In this document: in pieces, positions 1-64,000 of the stretch | Layout of the letters: the number at the start of each line of letters is the position of its first letter | How positions within the stretch are numbered: position 1 is the stretch's first letter | Source of the DNA: Promethearchaeota archaeon | Lineage (GTDB): Archaea; Asgardarchaeota; Lokiarchaeia; Sigyniarchaeales; SOKP01 | Assembly (NCBI GenBank): GCA_048937405.1 | Contig: JBHLNF010000004.1 | Location: 192,001-256,000 of the forward strand | Reading direction: 5' to 3' | DNA length: 64,000 bases | The notes under the pieces: generated by a model | Told to the model about the DNA's origin: nothing | The model's database searches: none | The model's input: the letters and a program-made list of their open reading frames with translations, nothing else | Translations under genes and position numbers: made by a program

Positions 1-1
1 T

Positions 2-559
2 TTCGCAATTAGATTAGATAGAAAAGAACATCGTGATTTTATTAACAATATTTCCCTTATTACAATCCCTATACAATCTGATTTAAGGACGAATCAAGTT
101 CATAAAATCGCCCCAAAATCTCCTTTTTTTCCAGTATGGTTAGAACAAAGAAAAAAATTAGTATTTGAATTTTTTGAAGCTTTAAATGAACACGATTTAA
201 ATAGAATAGGAGAATTAGCAGAATATGATACTATGTGTTTACATTCAGTTACAATGACAGCACAAAATAAACACAATATCATTGCTTGGGAGCCTGATAC
301 ATTAAAAATCATGCAGAAGATCCAAGAATTACGAATGAATGATGGTTATAACGTCTATTATTCAATTGATACGGGCCCATCTTTAGTTTTATTAACTTTA
401 GAAAACGAAAAAAAAGAAATTATTAATGAATTAAAATCCTTTATTCCAAAATATGATTTTATAGAGGGGAAAATAGGAGGATCTCCTATGATAGTTAGTC
501 CAAAATCATTTGAAGCAAAAAAATTAAAATCAGATATAGAAAAGTTTAATAGAATTTAA
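2..559 (+). CDS. mvaD: (Di)phosphomevalonate decarboxylase family (MvaD/GHMP) protein, 5'-truncated by window edge
   Basis: Frame is open from base 2; GELAEYDTMCLHSVTMT and YYSIDTGPSLVLL match the MvaD C-terminal (D-x-G-P) region; directly upstream of HMG-CoA reductase. Confidence 0.75.
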   Translation, partial: FAIRLDRKEHRDFINNISLITIPIQSDLRTNQVHKIAPKSPFFPVWLEQRKKLVFEFFEALNEHDLNRIGELAEYDTMCLHSVTMTAQNKHNIIAWEPDTLKIMQKIQELRMNDGYNVYYSIDTGPSLVLLTLENEKKEIINELKSFIPKYDFIEGKIGGSPMIVSPKSFEAKKLKSDIEKFNRI

Positions 560-575
560 AAGAGTGGTTTAAATT

Positions 576-1856
576 ATGGAAGAATTCCATTCAGATATTT
601 CTGGTTTTTATAAATTATCATTTGAAGAACGTCAACAAACTATATCTAAATTAGTAAATCTTACTCAAGATGAAATTAACATTTTACAAAATTTAGGATA
701 TTTTACCTCAAGTCAAATTGATAATTTCATTGAAAATGTTATTGGGAGTTATCAATTACCATTTGGTTTAGCTTTCAACTTTAAAATAAATAATAAAGAT
801 TATATTATACCTATGGTTATTGAAGAACCTTCAGTTGTAGCAGCTGCATCAAATGCTGCTAAATTTGCTAGAAAATGTGGAGGTTTTCATTCAGAAGAGG
901 TGAAATCTATAATGATTTCACAAATTCAGATTACTCAATTACGTGAAATCAATATTGCAAAGAAAAATATTATTGATCATAAGGATCAAATTTTAAAAAT
1001 TGCTAATGAACAAGATCCATTTCTGAATGAATTAGGTGGGGGTGCAATTGATCTTGAAATTAGAGAATTGGAGACTCGTAAGGGGAAAATGTTGATTTTG
1101 CATTTATTAGTTGATGTATTAGATGCCATGGGTGCTAATGTTGTAAATACAATGGCAGAGGCAATTAGTCCTTATATTGAAGAACTTGTTGATGGAAAAA
1201 TTTATCTACGGATAGTTTCTAACCTTGCTTCACACAGAATAGCAAAAAGCAAGGCTATATTTGATAAGGATTTATTAGGTGGAGAACAAGTTGTTGAGGG
1301 TATAATGAACGCATTTGAATTTGCTGCTGCAGATCCATTTAGAGCAACAACACACAATAAAGGAATTATGAACGGAATTGTAGCATTAACGTTAGCCACT
1401 GGAAATGATACACGTGCTATTGAAGCAGGAGCACATGCATATGCGTCATTGAAGGGAAAGTATTCACCATTAACTAACTTTCGAGTTGATTCAGATGGTA
1501 ATTTAGTTGGAGAGATAGAAATTCCACTAGCACTTGGTATCATTGGAGGGATGACGAAGATTCACCCGATGGCACAATTGGCATTGAAAATTTTAAATGC
1601 TAAAAGTGCTAACGAACTCTCTCAAGTTGGTGCGGCTCTCGGATTAGCACAAAATGTTGCGGCATTAAGAGCACTTGCAGCAGAAGGTATCCAAAAAGGA
1701 CATATGAACCTTCATTCTCGAAATATAGCTAAAGCAGCAGGTGTGCCTGATGAGTTAATAGAGCTAGTTGCTAAGAAAATGGTGGAAGAAAGAAAAATCA
1801 GAATTGATTATGCAAAAGAAATTTTAAAAAAAATAAATGAGGGTAAAAACCTTTAG
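576..1856 (+). CDS. mvaA: Hydroxymethylglutaryl-CoA reductase, class II
   Basis: ENVIG, EEPSVVAAAS, DAMGAN, THNKGIMNG, GIQKGHMNLH motifs. Confidence 0.95.
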   Translation: MEEFHSDISGFYKLSFEERQQTISKLVNLTQDEINILQNLGYFTSSQIDNFIENVIGSYQLPFGLAFNFKINNKDYIIPMVIEEPSVVAAASNAAKFARKCGGFHSEEVKSIMISQIQITQLREINIAKKNIIDHKDQILKIANEQDPFLNELGGGAIDLEIRELETRKGKMLILHLLVDVLDAMGANVVNTMAEAISPYIEELVDGKIYLRIVSNLASHRIAKSKAIFDKDLLGGEQVVEGIMNAFEFAAADPFRATTHNKGIMNGIVALTLATGNDTRAIEAGAHAYASLKGKYSPLTNFRVDSDGNLVGEIEIPLALGIIGGMTKIHPMAQLALKILNAKSANELSQVGAALGLAQNVAALRALAAEGIQKGHMNLHSRNIAKAAGVPDELIELVAKKMVEERKIRIDYAKEILKKINEGKNL

Positions 1857-1946
1857 TTTTATATTAAGTGGTTCTGTAACTCCTCTAAGAAAAACTACAA
1901 ATGTTATTCAAATGTTTGAGATAAATATTAAAGGAAGATAAATATT

Positions 1947-3248
1947 ATGGGATTTAGAGAATATATCGATAAAATTGATAAGAATGGATTACTCAAAAAG
2001 GTAGATATTGAAGTTTCAAAAAGATTGGAAATAGCTGGGATCTTAAAAGAGATGGAACCAACTCCAATACTATTTAATAATATTAAAGAATCTGAATATC
2101 GTGTTGTTGGCAATGTATTTTGTACTAAAGATGTAATTGCCTCTTATTTTGGTGTGACTCCCGCAGATCTTATACCAATGCTATCGAAAGCTATTAATAA
2201 TTATTTAGAACCAGAAATAATATCTGATGCACCATGTCAGGAAATTATTGAGTCTAATGTGGATTTAGATAAACTTCCTATCTTATTTCATTGTGAGCGG
2301 GATGGCGGAAATTACATTAGTTCTGCTGTAGTAGTTACAAGAGATCCAGATTATGGTCAAAACTTAGATTTTCATAGAGCAATGCAATTTTCAAAAGATA
2401 AATTTGCCACTCGAATAGTGAAGGGACGTCATTTTTCCAAATTTTTAGAAAAAAATGGAGAATTAGATACTGCCTTTTGCATAGGAAACACTCCCAATAT
2501 TTTAATTGCTGGAGCAACTTCCGTAGACATTGGTGTTAATGAATTACATATTGCTAATGCTCTAGAGCCAATCAAAGTAGTAAAAGCAAACTCAGTTGAC
2601 CTATTAATACCTGCTGAATCAGAATTTGTATTAGAGGGACGTGTATATTTGGAAGAGAGACATTCAGAAGGTCCGTTTGTCGATCTTACTGAGACTTATG
2701 ATGTAATACGAGAAGAACCTATTTTTGAAATAAAAAGAATTACTCATAGAAAAGATGCGATTTGGCAGGCGCTCCTCCCAGGTGCTCTTGAACATAAAAT
2801 CTTAATGGGAATGCCTAGAGAACCCACTATTTTTAATAAAGTAAATGAACAGGGGGTTAAATGTTTAGACGTAAACATTAGTCCAGGTGGATCTTCTTGG
2901 CTTCATGCTATAGTACAAATTGATAAGAAATCAGAAGAGGATGGAAAAAAAGCTATAGAAGGCACTTTTACGGGTCATACTAGCTGTAAGCACGCTTTTA
3001 TTGTTGATAAAGACATTAATATATATGATCCCTTATCTGTCGAATGGGCGATGGCAACTCGTTTTCAAGGAGATACAAGAATGATAATTAAAGATAAAGA
3101 ACCTGGGAGTAGTTTAGATCCTAGCGCCGAACCAGGAACAAAAATGACAACGAAAATAGGGTTTGATTTAACCAAACCACTTGTAGTAAAAGGAAAGAGT
3201 TTTGAGATTGCTGAATTTCCAAAAGTAGATATTAAAAAATATTTTTAA
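1947..3248 (+). CDS. UbiD-family prFMN decarboxylase, probably trans-anhydromevalonate 5-phosphate decarboxylase
   Basis: EGPFVDLTETYD, VEWAMATRFQ, GSSLDPS, KIGFDLTKP motifs; context with AcnX subunits and ubiX. Confidence 0.88.
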   Translation: MGFREYIDKIDKNGLLKKVDIEVSKRLEIAGILKEMEPTPILFNNIKESEYRVVGNVFCTKDVIASYFGVTPADLIPMLSKAINNYLEPEIISDAPCQEIIESNVDLDKLPILFHCERDGGNYISSAVVVTRDPDYGQNLDFHRAMQFSKDKFATRIVKGRHFSKFLEKNGELDTAFCIGNTPNILIAGATSVDIGVNELHIANALEPIKVVKANSVDLLIPAESEFVLEGRVYLEERHSEGPFVDLTETYDVIREEPIFEIKRITHRKDAIWQALLPGALEHKILMGMPREPTIFNKVNEQGVKCLDVNISPGGSSWLHAIVQIDKKSEEDGKKAIEGTFTGHTSCKHAFIVDKDINIYDPLSVEWAMATRFQGDTRMIIKDKEPGSSLDPSAEPGTKMTTKIGFDLTKPLVVKGKSFEIAEFPKVDIKKYF

Positions 3249-3249
3249 A

Positions 3250-4458
3250 ATGAGGAAAGAAAAAATGAAATTAACTTCAGAAGAACAAAACATATTAGAT
3301 GGTAAATTTGGAAAAGCTGCCAAAAAGTCAATGGAAATATTAGTAACATTAGGAGACATATTCGATGCTGAATCAATGGTTGATGTATTTGGCGTTCAAA
3401 TAGCAGGAGTTTCATATGCAAATCTAGATGAGGCAGGTTTGGAATTTTTAAGTGAAATGGCTGAAGATGGCAAGGTTCGAGTCCTAACTACTTTAAATCC
3501 TGCTGGAATGGATCGAGAGAATTGGCAGGCTTTAGGTATTTCTGAAGAATTTGCTAAAAATCAAAATCGAGCTATTGATGCATTTGCTAAAATGGGTATA
3601 ATTACTACTTGTTCTTGTACACCTTACTTAATTGGTAATACTCCACACTATGGTCAACATCTTGCGTGGGCTGAAAGTAGTGCCGTATGTTATGCTAATT
3701 CAGTAATTGGTGCACGAACCAACCGTGAAGGAGGTCCAAGCGCTTTAGCATCAGCTATTACAGGAAAAACTCCTAGATATGGTTATCATTTAGATGAAAA
3801 TCGTCATGGGGAAGTTTTATTTGAAGTTAATGCTAAAGTTAAAGGAACAGATGAATTTGGTGTTTTAGGAAAAATAATTGGGGATAAATTGGTAGAATTA
3901 GGAAAGAAAATTCCTTATATAGAAGGTATTCCTGAAGCGACAGTTGAGGAACTCAAATCGTTTTGTGCTTCTGTTGCAACATATGGCGGAACTGCTTTAT
4001 TCCATATGGAGGGAGTTACGCCAGAGTATAATGATTATCCTAAACCGACTGATATCACATTTGAAATCAACCAAAACGACCTAGATAAAACACGCTTAGA
4101 ACTTATTGATGATGATCTTGAGATAGATTTTGTAAGTATAGGATGTCCACATGCTTCAATTCACGAAATTGAAAGAATTGCCAGGCTATTAAAAGGAAAG
4201 AAAGTGAAAAAAGAATTTTGGATTACTACTGCCCGTCCTACAAAAAGAATCGCTGATGAAGCTGGTTATTCAAAAATAATTGAAGAAGCAGGAGCGAAAT
4301 TTGCAGCAGATACATGTTGTGTTGTTGCTCCAATTAAGGGTCGGTTTAAAGGAATAATGGTAGATTCAGCGAAAGCTTGTTATTATGGGCGCGCAAAAAA
4401 CCAATTTAAAGTAAAAATAGGATCAATTGAGGAATGTATTGAGGAGGCAATAAAATGA
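3250..4458 (+). CDS. Aconitase X catalytic subunit, probably phosphomevalonate dehydratase large subunit (start may be ATG 3265)
   Basis: TTLNPAG, CSCTPY, WAESSAV..ANSVIGARTNREGG, IGCPH, DTCCVV, DSAK motifs. Confidence 0.9.
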   Translation: MRKEKMKLTSEEQNILDGKFGKAAKKSMEILVTLGDIFDAESMVDVFGVQIAGVSYANLDEAGLEFLSEMAEDGKVRVLTTLNPAGMDRENWQALGISEEFAKNQNRAIDAFAKMGIITTCSCTPYLIGNTPHYGQHLAWAESSAVCYANSVIGARTNREGGPSALASAITGKTPRYGYHLDENRHGEVLFEVNAKVKGTDEFGVLGKIIGDKLVELGKKIPYIEGIPEATVEELKSFCASVATYGGTALFHMEGVTPEYNDYPKPTDITFEINQNDLDKTRLELIDDDLEIDFVSIGCPHASIHEIERIARLLKGKKVKKEFWITTARPTKRIADEAGYSKIIEEAGAKFAADTCCVVAPIKGRFKGIMVDSAKACYYGRAKNQFKVKIGSIEECIEEAIK

Positions 4459-4847
4459 AGTTAAAAGGAAGAAAAATCTATAAAGGAACTGTTGAAGCAG
4501 AGGCGATTGTCACCAAAGATGGAATTTCTTTTTATGGAGGGGTAGATCCCGATACAGGAAAAGTAGTGGAAGTTGGACATGAGCTAGAAGGGCAATCAAT
4601 AACAGGAAAAGTTTTGGTTTTTCCAACAGGGAAAGGATCAACAGTAGGATCATATACTATGTATCGGATGAAAAAAAATAATACAGCTCCCGCAGCAATT
4701 ATAAATAAACAAATTGATACAATTATAGCAGTAGGTTGTATTATTAGTGAAATTCCTTGTGTCGATAAAATTAATATAGATGAGATAAAGACTGGTCAAA
4801 AACTAATTGTTAATGGAACAGAAGGAACAATAGAATTAATCGATTAA
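4455..4847 (+). CDS. Aconitase X swivel subunit (DUF126), phosphomevalonate dehydratase small subunit
   Basis: SFYGGVDPDTG and GKGSTVGS motifs; ATGA overlap with the large subunit. Confidence 0.9.
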   Translation: MKLKGRKIYKGTVEAEAIVTKDGISFYGGVDPDTGKVVEVGHELEGQSITGKVLVFPTGKGSTVGSYTMYRMKKNNTAPAAIINKQIDTIIAVGCIISEIPCVDKINIDEIKTGQKLIVNGTEGTIELID

Positions 4848-5167
4848 TTTAATATACATTCTAATTAAATCATTAGCAATAAGCCACTCAGATATTACGT
4901 TCTACACATCTTAAGTTTATAGATATTAAATATCCTCAAAATTAAATATAATTTTAGATTCCATTGAAAATACTGAAAACACAAATCTTATAAAACTGTA
5001 AATGATACTTACATAACAATTGAGAGTTTTTTATAATCCCACTCTAAAATGTTTTATTTCTTCTCCTACTTTTTAAATAAAGTAAAATTTGATCAAATTA
5101 AGTTATTTAAATAATTTTGAATATTTTCAAATTTTAATAAATCAAACGACTTTAATTGGTGAAAAAA

Positions 5168-6134
5168 TTGGGTATTGGAAAAGGATATGGAAAGACCATA
5201 CTTTTTGGCGAAATTTAATTCTTAATTCAAGAATAAACGCAATCATTTTGTAGTTTATGGTCTTCCTGCGATAGCATCAGCATTAGGCTCTTATACAACG
5301 GCAGAAGTTAATATAGTTAAAGGTAATGGTTGGACAGTTGATGATCAAAGAATAGCAACACCGGGTTACAAAAAACAGAAATATAGTGAGGCTATAGGGT
5401 CAATTAAAAATGTTATTGAATTTTTAAAAATTGATACTACTAATCAAAAACTTGAAATAACATTTTCAGGCGATCTAATTGCCGCAAGTGGAGTAGGTGC
5501 ATCAGCAGCTCAAAGTACATCACTTTCCCGCGCAATAAATGATGCATTTAATCTTAATTTAAATGATGAGAAGATTAATGAAGCGGCTTATGAAGGAGAG
5601 AAAGCTTATCATGGTACACCATCTGGAATTGACAATACAGCTTCAACTTATGGAGGTTTAATTTGGTTTGTTAAGAATTTAACTGGAGGAAAAAATACTA
5701 TGGAACTATTGCAATCACCAAAGAAGATGCCCTTGGTAATTTTAAATACAGGAATAACAGCCTCTACAACAGAAGTAGTAACTGATGTTAGACGCTTAAA
5801 AGAGGAATCTCCTAAAAAGTATGAAAAAATCTTTAATCAATATGAAAATCTAGCTATAAAAGCGAAAAATGCTTTACTTGAGGGAGATATTGTCAAGATA
5901 GGTGAATTAATGAATCAAAATCATAAAATGTTACAAGACATAACAGTTTCTGGAGAAATTAATGATAAACTTGTCGAAATCGCACTTCAAAATGGAGCAC
6001 TAGGTGCTAAAATGACTGGAACGGGAAGAGGGGGATTAGTAATTGCTTTAGTAGAAACTGAAAATATACAAGAAAAAATTGCGGAAGCTGTTGAAAAAGA
6101 AGGATACAATGCCTGGAAAACCATGATAGGATGA
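5168..6134 (+). CDS. mvk: Mevalonate kinase, two exons join(5168..5212,5244..6134), 311 aa after removal of a 31-nt intron
   Basis: GGTGA SD at 5158-5162, TTG start, exon 1 MGIGKGYGKTILFGE; exon 2 HFVVYGLPAIA...SGVGASAA...HGTPSGIDN...KMTGTGRGG is open and in frame with the 5700..6134 ORF of the track. Confidence 0.9.
5213..5243 (+). other. Candidate archaeal BHB-type intron in mvk pre-mRNA (31 nt)
   Basis: ATTTAATTCTTAATTCAAGAATAAACGCAAT interrupts GE|H; hairpin ATTCTT/AAGAAT plus TTT/AAA; central helix GGCG/CGCA (3 of 4 pairs); bulges AA^A and AT^C; exon-exon helix AAGACCATA(5192-5200)/TATGGTCTT(5256-5264). Confidence 0.8.
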
Positions 6135-6147
6135 GTATGAGGAAAAA

Positions 6148-8040
6148 TTGAAAAAGAACAATGAAATAATTCTGCTTAAATTAGGTGGAAGTTTACTAAC
6201 TGATAAGAATAAGCCATTTTCACTTAGAGAAGAAATTTTAGAAAAATGTCTCAATCAGATAATTGACAGTAAGAAATCAATAATTTTGATTCATGGTGGC
6301 GGGTCATTTGGTCACCCTCTTGCTAAAAAATATAAAATTTCGCAGGGTTTGAATAAGTCTATTGAAAACCAAATAATAGGGCTTTCAAAAACTCATGATG
6401 CCATGAATCAATTAAATTCCGTTATTATAAAAAAATTTCTTGAAAAGGAATATCCTGCAATTTCAATCCAACCTTCAAGCATTTTTATGCAAGGTTTTAA
6501 TGAAATTAATATTAAATCAATAGAACCTATTGAAAAATTGCTTGATCTTGGAGTAATACCCGTCCTTTATGGAGATATTCTTCTCAGTCAAGATTATTCT
6601 TTTTCAATTTTATCTGGAGATTACATTATTTTGAAATTATGTGAGAATATTCAAAATTTTAATATTTCAAAAGTAATATTTGCGATTGAGGAAGATGGAA
6701 TATTTATTAATGAGAATGGTAATAAAAAATTAGCTTTAAAATTGACACTTAGCGATTTATCTACTATAAAATTAGCGAAATTAGGACAAAAGATTGATGT
6801 AACAGGGGGAATAAGAGGAAAATTAAAACAAATTGAAGAAATCTTAAAATTAAATATACCTGTTCAAATTATTAATGGTATCAAAAATAAAAATATATTG
6901 AAAGCATTAACAAACCAATATATCGAATGTACGAATATTGAAATATCATCAAATAAATTAGCTGAAAGTCAAATATATAATAGAAAAATTGAACATATTA
7001 AGATACCTTTAGAACACAACGTTCAACATGCAATTAATTATTTTGATGATATTACTTTAATTCATCATCCTCTCCCAGAATTTGAATTAGAGGAGACTAA
7101 TATATCTGTAGATTTCTTTAAAAAACAAATATCTGCTCCAATTTGTATTTCAGCAATCACCGGTGGTCATCAGATTTCTAAAGCTATCAACAATATTTTA
7201 GCAAATGCTGCCAAAACAGAAAATATAGTACTGGGAGTCGGTAGTCAGAGAATAGGATTAGAAGATCCTTCCACAATTGAATCATTCAGCGTAATCCGCG
7301 ATGTAGCACCCAATATTCCTGTAATAGGAAATTTAGGGATAGGGCAAGTATGTGATCCCAATTTTGATATTGATAATTTCAATAAATGCATTGATATGAT
7401 TGAAGCGGATGCTATGGCCATACACTTTAATGCTTTACATGAACTTGTTCAAAAAGAAGGCAACATTTCCTTTAAAAATTTTGAAGAAAGATTCAAAGAA
7501 ATCAGAAAAAAAATAAGTATTCCAATTATAGCTAAAGAAGTTGGATCAGGATTTAATAAAGAATTAGCTATAAAGCTTGATTTATTGGGATTTGATGGAT
7601 TTGATGTTGGCGGAGCAGGTGGTACAAGTTTTGCGGCAATTGAGTCGATACGAGATGATTATAGCTTTGAAGTATTTACTAGAAAGATTGCAGATACTTT
7701 TCGTGAATGGGGAATTCCTACTCCTGTAAGTATATCAAATGTAAGAGACGTATCTAAGAAATTAATAATTGCAACGGGAGGGTTACGGTCTGGAGTTGAT
7801 ATCGCCAAATCAATTGTGTTAGGTGCTGATATTGGAGGTTTTGCCTATAAGTTCTTAAAGACGGCATGGCAAGATTATAAAAATAATTCTTTCATTCACA
7901 CAATTAAAGAAATCAAAACTCTAAAACATGAATTAAGATCCTCTATGTGGTTGATGAATGTTAAGAATATTAACAGTCTCAGTTGTAATAGTGATAAAAG
8001 AATCTTGGTTGGTAAATTATATCAGTGGTTAAATCAATGA
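6148..8040 (+). CDS. fni: Fusion of isopentenyl phosphate kinase (N-term) and type 2 isopentenyl-diphosphate isomerase (C-term)
   Basis: KLGGSLLTDK, HGGGSFGH, SGD, DVTGG (IPK); RKIEHI, AITGG, GSQR, KEVGSG, GAGGTSFAAIE, WGIPT, ATGGLR (IDI-2). Confidence 0.92.
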   Translation: MKKNNEIILLKLGGSLLTDKNKPFSLREEILEKCLNQIIDSKKSIILIHGGGSFGHPLAKKYKISQGLNKSIENQIIGLSKTHDAMNQLNSVIIKKFLEKEYPAISIQPSSIFMQGFNEINIKSIEPIEKLLDLGVIPVLYGDILLSQDYSFSILSGDYIILKLCENIQNFNISKVIFAIEEDGIFINENGNKKLALKLTLSDLSTIKLAKLGQKIDVTGGIRGKLKQIEEILKLNIPVQIINGIKNKNILKALTNQYIECTNIEISSNKLAESQIYNRKIEHIKIPLEHNVQHAINYFDDITLIHHPLPEFELEETNISVDFFKKQISAPICISAITGGHQISKAINNILANAAKTENIVLGVGSQRIGLEDPSTIESFSVIRDVAPNIPVIGNLGIGQVCDPNFDIDNFNKCIDMIEADAMAIHFNALHELVQKEGNISFKNFEERFKEIRKKISIPIIAKEVGSGFNKELAIKLDLLGFDGFDVGGAGGTSFAAIESIRDDYSFEVFTRKIADTFREWGIPTPVSISNVRDVSKKLIIATGGLRSGVDIAKSIVLGADIGGFAYKFLKTAWQDYKNNSFIHTIKEIKTLKHELRSSMWLMNVKNINSLSCNSDKRILVGKLYQWLNQ

Positions 8041-8065
8041 TTATTTAATATAATCTCCTCATTCT

Positions 8066-8286
8066 TTAATATTTCTCATCATAAATCTTATTTGATAGAT
8101 AACAACCTCGATTATTCTCTTCTCCAAAAATGCATCTATGTTTAATGTCATTCTTTTTTTTTGAATATTTCATATAACCCCCACATTGTCCTTTTGTTAA
8201 ACTAATTTTTTTTTATTGTTCCGTTCCCTGACTTCTTCACATAGCTAGAAGGTTATTTCTACGGGGATTGGCTTTTTTGAGGTCAT
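8066..8286 (-). pseudogene. Degraded small Cys-containing protein gene
   Basis: MTSKKPIPVEITF*LCEEVRERN.. then a frameshift in an A9 run to ..QCGGYMKYSK..RCIFGEENNRGCYLSNKIYDEKY*. Confidence 0.5.
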
Positions 8287-8324
8287 ATTTTAAAGTTAGA
8301 CTTGAACTAATACTAGGATATTTA

Positions 8325-8720
8325 TTATGCAGATTTTGAAGATTTTTCTTCTAAAAAATCTTGAATTTCATTTACAAAATTAGAAAATCTTCCTATTTGC
8401 CCTTTAAAGTTCTTTATCTCTTCACCATAAAGATTAATAAATTTATCTGATACTTTTTTTAATTCTTTATTTACTTTTTTCTGCTTGTATTTATTTGAGG
8501 ATATTGCTACAAATATTAAATCATGTTGCTTAATAATGGTAAACCTTGAATTTTGTAATTCGAAATTGGACATACCTCCTTCAGCCAATTCTTCAGAAAA
8601 CATATTCAAGGCACTCATCATTGCCCCAAAAAGTTGGGGAGATACTGCTTTATCAAATTCCCGATGAAAAATTACAATACCAGATTTCTCAACAATCCAA
8701 ATATCTTGAAGTATTTTCAA
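8325..8720 (-). CDS. Stand-alone longin/roadblock-like domain protein
   Basis: IWIVEKSGIVIFHREF...QLFGAMMSALNMFSEEL pattern typical of Asgard longin-like proteins; GAGGA SD before TTG. Confidence 0.75.
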   Translation of the reverse strand: MKILQDIWIVEKSGIVIFHREFDKAVSPQLFGAMMSALNMFSEELAEGGMSNFELQNSRFTIIKQHDLIFVAISSNKYKQKKVNKELKKVSDKFINLYGEEIKNFKGQIGRFSNFVNEIQDFLEEKSSKSA

Positions 8721-8887
8721 TTAGATTCCTCTTTAAAGAGCTTTAAAACTAATTTTTTTATTGATTTATTAATATTTATACAATTAAATTTTTGGTTACT
8801 CTTTTCTCTGAAATATTTATATTAATATTTAGATTTTAATGTTTTTAAGCTTACAGTCATGTGATCTAGTCATTAAATTGAACAATA

Positions 8888-9436
8888 TTATGAATTTTCC
8901 CACCTCTTAATATTACTCTCAAGGCCAATCTGATCCAAAATTCTCCCAATTGTAAACTCAATAAGTTCATCTATATTTTTTGGTTTGGTATAATATGAAG
9001 GAATTGGAGGAAATATTACAACACCTAATTTTGCTAATTTATACATATTTTTCAAATGAATTGGACTGAAGGGTGTCTCTCTTACGACAAGAATAAGTTT
9101 CCTTTTTTCTTTTATTGCTACATCTGCAGCTCTAGTGATTAGATTATTTGCATAACCATTCGCAATTGCAGAGAGAGATTTCATTGAACAGGGAATTATA
9201 ATCATCGAATCTAATATATAAGATCCACTTGCGGGAGGTGCTAATAAATCATTTACATCATAATTCTTATCAGCTAATTTACGGATCTCTGATATATTAT
9301 AATCTGTTTCAATGGAAACAATCTTTTCAGCATTTTCTGAAATAATTAACTCTGTTTTAATATTCTTTTGTTTAAGTATTTCCAGAAATTTAATTGCCAA
9401 ATGAATTCCAGTGGCACCAGTGACCGCAACTAACAT
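8888..9436 (-). CDS. ubiX: Flavin prenyltransferase UbiX
   Basis: VTGATG, ASGS, PCSMKSL, RAADV..KEKR, VRETP motifs. Confidence 0.93.
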   Translation of the reverse strand: MLVAVTGATGIHLAIKFLEILKQKNIKTELIISENAEKIVSIETDYNISEIRKLADKNYDVNDLLAPPASGSYILDSMIIIPCSMKSLSAIANGYANNLITRAADVAIKEKRKLILVVRETPFSPIHLKNMYKLAKLGVVIFPPIPSYYTKPKNIDELIEFTIGRILDQIGLESNIKRWENS

Positions 9437-9616
9437 TTTTCAAGTTCTTATTATTTTTAAATAAACATCAATTTTATTTAATCAATTATGATTTCTAGTT
9501 CTTATTCTTTTTTGAAATGATAGATAAAAGAAAAGCACTTTTGATTAGTGTTAATTATATTAGATAATCATCAAATCCCATAAAAAAAAATATGAGATAA
9601 TAATTTAAATTAATAA

Positions 9617-10000
9617 TTATGCTGTATTAGCGTGTTTTATATGTTCGAAAATTTCATTCAAATCATTCAAATCAAAAGGTTTTATTAAATAGCCATCTGC
9701 TTTTGATTCAAGTGCTTTTATCGCTACTTCTGCCTCTGAAAGTCCTGTAAAAAAATAAATTAATATTTCTCTGAATTTCTTTTTTTTCTTGAGAAGTTTG
9801 CAAAATTCAAATCCATTTGAATCTGGTAGATTGACATCTAAAAATATTAATTTAGGTTTATGGCTACATAATTCTTCTTTTGCTGCTGAAATGCTTTCAA
9901 CAGCTTTACAAGTAAATCCTTTTAACTTTAAAATTTGTTGTAAGAGATTTATTATGAATCTACTATCATCTACAATTAAAATCTCATATTCAGAAGAAAT
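9617..10000 (-). CDS. Single-domain response regulator receiver (CheY-like), apparent ATT start; absent from the ORF track
   Basis: Manual translation ISSEYEILIVDDSRF...IFLDVNLPDSNGFEFC...FFTG...ADGYLIKPFDL; upstream in-frame TAG leaves no ATG/GTG/TTG before the DD motif. Confidence 0.85.
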   Translation of the reverse strand: MSSEYEILIVDDSRFIINLLQQILKLKGFTCKAVESISAAKEELCSHKPKLIFLDVNLPDSNGFEFCKLLKKKKKFREILIYFFTGLSEAEVAIKALESKADGYLIKPFDLNDLNEIFEHIKHANTA

Positions 10001-10172
10001 AGGTGCCTATCAACCCCGGAATTTTTGCCTTATTAATTAGAGTATTATATTTCTTATTAATTTCATATATCCAAAGAAAAAAAGATTATTTAAAGGTGGG
10101 TTTGCTGAACAAATTACGTAATAATGTCATGTAATAGTAAAAACTGAAAAGAAATATAATATATTTTTAAAG

Positions 10173-11249
10173 TCAAAATTTTCTCTCAATTACAAAATTT
10201 AAAAGGTTTTCATAGAATTCCAACTCAGATTCATTGATAACTTTGCTTAACCGATCTAGAGATGATTTTGCCTCATTAAAATATGACTTTGCCAATCCTC
10301 TGCATGAATTGATAACTCCTGCTTCCTGAAATAAATTTTTAATCTCTTGAACATCATCAGGTGTCATATCTGGCTTTTCTATTAATTGATTAAGTTTGTT
10401 TTTCTTACTTCCATCTAATTTATTTAACGCTTCAATTAATAAACAAGTCTTTTTACCTTCTCTGATGTCGCCATCAGTTGGTTTTCCAGTTACTTTTTCA
10501 TCTCCAAATGTTCCCAAGATATCATCTATTATTTGAAAAATAACACCAAGATTGATTCCATAAATTGAAAGATCTTTTAAAGAGCCCTCATTAACCTTTG
10601 CATAATTTGCACCAATTAAAACTGATTTTTCAATTAATGCTCCAGTTTTTAATGAGATCATTTTGATGTAATCTGCCATTGTAAGATTTTTCTTATTAAC
10701 CATATCTGTTTCAATTAATACTCCATTTGCAATTTCGATGAAAGCTTGTTTATAGTAATCAATTGCTTTTAAATTAAGATCTTTCTCGAACTCATTCAAA
10801 AGATATGATTCTAATCCTAAAAAGTACGCAGAATCACCACCTATAATGCCTATTGAATATCCAAAATCAAAATCAATCATTTTTTTTAATTTATATTTTC
10901 GATGATAATTTCGGAATCTGAAGTGGAAAGAAGGTTTTCCTCGTCTAAAATCATCTTTATCAATTATATCATCATGAATAAGGGAAGCATTGTGAAGAAA
11001 TTCTACCCCCACACTTGGTAAAACAATCTTCTCATCATTTTTTTCATTGAAAGCATTATAAGTAGCAATACATAACAATGGTCTGATTCTTTTTCCGCCT
11101 GAAAGAAAATAATTTTTTAATTCAGAATAATAATCTTTCAAAAAAGCATTTTCCACACTATTTAATTTCCTATCATAAATAAATTTTATAGCATCATTAA
11201 TTTTAGGAATAAATTGTTTTGAATACTCAATAAATTTCATATTAATCAC
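10173..11249 (-). CDS. idsA: Polyprenyl (geranylgeranyl) diphosphate synthase
   Basis: GGKRIRP, LIHDDIIDKDDFRRG, KTG, FQIIDDILG, GDIREGKKT motifs. Confidence 0.93.
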   Translation of the reverse strand: MINMKFIEYSKQFIPKINDAIKFIYDRKLNSVENAFLKDYYSELKNYFLSGGKRIRPLLCIATYNAFNEKNDEKIVLPSVGVEFLHNASLIHDDIIDKDDFRRGKPSFHFRFRNYHRKYKLKKMIDFDFGYSIGIIGGDSAYFLGLESYLLNEFEKDLNLKAIDYYKQAFIEIANGVLIETDMVNKKNLTMADYIKMISLKTGALIEKSVLIGANYAKVNEGSLKDLSIYGINLGVIFQIIDDILGTFGDEKVTGKPTDGDIREGKKTCLLIEALNKLDGSKKNKLNQLIEKPDMTPDDVQEIKNLFQEAGVINSCRGLAKSYFNEAKSSLDRLSKVINESELEFYENLLNFVIERKF

Positions 11250-11588
11250 ATTCTTTTCAAATTATGATATTTCATTAAAGATTGATTATCAATTTTATTA
11301 AAATAATTAAGTTTTTCAATTAAGTTAATATAACGCTTGTTTCAATAAAGATTTTGGCTACTTAACTTAATTTCAAGGATCAAAACTAGTTATTTTTATT
11401 GAGTAGGTGTCAACTTCAGCTCAAAATACTTTAGAATTCTGAAAATCAACCAAATTATCTAAATCATAGAGATAATTTTTGAATTTTCTATAAAAATGTC
11501 AGGGACTCTTTGCTTATTTTTATAAATATTAAATTTTTAATTTGATTAGTTAATTAATTAATTATAAAATTGTCATAGAATTGTTATA

Positions 11589-13271
11589 TTGAAGATAACT
11601 CACAAAAAATTAGGGAAAAAAAAAACCGGATTATTAATAAGTATAGTTATAAGTATCATAGGCTTAATTCCTCTTCTAATTATAACTTTTAATCCAGAAA
11701 TGAAACAATCATACAATATAGAACACTTATTACTTAAATCTGAAGATGGAATATATATTAGTGCTTTTAAATATGCACCTAAAGGAGAGAAAAGTCATGG
11801 CGGGGTAGTTGTTAGTCATAGCTTATTAGGGAACAAAATCCATATGCAAGCTTTATGTATAGAGCTTGCGAGATATGGATTTACAGTTATTAATTTAGAT
11901 TTTAGGGGTCATGGGGCTTCTACAGGTTATTATTCACCAAGTGAATTAGTAAATGATATCAGAGTTGCTGTTGAATATCTCGAATCGGAATTACCTTATA
12001 TTACTGAAATTGGACTTATTGGGCATTCACTAGGTGCGGTAGTAGCATTAGATTTTATAAAAGAGTATCCAAATAGAATTAATGCAACTGTATCAATTGG
12101 ACATGTCCCTCTTTGTGCTCAATCCATTCCGAATCTTTTAATAGCTGTAGGATCTTTCGAGCCAGGATTCTCAGAGGAATTCCTTCTAAGAGCATTAAGA
12201 TGTAATTCAGGACTTGAAAATGTGAGTATAGGAGTCACATATGGGGATTTTGCTCATGGAAATGCAACAAAAGTCTTTATAGGGTCATTCTCCGAACATC
12301 TTTTTACTGTTAAAGATCCTGTAATTATTTCCCAAATAATTCAGTGGTTAAGACACTCTTTTAATGAAGAAGAAATTAATAAAGTCAATATTATTTCACC
12401 AATTTTTGAAGTGTTTTCATATATTTTTCTATTTGGATTAACCTCACTTAATTTTGTAATAATAGTATATTTTAGCAATTATCTCTTTGATCGTAAGGTA
12501 TTTTTTTCTAAAAAAGAGGTTGTAAATGAAATAACAGATATATCCCTTAAAAAATTAATAGAATATTATACTTTTCCAATTGCTATAATTCAATTTGCTA
12601 TTTTTATTTTTATATGGAATGGTCTATCTGATAATATTCCAATCTCTACAGTTAATATAACTTTTATACTTCTTGCCAGTTCTGGACTTGGAATTATTTT
12701 TATATACTTTTTTTTTGTATTTGCGAAGCAAAAGAATCGAAATAACATGAAATTATTTTTAACAATAAAGAAATGGCTCTTATTCAATATTAACCGTTCA
12801 ATAATATACGGGATCTTTTCAGCTTTGTTATTAATATTAACTATATCAACAGTATGGTATTGGAATGTTCAATATATTTTACCTACTAACATAAATTTTG
12901 TAATAATAATCATATTAATACTAATAACAGTTCCCTTTTTTCTAATTAGAGAATTTTATTTCAGGACAGTCCAAGAAAAATTAAATTATACAAATAAAAT
13001 TAAAGAATATTTTATTATGGTGGGAATTGGAATTTTCATGGATAATTTGATTTTGGTTACAATGAAGTTTTTTAGTTGGATGAATTTTGTTTATATACCA
13101 TTAGGTGGAGATTATCTTTTAGTTTGGATATTAATGTCGATTATTCAACAGATTATGGTTACGTGGATTTATATATATTCAGGGAGAAATATTGTAAGTT
13201 CTGCAATATTCCTTAGCATTATCTATGCGTGGATTACAGTAATCTTTCTCCCTTCTTATGGGTTCATGTAA
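11589..13271 (+). CDS. Alpha/beta hydrolase with N-terminal anchor and C-terminal multi-pass membrane domain
   Basis: DFRGHGAS, GHSLG nucleophile elbow, EH catalytic His; hydrophobic C-terminal half. Confidence 0.8.
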   Translation: MKITHKKLGKKKTGLLISIVISIIGLIPLLIITFNPEMKQSYNIEHLLLKSEDGIYISAFKYAPKGEKSHGGVVVSHSLLGNKIHMQALCIELARYGFTVINLDFRGHGASTGYYSPSELVNDIRVAVEYLESELPYITEIGLIGHSLGAVVALDFIKEYPNRINATVSIGHVPLCAQSIPNLLIAVGSFEPGFSEEFLLRALRCNSGLENVSIGVTYGDFAHGNATKVFIGSFSEHLFTVKDPVIISQIIQWLRHSFNEEEINKVNIISPIFEVFSYIFLFGLTSLNFVIIVYFSNYLFDRKVFFSKKEVVNEITDISLKKLIEYYTFPIAIIQFAIFIFIWNGLSDNIPISTVNITFILLASSGLGIIFIYFFFVFAKQKNRNNMKLFLTIKKWLLFNINRSIIYGIFSALLLILTISTVWYWNVQYILPTNINFVIIIILILITVPFFLIREFYFRTVQEKLNYTNKIKEYFIMVGIGIFMDNLILVTMKFFSWMNFVYIPLGGDYLLVWILMSIIQQIMVTWIYIYSGRNIVSSAIFLSIIYAWITVIFLPSYGFM

Positions 13272-13352
13272 ATTAATTCTTTTAATATAATTTCTAGAAA
13301 CGAAAAGAATTACGATAGTATAATAAAGATGAAAAAAAGTATATAGATTAAT

Positions 13353-14471
13353 TCATAGTAGTCTTTTCATAACTATTTCAGAACTACGATACTTTTCCCA
13401 TAAAGAAAGAAATTTTTTTAAACTCTCATCATTTTTGAATATTTGATTACGAGCTATTCTTTTAGCTTTAAGAACTCGAAGAAATTTTCTATCCAAATTT
13501 TTTTCATAAAATATTCCAAGTTTATCCAATTTATCCCTTTTTTCACAAGTATTAATAGTTTCAATTGCTATTTGCCCACTCATCATTGCATAAGGAATTC
13601 CTTTTCCGCTAATTGGGTCTACAATTCCCCCTGCATCACCTACAGCAAATACGTTATTCTCATAAAGTTTTGATCTTAATCCCACTGGAATTAGATGGGC
13701 TTTGTAGATGTTCAAGTTAGAGTTGATAAGAGAATTTTTGACAAAAGGTAGGTTTTCAAACTTTTTAAATTCCTCCCTAGAATTCTTAACTAAATTAATT
13801 TGATTTCCCCATCCTACTGTAATTGTTTCTGATTTTGGAAATAACCAAGCATAACCAATTGGAATAAAACTTTTTATTCCAAAAAATGCATGAATTGCAT
13901 CATCACCTAATTTAGTTTTAATATTTTCTTTAGAAGTTTTCATTTCTTTAGTAATTGTCAAAATTACATTCTCTTTTGTGAAATAAGGCCATCCTAGTAA
14001 TTTTAGGGTTGTAGAGGTGGCACCATCAGAAGCAATAATATATTTAGCAGTATATTTTCCTTTGGTGGTAATAAGACTATAAAATCCATTATTCTTTTCA
14101 ATATGAGTTAAAGATTCATTTTCTTTCAAAGTTGCTCCACTATCAATAGCCATATCACTTAGAAATTTATCAAATACATTTCTCCAAACAGTTATACCTT
14201 TTCCTTTTTTAGAACATCTATCGCCATCTACGTGATGAAGTTCCAAGGATTCAAAATTACGGCTAATTTTATCCTCTGGATAATCTATCTCTTCAACTAA
14301 CTCCCACCCTATTGCACCTCCACATGCTTTATATCGTCCATTGTCTCCAATTACCTCCTTTTCAATAATACAGGTTTTATAACCACTTTCAGCAGCTACC
14401 TTACCCGCTATAGAACCTCCTGGACCTGCTCCTATAATAAAAATATCATAATCAATGTTAGAATCTTCCAT
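13353..14471 (-). CDS. Geranylgeranyl reductase-family FAD oxidoreductase
   Basis: GAGPGGS, KACGG, GYAWLFPK, VGDAGG.VDPISGKGI motifs. Confidence 0.85.
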   Translation of the reverse strand: MEDSNIDYDIFIIGAGPGGSIAGKVAAESGYKTCIIEKEVIGDNGRYKACGGAIGWELVEEIDYPEDKISRNFESLELHHVDGDRCSKKGKGITVWRNVFDKFLSDMAIDSGATLKENESLTHIEKNNGFYSLITTKGKYTAKYIIASDGATSTTLKLLGWPYFTKENVILTITKEMKTSKENIKTKLGDDAIHAFFGIKSFIPIGYAWLFPKSETITVGWGNQINLVKNSREEFKKFENLPFVKNSLINSNLNIYKAHLIPVGLRSKLYENNVFAVGDAGGIVDPISGKGIPYAMMSGQIAIETINTCEKRDKLDKLGIFYEKNLDRKFLRVLKAKRIARNQIFKNDESLKKFLSLWEKYRSSEIVMKRLL

Positions 14472-14609
14472 AAAAAATCATTCTTAAAATATTACTATTA
14501 AAATTATAAAATTTACAACTCCTTTTAAGGCATTTCAAATATCTAAGAATAGTATTATTTTTAATTAAAGATAGAATCAAAAATAGACTTAAATAAAAAT
14601 ATTACACTA

Positions 14610-16139
14610 TTAATTCAATATAGATCTTCCAATTACACTTGAATGTGGATTAATTCCTAATAAATCTAACAGAGTAGGAACTATATCTGTTGTTTTACAA
14701 TATGCTAATTCCATTTCAGGAATATTCGATGATCCACCAATGATGAATGGAACAATCATTGACTCTCTAAGTCCGTTATCATGAGAATATAGTGAAGTAC
14801 CTGTAGTTTTTCCATGTTCATAATTGAAATTGTATTCACCTAATGTTGAGATCATAATATCACATGACCTAGGATTTTTAAAATAACGAGGGATCTGATC
14901 TATAATCATTGGAAATTCAGAATTATTTGTAGCTTCCAACCATTCTTCAATAGTATGAAACTTGCCATCTAATATTTTTGTTGATTTTTCATTTTCATTA
15001 TATCCATAAAATTCCTTTTCACTAAATAGATATTTAGTTCTTTGTTGTTGGCCAAAACCCTGAAATTCGATTCTCCCTTTAATTATTTTTCCAGATCTTT
15101 TTTCTCGATACTCAATATTAATCGATCCTTTCTCAGGTTTATTATCATCCTCTCTATAATACATGTAATTTACACCAGGAATTTTCCATAATAACTCAAT
15201 AAGATTTAAATTTGTTTTCCCACTTCCACTTATCTTAAAATTATGTAACTGCTGAATTGTGGGGTGATGATGCCAGGTGTCTCCTGGAAAATTGAAAAAG
15301 CCAACTGAACCAAAATTACAATCGAAATCTCCAGTTCCCTTTTGAGGGATATATGGTCTCAATCCATTTTGTTGAAAAAACGGTTCAAGATCAAGATATT
15401 TTTTTGCTTTAAAATTACCATGATCGGAAATTATACCAATTGCAGTAGAATCGTAATATCCTGTTTTTTTTAATACATCTATTAAAGAACCAATATATTT
15501 ATCACAGTCAATTAATAAATTGAGATACTCAGGATCATTATATCCCTTTTTATGTACAATATCATCAGTTTGGAAAACATAACTTACACTTATTGAAGGG
15601 ATTTCATTATCTGGAAAAAATTTTTTTGGATGTATAAATGCATCAGATATATTTTTAAATATACCTTCTACATCAAATACGCTTTTTCCAACAAGAAAAT
15701 AAGCTCCACGAAATAAAAAACAACTAGAACTTAAATTGTTTCGTTGAGGAGCTTGTTCAAAAATAGTTTTCACATTTTTTCCAATATCTTTATTAATTTT
15801 TAGTGTTTGAGATCTATCCCCATAATTACGAATGAAAGGAGGTTTTTTACTTTCTGATGGAGGATCATCCCTATTTAACCAATGATATAACGGAACAGCA
15901 CTTCCTTCTTTGGGAAAATATCCTGAATATGCTCCAGTAACTATATTACCATAGCAAGGAAAAGTAATAGCAGGATATGAAGTAATACAATTTGAGCATT
16001 TTATACCATTATTTGCTATTTGAGTTATATTAGGGAGTTTACCCTTACTTATCAAACCATATAAATATTCAGCACGGATATTATCAAGAATAATTAGAAT
16101 AATTTGATTAACTTTAGATTTCCTAACCATTATAATCAA
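14610..16139 (-). CDS. Alkaline phosphatase superfamily / nucleotide pyrophosphatase-phosphodiesterase
   Basis: ILDN, YPAITFPC..IVTG, DDIVH, ISDHG, SH metal ligands. Confidence 0.8.
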   Translation of the reverse strand: MIIMVRKSKVNQIILIILDNIRAEYLYGLISKGKLPNITQIANNGIKCSNCITSYPAITFPCYGNIVTGAYSGYFPKEGSAVPLYHWLNRDDPPSESKKPPFIRNYGDRSQTLKINKDIGKNVKTIFEQAPQRNNLSSSCFLFRGAYFLVGKSVFDVEGIFKNISDAFIHPKKFFPDNEIPSISVSYVFQTDDIVHKKGYNDPEYLNLLIDCDKYIGSLIDVLKKTGYYDSTAIGIISDHGNFKAKKYLDLEPFFQQNGLRPYIPQKGTGDFDCNFGSVGFFNFPGDTWHHHPTIQQLHNFKISGSGKTNLNLIELLWKIPGVNYMYYREDDNKPEKGSINIEYREKRSGKIIKGRIEFQGFGQQQRTKYLFSEKEFYGYNENEKSTKILDGKFHTIEEWLEATNNSEFPMIIDQIPRYFKNPRSCDIMISTLGEYNFNYEHGKTTGTSLYSHDNGLRESMIVPFIIGGSSNIPEMELAYCKTTDIVPTLLDLLGINPHSSVIGRSILN

Positions 16140-16254
16140 AAAACATCCAAATATATATTTTAAATTTAGATAATATACATAAAATATGATTCTATAAACT
16201 AGTAAATCTCATAGGTATTTAGATATATATATTCACTTTTTTTATAAAATTATT

Positions 16255-16453
16255 ATGAAATCGTCAGATGCATGTAAATTACTATAAGTTACAAAGCCTA
16301 CAATATATAGATATAAAAAAAATGGATTCATAAAAACAAGTCGTTTACCTAATGGAAGAGATTATTTTTTTAATGCATTACTTTGCCATGAAAATGTATA
16401 ATAAACGAAAAAAAGCTATAATTCAACAATTAATATCAAAAGATGATGCTTAA
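16255..16453 (+). pseudogene. tnpA: IS607-family serine transposase TnpA remnant (internal deletion, nonsense codon, frameshift)
   Basis: N-terminal MerR-like HTH MKSSDACKLL*VTKPTIYRYKKNGFIKTSRLPNGRDY joined out of frame to C-terminal helix MHYFAMKMYNKRKKAIIQQLISKDDA*; catalytic domain absent. Confidence 0.7.
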
Positions 16454-17644
16454 CTGAAATTAACTGAGATCATCCAGATAAAGAAATCAAAGGAGCTATC
16501 TAAGCTGTGTCACTTAGCTAAGAATTTATATAATTTATCTAATTGGTATTATAGACAAGAGTTCTTCAATTTGGGTAACTTTCTCAGTTATTACGATCTG
16601 GATTTCATTTTAAAACATCATGAATGCTATAAAAACTTGCCAGCTCAAACTTCTCAGCAAATATTAAAGTTAGTAATCCAGAATTGGAAATCTTACTTTA
16701 GAGCTAAGAGAGAATGGAATATAAACAAGTTCAAGTTTAAGCGTGTTCCTAAGATACCAAAATATAAGAGAAAAGACGGAGAGTTCATTGTCATTTTCAC
16801 GAATCAGAATGCAAGGATAAAAGATGATGGATGTCTTCATTTTCCCAAGAAATGTGATTTAAAACCTGTTAAGACTCGCATTATGAAATTTCAACAGGTT
16901 AGGGTAATACCATTTGGGGATAGATATAAAATAGAAATAATATACGAGAGAGAACCAAAAGATTTAGGTTTGAATAAGGATGCTGTATTAAGTATTGATT
17001 TGGGTTTGAACAATCTCATAACTGCTGTAAATAATATTGGTTTAAAACCTTTTATTGTTAAAGGTGGGAATGTCAAATCTGTAAATCACTATTATAACAA
17101 GCAATTAGCACATTATAGAAGCATTGAAAGTAAGAAGGGTAATCTTGTAGATACTAAAAGAATTAGAAGATTACACCTGAAGAGAAATATAAAGATTATG
17201 GATCACTTCCATAAGATCTCTAAGAAGGTGATTACATATTGTAATGAAAATGATATAGGGACAGTAGTAATTGGATATAACGAAGGGTGGAAGCAGAAAT
17301 GCACTATAGGGAGGGTAAATAATCAAAAATTTGTTCAAATTCCTTTTAATAAATTAATTAAACAAATTGCATATAAAGGAGAGTTGATTGGTATTGATGT
17401 AGTGTCAATAGATGAGAGCTATACGAGTAAATGCTCGTTTTTAGATGGAGAAGAAATCAAGAAACATTCCAAGTATACAGGGAAGAGAGTTAAACGAGGA
17501 TTATTCAAATCTCACATTGGAATAATTATTAATGCCGATGTGAATGCAGGATATAACATCATGAAGAAAGCATTCCCAAATTCCATAAATGAAGATGGGA
17601 TACAGGGTTTGGTGTTAAACCCACAAATTATCAAGATTTCTTGA
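16454..17644 (+). CDS. tnpB: RNA-guided endonuclease TnpB, probable CTG start at 16454 (track start 16571)
   Basis: Frame open from CTG: KLTEIIQIKKSKELSKLCHLAKNLYN; RuvC SIDLGLNNL, VVIGYNEGWK, DESYTSKCS, NADVNAGYNI. Confidence 0.9.
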   Translation: MKLTEIIQIKKSKELSKLCHLAKNLYNLSNWYYRQEFFNLGNFLSYYDLDFILKHHECYKNLPAQTSQQILKLVIQNWKSYFRAKREWNINKFKFKRVPKIPKYKRKDGEFIVIFTNQNARIKDDGCLHFPKKCDLKPVKTRIMKFQQVRVIPFGDRYKIEIIYEREPKDLGLNKDAVLSIDLGLNNLITAVNNIGLKPFIVKGGNVKSVNHYYNKQLAHYRSIESKKGNLVDTKRIRRLHLKRNIKIMDHFHKISKKVITYCNENDIGTVVIGYNEGWKQKCTIGRVNNQKFVQIPFNKLIKQIAYKGELIGIDVVSIDESYTSKCSFLDGEEIKKHSKYTGKRVKRGLFKSHIGIIINADVNAGYNIMKKAFPNSINEDGIQGLVLNPQIIKIS

Positions 17645-17700
17645 TAATTTTAAATAAGATTAGGTAAGTGTTACTAGTTTTGATAACATTAAAAATCAGA
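17560..17700 (+). ncRNA. Predicted omega/reRNA scaffold overlapping tnpB 3' end (boundaries uncertain)
   Basis: Inferred only from the usual position of TnpB guide RNAs; not folded here. Confidence 0.35.
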
Positions 17701-17773
17701 GGTTATATTTGAAATTTAAACTTTTCCTTTTTAAAGATAAAATTTTTGTTTAATAGAATATTTAAAATATTTA

Positions 17774-18874
17774 ATGAGTGAATCTTTTGAACATAATTTC
17801 CTTATAGGAATTTTTGGGGAAAATTTAGATTATAATAAACTTATTGGACAAGCATTAGGAGCTCCTGGTACATCGTCAGATATTCAATTTTTTAATCGAC
17901 TTGATGCTGAATTAAATCAAGTATTTTGTGCTTTAACTCCTCTGAACTATCCTGATAAAATTAAGCCTTTTTTACAAACATTAGTTTTAACTAATATTCA
18001 TATCTTAAATCTTGATATAAATATTGACTTGAATGCTATTATTGGAGAATTAATTGTAGGAATAGACCTATTCCATCAATTATTTGACACTAAAGTTGTA
18101 ATAGTTATTTCTGGAATTACATCAAATAATGAATGGAAGGTATCAGATTTTAGGATAAAAATTAAAAAAATTCTTGATGCTACAAGTCTAAGGGATACAG
18201 AAATTTTTAGTTTAAATAATAAAGAAGCTTATAATAATCTTAAAAAAAAAATTGTTGAACTTGGAATTACTCATCAAGACACAAATGTAGAAACAGAGGG
18301 AATTACCAAAATATTAATAGATCATGCCTTCTCTGTAAAAGGTATTGGTACTGTTATTTTAGGAATTGTCAAGGAAGGTACAGTTAATACAGGTCAGATG
18401 TTGGAATTAATAGGATATAATAATTCTACAAAAAAGGTGATTATACGAAGTATTCAGAAACATGATAGAAATTTTAAAACTGCAATTATGGGTGATCGAG
18501 TCGGACTTGCGTTAAAAGGAAATATTTCGGTAGATGAGATAAGCAGAGATATTACATTAACTAGTCAAGGTATATATAAGCAGGAAGTTTTTATTAAAGC
18601 AAGAGTTTTTATCAATCAATTTTTTAAACCTAAGAATAATAAAATTATACCCGGAGATGGTATTCAATATAGTGTAATGGTAGACTTAAGGACGGCACCA
18701 TGCAAATTTGTTGATGGTGAAGAAATATCTCCAGGAAATAGTGGAGTAGTCAATTTAAAATTTCATAAACCACTTTATCATGATGGTTCTGGATTAAAAG
18801 GTATTATTACAAACCTCTCACGTTTTGAAAATAAATTAAGAATAATTGGATATTTTATTCAAATTTTAAATTAA
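17774..18874 (+). CDS. SelB-like / EF-Tu domain II protein with degenerate GTPase domain
   Basis: PGTSSDI, YPDKIKPFLQ, IDHAFSVKGIGTVILG, IRSIQKHD, GDRVGLALKG; no canonical P-loop. Confidence 0.75.
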   Translation: MSESFEHNFLIGIFGENLDYNKLIGQALGAPGTSSDIQFFNRLDAELNQVFCALTPLNYPDKIKPFLQTLVLTNIHILNLDINIDLNAIIGELIVGIDLFHQLFDTKVVIVISGITSNNEWKVSDFRIKIKKILDATSLRDTEIFSLNNKEAYNNLKKKIVELGITHQDTNVETEGITKILIDHAFSVKGIGTVILGIVKEGTVNTGQMLELIGYNNSTKKVIIRSIQKHDRNFKTAIMGDRVGLALKGNISVDEISRDITLTSQGIYKQEVFIKARVFINQFFKPKNNKIIPGDGIQYSVMVDLRTAPCKFVDGEEISPGNSGVVNLKFHKPLYHDGSGLKGIITNLSRFENKLRIIGYFIQILN

Positions 18875-19092
18875 GAATTTAAATTTCCTTATTCGCCAAG
18901 TTAAATAATTGTTCAGCATGATTATTATCAAGACTAATTAATGTAATTTAGATAACTTCTACGTTAAAACATATTTTTATCTTAAATTTAAGATTAATTA
19001 ATATAAATCCTAAACTAAATATTGTCGTATAGAATTTGAATTTATAATTATTAAACATTTATAAGAATAATAGATTAAAGTATAAAGTAATA

Positions 19093-20160
19093 ATGGAAAC
19101 AGTACATAAGGTCTTTTTCAAAAATTCAAATGACATGAGAGAGATTGAGCCAAACTCTATTGATTTAATGGTAACTTCTCCACCATATCCTATGATTGAA
19201 ATGTGGGATCAATTATTTTCTTTATTAAATGAGGATATTAAACAAACTCTCCAAACAGGGGATTCTAAAGAGACATTTAATTTGATGCATCAAGAGCTAG
19301 AAAATGTATGGAGAGAGGTTACTCGTGTATTAAAACCTGGAGGAATTGCCTGTATAAATATTGGGGATGCTACTAGAAAAATTGGGGGATATTTCCAATT
19401 ATTTCCTAATCATATTAAAGTTTCTGGCTATTTTAATGAAAATGATTTTGTAGAATTACCGTGCATATTGTGGAGAAAACCAACAAATAGCCCTAATAAA
19501 TTCTTAGGGTCTGGGATGATACCCCCAAATGCGTATGTTTCACTTGAGCATGAATATATTCTAATTTTTAGAAAAGGGATTAATAAACGAAAATTTTCTC
19601 CGAAATCAGAAAGAAGATATAAAAGCGCATTTTTCTGGGAAGAAAGGAATAAATGGTTTTCTGATATTTGGTATGATATTAAAGGAACTTCTCAAATTCT
19701 GAATAATAGAAGCAAAAATCAAAATAAACTGAGAGAAAGATCTGGAGCTTATCCATTAGAATTACCCTATCGTTTAATAAATATGTTTTCTTTGTATGGA
19801 GATTCAATTTTGGATCCTTTCTGGGGAACAGGAACAACATCACTCGCTTCTATGATCTGCGCTCGAAATTCAATTGGATATGAAATTAACTCTGAATTCA
19901 TAGATATATTTAAGAAAAATTTAAAAAATCTTACACAATTGAATGATGATTTTAATAAAGATAGACTTAATCATCATATTAAAAACATGAAAAATTTTAG
20001 AAATCTCCAAAAAGAAATTAAATATAGATCTACATATTATAAATTTCCAGTAATTACAAATCAAGAAAGAGAGATCTTATTATATAAAATTACAAACTAT
20101 ACAGAAGAAGAAAATAAATTCATTGTAAAACATCAAAAATATGATATTATTGATAATTAA
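19093..20160 (+). CDS. DNA methyltransferase, N4-C/N6-A beta class
   Basis: TSPPY catalytic motif precedes LDPFWGTGTT SAM-binding motif. Confidence 0.88.
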   Translation: METVHKVFFKNSNDMREIEPNSIDLMVTSPPYPMIEMWDQLFSLLNEDIKQTLQTGDSKETFNLMHQELENVWREVTRVLKPGGIACINIGDATRKIGGYFQLFPNHIKVSGYFNENDFVELPCILWRKPTNSPNKFLGSGMIPPNAYVSLEHEYILIFRKGINKRKFSPKSERRYKSAFFWEERNKWFSDIWYDIKGTSQILNNRSKNQNKLRERSGAYPLELPYRLINMFSLYGDSILDPFWGTGTTSLASMICARNSIGYEINSEFIDIFKKNLKNLTQLNDDFNKDRLNHHIKNMKNFRNLQKEIKYRSTYYKFPVITNQEREILLYKITNYTEEENKFIVKHQKYDIIDN

Positions 20161-20252
20161 AAAATTTTTTAAAATCCAATCTCGTGCAGAGTTTTCATCA
20201 AATAACTTCCTTTTAAAGGTTTTTTTATTTGAATCCTTATTTTGGATTTATA

Positions 20253-21113
20253 TCACTTACAATCTTCAGAATGCTGGAGATTAATTTTTATAAATGCTTC
20301 TTCCTGAGTATTCCGTTGTTTAGATTTTACGGATCGATTTACTTGATGTAGATGTTTCATCGCGTTATTTTTTCCTTCCTTTATGTTTTCAATTAATTCT
20401 TCCTTACTAAATCCACCAGATATAACTAGTGCTGTTTGAAAAGTATGATTGGGTTCTAATGTCATAAATTTTATTTGTAATGCTGATAAAAGTTCGCCTT
20501 GTCCTTTATATAACGTATTGGAAAGGCTCATACTATTCTGATTGATTGCGAAATCTTTTGTTAAGCATGACTCGTAGTTTGTAGATTTTGAAATTGGTGA
20601 AAATCCTCCATATAAGCCTGTTTCATCATATTGGTAAATTATATCATTTTCTTGATCATAACCAGACATATCATTATCATAACCAGCAAGGCCATTAATA
20701 TCAAAATCAAAGACAAAATAAATTGAAAAATCTTTTAGAGAATAATCAGAAATATTTTTTATCGTAAAAAAAGTATTAATATAGGGAATATGAGGTGGAT
20801 TGAAGATGTCTTTGTAGACTCGAACAAATTGCTTTTCTTCATTAGGTATTGATTTTAATTTGTGTTCCCTAACCAATTTCTTGAGATACTCTGTAATATT
20901 AAAATCTAAAGTTATTCTACTTAAAGCAATCCCAGTACGGGTATTAACTAAATTATAAATTGGTGTTGATTCAATACTTTTTAAAATCACTGGAATTATT
21001 CCGATTTTCGCTCCCTTTAGTTTAAAACTGAACCAAGGACCAGTTAATTCTTGTTCACTAAGATAAATCAAATATTTTCCCTTATATGTAAGTTCTTTAA
21101 TTGAAAATCCCAT
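20253..21113 (-). CDS. Hypothetical protein
   Basis: 286-aa ORF directly downstream of the roadblock-GTPase gene; no recognised motif. Confidence 0.7.
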   Translation of the reverse strand: MGFSIKELTYKGKYLIYLSEQELTGPWFSFKLKGAKIGIIPVILKSIESTPIYNLVNTRTGIALSRITLDFNITEYLKKLVREHKLKSIPNEEKQFVRVYKDIFNPPHIPYINTFFTIKNISDYSLKDFSIYFVFDFDINGLAGYDNDMSGYDQENDIIYQYDETGLYGGFSPISKSTNYESCLTKDFAINQNSMSLSNTLYKGQGELLSALQIKFMTLEPNHTFQTALVISGGFSKEELIENIKEGKNNAMKHLHQVNRSVKSKQRNTQEEAFIKINLQHSEDCK

Positions 21114-21280
21114 GATATATCCAGCAACGTTTCATGTGGCAAAAATTTCATTGAATAATACTTTTAAGACTATTTTCTGTAAACCTCCTTATTTTAATTT
21201 TATTTCCCAAATAATTTTTCAGATAATTTATCATTTATTTAATAGAATTATAATTTATAAAAGAGTTTGAAATAAAAAGA

Positions 21281-22264
21281 TTAAAGAGATTCAATAACTC
21301 TGTATGCAATATATAAAAAAGAATCATTAACATTTTCACCTGTTAAAGCTGACGTTAAAATATAGTGGAATCCATATTGTTTAGCAACATTCTTCAAATC
21401 TTCTTCAGTTACCACAAGTTCATCAACCAAATCGGATTTATTTCCAACTATTACAATAGGAATATTTCTTGGAACAGATTTCTTGATATCATAATACCAT
21501 GTTTCGATACTTTTTAAAGCATCTGATCGAGTTCTATCTAGTACGATCAATGCAGCATTAGCACCATTGTAGAAATTTGCTCTATAAGGTGCCATTTGTT
21601 GAACTTGACCTCCTATATCCCAAATTATAAAATTAAATTTAGTTTGTTCACTAAGGTTCACTGTTTTTTTACTAATTTGAACTCCTATAGTAGAAATGTA
21701 ATCATGGTCAAATTTATTTTCCACATATCGTCTAATTAATGATGTTTTGCCCACTTGATTATCTCCACATAGTATTAGTTTATTTGAATATTCTCTCTTC
21801 ATATTAGGGAGTTGACCTCCACGTGTTTTTGCCAATGCTTTAATAATTTCGGGAATTTTTGGTGAAACCTCCTCATTTGTCGAAAGTATCAATTCTATCT
21901 TCGAAGCAATATGTTCAGAATATACTTTTAATTCTATATCGGTAGTTTCCTGATCTGCTACTGTAGATACAATTGAATTTGGCCCCATTGAACTAAAGAC
22001 AAACTTTTTATTACCTGTAGACGTGATATTGAAAAAATTATCAGAAGCACCAAATTCTGATTGAATCCTGTCAATATATGAATCAAGCATAGCAGAAAGA
22101 GCACCAATGATTTCATCGGATTCATCTTCATTTTCTTGTTTCGATTTTGATGCTATTATAAAGCCATTCCTGTCACAGATTGCTACCCCCAAAAGTCCTT
22201 CTATTTCTTCAAAATAATTTTCTAAAATTTCTTTTAGTAGGTGAGAACTTGGAAGTCGTTCCAT
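21281..22264 (-). CDS. Roadblock/LC7 domain fused to a Rab/Ras-like small GTPase
   Basis: N-term GLLGVAICDRNGFIIAS...IIGALSAML; C-term GDNQVGKTS, YISTIG, WDIGGQ, NKSD, TSAL. Confidence 0.9.
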   Translation of the reverse strand: MERLPSSHLLKEILENYFEEIEGLLGVAICDRNGFIIASKSKQENEDESDEIIGALSAMLDSYIDRIQSEFGASDNFFNITSTGNKKFVFSSMGPNSIVSTVADQETTDIELKVYSEHIASKIELILSTNEEVSPKIPEIIKALAKTRGGQLPNMKREYSNKLILCGDNQVGKTSLIRRYVENKFDHDYISTIGVQISKKTVNLSEQTKFNFIIWDIGGQVQQMAPYRANFYNGANAALIVLDRTRSDALKSIETWYYDIKKSVPRNIPIVIVGNKSDLVDELVVTEEDLKNVAKQYGFHYILTSALTGENVNDSFLYIAYRVIESL

Positions 22265-22386
22265 AATTAATCAAACTTCGAGTTTATTATATTAAGAATA
22301 TAAGATCTCTAAATAATAAATATATTCATTTAGATATTATTTTAGTCATATTTCTGAAGATATCACCATAGTATATCATTTTTTAT

Positions 22387-22578
22387 TTGAAATTTCAACT
22401 AATTTTAAGTATGATAGAAAATGTATCAAATGAGTCAGAAATTATAGATTATGAGGAAAGTATTGCTGAAATCTTAGACCGAGCAGTCAATTTGTTTAGA
22501 AAAACAAATCTCACAGAATTAGCAGATAAATGGGATCGAATCTTAAAAACCTATAATTTAAGAAAAAGAAATCAATAG
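22387..22578 (+). CDS. Small hypothetical protein (start may be ATG 22411)
   Basis: Short acidic helical ORF in the gap between a divergent and a convergent gene. Confidence 0.4.
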   Translation: MKFQLILSMIENVSNESEIIDYEESIAEILDRAVNLFRKTNLTELADKWDRILKTYNLRKRNQ

Positions 22579-22593
22579 AGCAACGCTTTTAAA

Positions 22594-24510
22594 TCAGTTA
22601 TTTAGAGCGTCCATATAATTCAGAATATATTTTCGGTTACTTTCAGATATTTCATATAGATCAAAAACTAAATCGTCAAGTTTCTTCTGAAGAAGTTTCA
22701 TATTATTAAAATTATTAAGAATTTTTTTAACCAATTCTACTATTTTTTTTGCCTTTTGCCTACATTTATCAGAAATTGGAATTTTAATTGGAAATTCCTC
22801 AATTTTTTCAATTAATATTCTTGGGAATAATTTTTTATAAGTACCGAATGATTTTATGAAGAAATATGATAAAAGCATGGAATTTATTATTCCCAGTAAG
22901 TAAAAATGATTAAATTCAGAAATGGGGGATTTCTTGATTTTTAAATTGTAAAATGACTGAGATGTGAAAGATAATTTTTCCACATATGTAGCGCATATCA
23001 TATTTTCTTGGTTTAACTGTCTAATAACTATTCTATCTTCATATAGACTTAATTTTTTATAATTTATTCCAATTTTAGATATATCAATATATTTATATTT
23101 AATTTGCTGATATCGTCTAATTGAGTATAAAAATGGTTTATATTTATCAATAAATGAATCTTTTGGAAGTTTGTCGTAAATAATTTTTTCAGTTTTTTCC
23201 TTCTTCAAAAGTGAATTACATTCGCGACACTTTAATAAATCTTTAGGAACTGGTAAATATTTTTTACATTTTTCACAGTATATTATTTCTCCTGTTTTAG
23301 TTAACTCAACTCCTCGACTTAATAAAAATATATAATCATTTTTAGTGTTTAATTCCTTCAATTTAATGAAATTTGTTGCTAAATACTCTTTTATTGAGAT
23401 ATCTACCTTGTTTAAATGAATTAAAAATTTAAAGTTCCATTTTTCAATTTCTACCTGCGGGATTGTCTTTTCTCTCTCATTAGTATCTTTAATGATAATA
23501 TGGTTTCTGTTTCTTTCCATTAAATTACATTCTTTCTCTAAAATAATAATGATATTTGAAACTACAGGATCACTAAATTTTGGACCGGAATGATAAATTT
23601 CTTTAATTTTAGTATTATTATATATAAATTTACGAATGATAGATCGATTTGATAAAGCTAAGAGTGAATCTGGAACTATATAACCTAATATACCATGAGG
23701 TTTAAGTAATCTTACTCCAAGTTCTATAAAAATCTGATAATAATCATACTGACCTTCATTGGTCCTGAAATCTTGATTTTCAATAATCTGTCTTTGATCA
23801 CGGGGAATATCCCTAATAAATAAATAAGGAGGATTTCCCACCACAAAGTCATACTTTTCGGAGTGATCTATTGCTAAAGCATTATTGTTTTCAATATTGA
23901 ATTTAGGTAAACAATAGTTTGAATCGGTTTTTCTTATCACTTTTAAAACATTAAATAATTCAAAATGAAGATTAATTTGACAAAGAATACATGCAATTTG
24001 ATTAATATCTATACCAAATACATTATTTCTAATTACTAAAATTACATTCTTAGCTTCTTTCGATGATAATTCACTAACTTCCCTCTTGTCATAAATTTCA
24101 AGGTATTTTCTAACTAGCCGTCTTACCACTTGAATGATAAAGCTTCCAGAACCACAACTAATATCAATAACTTTTTTAGTTTCAATATTATTTAGACTAT
24201 TATAACCAGAAGCATCTAATATATATTCTACAACTGAAATGGGTGTGTAGAATTCACCAAATTTTTTCTTTTTTTTATCATTTCGCTGTTTTTCATATAA
24301 ATTACTAATAATATCAATTTCTGAATATTTAATATCATCAGAATTTCCTTTTTTTTTTAATCCTACTTTATTCTTTTTTGATAAAATAAGATTTTTATAA
24401 ATCTCATCAAAAAATAATTGCTCAGATTTGTCTCTGTAGTTATATTTATAATATTTTTTTACTTTTTCTATGATGTTTTCCTTTTTCAGATATTGAACAA
24501 AATTTAACAT
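22594..24510 (-). CDS. N6-adenine DNA methyltransferase, gamma class (Eco57I/TaqI-like) with target-recognition domain
   Basis: GEFYTP, DISCGSGSF, VGNPPY; C-terminal LLGIINS.L TaqI_C-like region; CEKC..CREC insert. Confidence 0.85.
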   Translation of the reverse strand: MLNFVQYLKKENIIEKVKKYYKYNYRDKSEQLFFDEIYKNLILSKKNKVGLKKKGNSDDIKYSEIDIISNLYEKQRNDKKKKKFGEFYTPISVVEYILDASGYNSLNNIETKKVIDISCGSGSFIIQVVRRLVRKYLEIYDKREVSELSSKEAKNVILVIRNNVFGIDINQIACILCQINLHFELFNVLKVIRKTDSNYCLPKFNIENNNALAIDHSEKYDFVVGNPPYLFIRDIPRDQRQIIENQDFRTNEGQYDYYQIFIELGVRLLKPHGILGYIVPDSLLALSNRSIIRKFIYNNTKIKEIYHSGPKFSDPVVSNIIIILEKECNLMERNRNHIIIKDTNEREKTIPQVEIEKWNFKFLIHLNKVDISIKEYLATNFIKLKELNTKNDYIFLLSRGVELTKTGEIIYCEKCKKYLPVPKDLLKCRECNSLLKKEKTEKIIYDKLPKDSFIDKYKPFLYSIRRYQQIKYKYIDISKIGINYKKLSLYEDRIVIRQLNQENMICATYVEKLSFTSQSFYNLKIKKSPISEFNHFYLLGIINSMLLSYFFIKSFGTYKKLFPRILIEKIEEFPIKIPISDKCRQKAKKIVELVKKILNNFNNMKLLQKKLDDLVFDLYEISESNRKYILNYMDALNN

Positions 24511-24725
24511 TCGAAATCATAGGTTAAATCCTATTTTTTTAAAATAAAACACAAGAGTTTATTTTCTTTTTTATTTGTAATTTAATATATTTTAATAAAT
24601 AATGTATTAACATAGGTTAATTGAAGAAATGAGAATTTTAATTTAAATAAATGAAATAATAACAAACTTAGATAAATATAAATTATAATTTTTTTGTTAG
24701 TTAATCAGGGATTCATGAATAAACT

Positions 24726-25823
24726 ATGATAGTAAATATCTTCATAATTATTATATCAACTATAATTTCATTAATTGGAATATTTTATGTCTGTCTTAAT
24801 CGAGCGAATTTCGGTAATTCACTCACTTTTTTTTTAACTAACACTGTATTCCTATTTATGGAAATTTTTTTTCTGGGATCGTTTCTCTTCTCTTCTAATA
24901 TTAATCTTAATGAGAATATCGCCCTAGGTTTATGGAATTTTTCAATCATTTTTTGGGTATTCTCTATTGGTATCTTTAGTGTCTTACAGAAAATAATTAT
25001 TAGATTTGAAGAAAAAACAATTCTATATACACTCTTTTATTCATTAATTATTGGTATGATTGCAGGATTAGTTTTTTTTTCCAATTCAACTATAATAATT
25101 TCTGATAATGTATATTACAAATTCAGATTTGATAACTTATTGCTATTAAGTCTTCTTTTAATTTATAATCTAATCATAATACTTGTAATGTGTTATAATC
25201 TCATCAAGTATTTTTCCAGCATTCGCAACATTAAATCTCAACGAATAATTAGTATGATCACTATTCATTTTTCTTCTCTTATTTTCATATACTCAATGAA
25301 TATTATTACTCAAAATATTATATTCGTTTATATATATGCTATTGTATCTCTTGTAAATGAGATTTTAGCAGTGTATTACATAATTAAAAAATCCTTTCTT
25401 TTCATCGAATTTACTAATAAGATCCATGATTTCATTATATTCCACCGAAGTGGAATTCTATTATATTCCTATAATTTTGAAACTGGAGAAGAAACAGATG
25501 AGGCTCTCTTAAAAGGGTCAATACTCATTGGGATTAATCATATACTCTCCAATTTTATAGACAGAAAAGATCAACTTAATCTTATCAAAATGAAAAATAG
25601 AGATATTATCCTTGAATATGACAATATTCATGGGTATGCTCTTTTATTAACTACTAATCATAAAAATGCTTTTATTAATAAAGCGGTTAATAGTTTTATG
25701 ACAAAATTTTCTTCTATTAATGGGGAGATATTGAAAAATTTAACTGGCTTAATCGATGTTTCAGAATTTCGGAATGCAAAAGAAATTTTATTAGAAATTT
25801 TTGAACCTTTTTTAACAAAATAA
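24726..25823 (+). CDS. Multi-pass (about 7 TM) membrane protein with C-terminal longin-like domain
   Basis: Hydrophobic N-terminal ~220 aa, then IHDFIIFHRSGILLYSYNF...GSILIGINHILSNF. Confidence 0.75.
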   Translation: MIVNIFIIIISTIISLIGIFYVCLNRANFGNSLTFFLTNTVFLFMEIFFLGSFLFSSNINLNENIALGLWNFSIIFWVFSIGIFSVLQKIIIRFEEKTILYTLFYSLIIGMIAGLVFFSNSTIIISDNVYYKFRFDNLLLLSLLLIYNLIIILVMCYNLIKYFSSIRNIKSQRIISMITIHFSSLIFIYSMNIITQNIIFVYIYAIVSLVNEILAVYYIIKKSFLFIEFTNKIHDFIIFHRSGILLYSYNFETGEETDEALLKGSILIGINHILSNFIDRKDQLNLIKMKNRDIILEYDNIHGYALLLTTNHKNAFINKAVNSFMTKFSSINGEILKNLTGLIDVSEFRNAKEILLEIFEPFLTK

Positions 25824-26019
25824 TCATTTAATTAAAATTATAACTCAAAGTATAAATATCCTTAATATCATTTGTGTAATTCTGTTTTTCTAATATTAAA
25901 ATGATTAGAAAAAAATTTTTTTTAAATGCATATGTTTTTATTCAATAAGATTACATTATTTTTAATGGAAATCATATCAATTATAGATTAATAGAAAATA
26001 TTCTTAATTGAATTAAAAT

Positions 26020-27165
26020 ATGTCTGAAATTTTATATATAATACCTTTAATCATGAGTTTTATCATCCTGCAAAATGTTAGCATTTATACAATAATTTTT
26101 TTTTTTACTCATCATGAAAAATTTGGAATAAAGTTTAATGCAATATTAAATTCAATATCCATTTTTCATGCATGTATCATTTATTCAGGATTATATTTCA
26201 TTTCTGTAATCTTCTTCTTTTCTGAAGTTATTAATATTATTCTATGGAAAATTTCTCTTATATTTGGTTTTATTAGCTTAATGTGGATAGCTTTAATGTA
26301 TGCTTTCCTTAAGGAATTTAAAAAGATTCCATATTTTCCCTTTTTATATTTTATGATAGTCTTTGGGCTTTTATTAAGTTCCTTTATGATGCCTGATTCC
26401 ATTCAAGTTTCTGTAAATTATTCCAATTCGACTCCGTTTTTAATTATAGATGGTTCAAAAATAAATTATAAATTCAATTATATAACTGGATTACTCACTG
26501 GAATTTATCAAATATCTTTTGTGTTATACTTTATATATTTATCCTATGCAATTTTTAAAGAAGCAAGAAATAGAGCAGCTTTAAAAGGATTAATCCTCAT
26601 TTCATTTACCTTTATCTTCCCAATTCTAATGTTTATTTTTTATATTGCATTCCAATCATGGATTTTTAGAGAACTCTTTATTTTTTTATTATGGATTGAT
26701 TTAATCTCACTATGTTTAGTAATCATAAAGAAACCCGAAGTTTTTTCGGAATTAACAAATAAAATATATTATATCAATATTTATCATAAATCAGGTATCT
26801 TACTTTTCTCTTATAAATTTAAGAACATAAAAAATGAAGTTGATTCATCCATATGGGGAAATATTCTAATAGGGATTAATCACATATTATCTGAATTTGT
26901 ATATACTAAAGATCATATAGATGTGCTTCAAACTAAGAATTCAGATATAATTGTTAATTATGATAACTTAGGATTTGCTGTAGTTCTAATAACTAACCAT
27001 AAAAATGATATTATAAAAAAATTAATGGATAACTTCTCAAAAGAATTTCGTAATAAATTTAAAAGTGAGTTAACTGAAATTCAAGATCTTAATAAATTAA
27101 TTAATGTCTCCGAATTTAAAGAAACTAAGGATATCATAGAAAAAAACTTTCAAATATTTCTATGA
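26020..27165 (+). CDS. Multi-pass (about 7 TM) membrane protein with C-terminal longin-like domain, paralog of 24726..25823
   Basis: IYYINIYHKSGILLFSYKF...GNILIGINHILSEF...LINVSEFKE shared with the upstream paralog. Confidence 0.75.
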   Translation: MSEILYIIPLIMSFIILQNVSIYTIIFFFTHHEKFGIKFNAILNSISIFHACIIYSGLYFISVIFFFSEVINIILWKISLIFGFISLMWIALMYAFLKEFKKIPYFPFLYFMIVFGLLLSSFMMPDSIQVSVNYSNSTPFLIIDGSKINYKFNYITGLLTGIYQISFVLYFIYLSYAIFKEARNRAALKGLILISFTFIFPILMFIFYIAFQSWIFRELFIFLLWIDLISLCLVIIKKPEVFSELTNKIYYINIYHKSGILLFSYKFKNIKNEVDSSIWGNILIGINHILSEFVYTKDHIDVLQTKNSDIIVNYDNLGFAVVLITNHKNDIIKKLMDNFSKEFRNKFKSELTEIQDLNKLINVSEFKETKDIIEKNFQIFL

Positions 27166-27375
27166 GAAAAAAGATTCTTTAAATCAGCATTATATTAAGA
27201 ATTTAATATAGAATTTATAAAATATTATAAAAAAAAAGAACTTGTTTTATTTTCATTCTTTTAATTGATCAGAAAACTATTACTATCTAAACATTTAAAA
27301 AGTCAAATTTTTATGGATAAGCTCAGAGAATATAATAATAATCTTTATTAATAATTTGAGGAGTGTTTTTTTAAA

Positions 27376-27576
27376 ATGGAAGTAATTCAGGACCTTGAAT
27401 GGTCAAATGATTGGAAAGTAATTGTAGGTATTTTTGAAACTATTGATCTGCTTAAATCCTTATTTAAAAAATTAGATGTGCCATATTTAAGAGAATTACA
27501 ACAAAAAATGCTTATTTTAAATCTTGAAAAATATGCTTGGTCTTTGCAAAATTATATTATTGAGAAGTATTCTTAA
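27376..27576 (+). CDS. Small hypothetical protein
   Basis: GAGGAG SD upstream of ATG; 66 aa. Confidence 0.65.
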   Translation: MEVIQDLEWSNDWKVIVGIFETIDLLKSLFKKLDVPYLRELQQKMLILNLEKYAWSLQNYIIEKYS

Positions 27577-27730
27577 TCAGATATATATTTATAATTCTTT
27601 CTATAGAAAATATATAGGATAGTTGTTTCTATTTTTAAGCTCTGGCTAATATACTAGTATTTATTAAACCCTAGATAGATTTAATATCAATTTAATAAAT
27701 TAATAAAAATCAAAAAGAAAAAGTGTTAAT

Positions 27731-27883
27731 TTTAAAAGGAGTAAAGAACAGCACTTTGGTTTTAGTAAACGTCAAAAATGGAGTTTTGGAATTGGGTCTT
27801 TTGTTCAGTGGTTTATAAATACAGCATTTAATATATATGTTTTTGCCTAATATTTCATTGTCGTGGGATTGAATATTAACTAG
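27731..27883 (+). pseudogene. Remnant of an MFS/GPH transporter N-terminus
   Basis: KRSKEQHFGFSKRQKWSFGIGSFVQWFINTAFNIYVFA*YFIVVGLNIN*; no start codon, internal stop, truncated. Confidence 0.5.
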
Positions 27884-27902
27884 TATATGCTTGATATCGA
27901 AG

Positions 27903-28640
27903 TTAAAGATGATTAATATCTGCTAATTTTTTCTTAAAATTTTTAAAAAGTTCTATAAAATTAATTTTTATCATCAGATATGCCATAATAACAATGAAAT
28001 ATAGCGTAAGTATACTGATTACCCAATTTTCTCCTCCTAGCAGATTACATATGTCAAACAAGTTATAAGCAAATATTAACATTAATCCAAGTTTACCAAA
28101 CCATATCCAAAATATTGTTTTTTTCATGTCATATTTTATTAGACCTAAAGGAACGGTTATCACATCATCATTTAAGGGAGTAAGTCCAAAAAAATATATA
28201 AGAAGTGGAGCTATTTTTGGGTGATTTACTAAAAATTGTTGATATTGTTTCAAATTTTCATTTCTTTCAGTTGAAATCAATTCAGAAGTCCCCCTACCAA
28301 TTAAATATCCTCCCATTTCTCCAACTAAACTGCCTAATGAAGCTATAAATCCAATTAATAGAGGTATAAATATATTCATTTCTCGAAATGGTTTAGTACT
28401 AAAGCAAACTACAAAAGTATATGGTGTAGGAACTGGAATTAAATTCCCAATCAGACAAACCAAAAAAGTGATAATAAGACCAGAACCTAAATCTTGAAAT
28501 TGAGGATATCTTGAAATATTTTCTATAATTTCTCGATGAGAAGCATTAATTAGGAGATCAAAAGAAATAATTGTTAAAATTATTAAAAAAATTATAAAAA
28601 TAAAATCAATCTTTTTCAGCTTAATTTTAGGATTCACCAT
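27903..28640 (-). CDS. DedA/VTT (SNARE-associated) family membrane protein
   Basis: GNLIPVPTPY, GSLVGEMGGYLIGRG, FGLTPLNDD..VPLGL, GK motifs. Confidence 0.8.
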   Translation of the reverse strand: MVNPKIKLKKIDFIFIIFLIILTIISFDLLINASHREIIENISRYPQFQDLGSGLIITFLVCLIGNLIPVPTPYTFVVCFSTKPFREMNIFIPLLIGFIASLGSLVGEMGGYLIGRGTSELISTERNENLKQYQQFLVNHPKIAPLLIYFFGLTPLNDDVITVPLGLIKYDMKKTIFWIWFGKLGLMLIFAYNLFDICNLLGGENWVISILTLYFIVIMAYLMIKINFIELFKNFKKKLADINHL

Positions 28641-28697
28641 TTTTATGATATGTTAGGTAATAGATTTTAGAATAAATAAATAATATTTCAATTATAT

Positions 28698-28850
28698 TTA
28701 GGACATTGACGATAAGACAATAACAACACCAACGAATACATTAACAAAAAACGTTAGAACAATAAAAATAGTAAGGTTTCTTTTTCTTTTCTGTTTTTTC
28801 TTTAAAACTTCTTTATATTGCCGAGATGTTTTTCGCTTAACATGAGACAT
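28698..28850 (-). CDS. Small basic single-pass membrane protein (50 aa; below track cutoff)
   Basis: MSHVKRKTSRQYKEVLKKKQKRKRNLTIFIVLTFFVNVFVGVVIVLSSMS*, co-oriented between the gelsolin-like and DedA genes. Confidence 0.6.
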   Translation of the reverse strand: MSHVKRKTSRQYKEVLKKKQKRKRNLTIFIVLTFFVNVFVGVVIVLSSMS

Positions 28851-28882
28851 AGTATTCTATTTTAAATAATATAATTCTAGGA

Positions 28883-29578
28883 TTAATTGTTATTATTTTC
28901 AATTTTTTTTAAGAGTTCGGTCAGTACTACATTATTATATGAAAAAAGCATACGGGGAATATAATTTTCAGCTAAATAAGGACCATCCTCAACTTCCTCT
29001 TTTAATGGAAAAAGCTGTTTCTCCTTTATAACAGATCCTAAATAATTTCTATCATACTCTTTATAACCAAATATTTGATTTTTAACGATAACCATTTTTC
29101 TTTCATATCCTTCTGGAATACCCGCCTTCTCTAATAGTAAAAGTATTTTTTCTCTGGACAGAGATTCAAGTAATTCTAAATCTTCTTCAGTTCCTTCATA
29201 AGCAGGTCCTGTTTGAGCTTCAGTATTATCAATCTCCTTTTCAATACCCGCTAATATCTTAAATCCTAAAGTTTCATTACCCTCATCAACTGCAGCGATT
29301 TTAAAACCAATACCATATCTATCCCTAACGCTAGGCGCTAATTTAGCTGCTATAAACTTCATTCTTGTAGTTGTATTACTTCCATGCCAAATCCATACTC
29401 TATACCTGGTGGGATCAACAAAAAGTAAGATAAAATCAGGATCTAGTAATTCATATATTTCAATATCATCCGTTAACTCTAGTTCTTGAAAATCATTTAA
29501 TTGATCATTATATTGAAATACAATAATTTTTTCTTTATCCAATTCAAGTACAGTATCATCTGACATAATGGTGGCCAA
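28883..29578 (-). CDS. Single gelsolin-like domain protein with C-terminal extension
   Basis: LDPDFILLFVD...VWIWHGSNTTTRMKFIAAKLA...VDEGNETLGF matches the gelsolin repeat pattern. Confidence 0.78.
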   Translation of the reverse strand: MATIMSDDTVLELDKEKIIVFQYNDQLNDFQELELTDDIEIYELLDPDFILLFVDPTRYRVWIWHGSNTTTRMKFIAAKLAPSVRDRYGIGFKIAAVDEGNETLGFKILAGIEKEIDNTEAQTGPAYEGTEEDLELLESLSREKILLLLEKAGIPEGYERKMVIVKNQIFGYKEYDRNYLGSVIKEKQLFPLKEEVEDGPYLAENYIPRMLFSYNNVVLTELLKKIENNNN

Positions 29579-29722
29579 AAATTGTTCAATATATATTACT
29601 AAATAATTTTACTAATATATTATTCTTTGTAATTTAAATATAAAAGATTCTGTTATACTTAAAGTATTGGCTGATCTATGCGGGAAGGGAGATTTGAACT
29701 CCCGAACTCCTACGAGAATGGG

Positions 29723-29744
29723 TTTCAGGTCAGGGAAATTGACA
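29723..29744 (-). other. tRNA intron 2 (22 nt, position 38/39 by BHB geometry)
   Basis: Central helix TCAG/CTGA, bulges AA^T and AA^C, intron stem GTCA/TGAC. Confidence 0.85.
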
Positions 29745-29761
29745 TTCTGAGCCCATCGCCT

Positions 29762-29794
29762 ATAATCGGCTTTTGGATAGAAACATATCCACCT
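29762..29794 (-). other. tRNA intron 1 (33 nt, D-loop, BHB)
   Basis: Central helix GGTC/GATT, bulges AA^A and AT^A, internal hairpin TGGATA/TATCCA; removal gives GGTCAA-AGGCG. Confidence 0.85.
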
Positions 29795-29952
29795 TTGACC
29801 AAACTTGGCAATTCCCGCAAAGTTTTTGTTTTTATTCTTAGTTCTTTATATAGTTAACTATTGATTATTCAAAATTGTTAATAATTTTAACGATTTTTAC
29901 TTATATTCATAAGGAATGTAGTATAAAAATAATCCTTCATTCTTATGAGAAA

Positions 29953-30579
29953 ATGGATTCATTAATAGATGCTATCAGAGACCTTCAAAACAGTGAAATA
30001 AAGGATTTGGTAAATAATAGAATTAAAGAGTTTAAAGAGCTGGGGAAAAAACCCATAGAAAGAATATTTAAGGAGCTGTGTTTTTGCATTATGACAGCAA
30101 ACTGCAGTGCTGAGAAATGTATTAAGGTACAAGATAAAATAGGAAATGGTTTCCTTACATTATCCGAAACACAATTACCATTAAGAATGAAAACTGAAAA
30201 ATATAGATTCTATAACATTCGGTCTAAATTTATTATTGAAGCCAGAGAAAAAATGAATCAACTAGAAGATATTATGAAATCCGAGAGTAATGCAAGAAAA
30301 CTAAGGGAATGGATCGTAAGAAATATAAAAGGTATTGGATATAAGGAAGCGAGCCATTTCTTAAGAAATATAGGATATGAGGAATTTGCAATAGTAGATT
30401 TTCACATTGCTGATATTTTAGCAAAACATAATATTGTTGAAAAACCAAAAACAATGACAAAAACAAAGTATCTCGAAATTGAGGAAAGCTTGAAAATTAT
30501 AGGTAATGAAGTAAATTTAAATATGGCCGAATTAGATCTTTATTTATGGTATTTAGAAACAGGAAGGATACTTAAATAA
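29953..30579 (+). CDS. ogg: 8-oxoguanine DNA glycosylase/AP lyase (OGG2); track start 29875 probably too far upstream
   Basis: ELCFCIMTAN, KGIGYKEASHFLRNIG, AIVDFHI, LDLYLWYLETGRILK. Confidence 0.92.
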   Translation: MDSLIDAIRDLQNSEIKDLVNNRIKEFKELGKKPIERIFKELCFCIMTANCSAEKCIKVQDKIGNGFLTLSETQLPLRMKTEKYRFYNIRSKFIIEAREKMNQLEDIMKSESNARKLREWIVRNIKGIGYKEASHFLRNIGYEEFAIVDFHIADILAKHNIVEKPKTMTKTKYLEIEESLKIIGNEVNLNMAELDLYLWYLETGRILK

Positions 30580-30682
30580 GAAAATTAACGTTTTAAGGGA
30601 GTGGGGGATTATCTTCAGGTTATTCTCCTTAAGAAAACTTTTAGTTAACAATTTTAAAATATTGGTAAAAAAAAGGATGTTT

Positions 30683-31366
30683 TTAGCTTTTTAAATCATA
30701 TCCACAGCCAGGACAAAATTGAGCTGCAGCATGAGGTATTTTTTCACCACAAGCAGGACAAAACTTAACACTATGAGTCTCTTCAATTGGAGTTGGTTGA
30801 GAGATTGGTTCACTTACCTTAGGTTCTTCTTTACTGATGGGTTTAGTTGCTATTTCCTCGGTACTAGTAATTTTACCGATAATAAATGCTAAAATTGAGA
30901 GTCCACCAGTTATAAATGGAGCAATTACCGCGTAGCTAGGATTAAAAATCCCCCAAAAATTACGAGGGTCATCATAACGGATTAAAAAGTACATCATGTA
31001 CCCTACTTGTGCTCCAACGATATAGTAAATAGTAGCTCCAATAGTTATAATACCTAGTGCTATCCAAGAGCCAGGAGGATCTTTATTTCTATGGGTGAGG
31101 GAGGAGATGAATATAATGATCGTACATATTAATAGAATTATAAAAGATATAGTTCCAACTATTATCAAGATTGGTATATTAGTAAATCCAAATGTGGGAC
31201 CCATCCCTCCTCCAAATACTACATAAAAACCAATCATATACAGAAAAGCTTGACCTGGTCCAGAAAGATTAACAGCCGCAGGAGTGCAAAAGCTAATTGC
31301 TGTAAGGATACTACCAATTAAAGGTAAAATCCAGAGATAATTTCTAACATTTGCCATATCATTCAA
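30683..31366 (-). CDS. Four-pass membrane protein with C-terminal zinc ribbon
   Basis: Hydrophobic segments plus FCPACG...FCPGCG. Confidence 0.8.
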   Translation of the reverse strand: MNDMANVRNYLWILPLIGSILTAISFCTPAAVNLSGPGQAFLYMIGFYVVFGGGMGPTFGFTNIPILIIVGTISFIILLICTIIIFISSLTHRNKDPPGSWIALGIITIGATIYYIVGAQVGYMMYFLIRYDDPRNFWGIFNPSYAVIAPFITGGLSILAFIIGKITSTEEIATKPISKEEPKVSEPISQPTPIEETHSVKFCPACGEKIPHAAAQFCPGCGYDLKS

Positions 31367-31598
31367 CTTATTTATTTAATTTTAATATATTGGAATTAGT
31401 TTTCATATATTATTTATGTGCTGATTTATGTTTATCTTCTTTCTTATTTAATACTTTACTTTCTAGTTTAATATAGGAACAAGTAAAATCCTAATAAATT
31501 TAGATTATACTTGAGGTTTTCAAACACGAGAAAAATTAATAAATGAATGAGTAATTTAGAGTTCCAATGGACATTGTATATAGAAAAATATTATAATA

Positions 31599-32279
31599 AT
31601 GAATAAAATGAATCCAACTTGTCATAAATGTAATAGTATTAATTTTTGTACCAGAGGAAAGTCAAATCATAATATTAAAAACTGTCCTATGGAAGTAAAC
31701 TCTGAAATTGAGGAAGAAGCGTTAAATCTTTATAAGTCTAATGAATTCATAAAAAAAGCAACAAAAGAGGCTTCTATAGTTGAAGCAACAGGATACATTT
31801 TGTGGCCTCGATTAAAAGATACTATAGAATTTGCTAAAGGAATGAATTTTAGAAAAATAGGTTTAGCCTTTTGTGTTGGATTACAAAGAGAGGCAAAAAG
31901 AACAGCAGAAATCATAGAAAAATATGGTTTTGAGGTATTCTCTGTGTGTTGCAAAACAGGGTCAATGAAAAAAACAGATGTAGGTGTTCCAGAAGAGTAT
32001 ACCAATATTTCAAAAACAGGGTATCCTATTGGTTCTATTTCATGTAATCCCGTTGCTCAAGCATTGCTTTTGAATAATGCTAAAACAGATTTAAACTTAA
32101 TAATTGGATTGTGTGTTGGACATGATATTACTTTTACACAACTTTCAAATGCTCCAGTCTCTACTTTAATTGCTAAAGATAGATCAAATCAGCATAATCC
32201 TGCAGCAGTCTTGTATACACACTATGGAGATTCATTTTTTACTAAAGATTTGTCAGTAATAAAAAGAGAACAAAAATAA
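31599..32279 (+). CDS. DUF1847 family metal-binding protein
   Basis: KIGLAFCVGL, SVCCKTG, CNPVAQA, GLCVGHD, KDR. Confidence 0.85.
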   Translation: MNKMNPTCHKCNSINFCTRGKSNHNIKNCPMEVNSEIEEEALNLYKSNEFIKKATKEASIVEATGYILWPRLKDTIEFAKGMNFRKIGLAFCVGLQREAKRTAEIIEKYGFEVFSVCCKTGSMKKTDVGVPEEYTNISKTGYPIGSISCNPVAQALLLNNAKTDLNLIIGLCVGHDITFTQLSNAPVSTLIAKDRSNQHNPAAVLYTHYGDSFFTKDLSVIKREQK

Positions 32280-32455
32280 GGTTTTATTGAGATGGTGAAT
32301 AAAAATTCTGGCAACTTATATAGTGTATCAAAAATTATACTCCAAACAATATTTATTTTATATACTAAGTAAATTTAAATAATAAAGTGTGAAAATCATC
32401 ATTAATACTCAGAAAATAAACGACGTGATCAAAGATAAGATACCCTAATATAGTA

Positions 32456-34291
32456 GTGGAATTCATTAAACAACTCCCTCAAGAGCATTACGGTTTAAAG
32501 AAGCTAATTAAAAAAAATTATAAAAGAATAGATTTTGGTAAATTAAAAACTACTAATTTAATTACTGATGGAACAAATATAGAAAATCTTTATACGCAAT
32601 TGATTAGTGAAATTTTATTTATGAATCCAGAAGCACTAGAAATGCTAAAGTATTTGTCTGTTATAAATACAAAAGTTGATACCAATATTAATAAAGTGGC
32701 ATTCGAAAATTCATATAAATCAAAAAAATTTAATAGTGATTTTGAAGTATTAATAAAGACAGGATTAATAAAAGCGAAAGAGGGAAAAGTAGAAATATAT
32801 GAATTTGCATTCCCATATCTTCAAGAAATATTAGAAACACAAGTTGATAAAAAATCCCATGAATATGCACTTAAATACTATGAAGTAAAAACTAAAAAAA
32901 TAAATGGTGATATTCTGGATGACATTGAGATTCTGTTTCATAAAGTGAAAGTAAATCCTACTGAAGAATTGATTAATGAGTTTCTTTCAATAGCAAATAG
33001 TATAGATCAACTTGATGAACATCATAAAAGATTAATTGATATTGGTTTAGAGTTGCTTATATTTGAAGATAAGTATAAAGCACCTATATTATTTATGCTT
33101 GGTAATATTTTATCTGCTATTGGAAATCCGGAGGATGCTGAGAAGATTTATCTTAATGCTATTAAAATTTTCAAGAAATTAGCAAAAAAATATTACAGAA
33201 TTTATTTACCCTATATTGCTGCAATTCAAAAAAACCTTGGAACCCTCTATACAGATTTAAAACGCTTTGAAGAAGCAGAACAAATATATAATAATGCCCT
33301 AAATTCATATAAAGAAATTGAGAGTAATTATTACAATGTATATACAGCTGATTTTGATAAAAAAGAGTATTCTAAAACAGATGACTCATATATTGATGAT
33401 TTAAAGACATATACTGATTTATTAGAAAAGAAATATGATATCTATTTACCTGAAGAACCTTCTACTACGAATGATTTAGGAAATGTTTGTATTGACTTAG
33501 ACTTGTTGGAAGATCTTCAAGATGGGACAATTGATTCTTTAGATAATTATAAGAAGTTAGCCCATATATGTTATCATACATATTTAGTTGATATTGCAAA
33601 AACCCAGAGTAATTTAGGAATAATTTACACGAATTTAAGGAGATATGAAGAAGCAGAAAAGATGCATCTGGAAGCGTTAAAAATTAAGAAAAAGGTAGCT
33701 GAGATTTATCCTGAGCAAGTTTTACCTGAATTAGCATTCACATTTTTAGATCTTGGTGATTTGTATGCTAGTCAAGATAGATTTCAGGAAGCTGAACCTA
33801 TGTTTAAGGATGCTTTAAAAATTTCAATAAGGTTAGTAAAAGAAAATCCAGATGTATATATGTATAATACAGCTCTTATTCAAAATTCCCTTGGAATTGT
33901 GTATACAAGATTAAAAAATTATGAATTAGCGGAAAATATGTATCTTGATGCTCTTAAGACATTTAAAATTTATGCAAAAGACAAACCTAAACCTTATATT
34001 TACAATGTTGCTGATGTCCAGAATAATCTTGGTAATTTGTATCTTATTTCAAGGGATCTTGAAAAAGCTCAATATTATCTTAATAAAGCTTTTAAAAAAG
34101 ATCCCAATAATGCTATAATATTATATAATATTGCTTGCCTTGAATCACTAAACAATAATCCAACAAAAGCCTTGGAAGTACTGACCAAATTAATTGCAAT
34201 TGATTATACTTACATCGAAAGAATAAAATCAGAGGCTAATTTTAATAATATTAAAGATTTAGAAGAATTCAAAGAGTTAATTAAAAAATAA
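32456..34291 (+). CDS. Tetratricopeptide repeat protein
   Basis: Repeated NLG.LY....RFEEAE..Y..AL units; C-terminal YNIACLESL. Confidence 0.88.
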   Translation: MEFIKQLPQEHYGLKKLIKKNYKRIDFGKLKTTNLITDGTNIENLYTQLISEILFMNPEALEMLKYLSVINTKVDTNINKVAFENSYKSKKFNSDFEVLIKTGLIKAKEGKVEIYEFAFPYLQEILETQVDKKSHEYALKYYEVKTKKINGDILDDIEILFHKVKVNPTEELINEFLSIANSIDQLDEHHKRLIDIGLELLIFEDKYKAPILFMLGNILSAIGNPEDAEKIYLNAIKIFKKLAKKYYRIYLPYIAAIQKNLGTLYTDLKRFEEAEQIYNNALNSYKEIESNYYNVYTADFDKKEYSKTDDSYIDDLKTYTDLLEKKYDIYLPEEPSTTNDLGNVCIDLDLLEDLQDGTIDSLDNYKKLAHICYHTYLVDIAKTQSNLGIIYTNLRRYEEAEKMHLEALKIKKKVAEIYPEQVLPELAFTFLDLGDLYASQDRFQEAEPMFKDALKISIRLVKENPDVYMYNTALIQNSLGIVYTRLKNYELAENMYLDALKTFKIYAKDKPKPYIYNVADVQNNLGNLYLISRDLEKAQYYLNKAFKKDPNNAIILYNIACLESLNNNPTKALEVLTKLIAIDYTYIERIKSEANFNNIKDLEEFKELIKK

Positions 34292-34490
34292 AAACCAACC
34301 TTATTATTTTAAGTTTTCTCTTCTTCACAAAAGTGGAAATAAAATAGCTTATAATATTCCAAATAATAAAGGTTCTATTTATTCTTGTAATAATAATGTA
34401 ATGTGAAAAGAATTTATTCTAGCAATCATTAGGAATTAGATATATTATAAATTAAAAATATTCCTTATATAAACAGAAGTGAAGAGAAAT

Positions 34491-36095
34491 ATGAGTAATT
34501 TAAAAGTACTTGTTCTAGATAATCTTGATCAGGTGGGAATTGATATATTTAATCGAGAGGGAATCCAAACGGATGTTAAAGGAAAACTAACTCCAGATGA
34601 ACTAAAACCTATTATCAATCAATATGATGGTATTGCTCTTCGAGGTGCCACAACTATAACTGCCGAAATATTTGAAAATATGTCTCGCTTGAAAGTAATT
34701 GGTCGAGCAGGTTCTGGAACAGATAATATTGACATAAAAACTGCTACAAAAAATGGTGTTGTGGTTATGAATGCTCCTGGGGGAAATACCATAACAACAG
34801 CAGAGCATGCAATTGCTTTAATGTTTGCTTTGGCTCGTCGAGTACCACAAGCTTCTGCGTCTATGAAGGAAGGAAAATGGGAGAAGAATAATTTTATAGG
34901 AACTGAACTTACGGATAAAACTTTGGGTATAATAGGAATTGGGAATATAGGAAAAATTGTGGCTGAGCGTGCTTTAGGTCTGAAAATGACGGTATTAGGA
35001 TATGATCCTTTTGTCTCTAAAAAAGAAATGCTAAAATTAGGGATTGAACCCGTTGACCTTGATGAACTATATAATCGTTCTGACTTTATTAGTTATCATA
35101 CACCCCTTACACCGGAAACAAAAGGAATGATCAATGCTCAGACAATTACCAAAATGAAAAAGGGTGTCTTTCTTGTAAATTGTGCACGAGGTGCCTTAAT
35201 CAATGAAAATGATCTTCTAGCTGCTCTTGAATCTGACCATGTTAAAGGTGTTGCTCTTGATGTTTTCCCTGTAGAACCACCTCCCTCAAATACATTACTT
35301 TATAATCATTCTAACGTAATTCTTACTCCTCACTTAGGTGCTTCAACTAATGAGGCTCAAGAAAAAGTTGCAGTTATGATAGCAGAACAAATTAGTGATT
35401 TTCTTAAGAAAGGGATCATTCGTAATTCAATTAATTTTCCTTCTGTGGCAGCAGAGCTACTCCCAATATTACAGCCCTACCTTTCCCTATGTGAAAGATT
35501 AGGATCATTTTTGGGACAAATTCTTGAAGATCCCCTAAATGAACTTCGAGTTGAATATTTAGGGAATGCATCAAATCTTAAGGTTGCTTCACTCACGCTT
35601 TCTGTCTTAAAGGGAATTCTTCAACACCAAATTGAAAATGTCAATTTAGTTAATTCTCGTATGATTGCTGAAGAACGTGGAATAAGAATTACAGAACTTA
35701 AATCAAATAAAGCAGATAATTACATGAGTTTAATTAGTGTAATTACCATCACTAATAAGGGTGAAATGTCGGTATCTGGAACTATCTTCGGGAAAGTCCC
35801 TAAAATCATACAAATCAACCATTTTCCAATTGAAGCCGAATTATCAGGAGGAATGTTAATGCTTGAAAACCAGGATGTTCCTGGTGTTGTTGGTAAAGTG
35901 GGAACTATCCTTGGAGAAAAAGCTATCAACATAGCAGGGCTTCAGCTTGGTCGTAAAGAGGTTGGGGGTATTGCCATATCTCTTATAAATGTTGATAATG
36001 TTGTGCCTGAGGGAGTACTTACTCAACTTGCAAAATTACCTCATGTTACCTCCGCTAAGTATCTAAGATTCTCTGAAAATTCTTCCCAAAGATAA
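34491..36095 (+). CDS. serA: D-3-phosphoglycerate dehydrogenase (type I, with ACT domain)
   Basis: RAGSGTDNID, NAPGGNTITTAEH, GIGNIG, NCARG, TPHLGAST, C-terminal DVPGVVG ACT domain. Confidence 0.95.
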   Translation: MSNLKVLVLDNLDQVGIDIFNREGIQTDVKGKLTPDELKPIINQYDGIALRGATTITAEIFENMSRLKVIGRAGSGTDNIDIKTATKNGVVVMNAPGGNTITTAEHAIALMFALARRVPQASASMKEGKWEKNNFIGTELTDKTLGIIGIGNIGKIVAERALGLKMTVLGYDPFVSKKEMLKLGIEPVDLDELYNRSDFISYHTPLTPETKGMINAQTITKMKKGVFLVNCARGALINENDLLAALESDHVKGVALDVFPVEPPPSNTLLYNHSNVILTPHLGASTNEAQEKVAVMIAEQISDFLKKGIIRNSINFPSVAAELLPILQPYLSLCERLGSFLGQILEDPLNELRVEYLGNASNLKVASLTLSVLKGILQHQIENVNLVNSRMIAEERGIRITELKSNKADNYMSLISVITITNKGEMSVSGTIFGKVPKIIQINHFPIEAELSGGMLMLENQDVPGVVGKVGTILGEKAINIAGLQLGRKEVGGIAISLINVDNVVPEGVLTQLAKLPHVTSAKYLRFSENSSQR

Positions 36096-36151
36096 TAAAT
36101 GAATTTCTATATCTAAAATTCTAAATAAAAAAAATTAATAATTTAAAAAGA

Positions 36152-37858
36152 TTAAATCCTTCTTACTGCTTTTCTTATCAAATTCCTTTTAACGTAGAGT
36201 GTAACTATAATAATTACTCCTAACAATGTTCCACAAAAGAGAAAAGTTATTTGAAAGCCAGGTATTCTATCTTCCTCAAATGTAACTAGTATTGTGGTTT
36301 CTTGATCATTGCCTATGGTATCTACAGCTCGAGCTGTGATATTATGAAGTCCCTTACTATAATCTGCAGTATCTAAACTATGAATTACTTCAGGATATGG
36401 GTAATATGATGGCATTGTTTCTTCTTTTAATAACATTTCATCAAAATAAATTTGTATTTTATCAAGTGCTTGGTCATCATCGCCCTCTACTGTAATATTT
36501 ACGATCCCACTTAATCCTGCCCCCGATTCAGGATTTGTAATTACTACCGTAGGATCAACATTATCTGCTGGAGCAATTCCATCTCCATTAATACTTACTT
36601 CAGTGGAAATAATTTGACTACCTCTTCCATTCACATCTTGAGCAAAAAATGACAGTTTATAGTTAGAACCAAGTGTTGGAGAATTTATCGACACTCTTCC
36701 AGAAAAATTTCCATTCCCATCAGGTGTTAATTTCCATTGAAAAGCAGGTTCATTCTCATCCCAAAGTCCCATTGATTCATTATCATTTGGTTCTGGGGGT
36801 GTCCAATCTTCAGATATTACTCTACAAGTCACATTTGCAATAGCCGTTGAATTATCAACTCCTATGGTAATTGGAAACGTTATCCTTTCGGGATTAAATG
36901 CTACCCAAAATTTTAAAGGAACAAACAGTACTTTTGGCAACGGAATAAAAAGAGGAAGACATCCTTGACATATAAAAGTATTTTTTGCATCGTTTCCATC
37001 TCCGGAACTTGGAAGCTGTCCCCAAGCATTTACTATATGTCCAACACCATCATGATTATCCTCAATACATGGGTTCTGCACTTCATAACCTAAAGCTTTA
37101 ATCTCATGATGAGCATCCACGAAAGCATCTCCAATGGAATTTCCTGCTAGAATAGAATTAAAAAGCCCTTCTCCAAACATCGAAATATGAGGAGGGATTG
37201 GACTCCACCATGCACTATATCCAGGTTCAGTTGAAGTCATAATTATTCTATCCGATTTACTTAAATCGTCTAACCAAGATCCAGAAGCACATGCTTCATA
37301 GATAACAATAATCCGATTACATCCAGAAGCTGCCTCAAAATCATCTAAATATTGATCAAGTTCCCAGGCAGCTAATGAAGTAAAAGGGGCCATTGACATT
37401 GCATCGGTTCCTCCATGATCATGTAAATAGACCGCTAAAACACCATTTGAACCAACCTTCTGTGGAGCCCATTCAGTAAATGCATATTCTAAATTATTAC
37501 GAGAACTCGCCGCATATTCCCGTGTAGTATATGTAACAGAATATAGTGGAACTAACATTAATATCTCATCTTGAGTATTGCCACATGCTAATGCTTGATC
37601 ATAAACCCATTCACATGTCAGTAACACTAAATCCCATGCTTCATGATCTGATCTATCTCCGCCAACAATGATCCAAGCATCTATACACTCGTATTGAGCA
37701 GTACTAGCTTTAACCGAATTATTGGAATTAGTTATAAATTGATTATCACTTAGATTTCCACTAGAATTATTTATAAGTATCATTTGTGTATTTGGTAGAA
37801 AAATTACGAGAATTGTTAAAATCATTAAAAACTTTATTTTTAAATTGAATTTCTTCAT
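36152..37858 (-). CDS. Secreted clan CD (C13/legumain-like) peptidase with Ig-like domain and C-terminal IPGF-TM-basic anchor
   Basis: Signal peptide; LHDHGG and YEACASGS dyad; DNVDPTVVITNP Ig-like repeat; IPGF+TM+KRNLIRK tail. Confidence 0.75.
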   Translation of the reverse strand: MKKFNLKIKFLMILTILVIFLPNTQMILINNSSGNLSDNQFITNSNNSVKASTAQYECIDAWIIVGGDRSDHEAWDLVLLTCEWVYDQALACGNTQDEILMLVPLYSVTYTTREYAASSRNNLEYAFTEWAPQKVGSNGVLAVYLHDHGGTDAMSMAPFTSLAAWELDQYLDDFEAASGCNRIIVIYEACASGSWLDDLSKSDRIIMTSTEPGYSAWWSPIPPHISMFGEGLFNSILAGNSIGDAFVDAHHEIKALGYEVQNPCIEDNHDGVGHIVNAWGQLPSSGDGNDAKNTFICQGCLPLFIPLPKVLFVPLKFWVAFNPERITFPITIGVDNSTAIANVTCRVISEDWTPPEPNDNESMGLWDENEPAFQWKLTPDGNGNFSGRVSINSPTLGSNYKLSFFAQDVNGRGSQIISTEVSINGDGIAPADNVDPTVVITNPESGAGLSGIVNITVEGDDDQALDKIQIYFDEMLLKEETMPSYYPYPEVIHSLDTADYSKGLHNITARAVDTIGNDQETTILVTFEEDRIPGFQITFLFCGTLLGVIIIVTLYVKRNLIRKAVRRI

Positions 37859-38272
37859 AATTACTCAATCTCTTATGAATAAATGGTGCATAGTAAATGA
37901 TCACAATGTACTATTTAAATCTATGGTAGAGTGGTAGAATTCAATTTTATCCAGAATTGAATAGAATAACTAAAATTAATCGGAGAGTTCTTAAAATTAA
38001 CCATTTTTACAGCCATAATTGTATAAAAACTAATTTTTTATCACTTGAATAATCATTTTTCACTAAATTTTCAGTGAAATCAGACAATGAATTTATATTT
38101 CCATAAAAATTTCAAAGGAGATTATAATGAAATTTAATAAAATTTGAAATTAGCTCAAGAAATTCCTTCTACTCTCAAACCATTCATTAATTAATATAGT
38201 TTAAAAAAAGCGAAAAGGTTATTTATCATTATAAAAGGATTTAAATTTTAATTCTACCATTTTACATTTGAG

Positions 38273-39484
38273 ATGGATGAATTTAGGTTTTTCTTTGCCT
38301 ATGAATTAGAAGATACAGGGGAAGGGAAAGAATTATTTTTCTCAGATAAAGATTTAGCACAGTTTCTTAAGCCTGAACAAGTTTTGTTGCTAATTCGAGA
38401 AGATCTGAGAAGAATTTTCATTTGGAAAGGTGCAAAATCCTCTGTAAAAAAGAGATTCATTAGTTCGAAAGTCGCCCGAGAGCTACAACAGGAAATATTG
38501 AAAGATGCTCGTTATCATCTATGTAAAATTATATCTGTTGATCAAGGAGATGAAGTTCAAGAATTTCTTGATGCATTTAATCTGGAATCAATGGAAGTGA
38601 AAGAAAAATTAGCAGACATGAAATATTTTCGCAACAGAGACAAACCAAAAGTTATCGAAAAGAATTTTTATCCTGAAGAGAGAGAATTTGTGATAAATGA
38701 GTATATTACATTAAAACTTATCAAAGGAAAAACAGAAATCTATGTTGCAGGAGAACCATTCCATCAATGTAAGTATCTTCTCTTAAATTTAACCAAAAAA
38801 GATTTTACAAAGTTCGATAATATTGATTCAATTGATCAAGCTTTTGAGATTTATAATAATTTGGATAAAAATCATGAAAAAGATCATAGTCTAATTGATC
38901 CCGAATCTGAATTCATTGGACATTGTTCTAATCTCCAAGCGTGGTATGAGCATGACTATGATCTCAGGATTCTGCACAGTAGCTTATCTATCCCATTACT
39001 GAAAAAAATTGCATTCTTAGGAGATAAAAAAGCAATAATACGATTGAAGGAAAGCATAGCAACTAGAATTGCTACAAGAAATTATAATACTATTATATTC
39101 TATCTAAATGAGCAATATCTTAGACTCTTTTCCAACGAAGAATTAGAAGTGATGTTTGAAGACTGGCTTGATAAAAAAGTGATTTTCACCCTCATGGAAA
39201 AAAGAAGGATATGGTATCCTCTCCTTAAAGAAATGATTGAAAGAGGAATTTCAAGAGCTCAAGAAATTATCAAGAGAGAGATCATTTTATATTTAAAAGA
39301 GGATAATTTTGAAGCTTATCGATATTTATTACAGAAAGATTTCTTCCGGCTTCTTACCCTGAAGGATCTTGAGGAGCTTTATGATCTCATTCCAAAGAAA
39401 GATAAGGTCGCCCTAAGACGTATTGAACAACTAATTCTCAAATTAAATCTTAAAAAGAGAAGAAACTTAAATGTAGAAAACTGA
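38273..39484 (+). CDS. Gelsolin-like domain fused to a Loki-type uncharacterised domain
   Basis: IFIWKGAKSSVKKRFISS...SVDQGDEVQEFL; then EFVINEYITLKL...FIGHCSNLQAWYEHDYD. Confidence 0.75.
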   Translation: MDEFRFFFAYELEDTGEGKELFFSDKDLAQFLKPEQVLLLIREDLRRIFIWKGAKSSVKKRFISSKVARELQQEILKDARYHLCKIISVDQGDEVQEFLDAFNLESMEVKEKLADMKYFRNRDKPKVIEKNFYPEEREFVINEYITLKLIKGKTEIYVAGEPFHQCKYLLLNLTKKDFTKFDNIDSIDQAFEIYNNLDKNHEKDHSLIDPESEFIGHCSNLQAWYEHDYDLRILHSSLSIPLLKKIAFLGDKKAIIRLKESIATRIATRNYNTIIFYLNEQYLRLFSNEELEVMFEDWLDKKVIFTLMEKRRIWYPLLKEMIERGISRAQEIIKREIILYLKEDNFEAYRYLLQKDFFRLLTLKDLEELYDLIPKKDKVALRRIEQLILKLNLKKRRNLNVEN

Positions 39485-39643
39485 TTAATTGTAATAATGA
39501 CCATGTTTTTTGTTTTATATAATAATTAAACTAATCATGCTTTCAATTAATTTTTTCAAAGGATTTTTCATTGAAATCAGATTCTGAATTTACCTTTCCA
39601 TACCAATATAAAATTCGTTAAACGTCCAGCATTGAAAAAAACA

Positions 39644-41791
39644 TTATTTTAATTCCAGTTTATTCTGGCAATAAGGACAATGAAGAGGTAATTCTTCATT
39701 ACAAGTCTCTAATTCTTCACTACTTATAATATTTTTCCAGCATATTAATTTATCTCCTTTTTGAACCATATCTCTACCATGATGTTGTGGAATAATATCT
39801 TTTGTTTGACAATTCTCACATATAATAAGTTTGGCTTTACTCTCTAACTTTTCAGTAGAAATTTCTTTATATAAAAACTTATATCGGAAAATAGTTAAAC
39901 TATTCAGTAGAACTAACAATGAAATTCCCATATCTCCCACACCTACTGCAATCCAGAGAGTCATAAAGCCAATGACAGTTAAAAAAGCGAATGAAACTTT
40001 TACGATTATGGAAGTCCATATATTTTGTTTTATTTTTTTGTTTGTCTTTTTCGATATGTCAACATAAGTAAGAATCTTTTTTAGATCTTCTCCAATCACA
40101 ATGATGTCTGCTGTTTCTAATGTGATGTCGGTGGCAGAAGCACCTATTGCGATTCCTAAATCTGCTAATGCTAAAGCGGGAGCGTCATTTATTCCATCAC
40201 CAACCATTGCCACTCCTTTATATTGATTTTGTAATTTTTGTATTTCTTGAAGTTTTTGGTCAGGTAAGTGTTCACCGTAAGCTCTATCAATATCCAGACA
40301 CGCTCCAATTGAATTGCATACTCTTTGATTATCCCCAGAAATTAATATAGTCTCATAACCACGTTCTTTTAAACCATTTATTAGAATTGGAGCAGAAACC
40401 CTTAAAACATCTCGAATTGAAATGATGCCTAATAACTGTTTTTGATTTCCTAATAGAATTGGAATTGTTCCTAATGATTCAATGCTTTCAATGTCATTGA
40501 TTGGAAGCTCATAATTTAATTCCATTATAAATTTTGGACTCCCTACATAGAATATCTCTCCACCAATCTTACCTTTTATTCCTTTTCCTTTTATCACCTC
40601 AAAATCATCAATAGGTTGAAAATCTAACTTCATTTCTTTCGCTTGATTCACAATCGCTTTTCCAATTGGATGCTCTGAAAGAGACTCTAAACTTGCGGCA
40701 ATACTAATTATGCTTTGTTTGGTAACACTATTGTAAGAAAAAATTTCAAAGATTTTCAATCTTCCTTCAGTGAGAGTACCAGTTTTATCAAAAGCAAATG
40801 CTTCAATATCCTGCAATTTTTCAATGAATTTATTTCCTTTAACTAATATTCCTTCTCTTGCTTGTTTCGTTAGTGATGCAATATTCGCTAAAGGAGTAGA
40901 TAATGTTAAAGCACATGGACAAGAAACTACTAATAAAATTAAACCACGATAAAACCAATCAATAAAATTCAACCCAAATAGAGGTGGAATAACCATTACT
41001 AAAATCGAAGAACATAAGATAATAGGGGTGTAATACTTAGCAAATTTTTCAATAAATTTTTCATGATTACTCTTATTTTGTTGAGCAATTTTCACACTTT
41101 CAGCAATTTGAGCAACAATAGTGTTATTACTTTCTCTTTTAACTTCAATATCGATAAAACTATCAGAATTAAAACTAGCAGCAAATACCTCATCACCTTG
41201 GTTTTTAAAAACCGGAACCGATTCACCGGTGATCGCACTTTCATCTAAATATGAATTTCCCTTTACAATTATGCCATCTAAAGGTACTTTCATTCCAGGT
41301 TTTATTCCAATAATATCCCCGATTTTAACTTCCCTCGATGCCACATTTTTATAACCATATTCAGTCTTTAAAAGAGCATCATCAGGAGCAAGTTCAAGTA
41401 ATTCTTTAATAGCATTTCTAGACTTATCTGTTGTTATTTCTTCTAATCTTTCTGCTATAGCATATAATAATAATGCAGTTGCTCCCTCTTGTCCATGAAA
41501 AATGAAAAAAGAAGCAATACCTGCTATCAACATTAAAAGATTTGCTGTAATTTTTTTAGCTCTTATATCTTCTATAGCTTCTTTTACAATTCCAGGACTC
41601 GAAAGAAGAATTGAAGTCACAGCTAAAATCTGAGCAATTAATACATTTTCAATACCAAAATCAAAAAATATTGATATTCCGAGTAGAATCCCAGCCGGAA
41701 TAATAAAATACCAAAATTTTTTTTCAAAAAAAGAATCTTCCTCAATCTCTTCGACTTCACATATAGATGATGAACATGCGATTGTAGTAAT
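39644..41791 (-). CDS. Heavy-metal P1B-type ATPase with C-terminal Cys/His domain; apparent ATT start at 41791 (track start 41620)
   Basis: TGES, SCPC, DKTGT, SEHP, GDGINDAP; frame open 57 codons further upstream to ATT, 6 nt after an AGGTGA SD. Confidence 0.9.
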   Translation of the reverse strand: MTTIACSSSICEVEEIEEDSFFEKKFWYFIIPAGILLGISIFFDFGIENVLIAQILAVTSILLSSPGIVKEAIEDIRAKKITANLLMLIAGIASFFIFHGQEGATALLLYAIAERLEEITTDKSRNAIKELLELAPDDALLKTEYGYKNVASREVKIGDIIGIKPGMKVPLDGIIVKGNSYLDESAITGESVPVFKNQGDEVFAASFNSDSFIDIEVKRESNNTIVAQIAESVKIAQQNKSNHEKFIEKFAKYYTPIILCSSILVMVIPPLFGLNFIDWFYRGLILLVVSCPCALTLSTPLANIASLTKQAREGILVKGNKFIEKLQDIEAFAFDKTGTLTEGRLKIFEIFSYNSVTKQSIISIAASLESLSEHPIGKAIVNQAKEMKLDFQPIDDFEVIKGKGIKGKIGGEIFYVGSPKFIMELNYELPINDIESIESLGTIPILLGNQKQLLGIISIRDVLRVSAPILINGLKERGYETILISGDNQRVCNSIGACLDIDRAYGEHLPDQKLQEIQKLQNQYKGVAMVGDGINDAPALALADLGIAIGASATDITLETADIIVIGEDLKKILTYVDISKKTNKKIKQNIWTSIIVKVSFAFLTVIGFMTLWIAVGVGDMGISLLVLLNSLTIFRYKFLYKEISTEKLESKAKLIICENCQTKDIIPQHHGRDMVQKGDKLICWKNIISSEELETCNEELPLHCPYCQNKLELK

Positions 41792-42088
41792 ACTTTGTCA
41801 CCTATGTTATTATTGGAGATATATAATTAGTACTTACCATTTATAGAGTATAAAAGAATGAATCTATCTATAAACTCTAAAAATGTTTTTTTTTTAATAT
41901 TTTTATTTTAAATAAATGATCTTCTCTAGACAGATAATAATGATTTAAGCTTCTATAAATTATGAACTTAAAACTCTACTTTCATTTATTGAGTATTGTT
42001 TCTTTTTTATTAATTATAAATATATAATTTTCGAAAATAAGAGTCAAATTACTATATTTCATATAAAAAATAAAAAAAAAATAATAAT

Positions 42089-42895
42089 TTAAAGTGAAGT
42101 TTTTTTCTGAAAGATTTTAATACCTAAAATAATAAATATGGCAGTAAATGCTAATATCATCAAGAGTCCACCCCATATAGGAATGAAAGTAGCTTCAGAG
42201 AGGGGAGTAATTAAAGTACCACTATACATCAAATCAGAAAATGAATCTCCTACTACTGTTAATTGGAGATAAACTTGTTTGACATAATACTGTGGGGTAA
42301 AAAATACTCCTACATTATCCAAGGGGAAAAATGATCCTGATACAAACATTAAGCACATATGACTTAACATAGCAATTCCATTCGCACCTTCAGGAGAATT
42401 AAGAAAACTCGCAATTATAAGACCTAATCCAATTGATGCAACACCATAAATCAATGCAATCAAGTATCCTATTGGTATCATTGCGAGTTCGAAATGAGCT
42501 CCTAAAATACCATATCCAAATAGGAATATTAAAATCAATTGGAGATTCATAAACACAGCCTCGGATAATACAGCTCCTAAAAATACATTTCCACGACTTA
42601 CTGGCATTGTATCTATCCGCTCTAATGTTCCATCCTTTTTACTCATTGAGAACATTACTGCACTTGTAACAGAGGATATACCAATTGTATATACAACTAT
42701 TCCTGGAAACTCCACATCGAAAGTTGTTAATCCATTTATCATATAACTCCCATCATCACCACTAAAAGCTAATTTGTAGACGATTAGCATCATTATTGGA
42801 AATGCAATAGTCCAAAACATCGAGCCATAATTCTTAAGTTTTTCCTTTATATTCTTCTTAGCGATATACCATGCTTTTAAATCAATTGTATTCAT
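42089..42895 (-). CDS. ABC-2 type transporter permease
   Basis: Six TM segments, GTLERI..MPVS, SGSFFP; overlaps ATPase stop codon. Confidence 0.88.
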   Translation of the reverse strand: MNTIDLKAWYIAKKNIKEKLKNYGSMFWTIAFPIMMLIVYKLAFSGDDGSYMINGLTTFDVEFPGIVVYTIGISSVTSAVMFSMSKKDGTLERIDTMPVSRGNVFLGAVLSEAVFMNLQLILIFLFGYGILGAHFELAMIPIGYLIALIYGVASIGLGLIIASFLNSPEGANGIAMLSHMCLMFVSGSFFPLDNVGVFFTPQYYVKQVYLQLTVVGDSFSDLMYSGTLITPLSEATFIPIWGGLLMILAFTAIFIILGIKIFQKKTSL

Positions 42896-43905
42896 CAGTC
42901 ACGAAGCCCCCTTCCAGTTAATTTTAAAAATATATCTTCAAGAGAATCTTCTCTAAAGTTTATGGTTTTAAACGATTCTACCTTCACTAGAATTTCCTGC
43001 TTAAATGTCTTAACTCCTCCAGTAAATGAGATTATTAACTTATTATTTTCCATTTCTGTGATTTTTTTCACATTATTTATTTGCTCTAGTTTGTCTTTTG
43101 CTTGGATAAGCTCTTTTTTTGAAGAAAAACTAAATTCAAGAATATTCCCATTATGTGAACTCCTTTTTAGTTCTTCTACCGTTCCGAAAGCAATAATCTT
43201 GCCATGATCCATAATCGCAACATGATCGCTTAAAACTTCAGCCTCTATCATATCATGGGTAGTGAGGATGATTGTCATTCCTGTCTTTTTAAGATCCTTG
43301 ATAAAATCCCAAACAAGACGTCTTGCTTGGGGATCTAATCCTGCACTTGGTTCATCAAGAAAAAGAATCTGTGGTTGATGAATTAGACTCATTACGATAT
43401 TTAACCGTCGTTTCATTCCCCCAGAAAAAGATTTTGTTGATTTCTTTCGTCCTGCGATATTCATTTTTTCCAATAAAGCTTTTGTACGTATTTTAATTTC
43501 AGCAGGATCCATTCCATGCATACGACCAACAAATTCCACATTATCCTCTGCTGTTAAAGCTTCAAATACAACATTTTCTTGAGGACATACCCCAATAAGT
43601 GGTTTAATTTTATTCTTTTCTCTTATTAGGCTATAATCTGTGATTTTTGCATCTCCAACAGAAGGTTTTAGTACCGTAGTGAGCATTCTAATTGTCGTAG
43701 ACTTTCCTGCTCCATTAGGACCTAAAAGTGAGAAAAGTTCACCCTTTTGAACTTTAAAACTAATACCATCAACTGCTTTAATACCATTAAATGATTTTTC
43801 TAGATCTTGAACTATGATAATATCTTCAGTTGAGAGTTTATTCTCATTGATTTGATCATAATCTGAAGATAATCTTATTGTTTCTTTTTTTGTTGATACA
43901 TTCAT
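42895..43905 (-). CDS. ABC transporter ATP-binding protein (DrrA-like)
   Basis: GPNGAGKST, FSGGMKRRL, FLDEPSAGLDP, TTH. Confidence 0.93.
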   Translation of the reverse strand: MNVSTKKETIRLSSDYDQINENKLSTEDIIIVQDLEKSFNGIKAVDGISFKVQKGELFSLLGPNGAGKSTTIRMLTTVLKPSVGDAKITDYSLIREKNKIKPLIGVCPQENVVFEALTAEDNVEFVGRMHGMDPAEIKIRTKALLEKMNIAGRKKSTKSFSGGMKRRLNIVMSLIHQPQILFLDEPSAGLDPQARRLVWDFIKDLKKTGMTIILTTHDMIEAEVLSDHVAIMDHGKIIAFGTVEELKRSSHNGNILEFSFSSKKELIQAKDKLEQINNVKKITEMENNKLIISFTGGVKTFKQEILVKVESFKTINFREDSLEDIFLKLTGRGLRD

Positions 43906-43941
43906 AATTTAAATTATAATTAATTTGAATAAGTTTCTTCC

Positions 43942-43977
43942 GTAGACCAATTTTTAATGTGTAGACCAATTTTTAAT
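43942..43977. promoter_or_regulatory. Perfect 17-bp direct repeat GTAGACCAATTTTTAAT x2 upstream of ABC exporter operon
   Basis: Copies at 43942-43958 and 43961-43977, 37-72 bp from the start codon. Confidence 0.55.
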
Positions 43978-44259
43978 ATAATTATAAGAAATTAAATTTT
44001 TAAAAACGGGAATATAATATATACTAATTCTAATTTACTAGAATTAAAATCTTCAATTAGAAGATGTTGTTTTTAAATGAAAATAATAGATTTCTGGGAA
44101 ATTAATATTTCTTTATTAAGGAATTTTAGAGTTTTTTCATATATATAACATTTTTTGTATAGACAAAGTCTGCTGTGTAATTATCTTCCCGAAAAATTAA
44201 TAATTGAGTACCCTTGAATACTTAAGATTTCTAACAAAAATCTAAAATAAAAAATAATT

Positions 44260-45153
44260 TCACTTTATAATGTAAACAAGTTTTTGCTCTTCTTGTTCTT
44301 CAAGGTTTAACTCTCGTCTAATTGCATTCCTGATTAAATATCCTCCAACATGCAATATAGAATCTTTGAGTATCAAATCTTGATCCATTGAAGCATTACA
44401 AGGATATGCATGATGTGCTTTGCTTATTCTTTCATTCAATGAAATATCACCACTTTTACCATTTTTGAAATATTTGGATTTTAATTGTTGGCAGATATAA
44501 TAAGTGCTACCACAAGGAGCACTTTGAATTACACAAGTATCTTCAATCGAAAATCCATCCTTGCTTAATAGGAATGAAACAATAGGTTCTCCAATTTTAA
44601 AGTAGTCTATAAATTCATGAATAAAATTATGTTCTTTTGTTAAATTAAATCCAACTTTATTATATTCATTTTGCTCTTTACTTAGTGCGCAAAAAGGTTT
44701 TGGAAACGCTGCTTGAATACCACATTTTTCAAATTCTTCTAAGATCATTGATTGCAATCCTGAAGGAACCCATTTAGGATCTTCAATCGGTACTATAACT
44801 GCTTTAATATCTTTATCCTTGAGATAATTAGGAAGATCTAAAAGTAAATCTTGATGGATACCTACAACCAATAAAAAATCAACCGCTGGTAAATTTTTTG
44901 GTAGATATTCCGTTGTATCCTCAACAAATTCAGGAATATTTTCGCCTAATTTCTCGAAAAAGTATAAAGAATTAGCAAAACTCTTTAGATGTTCCCTACA
45001 TTTATCACATTTTACATTCTGGTCTAAATCTTCACAAGCTTTGCAGAATTCTTCATTATTTATGAGATTACCTGCAAATTTTTGTGCAAGCATCTCTATA
45101 TCTGGACCAATCCCGTAAAATATCCCTAATTTATAATTGTTCTGTTTCAACAT
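44260..45153 (-). CDS. DUF166 family protein
   Basis: FPKPFCAL, VIQSAPCGST, HHAYPCNASM motifs. Confidence 0.75.
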   Translation of the reverse strand: MLKQNNYKLGIFYGIGPDIEMLAQKFAGNLINNEEFCKACEDLDQNVKCDKCREHLKSFANSLYFFEKLGENIPEFVEDTTEYLPKNLPAVDFLLVVGIHQDLLLDLPNYLKDKDIKAVIVPIEDPKWVPSGLQSMILEEFEKCGIQAAFPKPFCALSKEQNEYNKVGFNLTKEHNFIHEFIDYFKIGEPIVSFLLSKDGFSIEDTCVIQSAPCGSTYYICQQLKSKYFKNGKSGDISLNERISKAHHAYPCNASMDQDLILKDSILHVGGYLIRNAIRRELNLEEQEEQKLVYIIK

Positions 45154-45278
45154 AAGAATGGAACAAATAGAGGTTTTTATTTGTATTTTTAATAATTTAT
45201 AAAATATTTAATTATTTAGCTGAACATGTTCAATTCTGAAAAATTATAGGTTAAAATCAAGTATCAATTAATTTTTTT

Positions 45279-45734
45279 CTATTCCTCAAATAGAGCTATT
45301 GTACTTTTGCTTTCTTCTACCTTTACTGAAATTTTATTATTTCCATATATTTCTTTTAACTTTCCATGGATATATTTTGCTAGAAGCTCACTTGTTGTGG
45401 CTGGTAGTGGTAAAAAGAATACATCTTCTCGAGGGAAAACATATCTTTTGTTAGATCCAATAATTTCTATAGAATTTTTCTCCTCCCGTATTTCTAATTC
45501 ATCTGATTTTGTCGGTATTAAAACATAATGATCCATAGGTTTTATTACAGAGTTTAAATTTTCCTTTAAATCAATAAAATCTACTACAAAATTGCTTTCA
45601 TTAAGTTTACCACTTATCTCGACAGAAACATAATAATTATGGCCATGTAATCTTGTACATTGAAGTGGTTTTTTTAAAAAATGACAAGCACTAAATTTAG
45701 CTTCTGATGATTCTACATATACTTTAAATCCCAT
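45279..45734 (-). CDS. queD: 6-carboxytetrahydropterin synthase (QueD/PTPS)
   Basis: FSACH, CTRLHGHNY, VVDF, TTSELLA. Confidence 0.85.
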   Translation of the reverse strand: MGFKVYVESSEAKFSACHFLKKPLQCTRLHGHNYYVSVEISGKLNESNFVVDFIDLKENLNSVIKPMDHYVLIPTKSDELEIREEKNSIEIIGSNKRYVFPREDVFFLPLPATTSELLAKYIHGKLKEIYGNNKISVKVEESKSTIALFEE

Positions 45735-45929
45735 AAAAAAATGCCCCTATCATATTTTTTTGATTTCACTATTTTTGTATTTTACAAGCGCTTTGGTATT
45801 TTTATATTTTATGTTTGGAAACAATAAATATGAAAGAAGATTTCAAAAAAACAACTCATATTAAATCAATTATATAATATACAATAGTATATGAATCTTA
45901 GATTCAAATAGAGATGAGTTTTAGTTTTT

Positions 45930-47525
45930 ATGAAAAATAACAAAAATACTTTTATAATGGAAAACAAGAAACTAGCAATTACTGGTGCCAATGGATACTT
46001 AGGAAAACATACAATAAAGGTGGCAATTCAAAAAGGATGGGAAATTGTTGGAATTGTGAGACGAGATGATGCTGCCAAAGAAGTGGAAAACCTAGGTGCT
46101 AAACCAGTGATAATCAAAGATTTCGAAATAGAACCTTTAAAAAATGCGATAATAGGGTGTAAAGCAGTTTTACACTTTAGAGGAGTTGTGTGTGGTTCTG
46201 AAGAAACCTTTGAGAGAGTTAATATTCAAGGAATGCGTGTTTTAGTTCAAGCAGCTTTAGAAGCAAAAGTATCTAGAATAATCTTTCCCTCCGGTTTAGG
46301 AGTTGATATGTATGGATCTAAGGAATGGGCTAATAATTCTTATTTCCATTCTAAAAGTGTCGCTGAACAAATTCTCAAAAATGGAAACATACCTTATATT
46401 ATTTTTAGACCTTCCTATATTTTAGGACCTGAAGACGAATTAATACCAGAAATTATAGAAAATCTTGGAAGTGGTATTGTTCAAATTGTTGGAAATGGAC
46501 AAATACCAATGCAACCTATTTTTGTTAAAGATGCAGTCGAAGCATTTTTGGCTGCTGCTGATGGTAGAGGGGAAAAAAATCAAGTTTTCTATCTTGTTGG
46601 TTTACAAACTATAAATATGTTAGAATTAGTCGAATTGGTTTTCAAAAATATGGTTAAGTTAGGATTTAATATCCCTCAACCACGTATCAATAATATTAAA
46701 TTTGAAGATGCTCCAGATCAATTAGGAATTTGTAAAGAAATGATTGATGTAATGAGATGTGATATTATTTCAAATGGGAATATTACTGCAAACGCTTTAA
46801 ATTTTAAATTATCAGAAATTGAAAAAGCAATAAAAGCAGCTATTATTGCAAAAATGACTCCAGAAGTAAAAGAAAATAAAAAAAGGGGAATTTTATTATT
46901 ATCTGGAGGAATTGATTCTGTAGTTGCCCTTTATTGGGCACTTCATAACGGTTATGAAATAATTGCACTTTCATTCAATTATAATCTCCGACCAGAACAA
47001 GAGAAGAAAGCAGTTAAAAAGATAACTGATAATCTAAATATAAAATTAATCGAAGTACCATTACAATATGTTAAGGAAGCAATAGACTTACGAATAGAAG
47101 GATTTCCCATCCCTTCAGCAATTCAAGCACCTGAAGGGTATATTCCATCACGTAATCTTGTCTATTATTCTATTGCTTCATATTTTGCTGAAATCTATGG
47201 CTCTAATTTTATAATCGGTGGACACATATCAGTAGATCCAATTAAATTTCCTGATGCTGAGCCAAGCTTTTTTAGATCATTAGAAAAATTAGTCAATAAA
47301 GGAAAACATACCAAAGATAAAAGTGTTATAAAAATTTTATTACCTCTTTCAAAAATGACAAAAACGGATGTAATTAATTTAGGTAGGGATCTAAATGTTC
47401 CTTTTAATTGGACTTGGAGTTGTTATAGTGATGGAGATCAACCATGTGGTAAATGTTCTTCCTGTCGAGCGCGAGATGAGGCTTTTACTAATATGAACTA
47501 CTCTTTACCAAAATTTTCATTATAA
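45930..47525 (+). CDS. queC: Fusion of atypical SDR/NAD(P)-binding epimerase and 7-cyano-7-deazaguanine synthase QueC
   Basis: TGANGYLG, YFHSK, FRPSYILG (SDR); LLSGGIDS, YIPSRN, TWSCY..PCGKCSSC (QueC). Confidence 0.85.
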   Translation: MKNNKNTFIMENKKLAITGANGYLGKHTIKVAIQKGWEIVGIVRRDDAAKEVENLGAKPVIIKDFEIEPLKNAIIGCKAVLHFRGVVCGSEETFERVNIQGMRVLVQAALEAKVSRIIFPSGLGVDMYGSKEWANNSYFHSKSVAEQILKNGNIPYIIFRPSYILGPEDELIPEIIENLGSGIVQIVGNGQIPMQPIFVKDAVEAFLAAADGRGEKNQVFYLVGLQTINMLELVELVFKNMVKLGFNIPQPRINNIKFEDAPDQLGICKEMIDVMRCDIISNGNITANALNFKLSEIEKAIKAAIIAKMTPEVKENKKRGILLLSGGIDSVVALYWALHNGYEIIALSFNYNLRPEQEKKAVKKITDNLNIKLIEVPLQYVKEAIDLRIEGFPIPSAIQAPEGYIPSRNLVYYSIASYFAEIYGSNFIIGGHISVDPIKFPDAEPSFFRSLEKLVNKGKHTKDKSVIKILLPLSKMTKTDVINLGRDLNVPFNWTWSCYSDGDQPCGKCSSCRARDEAFTNMNYSLPKFSL

Positions 47526-47635
47526 AACTTATAGTACAATTATTAAGTTCTTTTTTTCAGTTTATGAAAGATATTAAAACCAAAATTAATATCTTATAAG
47601 TAAATGTCTAAAAAATTCAAAAATATTAAATCTAT

Positions 47636-48292
47636 ATGATTGGAACTGAAGATTTACCTACGGTTGGGGATTATCAAGATATCATTGTAATATGTCCAAC
47701 ATGCAAAACTAAAAAAGATTTAAAAATTCCTACCAAAATTATTAATCAAGCGAAACAATTAACGACTGTTTCTATCCCTTCAGGGGCTGTTTGTGAGCAT
47801 AGTTTTCAATCCTTTGTAGACAAGAACTTCAAAGTTAGAGGATATCAGACTGTAGATTTTGAATTCTCTCATATGGAATTTTATGAAAGCAGTGAAGCAG
47901 AAGCAGCAGAACCAGACGATCCTACAGTTAAACTCAGTTCACAACAATTATTCCAGGATATTATTAAACTACTAAGAAGTTATGTTGATGATAATGAAAT
48001 CTTAGGATCTGGATTATTTAATGTTAATGGTCATGTTTTATATTCGTCACTTCCAAGTAATACACTCTTTTCAGTAATTAAAGAGTTTGAAGTTAGAAGT
48101 GAGAAGAAATTAAGTAATTTGAAGAAGATGTATCTTGAACTCGAAAATGATCAAAAAATCTGTTCTAATTATATTGATATTAATGAAAATAGATTTGCAA
48201 TTGTCTTATTCTTTTCGCAATCTGTAAAACTTGGTATGGGAAATTTGTATCTCAATGATTTAGTCAAGAAGATTAGAACATTGGAAAATTAA
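47636..48292 (+). CDS. Loki-type zinc-binding domain fused to roadblock/profilin-like domain
   Basis: CPTC...CEHSFQSFVDKNFKVRGYQ; C-term ILGSGLFNVNGHVLYSSLP. Confidence 0.65.
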   Translation: MIGTEDLPTVGDYQDIIVICPTCKTKKDLKIPTKIINQAKQLTTVSIPSGAVCEHSFQSFVDKNFKVRGYQTVDFEFSHMEFYESSEAEAAEPDDPTVKLSSQQLFQDIIKLLRSYVDDNEILGSGLFNVNGHVLYSSLPSNTLFSVIKEFEVRSEKKLSNLKKMYLELENDQKICSNYIDINENRFAIVLFFSQSVKLGMGNLYLNDLVKKIRTLEN

Positions 48293-48419
48293 GGAAAAAT
48301 ATTAATCTCTTATTATTTTTTCCTACATGAGTGTTATTAAACATTACATAAATAGTTATAAATATTGCTAATATTATGTGCTTTATAAGAGTATAAAGTT
48401 AAAGATTTTTTACATTAAA

Positions 48420-49256
48420 ATGGATCTCCAAAAAATCAAAACTAAGATTATTCAAGATTTGAAAGAGCAAATTCCAGAAATAAATAATGACAATATCATA
48501 ATTTCTGAATTGCCTAGTAAACAAAATTCAGTAATTCATCTCTTATTTAATACTAAACCATCTAAATTACCAAAAGAAGTAGTAATTAAAATTTTCTTCA
48601 CAAAAAATATCGCTCATGAAATAAATATCTTGACCAGATTAAAAAATCAAAATTTACACGTACCAAGTATTTTATTTTATCAATCTCCCTATTTAATTCT
48701 TGAAAAAGTTAGTGGTTCCAATTTATGCGATCTTATCAATAAAAGTTTAAAAGGAACACAACAATTAGAAGATCTGACCGTCGAAGTAAGAAATCAACTT
48801 ATTCATAGTGTAGAAAAGCTTGCAGAATTTCTTGCTCAATTACATGCAAAGAATTTTGTGAGAAAAGTATATGTATCAAAAAAGAAGTTTGTACTATGCA
48901 AAGGGAATACAAGATTGAGAGATTTTATTTATGATTCCATCAATGATGTCATATATGCCCTCGATTTTGAAGATTCATATGAAGGAAATCATATGGATGA
49001 CTTAGCATGGATCTGCACTTCTTTACTCGACACTGATCCAGGACTCTTTGAAATGGAAGAACCAAAACATAAAGTTGACCTCATTAATAGCTTTTTAAGA
49101 AAATACTACAGAACAAATCCAACTTTTCCATTTGATTTTAATTATTTAGCTGAAAAAATAATAGAATATTTAAATATAGTAATAGAAAGAAGAAATCTCC
49201 CCTATGGTGTTGTTAGCAAAGAAAAGCTTATTAGGGGTATTTCGAAAGAAATATAA
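48420..49256 (+). CDS. Protein kinase-like / aminoglycoside phosphotransferase-family protein (track start 48378)
   Basis: VVIKIF, E, VPSIL, LILEKVSG, LAQLH, KGNTRLRDF, ALDFE, DDLA. Confidence 0.7.
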   Translation: MDLQKIKTKIIQDLKEQIPEINNDNIIISELPSKQNSVIHLLFNTKPSKLPKEVVIKIFFTKNIAHEINILTRLKNQNLHVPSILFYQSPYLILEKVSGSNLCDLINKSLKGTQQLEDLTVEVRNQLIHSVEKLAEFLAQLHAKNFVRKVYVSKKKFVLCKGNTRLRDFIYDSINDVIYALDFEDSYEGNHMDDLAWICTSLLDTDPGLFEMEEPKHKVDLINSFLRKYYRTNPTFPFDFNYLAEKIIEYLNIVIERRNLPYGVVSKEKLIRGISKEI

Positions 49257-49351
49257 GCTTTTTTTCTAACTTTCTAAAAATCAATATTTAATAATACTAA
49301 CACTATTATTTTATAAAAATTTGATAAAACTATTTTTAAAAGTGAATTTGT

Positions 49352-50098
49352 ATGAGCATTACGGATACAAAAAACTCGCTAAAAAAGATAATCTCAATTA
49401 TTGAAGAGTTAAATGGATTAAATTCAGATTCAATTCCCAAATTACAAACTCAACCAACCAATCTACTAGACGAAATTGGAAAATTTGAAGAAATTAAAGC
49501 AAATGATCTAAATACTATTGAATCTAATGATGATGAAATTAATAGTTTGAAAAATAAAATTTCTCAAAATCAAAGGGATATTACTTCTTTAGAAGAGAAT
49601 AATGCAGAACTTACAAGTCAACGCCAAGTACTTCTTGATAAAATTCAAGATGCTCAAAATGAATTAAATGAAACTCAAACAAGAATAACGAACCGAAAGG
49701 AAGAATTAGCAGCTCGAAACAGTCGATTGGATGAATTAGAAAATAGACTTGTAGAGTTAAAAGATCTTCAAGAAAAATTTGACAATAAAATGAAAGAATT
49801 TGAAACTCAACTTCAAAACGAATTTTCTAAAAAAGAAGCGTTTAGTAATTCATATGCGATGCGAGCGGCTGCAATGAAGTCTTTAATTAAGGCAGGTTAT
49901 ATTCAATCACCACAACTAAAGGTGATTAACTCATTAGTTCCTCAAACAACTTTAGAAATAAAGGGTTTGGTCTCAGCAAGTGGTTTAAGAGAAGATATAT
50001 TTAGAAATATACTTGTGAAAATGGTTCAAAAGAATGGACCGATTGAATACGATGAGGGAAGTGGAACAGTGACATTAAAAAGTGAGGTGGATTTCTAA
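49352..50098 (+). CDS. Coiled-coil protein with probable C-terminal winged helix
   Basis: Long heptad region then KVINSL...LVSASGL...ILVKMV..GPIEYDEGSGTVTL. Confidence 0.7.
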   Translation: MSITDTKNSLKKIISIIEELNGLNSDSIPKLQTQPTNLLDEIGKFEEIKANDLNTIESNDDEINSLKNKISQNQRDITSLEENNAELTSQRQVLLDKIQDAQNELNETQTRITNRKEELAARNSRLDELENRLVELKDLQEKFDNKMKEFETQLQNEFSKKEAFSNSYAMRAAAMKSLIKAGYIQSPQLKVINSLVPQTTLEIKGLVSASGLREDIFRNILVKMVQKNGPIEYDEGSGTVTLKSEVDF

Positions 50099-50826
50099 TG
50101 GGATCGCAAGAGATATTAGCATTAATAGAGCAATTTGAGACTGCTTATGATACCTATTGGCAAGTTCTACAAAAACATAATGAAGAAGTACTTTCTCAAT
50201 TAAAAGAAGCATGGCGTTATATGCAAGCAGAACAAAAAGAAGAAGAGACAATCAAGGAAAAATTGTCAGTACAAAATTCGGAATTAACAGAATTAAGAAC
50301 AAAATCAGAAGAATTAGATAAAACTATTGAAGGATTAAAAGCCAAAAAGGATGAATTAAATTCAAAAATATCTGAATTAACTAATACCTTGGAAACTAGT
50401 GTAAATGATTTAAAAAAACCTTCCTTTGAACTTACTCAACTTGAGGAAAAGCTCGCATCTGTAAATGAAAAAATTACCACAAAAGAAGAAGAAAAAACTG
50501 CATTAGATCAAAAAACAGTGGAAAATGAAAACCGAGAAGTAGAATTAAAAAACTCTTATCAGAAAAAGATGGATGAATTAGAAGCAAAAATTGATCAATT
50601 GAGACAAGAAAACTTCTTTACATCATTTCTAATCGAAAATTCGGACGAGGAAATCCATGAAGTTGACATATTAGCTACAATTATGGATAAGGGGGAAGCT
50701 AGATTGGATGATTTAAAGAAACTTCTTGATGTTCCACCAATAATGGCTGTTCGCACTATAAAACAACTAGCAGTGAAAGGCATCCTTAACCTTGACGAGA
50801 GTAGTGGGAAGGTAACTCTACCTTAA
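50098..50826 (+). CDS. Coiled-coil protein with C-terminal winged helix
   Basis: Heptad region then ILATIMDKGEARLDDLKKLLDVPPIMAVRTIKQLAVKGILNLDESSGKVTL; TAATG overlap and GAGGTG SD. Confidence 0.75.
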   Translation: MGSQEILALIEQFETAYDTYWQVLQKHNEEVLSQLKEAWRYMQAEQKEEETIKEKLSVQNSELTELRTKSEELDKTIEGLKAKKDELNSKISELTNTLETSVNDLKKPSFELTQLEEKLASVNEKITTKEEEKTALDQKTVENENREVELKNSYQKKMDELEAKIDQLRQENFFTSFLIENSDEEIHEVDILATIMDKGEARLDDLKKLLDVPPIMAVRTIKQLAVKGILNLDESSGKVTLP

Positions 50827-50968
50827 ACTGATTTTTTATTATTTTTTCTATTTTTATTTTTGAAATTTTTATTTTAACTTTTTTGCTTTTCCTTAGGTTT
50901 AAATAAAGATTCTTTTCTTACAGATACAAGATATTATTTTTTTCTATTGTAATGTATAGGGATTTAAA

Positions 50969-51826
50969 TTGATTGCACAATTTATAAGTGGGGCGGGGTA
51001 TAATCATAACCTTAATTTCGTACTTTTAGGTCCTTTATTAATAATTTTGATATATGGCGTTTTTTACTTTAGATATCGGAAGTATACTAATAAGATCTAC
51101 TTGAAACTAGCTTTTAACATGACAATTCTTATTATGAGTGTTGCATACATAATTTTACTTCATGTGGGCACTTTTAATAATTCCTGGATATCAAGTATGA
51201 CAATGATGCCTTTAGGAGTTTTATTAGTGTTATATATGATATATTATATTTTAAAGCTTGTTAAAAAAGCGCAAGAAGATCTAGAAAGGATTATTGCTTC
51301 AGCTTCAGATGTATCAATAAATGTTGCAAATATGGCATCTGAATTGGCAGCAAGTGCCAATCAAGTAAGTTCTAGTTCGGAAGAAATTGCTACTACAACA
51401 CAAGATGTGAGCAGTCAAGCTCAACAAATGATGGATTTTTCAGAAGAGATACGAAAAATAATGACACTCATAGTAAATATATCTGAGCAAACGAATCTAC
51501 TAGCATTGAATGCAAGCATTGAGGCTGGCAGAGCTGGTCAACAGGGGAAAGGATTTGGTGTAGTAGCTGATGAGGTCAGAAAGCTTGCAGAAGAATCTAA
51601 AGGTATCGTCAAAGAATCAAATGAGAAGATAGGTTATATTATTAATATGATCCAGAATACTAGTTCATCAATGGAACAAATTAGTACGTCTTCCGAAGAA
51701 CAAACCTCGTCTATGGAAGAAATAACATCGACTGCTAATAAATTGAATAATTTATCTGAAGAACTAAAATCCACATTAATTTCGGTTGAAGAAAAACTAG
51801 TGATTCAAGAAAAAAAGCTTATTTAA
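50969..51826 (+). CDS. Short methyl-accepting chemotaxis-like membrane protein
   Basis: [38 protein letters not shown] hairpin tip; 3 TM segments. Confidence 0.88.
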
Positions 51827-52363
51827 ACTAGCTATAGAATGATTTTTTCTTTTTCTTTTAATTTTTCTAATTCCTACTCCATAGTTATCCTTTTTATACA
51901 GAAATATAATAGTATTGCCTCGTGTTTAGCAAGGTCTTTGAATAATTATTATTTGATCTTCTACATAATTTTTAATTTTACTTATTTTTATTTTTAAAAT
52001 TACATATTCTTATAGACACTTAAGATTTTGAATAAGTTAAAGAAGGATATAGAGAGTTATGAATTCAAGGATTTATATGATGAGCGTCCGGTTATATTAA
52101 ATAAACATTTCCATTTTTTTAATCTGAATAACAATTTAATTTGCTTCTAATTTTTATACTCATCTATTGAAATATAAAGTTTATTGGAGTATCCAGTATC
52201 TGCAAAAGTGTAATAGACAAATTTATTAATTATTCCAATTTATGCTTTTACTTATCGTTTCAGAAGGCTTAAAGGAAAATATCAATTATTTACTTTAAAT
52301 TTCACACTTTTTTAATAAATCTTTATAGTTCACAACTAATTAAATAATAACCTATAATGGCTT

Positions 52364-53473
52364 ATGAAGAGATTTAAGAGCATTGATATCTTTCGGGGTT
52401 TAGGAATGATTTATATTATGGCTTCACATATGATAGATTGGTGGGCTATAGAAGATTGGTTATTTTATATACCTGTATCCCTGTTTTCAGCACTCGGTGC
52501 TGCAGGATTTGTATTTATATCAGGAGTTAGTACAATGATCTCTTATAGAAAAAGATTTGAGAGGGTTAAAACAGATGAAAATTATAATTATAATACACTC
52601 AGAAAAGAATATCTCATTCGAGGTTTGTTAATTTTGGGTCTTGGTATAGTTTATAATGGAGTTGTTGCTATTGAGTTTCTTGATCCTTTAATAATATGGA
52701 AATGGTTTATCATTTTAACAGTAGCAGCATCACTTCTATTAGCCTGGCCTTTTCTCAGAACCTCAAAAATGGTAAGAATTTTCACAGCAGTTATAATCTG
52801 GATTGTTAATCAAGTGGTATTAGCATTTTTAATGAAATTCGAAGGAAAATTCGATTTTTTTGGGATAATTTTTTTTATCTTATATAATTCTCTTGACCAA
52901 AATCCTATCTTAGCTTTCTTTACTTTTTTTATCATAGGTACGGTTATAGGAGATATGATCTATGATTATTCAAATATAGAGATGGAGGCTGAAAGAAAAA
53001 AATTTTTTAAAATGAAAATTATTATCCCTATTTTAGTATGTGGTATAATTCTGATTGCAGCAAGTTTTTGGTTTTTACTACCTAATTTATTTACAGAAAA
53101 AATACTCACAATTAATACCAATATCTGGTGGTTAACTTATACTTTGGGGTTAGACCTAATTATAATTTTAATATTGTTAATCCTTGAAGAAAATAATTTT
53201 TTTGATACCAAGAAAAGCTATAAAATCTTATTTTATTTTTCTTATTACTCTCTAACTTTGTTTCTGCTACAAAATATTAATTATTTCTTATTTTTAGGCA
53301 TATTAAATAGATTCAATATCTGGATTTTCATCATAATAACAATGATAGGCTACGGATTGTTTTTAAGACTAATGTATAAAAGATTTGAGGGGAAATTTTC
53401 ATTGAAAGTACAAATTGGTAGATTAACTTTAGCAATAATGAGAAGATTGAATAATCAAAAACCATTAAAATAA
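52364..53473 (+). CDS. DUF1624/HGSNAT-like membrane acyltransferase
   Basis: RFKSIDIFRG..M...H, FVFISGVS, multi-TM. Confidence 0.78.
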   Translation: MKRFKSIDIFRGLGMIYIMASHMIDWWAIEDWLFYIPVSLFSALGAAGFVFISGVSTMISYRKRFERVKTDENYNYNTLRKEYLIRGLLILGLGIVYNGVVAIEFLDPLIIWKWFIILTVAASLLLAWPFLRTSKMVRIFTAVIIWIVNQVVLAFLMKFEGKFDFFGIIFFILYNSLDQNPILAFFTFFIIGTVIGDMIYDYSNIEMEAERKKFFKMKIIIPILVCGIILIAASFWFLLPNLFTEKILTINTNIWWLTYTLGLDLIIILILLILEENNFFDTKKSYKILFYFSYYSLTLFLLQNINYFLFLGILNRFNIWIFIIITMIGYGLFLRLMYKRFEGKFSLKVQIGRLTLAIMRRLNNQKPLK

Positions 53474-53727
53474 ATTTTCTCTTCGAATTCTATACCTTTA
53501 AAGAATTTACTTCTTAAATATTCCTTATATTCTTTTTATTTGTGATTGTTTAATAATCAAGCTGATAATATGGTATTTTCTATAAATTTAAAATAATATC
53601 TGAATTTAATGAAGTAATAGAACTTTATATCAATCGTAGTAAATAATACTGAAAATACTATAAAAATTGAAAATATAAACGAATTTCTAAGAATGAGCTA
53701 TGAAAAAAAGATTAGAGGTGGAATAAA

Positions 53728-54654
53728 ATTTCCGATAAGAAAATGACTATGAAAGAAGCGATAAGGAAATTTGTTAATGATGGTGAATTGGTTTTTTTAG
53801 GTGGTTTTGGTCATGGTATTCCGTATTCTGCGGCTCATGAAATGATAAGATTAAAAAAGCGGAAACTCAGACTTTGTAAAGCCAGTGGAGGGATCTTATT
53901 TGATCAATTAATTGGTGCAGGAGTTACAAATCATATAATTGCATCACATTGTTGGAATGGATTCGGTCCACAACCTACTTGGAATTATAAGCGAGCTATG
54001 GAAAAAGGAATCCCACAAAAAATAATCTATAATGAACAATCATTATTCATGATTAATATGTCGTTTTTTGCGGGATATATGGGTATCCCATTTGTTCCAA
54101 TTAGATCACTTATAGGTACAAGTATCATTGATCACCCAAAAGAAGTTGGACTAAAAGCTGCTAAGGTAAAATGTCCTTTCACGGGAGAAGAAATTTGTGT
54201 TGTTCCTGCTATCAAACCCAATGTTGGAATAATACATGTACAAAGAGCCGATGTTGAAGGAAATGCTCAAATGTGGGGTTTTATTGGTGAAAATAAACAT
54301 GGGATTAATGCTTGTAAAAAAGTTATTGTATCTGCAGAAGAAATAGTAGATAAAAGGATTATTATGGAATCTCCAGAGCGAACAATAGTAAACTCATATA
54401 AAGTTGATGCTGTTGTTCATGAACCTTGGGGGGGTCATCCCAATAGCATGCAAGGATATTATTATACCGACATAGAATATAACTTTGACTATACGAAAGA
54501 AACAAAAACTCTTGAAAAATGGGAAAATTGGCTTGAAAAATGGGTTACCGGAGTAAATGATAGAAAAGAATATTTAAAAGTGTTAGGTGATAAAAGGATT
54601 AAGAAATTGAAAGTTAAGAATATAATACAAGGAGCTGTAAACTATGGGTTCTGA
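53728..54654 (+). CDS. gctA: Family I CoA-transferase alpha subunit (glutaconate CoA-transferase-like); probable ATT start 53728 (track 53743)
   Basis: EAIRKFVNDG, GIPFVPIRSLIGT, CPFTGE, IHVQRAD..GN, EPWGGHP. Confidence 0.85.
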   Translation: MSDKKMTMKEAIRKFVNDGELVFLGGFGHGIPYSAAHEMIRLKKRKLRLCKASGGILFDQLIGAGVTNHIIASHCWNGFGPQPTWNYKRAMEKGIPQKIIYNEQSLFMINMSFFAGYMGIPFVPIRSLIGTSIIDHPKEVGLKAAKVKCPFTGEEICVVPAIKPNVGIIHVQRADVEGNAQMWGFIGENKHGINACKKVIVSAEEIVDKRIIMESPERTIVNSYKVDAVVHEPWGGHPNSMQGYYYTDIEYNFDYTKETKTLEKWENWLEKWVTGVNDRKEYLKVLGDKRIKKLKVKNIIQGAVNYGF

Positions 54655-55483
54655 AGTAGAGAAAAAGTATTGTACTGAGTATACTGGTTACGAAATGATG
54701 TTAATATCGGCTAGCAGACAAATTAAAGCAAATGATATAATATTTAATGCTTTTCATTGGCCATATCTAGTCGTTCATATAGCAAGATTATTACACTTTC
54801 CCAATCTCTATACTTTTATTGAAATAGGAAATACACAAGATGAACTTATCAAACCAACAAAGATGCCTTATTCTATAAGTGATCCGGTTATAGTTCCAAA
54901 CTCACTATTTTTAGGAGATTCAGTTGATGTTTTATCAGTTCTCCAGCGAGGAGAAATAACATTAGCCTTTCTAAGCACTTCAATGATAGATAAGTATGGT
55001 AATTGCAATACTACTGTAATAGGACCATATGATAAACCAATTTATCGGCTACCTGGGGGTGGAGGTGCTACAGAGATTGCAGCATTATCAAAAAAATTGA
55101 TCTGGCTTTTAGATGAACATACTAAACGCAGATTTCAAAATAAATTAGAATATATTACCGATCCAGGATATTTAGATGGATATGATAGTAGAGTCAAGGC
55201 GGGATATCCTCCTGATACCGGTCCAGAAGCTATTATTTCCCCTCTAGGTATTATGCGGTTTGATTCCAAAACTAAAGAAGCATATTTAGAAGCTTTACAC
55301 CCAAATATATCCATTGAAGAAGTAAAAGAAAATACCGGATGGGATCTAAAGGTAACGAACAATTTAAAACAAATTGAACCCCCAACAATTAGAGAAATCG
55401 AAGTATGCAGGAAAACTATGAAAGACGCCATTGAACAGCGCTATATATTAAAACCAGAGTGGATTACCTATTTAAAGAAGTAA
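54644..55483 (+). CDS. gctB: Family I CoA-transferase beta subunit
   Basis: FIEIG catalytic Glu region, IDKYGNCNTTVIG, RLPGGGGA, ENTGWDL. Confidence 0.85.
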   Translation: MGSEVEKKYCTEYTGYEMMLISASRQIKANDIIFNAFHWPYLVVHIARLLHFPNLYTFIEIGNTQDELIKPTKMPYSISDPVIVPNSLFLGDSVDVLSVLQRGEITLAFLSTSMIDKYGNCNTTVIGPYDKPIYRLPGGGGATEIAALSKKLIWLLDEHTKRRFQNKLEYITDPGYLDGYDSRVKAGYPPDTGPEAIISPLGIMRFDSKTKEAYLEALHPNISIEEVKENTGWDLKVTNNLKQIEPPTIREIEVCRKTMKDAIEQRYILKPEWITYLKK

Positions 55484-55601
55484 TTTTAGTTCCTCTATAT
55501 AACTTTCTAATCTGTTTTTTTTAAGTATATTTATAATTTTCTTTCAATTTTAATTCTTTAAGGTTTTAGAGAATAGAATTAATATTGTATTTATTCATTG
55601 A

Positions 55602-55693
55602 TGACTAATAGTCAATTAGTGACCAAAAGTTTAAATACTAAAAATATTATTAATATATTTAATGACCCTTGGTCAGAAAGTTACCCACGTTCA
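55602..55693. promoter_or_regulatory. TetR operator array (TGAC-N5-GTCA) flanking BRE/TATA ACCAAAAGTTTAAATA
   Basis: Palindromes at 55602-55614 and 55663-55675, degenerate copies at 55620 and 55681; TATA region 55622-55637. Confidence 0.7.
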
Positions 55694-55698
55694 ATTTG

Positions 55699-56394
55699 AT
55701 GCAAATGAATAACGAGCGTAAAAAACGTATCCAACAAAGAAAAGAAAGGGAAAAGGAACAAAGGCGTCATAAAATCCTAATGACAGCTATGGAGTTTTTT
55801 ATTTCAAAAGGATTTGATGAAACTACCATGGAAGATATTGCTCTTAAAGCTTCATTAAGTAAAGGAACGTTATATAATTACTTTAATTCCAAAGATGATC
55901 TTTACTTGGCTGTAGCAACTAGAGCGACCAGAAAACTAAATGATTCTTACGAAACTAATGACTTAACCTCCAAATCAGAAATAGAACGTCTTTTATCGAA
56001 AGGTTATGCTACATACGAATTTTCAAAAAAGCATCCAAACCTATACAAGATTGCAAGTGAGATCCGTAAAGATCCTGTTTATCTAAACATATATAAAAAA
56101 GTAATAGAGGGAGCGCCTTTAAACCGAAACGAAACAGAAATGAACGTTGAGATACAGCGATATCAACAATTAATATTTAATCCAATAAAAGAAGCGATTG
56201 ATAAAAAACTCATAAGAGATGACTTAACACCAAAGTTTTTAACATTTACATTAACATCTTTAACAGGGGGACTAATTGATCTTCTTAGAAATTTTCATCC
56301 TCTTTATGAATCTATGGGAATAAATCCTGATGATATTATTGATTTGGTGTTAGATTGGGTAGCTGAAGGTTTAAAACCTAAGAACCAAGACTAA
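55699..56394 (+). CDS. TetR/AcrR family transcriptional regulator (track start 55669 lies inside an operator)
   Basis: KGFDETTMEDIA..ASLSKGTLYNYFNSKDDL HTH. Confidence 0.9.
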   Translation: MQMNNERKKRIQQRKEREKEQRRHKILMTAMEFFISKGFDETTMEDIALKASLSKGTLYNYFNSKDDLYLAVATRATRKLNDSYETNDLTSKSEIERLLSKGYATYEFSKKHPNLYKIASEIRKDPVYLNIYKKVIEGAPLNRNETEMNVEIQRYQQLIFNPIKEAIDKKLIRDDLTPKFLTFTLTSLTGGLIDLLRNFHPLYESMGINPDDIIDLVLDWVAEGLKPKNQD

Positions 56395-56434
56395 GAAATA
56401 AAAAATTTAACAAATTTAAAAGGAGGTTGTAAAA

Positions 56435-57538
56435 ATGGCTGCAGAAGAATTTTTATTTACTTTAGCAATGATCTCTAGCATTGCATTCACATATGTTAGT
56501 ATTAAAAGACAGGAGTTGAAAAAGTGGCTTCCCAGTCAATATAGCTTTACAGCAGCTCGTATGAGTTCTTTTTTAGCACTCAATATTAGTGAATTCATGA
56601 TTGCCTCTGTAGTTTTTTCAGTTTTAGGTGGTATATTAATCTGTGCTGCTTCATTTTTGGAGTATTATAACACTTTTTTTAAAAATAAACCGAAATTGTC
56701 CAAAAATCGTAAATTTCAATTAATGAGCTCGTTAATAATATTAAATCCAGGAATAATAGGTTTAGAAATATCTATGATTTTTATTATGCTTTTTGCTGCT
56801 TATTTATTAATTAAAGTATACAGATTAAAAAAAACTCCAACTCACGCATTCTTGTGTTTTGGTGTATTTACAATAATCCAATATTTGGTAACTATATTGT
56901 TTGATCCTTATGATGTAACTGGATTTCAAAACCTTATTAATTGTATTATTGAAGTAGTTTTTTTAGTAACTGCACTTGTAGCACTTGTAGAAAGGCGAAT
57001 ATTAAATATTAATAACATATTACAAAGAGTCTTGAATGCAGCATCAGATGTGAGTACAAATGTTGCTAATATTGCTACAGAATTAGCTGCTAATACAAAT
57101 CAAATTAATGCATCTTCTGAAGAAATTTCCTTCAGTACAAAAAAGGTAGCTAATGAAGGTGCTAAAATTATGAATGAATCTCATGATATTAAGCAAGTAT
57201 TGGACATTATATCAAATATATCTGATCAAACAAATCTATTGGCTTTAAACGCACGCATTGAAGCAGGAAGAGCTGGTGAATATGGACGAGGTTTTGCTGT
57301 TGTAGCTGATGAAGTAAGGAAATTAGCAGAGGAATCAAAAAATGCTGTTGATCATAGTAGTAGTAAAATAAAAGAGATTTTGGCTAATATTCATTCAACA
57401 TCTACTTCACTAGAAGGAATTAGTGCTTCCACTGAACAACAATCAGCTTCAATGGAGGAGATATCACAAACTACAAATAAATTGGGTACTTTAGCAGAAA
57501 ATTTGAAAGAGTTATTAACTGAAGTAAAAATTATATAA
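56435..57538 (+). CDS. Methyl-accepting chemotaxis-like protein with multi-pass N-terminus and short signalling domain
   Basis: [38 protein letters not shown]; about 6 TM; AGGAGG SD. Confidence 0.88.
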
Positions 57539-57582
57539 ATTTTTTTTTTTAAAAATTTCGAATCAAAAAATGGTGAAAATAT

Positions 57583-57978
57583 TTGATTAAAATATTTATA
57601 GTTGATGACGATGATTCAATTTTAAAATTGTATAAACAATTTTTCGAATATAAAGGATTTAATGTCATAGACTATGCTAAGGATGGAAATGAAGCAGTAA
57701 ATAAATATTTAAGATTTAAAACTAAGCCAGATTTAGTTATTATGGACTATCAAATGCCTTTTAAAAATGGAATCGAAGCAACAAAAGAAATCTTAAAAAT
57801 CGATGGTAACATAAAAATAATCTTAATTAGTGGAGATTGTAGTATAAAAAATGAAGCTTTGGCGGCAGGAGCGATAATTTTTAAGAAAAAACCATTTAAT
57901 TTACAAGAGTTATATTTATCTGTATCAACATTAATTTGCAACTCTAATATGATATGTTCTAAGATTCGTGCTTGTTAA
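57583..57978 (+). CDS. Single-domain response regulator (CheY-like)
   Basis: IVDDD, VIMDYQMP, ISG, KKPF. Confidence 0.9.
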   Translation: MIKIFIVDDDDSILKLYKQFFEYKGFNVIDYAKDGNEAVNKYLRFKTKPDLVIMDYQMPFKNGIEATKEILKIDGNIKIILISGDCSIKNEALAAGAIIFKKKPFNLQELYLSVSTLICNSNMICSKIRAC

Positions 57979-58015
57979 AATCCCTTTAACCACAATTCAT
58001 TTTTTGTATAATTAG

Positions 58016-58043
58016 GCTAGAATGAATCTATTTTCATTCTAGC
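58016..58043. terminator. 11-bp inverted repeat downstream of response regulator
   Basis: GCTAGAATGAA-6nt-TTCATTCTAGC. Confidence 0.45.
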
Positions 58044-58099
58044 TAATTATATTTAATTCATTTTTACTTATAGGGCATTTTGGAGCTAAATAATGCATT

Positions 58100-58192
58100 C
58101 GACCAGTAGTCATTTTTTGAACCAAAAGTTTAAATAAGAAAATGAATTTTTTTATATTAATAACCCTTGGTATAAAAAATGACTCTCAGTCA
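58100..58192. promoter_or_regulatory. Second TetR operator array with the same BRE/TATA core
   Basis: CGAC-CAGTA-GTCA 58100, ACCAAAAGTTTAAATA 58121-58136, TAAC-CCTTG-GTAT 58161, TGAC-TCTCA-GTCA 58180. Confidence 0.7.
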
Positions 58193-58216
58193 TTACACAG
58201 GATAAGGTGATTATTA

Positions 58217-58897
58217 ATGGAAAGTAAAAAAAAAGTTAAGGAAAAAATGACTAGGAAGGAAAGAGAAACACAATTACGAAAGCAGATTATACTTGAAGCT
58301 GCAGAAAAATTGTTTTTATCTAAAGGATATGAAGCCACGACAATGGATGAAATAGCTAATGAAGCAGAATTTAGTAAAGGAACAGTTTATAAATATTTTG
58401 TCTCTAAGGATGAATTATATATTGCGATAGGTATCAAAGCTTATGAATTGATCATTAAATACACAAGAGAATTTACGGAGAAAGAGGATCAGGGTATAAA
58501 ACAGCTAATGGCGGTAGGATATGCTTATTATGAATTTACGAAAGATAATCCAAATTATGCTTCGATCTTTCATGATATAGGACTGAAATTTCCTGATATT
58601 GCATCCAAGTCTAAAACTGAACTCTCTAAGATTGAAAAAGAGTATCTTGATTTAAGTAATATATATCGAGACATCTTTGTTAAAGTGATGAATGAAGCTG
58701 TAAAAAACAAATCGATTCGTGCAGATAAAACTCCTTTTATGATCGGTTATGTCCTCTCAACTCTCACAAGAGGTTTAGTTGAAGATTTAATTCATTCTAA
58801 GGAAATTGTTAAAAAAAGATTTAATTTAGAACCTGATGATATCATAGATTTTGCTTTCGATATCATTGGAGAAGGCTTAAAACCAAGGGAAAAATAA
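58217..58897 (+). CDS. TetR/AcrR family transcriptional regulator, paralog of 55699..56394
   Basis: KGYEATTMDEIA..AEFSKGTVYKYFVSKDEL; shared C-terminus PDDIID...EGLKP. Confidence 0.92.
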   Translation: MESKKKVKEKMTRKERETQLRKQIILEAAEKLFLSKGYEATTMDEIANEAEFSKGTVYKYFVSKDELYIAIGIKAYELIIKYTREFTEKEDQGIKQLMAVGYAYYEFTKDNPNYASIFHDIGLKFPDIASKSKTELSKIEKEYLDLSNIYRDIFVKVMNEAVKNKSIRADKTPFMIGYVLSTLTRGLVEDLIHSKEIVKKRFNLEPDDIIDFAFDIIGEGLKPREK

Positions 58898-58918
58898 AAA
58901 TAAGGAGGAATAAAAAAA

Positions 58919-59407
58919 ATGTCGAAAGTATTAATTGTATATTATTCTCTCACAGGAAATACCAAATTAATTGCAAAAGCAATAACAAAGTCATTAAATG
59001 CAGATATTCTTGAATTAAAACCTGTGAAGGAACTCAATGCTGAAAGTGGGATGAAATACTTTTTGGGTGGTTTTCAAGCAACAATGAAAAGAAAACCCAA
59101 ATTAAAAGATTTTGATATCAATCCACTAATCTATGATTTAATTTTTATTGGAACACCAGTATGGGCATGGACATACTCTCCACCAATTCGTTCTTTCTTG
59201 TTAAAATTTGACTTATCAGGAAAGAACATAGCACTCTGGACATGTAGTGATGGAGATGGTGTAAAAGCAATGAGAAGATTTAAAGAAACTTTAAGGGAAA
59301 GTAATATAATTGGTGAAATCCGTTTTATATCTCCAAAAGAGCATGGAGTAGATGAAGCCAAAGAAAAAGCAATAGCTTGGGCAAATGAGATTATTCAGAA
59401 TATATAA
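58919..59407 (+). CDS. Flavodoxin family protein
   Basis: YYSLTGNT, IGTPVW. Confidence 0.88.
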   Translation: MSKVLIVYYSLTGNTKLIAKAITKSLNADILELKPVKELNAESGMKYFLGGFQATMKRKPKLKDFDINPLIYDLIFIGTPVWAWTYSPPIRSFLLKFDLSGKNIALWTCSDGDGVKAMRRFKETLRESNIIGEIRFISPKEHGVDEAKEKAIAWANEIIQNI

Positions 59408-59426
59408 ATTATGAGAGTGTTATAGA

Positions 59427-60203
59427 ATGGGACAACACAAGAAATTGTTTAAATTCAGAAAACTTTTGATGTTCTTATGGGTAATTGCTTTACCGATCAC
59501 ATTTAATTGGATGTCACCTGTTCTTATTATTATGGGAGGTTTTGAAGGTTATATTACAATAAGTTTCATTGTCTTTGCTACTTGGTTCATTTCCTCTTTG
59601 TTTTTCGGTAGATCTTTTTGTGCTTATGGATGTCAATGGGGTGCAATTCAAGAAGTTCTGGGGGATACAATACCTAAGAAACTAGATCAAGCTAAAAAAA
59701 GGAAAAGAAGGAAGATTAAATACATCGTTTTTATTGTGTGGATTATTTTTATTGCTTTGGGACCAATATTCAATTTAGGATACCAATATGGATTTAATCC
59801 ATTTTATCCAACTCCCGAAGATCCCACAGGAATAATTTCATGGAATGAATTTGCAATTGGGATGTTGATTTTTTATTTCGGAATTATCGGATCTGTAGCT
59901 ATTCTATTTACATTAGTAGGAGGAAAACGATCATTTTGTAATTATGCATGTCCTATGGGAGTATTAGGAGTTATAGGGACAAAAATTAAAAATACCCTTA
60001 AATACCCTTCACTGCACTTAGAAGTTAATACTGAGAGTTGTACTCAATGTAAGCAATGTTCAAAAGCATGTGAGATGGGGCTTGATGTTAATGAAATGGT
60101 ACAATCAGGAGATATGTATGATCCTGATTGCATTTTATGTGGTAACTGTGTTTCTACTTGCCCACAGAATGTTATAAATTATGCATGGAAATGGAATAAC
60201 TAA
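59427..60203 (+). CDS. Membrane 4Fe-4S binding protein (NapH/MauN-like)
   Basis: GRSFCAYGC, FCNYACPMG, CTQCKQCSKAC, CILCGNCVSTCP. Confidence 0.85.
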   Translation: MGQHKKLFKFRKLLMFLWVIALPITFNWMSPVLIIMGGFEGYITISFIVFATWFISSLFFGRSFCAYGCQWGAIQEVLGDTIPKKLDQAKKRKRRKIKYIVFIVWIIFIALGPIFNLGYQYGFNPFYPTPEDPTGIISWNEFAIGMLIFYFGIIGSVAILFTLVGGKRSFCNYACPMGVLGVIGTKIKNTLKYPSLHLEVNTESCTQCKQCSKACEMGLDVNEMVQSGDMYDPDCILCGNCVSTCPQNVINYAWKWNN

Positions 60204-60365
60204 AAATATTTGATAACTTTCTTTTATTTTTTTATAGCTTTTGCATATAAATATATTGAGGGTGAGAATATAGATTGTTTTATATTATATTATTTTCACA
60301 TACAATAAAGAGATTACATTGATAAGTTGTTTTTAGCTTATTTTTATTAAAGATAAATAAAAAAT

Positions 60366-60572
60366 GTGATAATGCAATTACTAACCAAAAATATTCAAGT
60401 CACACAGGTACCTTGTTCTAAATGCAAAGGAGTTTTTAATGCAGGAATTTCAACTGACATAATTAGTAAAGTTGAGATATATCCTTTTCCTAATGTACTG
60501 TTGCATAGTTTACTTGAAAATAATAGTAAAATTTGCAACTCCCATTATCATCCAAATTTTTATTTTAAATAG
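60366..60572 (+). pseudogene. Possible truncated Loki-type Zn-binding domain fragment
   Basis: CSKC...YPF..V.LH pattern, then ends early. Confidence 0.35.
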
Positions 60573-60699
60573 ATTAGAAGTCTACTTCTTCATAACCTTT
60601 TTATAGGATTTTTAATTTTCTTTATCGATATGTACGGTTATACATATCTATAATCTTTAATTTATAAAATAGTATAAACAAAAAATAATAAACTATAAA

Positions 60700-61734
60700 A
60701 TGTCATCAAGAAAACCATTAAAAGAATTTGTAGGTGACCATAAAGCAGCTATTTTATTAGCAATAATAATCATTGCGGGAGGTTCTGTCGGAACATATTT
60801 TGTCATTGATTACTTAAATGCTCAAAATCCAGAAAAAATAACATTAGCAACAACGACTTCTACATATGATTCAGGCTTATTAGATTATTTACTTCCTGAA
60901 TTTACCAAACTAACGGGAATTCATATTAAAGTGTTATCAGTGGGTACAGGAACTGCTATCACATATGGAAAAGATGGGAATGTAGATGTAATTCTGGTAC
61001 ATTCAAGATCGAGAGAAGATGATTTTGTTAATGCTAGTCTTGGTGTTGATGGCATCCCTTATGGAATTTATCGTGCATGTGTTATGTATAACGATTTTAT
61101 TATAGTAGGACATGAATCTAATCCTGCTAATTTACAACCTGGTGATAATATAATAACAGTCATGACAAAATTAAGAGATGCTATAGATAATGGAAATATG
61201 ACTTTTTATTCTAGAGGAGATGGTTCGGGGACTCATTCAAAAGAACTAGCCTTATGGAGCCTAGTTGGAGTGGACCCAGAAACAAGATGGGAAGAACAAC
61301 CAGACAAGTATTCTGAAACCGGAGAAGGTATGGGAACCACATTATTAATAACATCTGAGGATACTGAAGCTGCACATGAAGGATATACAATAATTGATAG
61401 AGGTACATGGCTCTCCTTATTTGAACAATATACCACCCTAAAAATCTTAGCAGAATCTATTATTGGTGAAAACTATTTACTCAATCCTTATGGGGTTATC
61501 CCTATTAATCCTGTATTATATCCCCACGTTAAATATGTTTCTGTATGCAGATTTATTGGTTTTTTAACATCTCCATATGGTCAGGATCTAATTGATGCGT
61601 ATAGAAAAAATAATCAAGTTCTATTTCACGCGGATTTTGGAACTTGTGATAATGATACTGCTTGTACTACTACTGCTGATGAAATAACAATATGGAAGCC
61701 ATATCAAATAGAATTTGCAGATTTAACAGTCTAA
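60700..61734 (+). CDS. tupA: Tungstate ABC transporter substrate-binding protein
   Basis: ATTTSTYDSGLL, VGTG, MYNDF, SRGDGSGTHSKE, LLNPY. Confidence 0.92.
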   Translation: MSSRKPLKEFVGDHKAAILLAIIIIAGGSVGTYFVIDYLNAQNPEKITLATTTSTYDSGLLDYLLPEFTKLTGIHIKVLSVGTGTAITYGKDGNVDVILVHSRSREDDFVNASLGVDGIPYGIYRACVMYNDFIIVGHESNPANLQPGDNIITVMTKLRDAIDNGNMTFYSRGDGSGTHSKELALWSLVGVDPETRWEEQPDKYSETGEGMGTTLLITSEDTEAAHEGYTIIDRGTWLSLFEQYTTLKILAESIIGENYLLNPYGVIPINPVLYPHVKYVSVCRFIGFLTSPYGQDLIDAYRKNNQVLFHADFGTCDNDTACTTTADEITIWKPYQIEFADLTV

Positions 61735-61770
61735 TGAATTTTAGTAAAATTCATTTTTTTTTTATTTTTT
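61733..61770 (+). terminator. Hairpin plus T-tract between tupA and tupB
   Basis: AATGAATTTT..AAAATTCATT inverted repeat followed by long T runs. Confidence 0.55.
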
Positions 61771-61806
61771 ATCAATATAGTTAAATCAAAAAAAGAAGTT
61801 AGAATA

Positions 61807-62502
61807 ATGCCGAATGAAATTATAGAGGGAATATTAGAGGCAATACGTTTAATATTTACTTTTGATCCTGAAGTATGGGGTGTAATTGAAGTTTCGTTCC
61901 GAGTTTCCTTGACTTCAACATTTTTAGCAGCTTTAGTTGCTCTACCAATTGGTTCATTTATAGGATTGAGGAAATTTAAAGGGAAAAAGGAGATTACAAA
62001 CTTAATTAATACTTTTATGGGATTTCCTCCAGTAGTTATGGGATTATTAGTATATTTGCTATTATCAAGAAATGGACCATTTGGGGAATTAGGATTATTA
62101 TATTCAACATCAGCTATGATAATAGCCCAATTTCTTTTAGCAATCCCTATTATTATGGGTACAGCTAAAGCGGCAATAGAAAGTGTTGATCCAATTTTAA
62201 AAGAAACAGTTCTTTCTTTAGGGGCTAATGAACGCCAATTATGGTGGGAATTAATTAAACATTCGAAAAAATCTATTATTGCTGGATTTCTTGTTGCTTT
62301 TGGGCAAGCAATTTCTGAAGTAGGAGCAGTTATGATCGTTGGAGGTAATATTAGATGGGAAACTAGAACTTTTACGACTTCTATTGTTCTTCAAACTCGT
62401 ATGGGTGAATTTGGGATGGCAATAGCTTTAGGGGTAATTCTCATCTCTATTGCCTTTATCGTCAATTACGGACTTACACGTTTACAAACTAGAGTTGATT
62501 AA
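61807..62502 (+). CDS. tupB: Tungstate ABC transporter permease
   Basis: MGFPPVVMGL, GPFG.LGLLY, ISEVGAVMIVGGNI..ETR. Confidence 0.92.
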   Translation: MPNEIIEGILEAIRLIFTFDPEVWGVIEVSFRVSLTSTFLAALVALPIGSFIGLRKFKGKKEITNLINTFMGFPPVVMGLLVYLLLSRNGPFGELGLLYSTSAMIIAQFLLAIPIIMGTAKAAIESVDPILKETVLSLGANERQLWWELIKHSKKSIIAGFLVAFGQAISEVGAVMIVGGNIRWETRTFTTSIVLQTRMGEFGMAIALGVILISIAFIVNYGLTRLQTRVD

Positions 62503-62503
62503 A

Positions 62504-63595
62504 ATGAAATTACTAGAGATTAGAAATATTCATAAAGAATATTATAAAGGAGATAAATCAGCAATTATTGTTCTTTCTAACATAAATTTCTCTGTTAAAA
62601 AAGGAGAATGCTTTATTATAATTGGCCCAAATGGAAGTGGTAAAACTACTTTATTAAAATTAATAGGATTACTTGAATTACCAACCTCTGGACAAATTCT
62701 TTATAATAATAAAGAATTAATTAACATTTCGAGAAAGGAAAAAGTTAAATACAGGAGAAAATTCTCATTTGTCCGCCAAAAACCTATAGTACGGAATACA
62801 TCGGTCTTTAATAACATAGCATATGGTTTAAAAGTACGTGGAATGAGAAGTATTGATTATCAAGAGGAGGTTAATGAAATAATACAATTTACTGGGTTAA
62901 AGGGTATGGAGAAAAAAAATGCAAGATCTTTATCTGGAGGTGAAATGCAAAGAGTTGCAATAGCAATGAATTTCGTTATAAACCCTGATCTCTACTTATT
63001 GGATGAAGTATCAGCAAATTTAGATTCGATGAATTTAAAGTTGTTAGACGATTTTATTATGAGAATAAAACAGGATAAGGAAAAGACGATAATTATGAGT
63101 ACACATGATCCTCTTGAAGCAATAAAATATGCAGACCGTATTGCTGTACTTAATAATGGGCAAATAACTCAAATAGGAAGACCAAATGAAATATTCACAG
63201 CTCCGAAGGATGAATTTACTGCTCTTTTTGTAGGATATGAAAACATTTTTTATGGGTTAGCAGAATTAGATAAAGTAACAGGATTATCTCAAATCAAAAT
63301 TAATGATTTAATTATTACAGCTTCAAGTCAACAAGAGGGGGAAGTTAAAGTTTGTATTCGACCAGAAAGTATTGGTATTGTTAAAGAACCTCCCAAGAAC
63401 ACAAGCTATAGAAATACCTTCAAAGGTATTATTGAAAATATCCGAGAACTTGGAAATATTTGTCATTTAATCGTAAGATGTCAATCAGAGAAATTTTTAA
63501 TAACCATAACTGAGCTTTCTCGAAAGAATTTAAAGTTAGAAATAGAATCTGAGGCCTTTATCAATTTTAAAGCAACAGATGTTAAAATATTATAA
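62504..63595 (+). CDS. tupC: Tungstate ABC transporter ATP-binding protein with TOBE domain (track start 62450)
   Basis: GPNGSGKTT, LSGGEMQRV, LLDE, STH, C-terminal TOBE (FKAT). Confidence 0.88.
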   Translation: MKLLEIRNIHKEYYKGDKSAIIVLSNINFSVKKGECFIIIGPNGSGKTTLLKLIGLLELPTSGQILYNNKELINISRKEKVKYRRKFSFVRQKPIVRNTSVFNNIAYGLKVRGMRSIDYQEEVNEIIQFTGLKGMEKKNARSLSGGEMQRVAIAMNFVINPDLYLLDEVSANLDSMNLKLLDDFIMRIKQDKEKTIIMSTHDPLEAIKYADRIAVLNNGQITQIGRPNEIFTAPKDEFTALFVGYENIFYGLAELDKVTGLSQIKINDLIITASSQQEGEVKVCIRPESIGIVKEPPKNTSYRNTFKGIIENIRELGNICHLIVRCQSEKFLITITELSRKNLKLEIESEAFINFKATDVKIL

Positions 63596-63679
63596 ATAAA
63601 TTTTTAAGAAATTTCAATTTAATTTAAATAACGTTATGTTTACGAGAAAATATCGAAGATTTCAACACTTTTAACAAAA

Positions 63680-64000
63680 ATGATCGATATATCCGAAAAA
63701 AATACAATTACTAGGATTGCAATAGCGTCTGGCAAGATTAAATTAAAAAAAGAGACAATTGAACGGATTATTAAGAAGCAAGTTGAAAAAGGTGATGCCT
63801 TTACTATTGCGAAAGTCTCTGCTATTAATGCGGTTAAAAAAGTCCCAGAATTAATTCCTTTCTGTCATCAAATCCCTATAACAAATGTGAAAGTAAATTT
63901 TGAAATCAATGGTCAAATAATTAAAGTAGTATGTAGAGTTAAAAGTATCGCAAAGACAGGAGTTGAAATGGAAGCATTAACGGGAGTTAGTATAGCTCTT
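63680..64000 (+). CDS. moaC: Cyclic pyranopterin monophosphate synthase MoaC, 3'-truncated by window edge
   Basis: MIDISEK..R.AIASG, KGD, LIPFCHQI, KTGVEMEALTG. Confidence 0.92.
   Translation, partial: MIDISEKNTITRIAIASGKIKLKKETIERIIKKQVEKGDAFTIAKVSAINAVKKVPELIPFCHQIPITNVKVNFEINGQIIKVVCRVKSIAKTGVEMEALTGVSIAL

What the first reader, a model, noticed from the sequence alone, without database searches (positions are those of the whole stretch)
5168..5266. Candidate tRNA-type (bulge-helix-bulge) intron in the mevalonate kinase mRNA of an Asgard-like archaeon
Seen: exon 1 reads MGIGKGYGKTILFGE and then meets TAA (5216). The rest of the kinase resumes 31 nt later in another frame at HFVVYG (5244), and that frame has its own stop at 5223, so a single frameshift or indel error cannot join them. 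Removing exactly 5213-5243 restores the conserved GK.ILFGEH..VYG motif and a 311-aa ORF with no other lesion. The junctions fold like a splicing-endonuclease substrate: central helix GGCG(5207-10)/CGCA(5238-41) with one G-A mismatch, 3-nt bulges AAA(5211-13) and ATC(5242-44), intron stem TTT+ATTCTT/AAGAAT+AAA, and a 9-bp exon-exon helix AAGACCATA/TATGGTCTT beyond an internal loop. Established: EndA cuts after the second nucleotide of each bulge, which here gives precisely GAA^ and ^CAT; archaeal mRNA introns of this type are best known from crenarchaeal cbf5. Inference: a lipid-synthesis gene is spliced by EndA/RtcB, possibly as a post-transcriptional control point, reminiscent of tRNA-ligase-dependent HAC1/XBP1 splicing. 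Automatic annotation would call it a truncated or pseudogenised mvk.
Basis: partly seen in the sequence, partly recalled or inferred. Interest (0 to 1): 0.95.

Follow-up and report, generated by a model that had tools for sequence, protein, structure and literature searches.

The report
tRNA-type intron in Asgard mevalonate kinase
The only mevalonate kinase gene of this Loki-type Asgard archaeon is broken by a 31-base insert shaped like a tRNA intron. The insert sits at the same spot, with compensating base changes, in 21 related species and is cleanly absent in 21 others. The mRNA therefore almost certainly has to be cut and rejoined by the tRNA-splicing enzymes, which the papers I could search document for only one archaeal protein-coding sequence (cbf5).

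Summary
A 31-nt insert (5213-5243) splits the single mvk gene between codons 15 and 16, inside the GK.ILFGEH.VVYG motif, and both exon frames are closed across it.

It is not an assembly error or a pseudogene:
- 21 species-level genomes carry a 30-31-nt insert at the identical site, each with an in-frame stop.
- All 21 have an intact 296-codon exon 2 (dN/dS about 0.12).
- 21 relatives have a clean GAA|CAT junction.

RNAalifold independently recovers the proposed fold. Covariation supports the central helix and the intron hairpin. An 11-bp exon-exon helix is kept only in insert-bearing alleles.

The motif is relaxed (HBh'/BHL type; 3 of 4 central pairs here, 4 of 4 in six relatives). The genome encodes a two-subunit EndA with the crenarchaeal loop lysine, and RtcB.

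Verdict: an EndA/RtcB-spliced mRNA intron, probability about 0.87. It is a new member of the kind known in print only from crenarchaeal cbf5.

The HAC1-like regulatory idea has no support: pfk, elp3 and a zinc-ribbon gene in this genome carry similar mini-introns.

This scan has reported the same phenomenon before on other Asgard DNA.

The parts
5158..5162 (+). Shine-Dalgarno-like GGTGA, 5 nt upstream of the TTG start
   Evidence: Read directly from the sequence. In relatives the same position carries GGAGGT followed by ATG.
5168..5212 (+). mvk exon 1: 15 codons (MGIGKGYGKTILFGE), TTG start, ending in phase 0 after GAA
   Evidence: GYGKTILFGE is invariant except for Y/F in 21 insert-bearing species, despite synonymous changes.
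5213..5243 (+). 31-nt intron. It carries the exon-1-frame stop (TAA 5216-5218) and the stop that closes the exon-2 frame (TAA 5223-5225).
   Evidence: A 30-31-nt insert sits at the identical site in 21 genomes and is precisely absent in 21.
5244..6134 (+). mvk exon 2: 296 codons plus stop
   Evidence: TIGR00549 positions 11-276; GHMP_kinases_N and _C. dN/dS is 0.12 among insert-bearing alleles.
5207..5210 (+). Central helix H, 5' strand (GGCG, end of exon 1). It pairs with 5238-5241.
   Evidence: G5208-C5240, C5209-G5239 and G5210-C5238 are paired in all 21. There is one compensatory change (GGUG/CAC) and wobble variants. G5207.A5241 becomes G.U in 6 of 21.
5211..5213 (+). 5' three-nucleotide bulge AAA. 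The predicted cut after 5212 equals the exon 1 end required by the protein.
   Evidence: The rule of cutting after the second bulge nucleotide is from PMC2738675.
5214..5237 (+). Intron hairpin h' (UUU + AUUCUU / AAGAAU + AAA, one bulged A, 5-nt loop)
   Evidence: Six pairs show changes on both sides across species.
5238..5241 (+). Central helix H, 3' strand (CGCA, 3' end of the intron)
5242..5244 (+). 3' splice-site trinucleotide AUC. The predicted cut after 5243 equals the exon 2 start. It lies in an internal loop, not a closed bulge.
   Evidence: Only U5206-A5245 can pair next to it.
5189..5200 (+). Exon-exon helix, 5' strand (GGAA-A-GACCAUA)
   Evidence: It forms 10.4 of 11 pairs in insert-bearing alleles and 7.3 of 11 in insert-free alleles.
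5256..5266 (+). Exon-exon helix, 3' strand (UAUGGUCUUCC)
3250..4847 (+). Upstream operon genes: AcnX-type dehydratase, large (3250-4458) and small/DUF126 (4455-4847) subunits. I read these as phosphomevalonate dehydratase of the archaeal mevalonate pathway (inference).
6148..8040 (+). Downstream gene: fusion of isopentenyl phosphate kinase and type-2 IPP isomerase (630 aa)

Best explanation
The 31 nt at 5213-5243 are an archaeal tRNA-type intron inside the coding sequence of the single mevalonate kinase gene.

Proposed fold of the pre-mRNA:
- The last bases of exon 1 (GGCG) pair with the last bases of the intron (CGCA) and form the central helix.
- On its 5' side lies a 3-nt bulge (AAA), closed by the intron's own hairpin.
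- On its 3' side the trinucleotide AUC lies in an internal loop.
- An 11-bp exon-exon helix (5189-5200 with 5256-5266) clamps the whole 78-nt domain.

Proposed reaction:
- The two-subunit (alpha-beta)2 splicing endonuclease, which carries the crenarchaeal specificity loop, cuts after the second nucleotide at each site (after 5212 and after 5243).
- RtcB joins GAA to CAU, and probably circularises the 31-mer.
- This restores GK.ILFGEH.VVYG and a 311-aa kinase.

Shown here: the insert, its exact conservation of site, covariation of the helices, precise insert-free alleles, selection on both exons, single copy, and presence of the enzymes.

Inferred: that these enzymes do the cutting and joining, the exact cut sites, and that splicing is constitutive.

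The intron looks ancestral to this genus-level clade. It was lost precisely several times, or lost once and spread by recombination.
For: 1. Site and recurrence. 21 species-level genomes have a 30- or 31-nt insert exactly between GAA and CAT. Every one has a stop in the exon-1 frame, and exon 2 is intact at 296 codons. 21 relatives have a contiguous junction.
2. Structure. RNAalifold, run without guidance, returns the same H / 3-nt bulge / h' / exon-exon helix.
3. Pair counts (21 sequences). 88.5% of cells are paired, against 39-50% when the partners are slid by 1-3 columns. Seven pairs have changes on both sides. 0-2 of 500 shuffles reach the observed values (18-sequence version).
4. Central helix. 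Its three core pairs hold in all 21 sequences, with one compensatory change (GGUG/CAC) and G.U variants. The fourth pair forms as G.U in 6 of 21.
5. Exon-exon helix. It forms 10.4 of 11 pairs in insert-bearing alleles and 7.3 of 11 in insert-free alleles, through synonymous third positions.
6. Selection. Median dN/dS of exon 2 is 0.12 in insert-bearing alleles and 0.10 in insert-free alleles. Exon 1 keeps GYGKTILFGE (Y/F apart) despite synonymous changes.
7. Copy number. There is no second mvk. Only this locus passes the TIGR00549 cut-off.
8. Tree. The two earliest-branching in-clade alleles carry the insert, and well-supported branches force at least 5 gain/loss events.
9. Machinery.
   - Two EndA paralogues. 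One aligns end to end with the A. pernix and S. tokodaii catalytic subunits, including the specificity loop with K55/R57 matching K44/R46.
   - The other paralogue lacks the catalytic His by my reading of the sequence (PMC3241643).
   - One RtcB.
10. Busy pathway. 14 of 20 detected tRNA genes are 90-140 nt long. One in this window has two inserts.
11. Other genes.
   - pfk (31 nt, splitting GGG|DCPGLN; the Pfam match starts at profile position 11).
   - elp3 (31 nt, 4 of 4 central pairs).
   - A zinc-ribbon gene (29 nt). All three show the same architecture.
   - The pfk insert is present in 4 genus genomes and precisely absent in about 17.
Against: - No RNA was seen.
- The motif is relaxed. 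Here it has 3 of 4 central pairs. The 3' site is in a loop, with only one possible adjacent exon pair.
- The fold is weak on a single sequence: z = -1.78, and the hairpin is -0.8 kcal/mol.
- BHB-like motifs of this looseness are common by chance in this AT-rich genome (1.15% of exact registers).
- My genome-wide screens for BHB plus ORF merging found no excess over decoy registers, so the motif alone proves little.
- The 21 sequences are kin, so covariation counts overstate the number of independent events.
- The exon-exon helix shows no double compensatory change, only retention.
Confidence: 0.87

Rival explanations
1. Recoding at the ribosome. The insert stays in the mRNA and is skipped by translational bypassing (as in phage T4 gene 60), or is crossed by two frameshifts.
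For: The insert is short and hairpin-forming, and a stop follows soon after the last sense codon. In G000 the third frame is open from 5089 to 5253.
Against: - There are no matched take-off and landing codons. Take-off would be GAA. The codons before CAT are AAT, TAT, AAA, TAA or TAG across species.
- The stop lies 2 to 8 codons after GAA, not directly after it.
- Two alleles have 30-nt inserts with in-frame stops, which frameshifting cannot cross.
- Two shifts would insert about 10 residues into the most conserved motif of the enzyme.
- The covarying pairs between exon 1 and the 3' end of the insert are what a BHB substrate needs, not what a bypass needs.
Confidence: 0.04
2. The gene is dead or N-terminally truncated in insert-bearing species. 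The insert is a tolerated lesion and the pathway is served otherwise.
For: Gene callers annotate truncated or wrongly extended products. Three genomes of the genus show only a 33-35% identical mvk homologue.
Against: - 21 species keep both exons intact. dN/dS is 0.12, the same as in insert-free alleles, and exon 1 is conserved at the protein level with synonymous change.
- There is no start codon for 152 codons of exon 2.
- There is no second mvk in a genome scored 100% complete.
- Insert length and structure are conserved.
Confidence: 0.03
3. The intron is spliced by EndA and RtcB, but splicing is regulated. It would then act as a post-transcriptional gate on isoprenoid lipid synthesis.
For: - The intron sits in the first committed kinase of an operon-encoded mevalonate pathway.
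- The 3' site is unusually relaxed, and a long-range exon clamp is maintained by selection. Both could make cleavage condition-dependent.
- The Haloferax 5' UTR intron is thought to affect expression (PMC7714728).
Against: - About half of the sampled species do without the intron.
- Similar mini-introns interrupt unrelated genes (pfk, elp3, a zinc-ribbon gene) in the same genome. This fits neutral or selfish persistence better than a lipid-specific switch.
- No sensor element or ligand-like structure is conserved in the 31 nt beyond the helices.
- No Ire1-type nuclease was found (uninformative control).
Confidence: 0.1
4. The insert is removed from the RNA, but by a route other than EndA/RtcB (another endonuclease or ligase, or self-cleavage).
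For: The motif fails the strict hBHBh' definition at the 3' site. No enzymology was done.
Against: - 31 nt is far too small for a group I or group II ribozyme.
- The frame-restoring junctions coincide exactly with the 'cut after the second nucleotide' rule on both sides of a covarying 3-4-bp helix.
- The host EndA has the loop and lysine that allow BHL cleavage in A. pernix.
Confidence: 0.04

Closest known systems
BHB intron of the cbf5 (pseudouridine synthase) pre-mRNA in Crenarchaeota (Watanabe 2002; Yoshinari 2006; Yokobori 2009, PMC2738675)
   Same: - A short intron inside a coding sequence, with an 'unconventional' BHB.
- Exon borders coincide with cuts between the 2nd and 3rd bulge residues.
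- The host has a hetero-oligomeric EndA.
- The intron is ancestral to a clade, with lineage-specific precise losses.
- Gene finders miss it.
   Different: - A different gene (mvk, central lipid metabolism) and a different phylum (Asgard, Promethearchaeota).
- cbf5 itself is uninterrupted in this genome.
- The 3' site lies in an internal loop.
- A remote 11-bp exon-exon helix is co-maintained.
- It is one of several such introns in the same genome.
- There is cDNA evidence for cbf5 and none here.
Non-canonical (HBh', hBH, BHL) tRNA introns of TACK and Asgard archaea, cleaved by (alpha-beta)2 EndA with the crenarchaeal specific loop (PMC5829648, PMC3241643; Asgard tRNA census 10.64898/2026.10.13.758758)
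   Same: - The same motif grammar, and a size of about 30 nt.
- The same predicted enzymes.
- The genome is rich in interrupted tRNA genes.
- The EndA catalytic subunit has the loop with the conserved Lys.
   Different: - The host RNA is an mRNA, so the exonic half of the motif must also encode protein (GGC GAA).
- Splicing must precede translation of the full ORF.
46-nt BHB intron in the 5' UTR of Haloferax volcanii HVO_1309 (PMC7714728)
   Same: An mRNA substrate of the archaeal splicing endonuclease.
   Different: - It lies in the UTR, not the coding sequence, and does not interrupt a reading frame.
- It is a euryarchaeal homodimeric enzyme acting on a strict BHB.
- It has experimental proof.
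HAC1/XBP1 unconventional mRNA splicing (Ire1 plus tRNA ligase or RtcB)
   Same: - Spliceosome-independent removal of a short intron from an mRNA.
- Joining is done by a tRNA-type ligase.
- Splicing changes the reading frame.
   Different: - The nuclease there is Ire1, which recognises paired stem-loops, not EndA on a BHB.
- No Ire1 KEN domain was found here.
- There is no evidence of stress regulation here.
Translational bypassing in phage T4 gene 60
   Same: A short, hairpin-forming, non-triplet gap inside an ORF, with a stop near its start.
   Different: There are no matched take-off and landing codons, the stop is not adjacent to the take-off codon, and the covariation pattern is that of a BHB.

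Membership tests
Archaeal BHB intron, strict hBHBh' class | Central helix of 4 base pairs | tested here: not met
   G000 has 3 pairs plus G5207.A5241. 6 of 21 relatives have 4 of 4 through G.U.
Archaeal BHB intron, strict hBHBh' class | Two closed 3-nt bulges on opposite strands, each flanked by an outer helix (h and h') of at least 2 bp | tested here: not met
   The 5' bulge AAA is closed by H and h' (3 + 6 bp). The 3' site AUC is followed by only one possible pair (U5206-A5245) and then an internal loop.
Archaeal relaxed BHB intron (HBh' / BHL class) | One canonical bulge flanked by H and an outer helix. The other cut site lies in a loop directly 3' of H. | tested here: met
   The class definition is from PMC5829648 and PMC6379350.
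Archaeal relaxed BHB intron (HBh' / BHL class) | Cuts after the 2nd nucleotide at each site reproduce the functional exon junction | tested here: met
   Cuts after 5212 and 5243 give GAA|CAT, which is the only join that restores GEH. Shifting by one base gives GAT or AAT. The rule is from PMC2738675.
Archaeal relaxed BHB intron (HBh' / BHL class) | The structure is conserved with covariation across homologous introns | tested here: met
Archaeal relaxed BHB intron (HBh' / BHL class) | The host encodes an EndA of broad specificity ((alpha-beta)2 or epsilon2, with the loop insert and its Lys) and an RtcB ligase | tested here: met
   Two EndA paralogues. The alpha subunit aligns with 3P1Z_B and 2CV8 through the loop, with K55/R57 matching APE K44/R46. 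The second paralogue lacks the His by my reading. RtcB is present. Heterotetramer assembly itself was not tested.
Archaeal relaxed BHB intron (HBh' / BHL class) | Spliced RNA and/or a circular intron observed; cleavage by EndA in vitro | not testable with these tools
Archaeal pre-mRNA intron (cbf5 type) | It interrupts a protein-coding frame that is otherwise intact and under selection, and precise intron-less alleles exist in relatives | tested here: met
Translational bypass (T4 gene 60 type) | Identical take-off and landing codons flank the gap, and a stop follows directly after the take-off codon | tested here: not met
   Take-off would be GAA, against AAT/TAT/AAA/TAA/TAG before CAT. The stop is 2-8 codons downstream.
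HAC1/XBP1-type splicing | Ire1 kinase-endonuclease and its twin stem-loop sites | tested here: inconclusive
   There was no PF06479 match in G000, but the control set also had none. The stem-loop consensus was not examined.
Mevalonate kinase (TIGR00549) | Score above the curated cut-off, with the N-terminal GK.ILFGEH.VVYG motif | tested here: met
   Exon 2 alone scores 212 bits against 163. The motif is complete only after the join.

The most novel reading that the evidence does not exclude
Splicing of this intron is slow or condition-dependent, because its 3' site is relaxed and depends on a long-range exon-exon clamp. The tRNA-splicing machinery would then gate mevalonate kinase, and so membrane-lipid synthesis. 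This would be one visible case of a wider layer of EndA/RtcB-dependent mRNA control in Loki-type Asgard archaea, in which core genes such as pfk and elp3 are split in the same way.
Probability: 0.1. Interest if true: 0.9.

Novelty: new member of a known kind. Interest (0 to 1): 0.68.

Why it matters
State of the literature:
- For coding sequences, the papers I could search document endonuclease-dependent splicing of archaeal mRNA in one gene family only, cbf5 of Crenarchaeota.
- There is also one 5' UTR intron, in Haloferax. A 2020 paper says so explicitly (PMC7714728).

What this case adds:
- The same mechanism is very probably needed to make an essential lipid-pathway enzyme in the archaeal group closest to eukaryotes.
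- It has an unusually clean comparative record: 21 insert-bearing against 21 insert-free species, covariation, and repeated precise loss.
- At least three further genes of the same genome are split the same way.

Consequences, if confirmed by RNA data:
- Asgard gene models need intron-aware annotation. Public mvk records of relatives carry false N-termini.
- Translation of some core genes must wait for RNA processing.
- Gain and loss of mRNA introns can be studied on a species timescale in a prokaryote.
- The relaxed 3' site together with a remote exon clamp gives a defined substrate for asking how broad-specificity EndA measures its second cut.

Tried and rejected
RNA evidence
- As a substitute I scanned JGI metagenome contigs for the spliced junction with insert-type flanks. 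The exact pattern gave 0 hits.
- A degenerate pattern gave 8 hits. All are insert-free DNA alleles, mostly of other lineages and with upstream intergenic or gene context.
- Four 311-aa database proteins close to the insert-bearing clade (P0007, P0008, P0013, P0015) are all encoded by insert-free DNA alleles with relaxed flanks.
- None of this bears on whether splicing occurs.

Genome-wide de novo screens in G000
- I ran four filters: BHB geometry plus ORF merging, hairpin energy, GC-rich central helix, and start-less exon 2.
- None gave an excess over decoy registers. One search timed out.
- The relaxed motif is too common at 29% GC, and adjacent same-strand genes swamp the signal. The screens rediscovered mvk and elp3 but cannot count introns.

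Other checks
- ARAGORN and the Rfam gathering run found no tRNA in the window, although one with two inserts is there.
- The intron is not a repeated element. blastn-short finds no second copy in the genome.
- Assembly error is rejected, because 21 independent assemblies have diverged inserts.
- A single indel or frameshift is rejected, because both frames are closed between 5216 and 5225.
- A two-frameshift path and bypassing are rejected; see the rival explanations.
- A second mvk is rejected.
- An Ire1-type nuclease was not found, with an uninformative control.
- I did not run a monophyly test of insert-free alleles. Shared TTC and ACA codons among them hint that recombination, rather than five separate losses, may explain part of the pattern.
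Full report
**The observation**

- TTG at 5168, preceded by GGTGA, opens MGIGKGYGKTILFGE. The frame then runs into I-TAA (5216-5218).
- HFVVYG starts at 5244 in another frame. That frame is closed upstream by TAA 5223-5225 and then stays open for 296 codons to 6134.
- The exon-2 frame has no ATG, GTG or TTG before 5700.
- Exon 2 alone is a mevalonate kinase by NCBIfam (TIGR00549, 212 bits against a cut-off of 163). The match starts at profile position 11, so the N-terminal motif is missing from it.
- Removing exactly 5213-5243 gives GAA|CAT and a 311-codon gene. Moving the deletion by one base changes the Glu codon.

**The organism**

- The window is contig 17 of a 4.47-Mb, 29-contig genome with 28.9% GC.
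- Close mvk relatives are named Promethearchaeota, Lokiarchaeota, Lokiarchaeia or other Asgard labels. A few records carry what I take to be wrong Bathyarchaeota labels. Promethearchaeota is the current phylum name.
- 'Asgard-like' is therefore right.

**Not an artefact and not a pseudogene**

- I read mvk junctions in 42 genomes of this genus-level clade and its outgroups.
- 21 carry a 30- or 31-nt insert at exactly the GAA|CAT site, and 21 have a contiguous junction.
- Every insert has a stop in the exon-1 frame. Two inserts are 30 nt long with in-frame stops, so frameshifting cannot explain them.
- All 21 insert-bearing genes keep a 296-codon exon 2. Median pairwise dN/dS is 0.12, against 0.10 for insert-free alleles.
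- Exon 1 keeps GYGKTILFGE (Y/F apart) while synonymous positions vary.
- G000 has no second mvk. Only this locus passes the family cut-off. The next GHMP kinase scores 83 bits against a cut-off of 163.

**The structure**

  - a 3-bp core of the central helix, between the end of exon 1 and the 3' end of the insert;
  - a 3-nt bulge;
  - the insert's hairpin;
  - a long exon-exon helix.
- On all 21 sequences, 88.5% of cells form standard pairs. This falls to 39-50% when partners are slid by 1-3 columns.
- Seven pairs change on both sides, and 0-2 of 500 column shuffles reach the observed values.
- In the central helix, G-C, C-G and G-C hold everywhere. There is one compensatory U-A and several wobble variants. 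The fourth pair is G.A in 15 sequences and G.U in 6.
- The exon-exon helix (5189-5200 with 5256-5266) forms 10.4 of 11 pairs in insert-bearing alleles, through fixed synonymous third positions (ACC, ATA, CTT / TAT, GGT, CTT). It forms 7.3 of 11 pairs in insert-free alleles.
- That is retention, not compensatory change. The sequences are kin, so these numbers overstate independence.

**How strong is the motif by itself?**

It is weak.
- The MFE z-score is -1.78. The hairpin is worth -0.8 kcal/mol at 37 C.
- A motif this loose is met at 1.15% of exact registers in the genome.
- A recent census of Asgard tRNA introns warns that relaxed BHB classes arise by chance at most boundaries once placement is free (10.64898/2026.10.13.758758).
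- Here placement is not free, because the protein fixes both junctions. Only 1 of 48 neighbouring registers passes.
- By the published grammar the motif is HBh'/BHL, not strict hBHBh'. The 3' cut site lies in an internal loop next to H.

**The machinery**

- G000 has two EndA paralogues and one RtcB.
[quoted passage not shown] The alignment runs without a gap through the crenarchaeal specific loop.
- Its K55 and R57 match A. pernix K44 and R46. K44 is the residue shown to be needed for non-canonical and BHL substrates (PMC3241643).
- The C8 protein has the fold but, by my reading of the sequence, no catalytic His. Published work places (alpha-beta)2 EndA with this loop in Asgard archaea (PMC5829648).
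- The pathway is heavily used. 14 of 20 detectable tRNA genes are 90-140 nt long. One in this window carries two inserts.

**History**

- On a maximum-likelihood tree of the joined proteins, the two earliest in-clade branches carry the insert. Supported branches force at least 5 changes.
- With homologous inserts (shared AAACGC-A/U 3' ends), this reads as one old gain and several precise losses, as described for cbf5 (PMC2738675).
- Insert-free alleles share some unexpected codons (TTC, ACA). Spread of one loss by recombination is therefore an alternative that I did not test.

**Context in the same genome**

- Earlier notes of this scan flagged about 30-nt BHB inserts in other genes of this genome. 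They also reported follow-ups on other Asgard genomes, some claiming exactly spliced public RNA. I treated these as leads.
- I verified three cases.
- pfk:
  - It is split at GGG|DCPGLN by 31 nt, with a 4 of 4 GC-rich central helix. The Pfam match of exon 2 starts at profile position 11.
  - The insert is present in 4 genus genomes with a covarying hairpin, and precisely absent in about 17.
- elp3 is split by 31 nt with a canonical motif.
- A zinc-ribbon gene is split by 29 nt.
- cbf5 itself is uninterrupted.
- The mvk insert has no second copy in the genome.
- My own motif-based genome screens could not count such introns.

**Interpretation and comparison**

- The best explanation is an EndA-cut, RtcB-joined intron in a coding mRNA.
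- This is the kind known in print from crenarchaeal cbf5, with a Haloferax 5' UTR intron as the only other mRNA case (PMC7714728).
- I found no paper on such introns in Asgard protein genes.
- It fails the strict BHB definition and meets the relaxed one. It works like a non-canonical tRNA intron.
- The regulatory HAC1-like reading is not excluded, but nothing here supports it.
- Bypassing, frameshifting, pseudogenisation and assembly error are each contradicted by specific results.

**What is missing**

- No direct RNA or enzymatic evidence could be obtained.

Noticed in passing
window 29679-29818 (-): A tRNA gene of 140 nt (Rfam 34.3 bits) has two inserts: 38 nt in the D-loop region and 24 nt in the anticodon loop. 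ARAGORN and the whole-window Rfam gathering run both missed it.
   Followed up: partly
window 6148-8040 (+): A single 630-aa ORF fuses isopentenyl phosphate kinase to type-2 IPP isomerase. In a relative the kinase is a separate 276-aa gene.
   Followed up: no
window 3250-4847 (+): AcnX-type large (DUF521-like) and small (DUF126) subunits lie directly upstream of mvk. With the kinase-isomerase fusion downstream, this looks like an operon of the archaeal-type mevalonate pathway. About 320 nt of AT-rich spacer separates them from mvk here, whereas in several relatives the genes abut.
   Followed up: no
G000:C25:149016-149046 (L050:516-546): Phosphofructokinase is split at GGG|DCPGLN by a 31-nt insert with a 4 of 4 central helix (GCGG/CCGU). 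The same insert, with a covarying hairpin, is in G002, G005 and G012 and is precisely absent in about 17 genus genomes.
   Followed up: yes
L075, L078, L081, L085 (pfk of G009, G002, G012, G022): These pfk matches are 30 nt longer than in G000 and contain two in-frame stops. This suggests a second mini-intron site inside pfk that G000 lacks.
   Followed up: no
G000:C25:116201-116231 (L049:1201-1231): elp3 is split between ...GHKVD and KIELIIMGGTF by a 31-nt insert with a canonical BHB core (GUGG/CCAU; bulges ACA and AAA). Exon 1 carries ELP3_N and the radical-SAM cysteines. Exon 2 carries the rest of the radical SAM domain plus Radical_SAM_C.
   Followed up: partly
G000:C7 about 281188-281216 (-) (in L051): A small zinc-ribbon gene (KCPQCG ... 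KCGGCG) is split by a 29-nt insert with central helix CAGU/GCUG and an 8-bp hairpin. Joining gives AU|G = Met in frame.
   Followed up: partly
G000, whole genome: 558 of 4474 stop-to-stop open frames of at least 100 codons begin with 30 or more codons that have no ATG, GTG or TTG; 98 of them have 100 or more. This is far more than a geometric decay predicts. The cause was not resolved: split genes, spurious frames and assembly frameshifts are all possible.
   Followed up: no
P0002, P0003, P0004, P0009, P0012, P0094 (public mvk records of relatives): Annotated N-termini are artefacts of the insert: MKRN-HFVV, MAKFNSHFRNKRN-HFVV, MERPYFLVKLFSYFRNKHY-HFVV, a start at YGLPA, or the label 'partial'. 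Annotated lengths run from 293 to 325 aa instead of 311.
   Followed up: yes
G007, G021, G028 (same genus): These genomes show only a 33-35% identical mvk homologue with this query. They may have a different mvk type or an assembly gap.
   Followed up: no
G000:C25:43765-44106 (-): cbf5 (TruB_N), the classical intron host in Crenarchaeota, lies in one uninterrupted 342-codon open frame here.
   Followed up: yes
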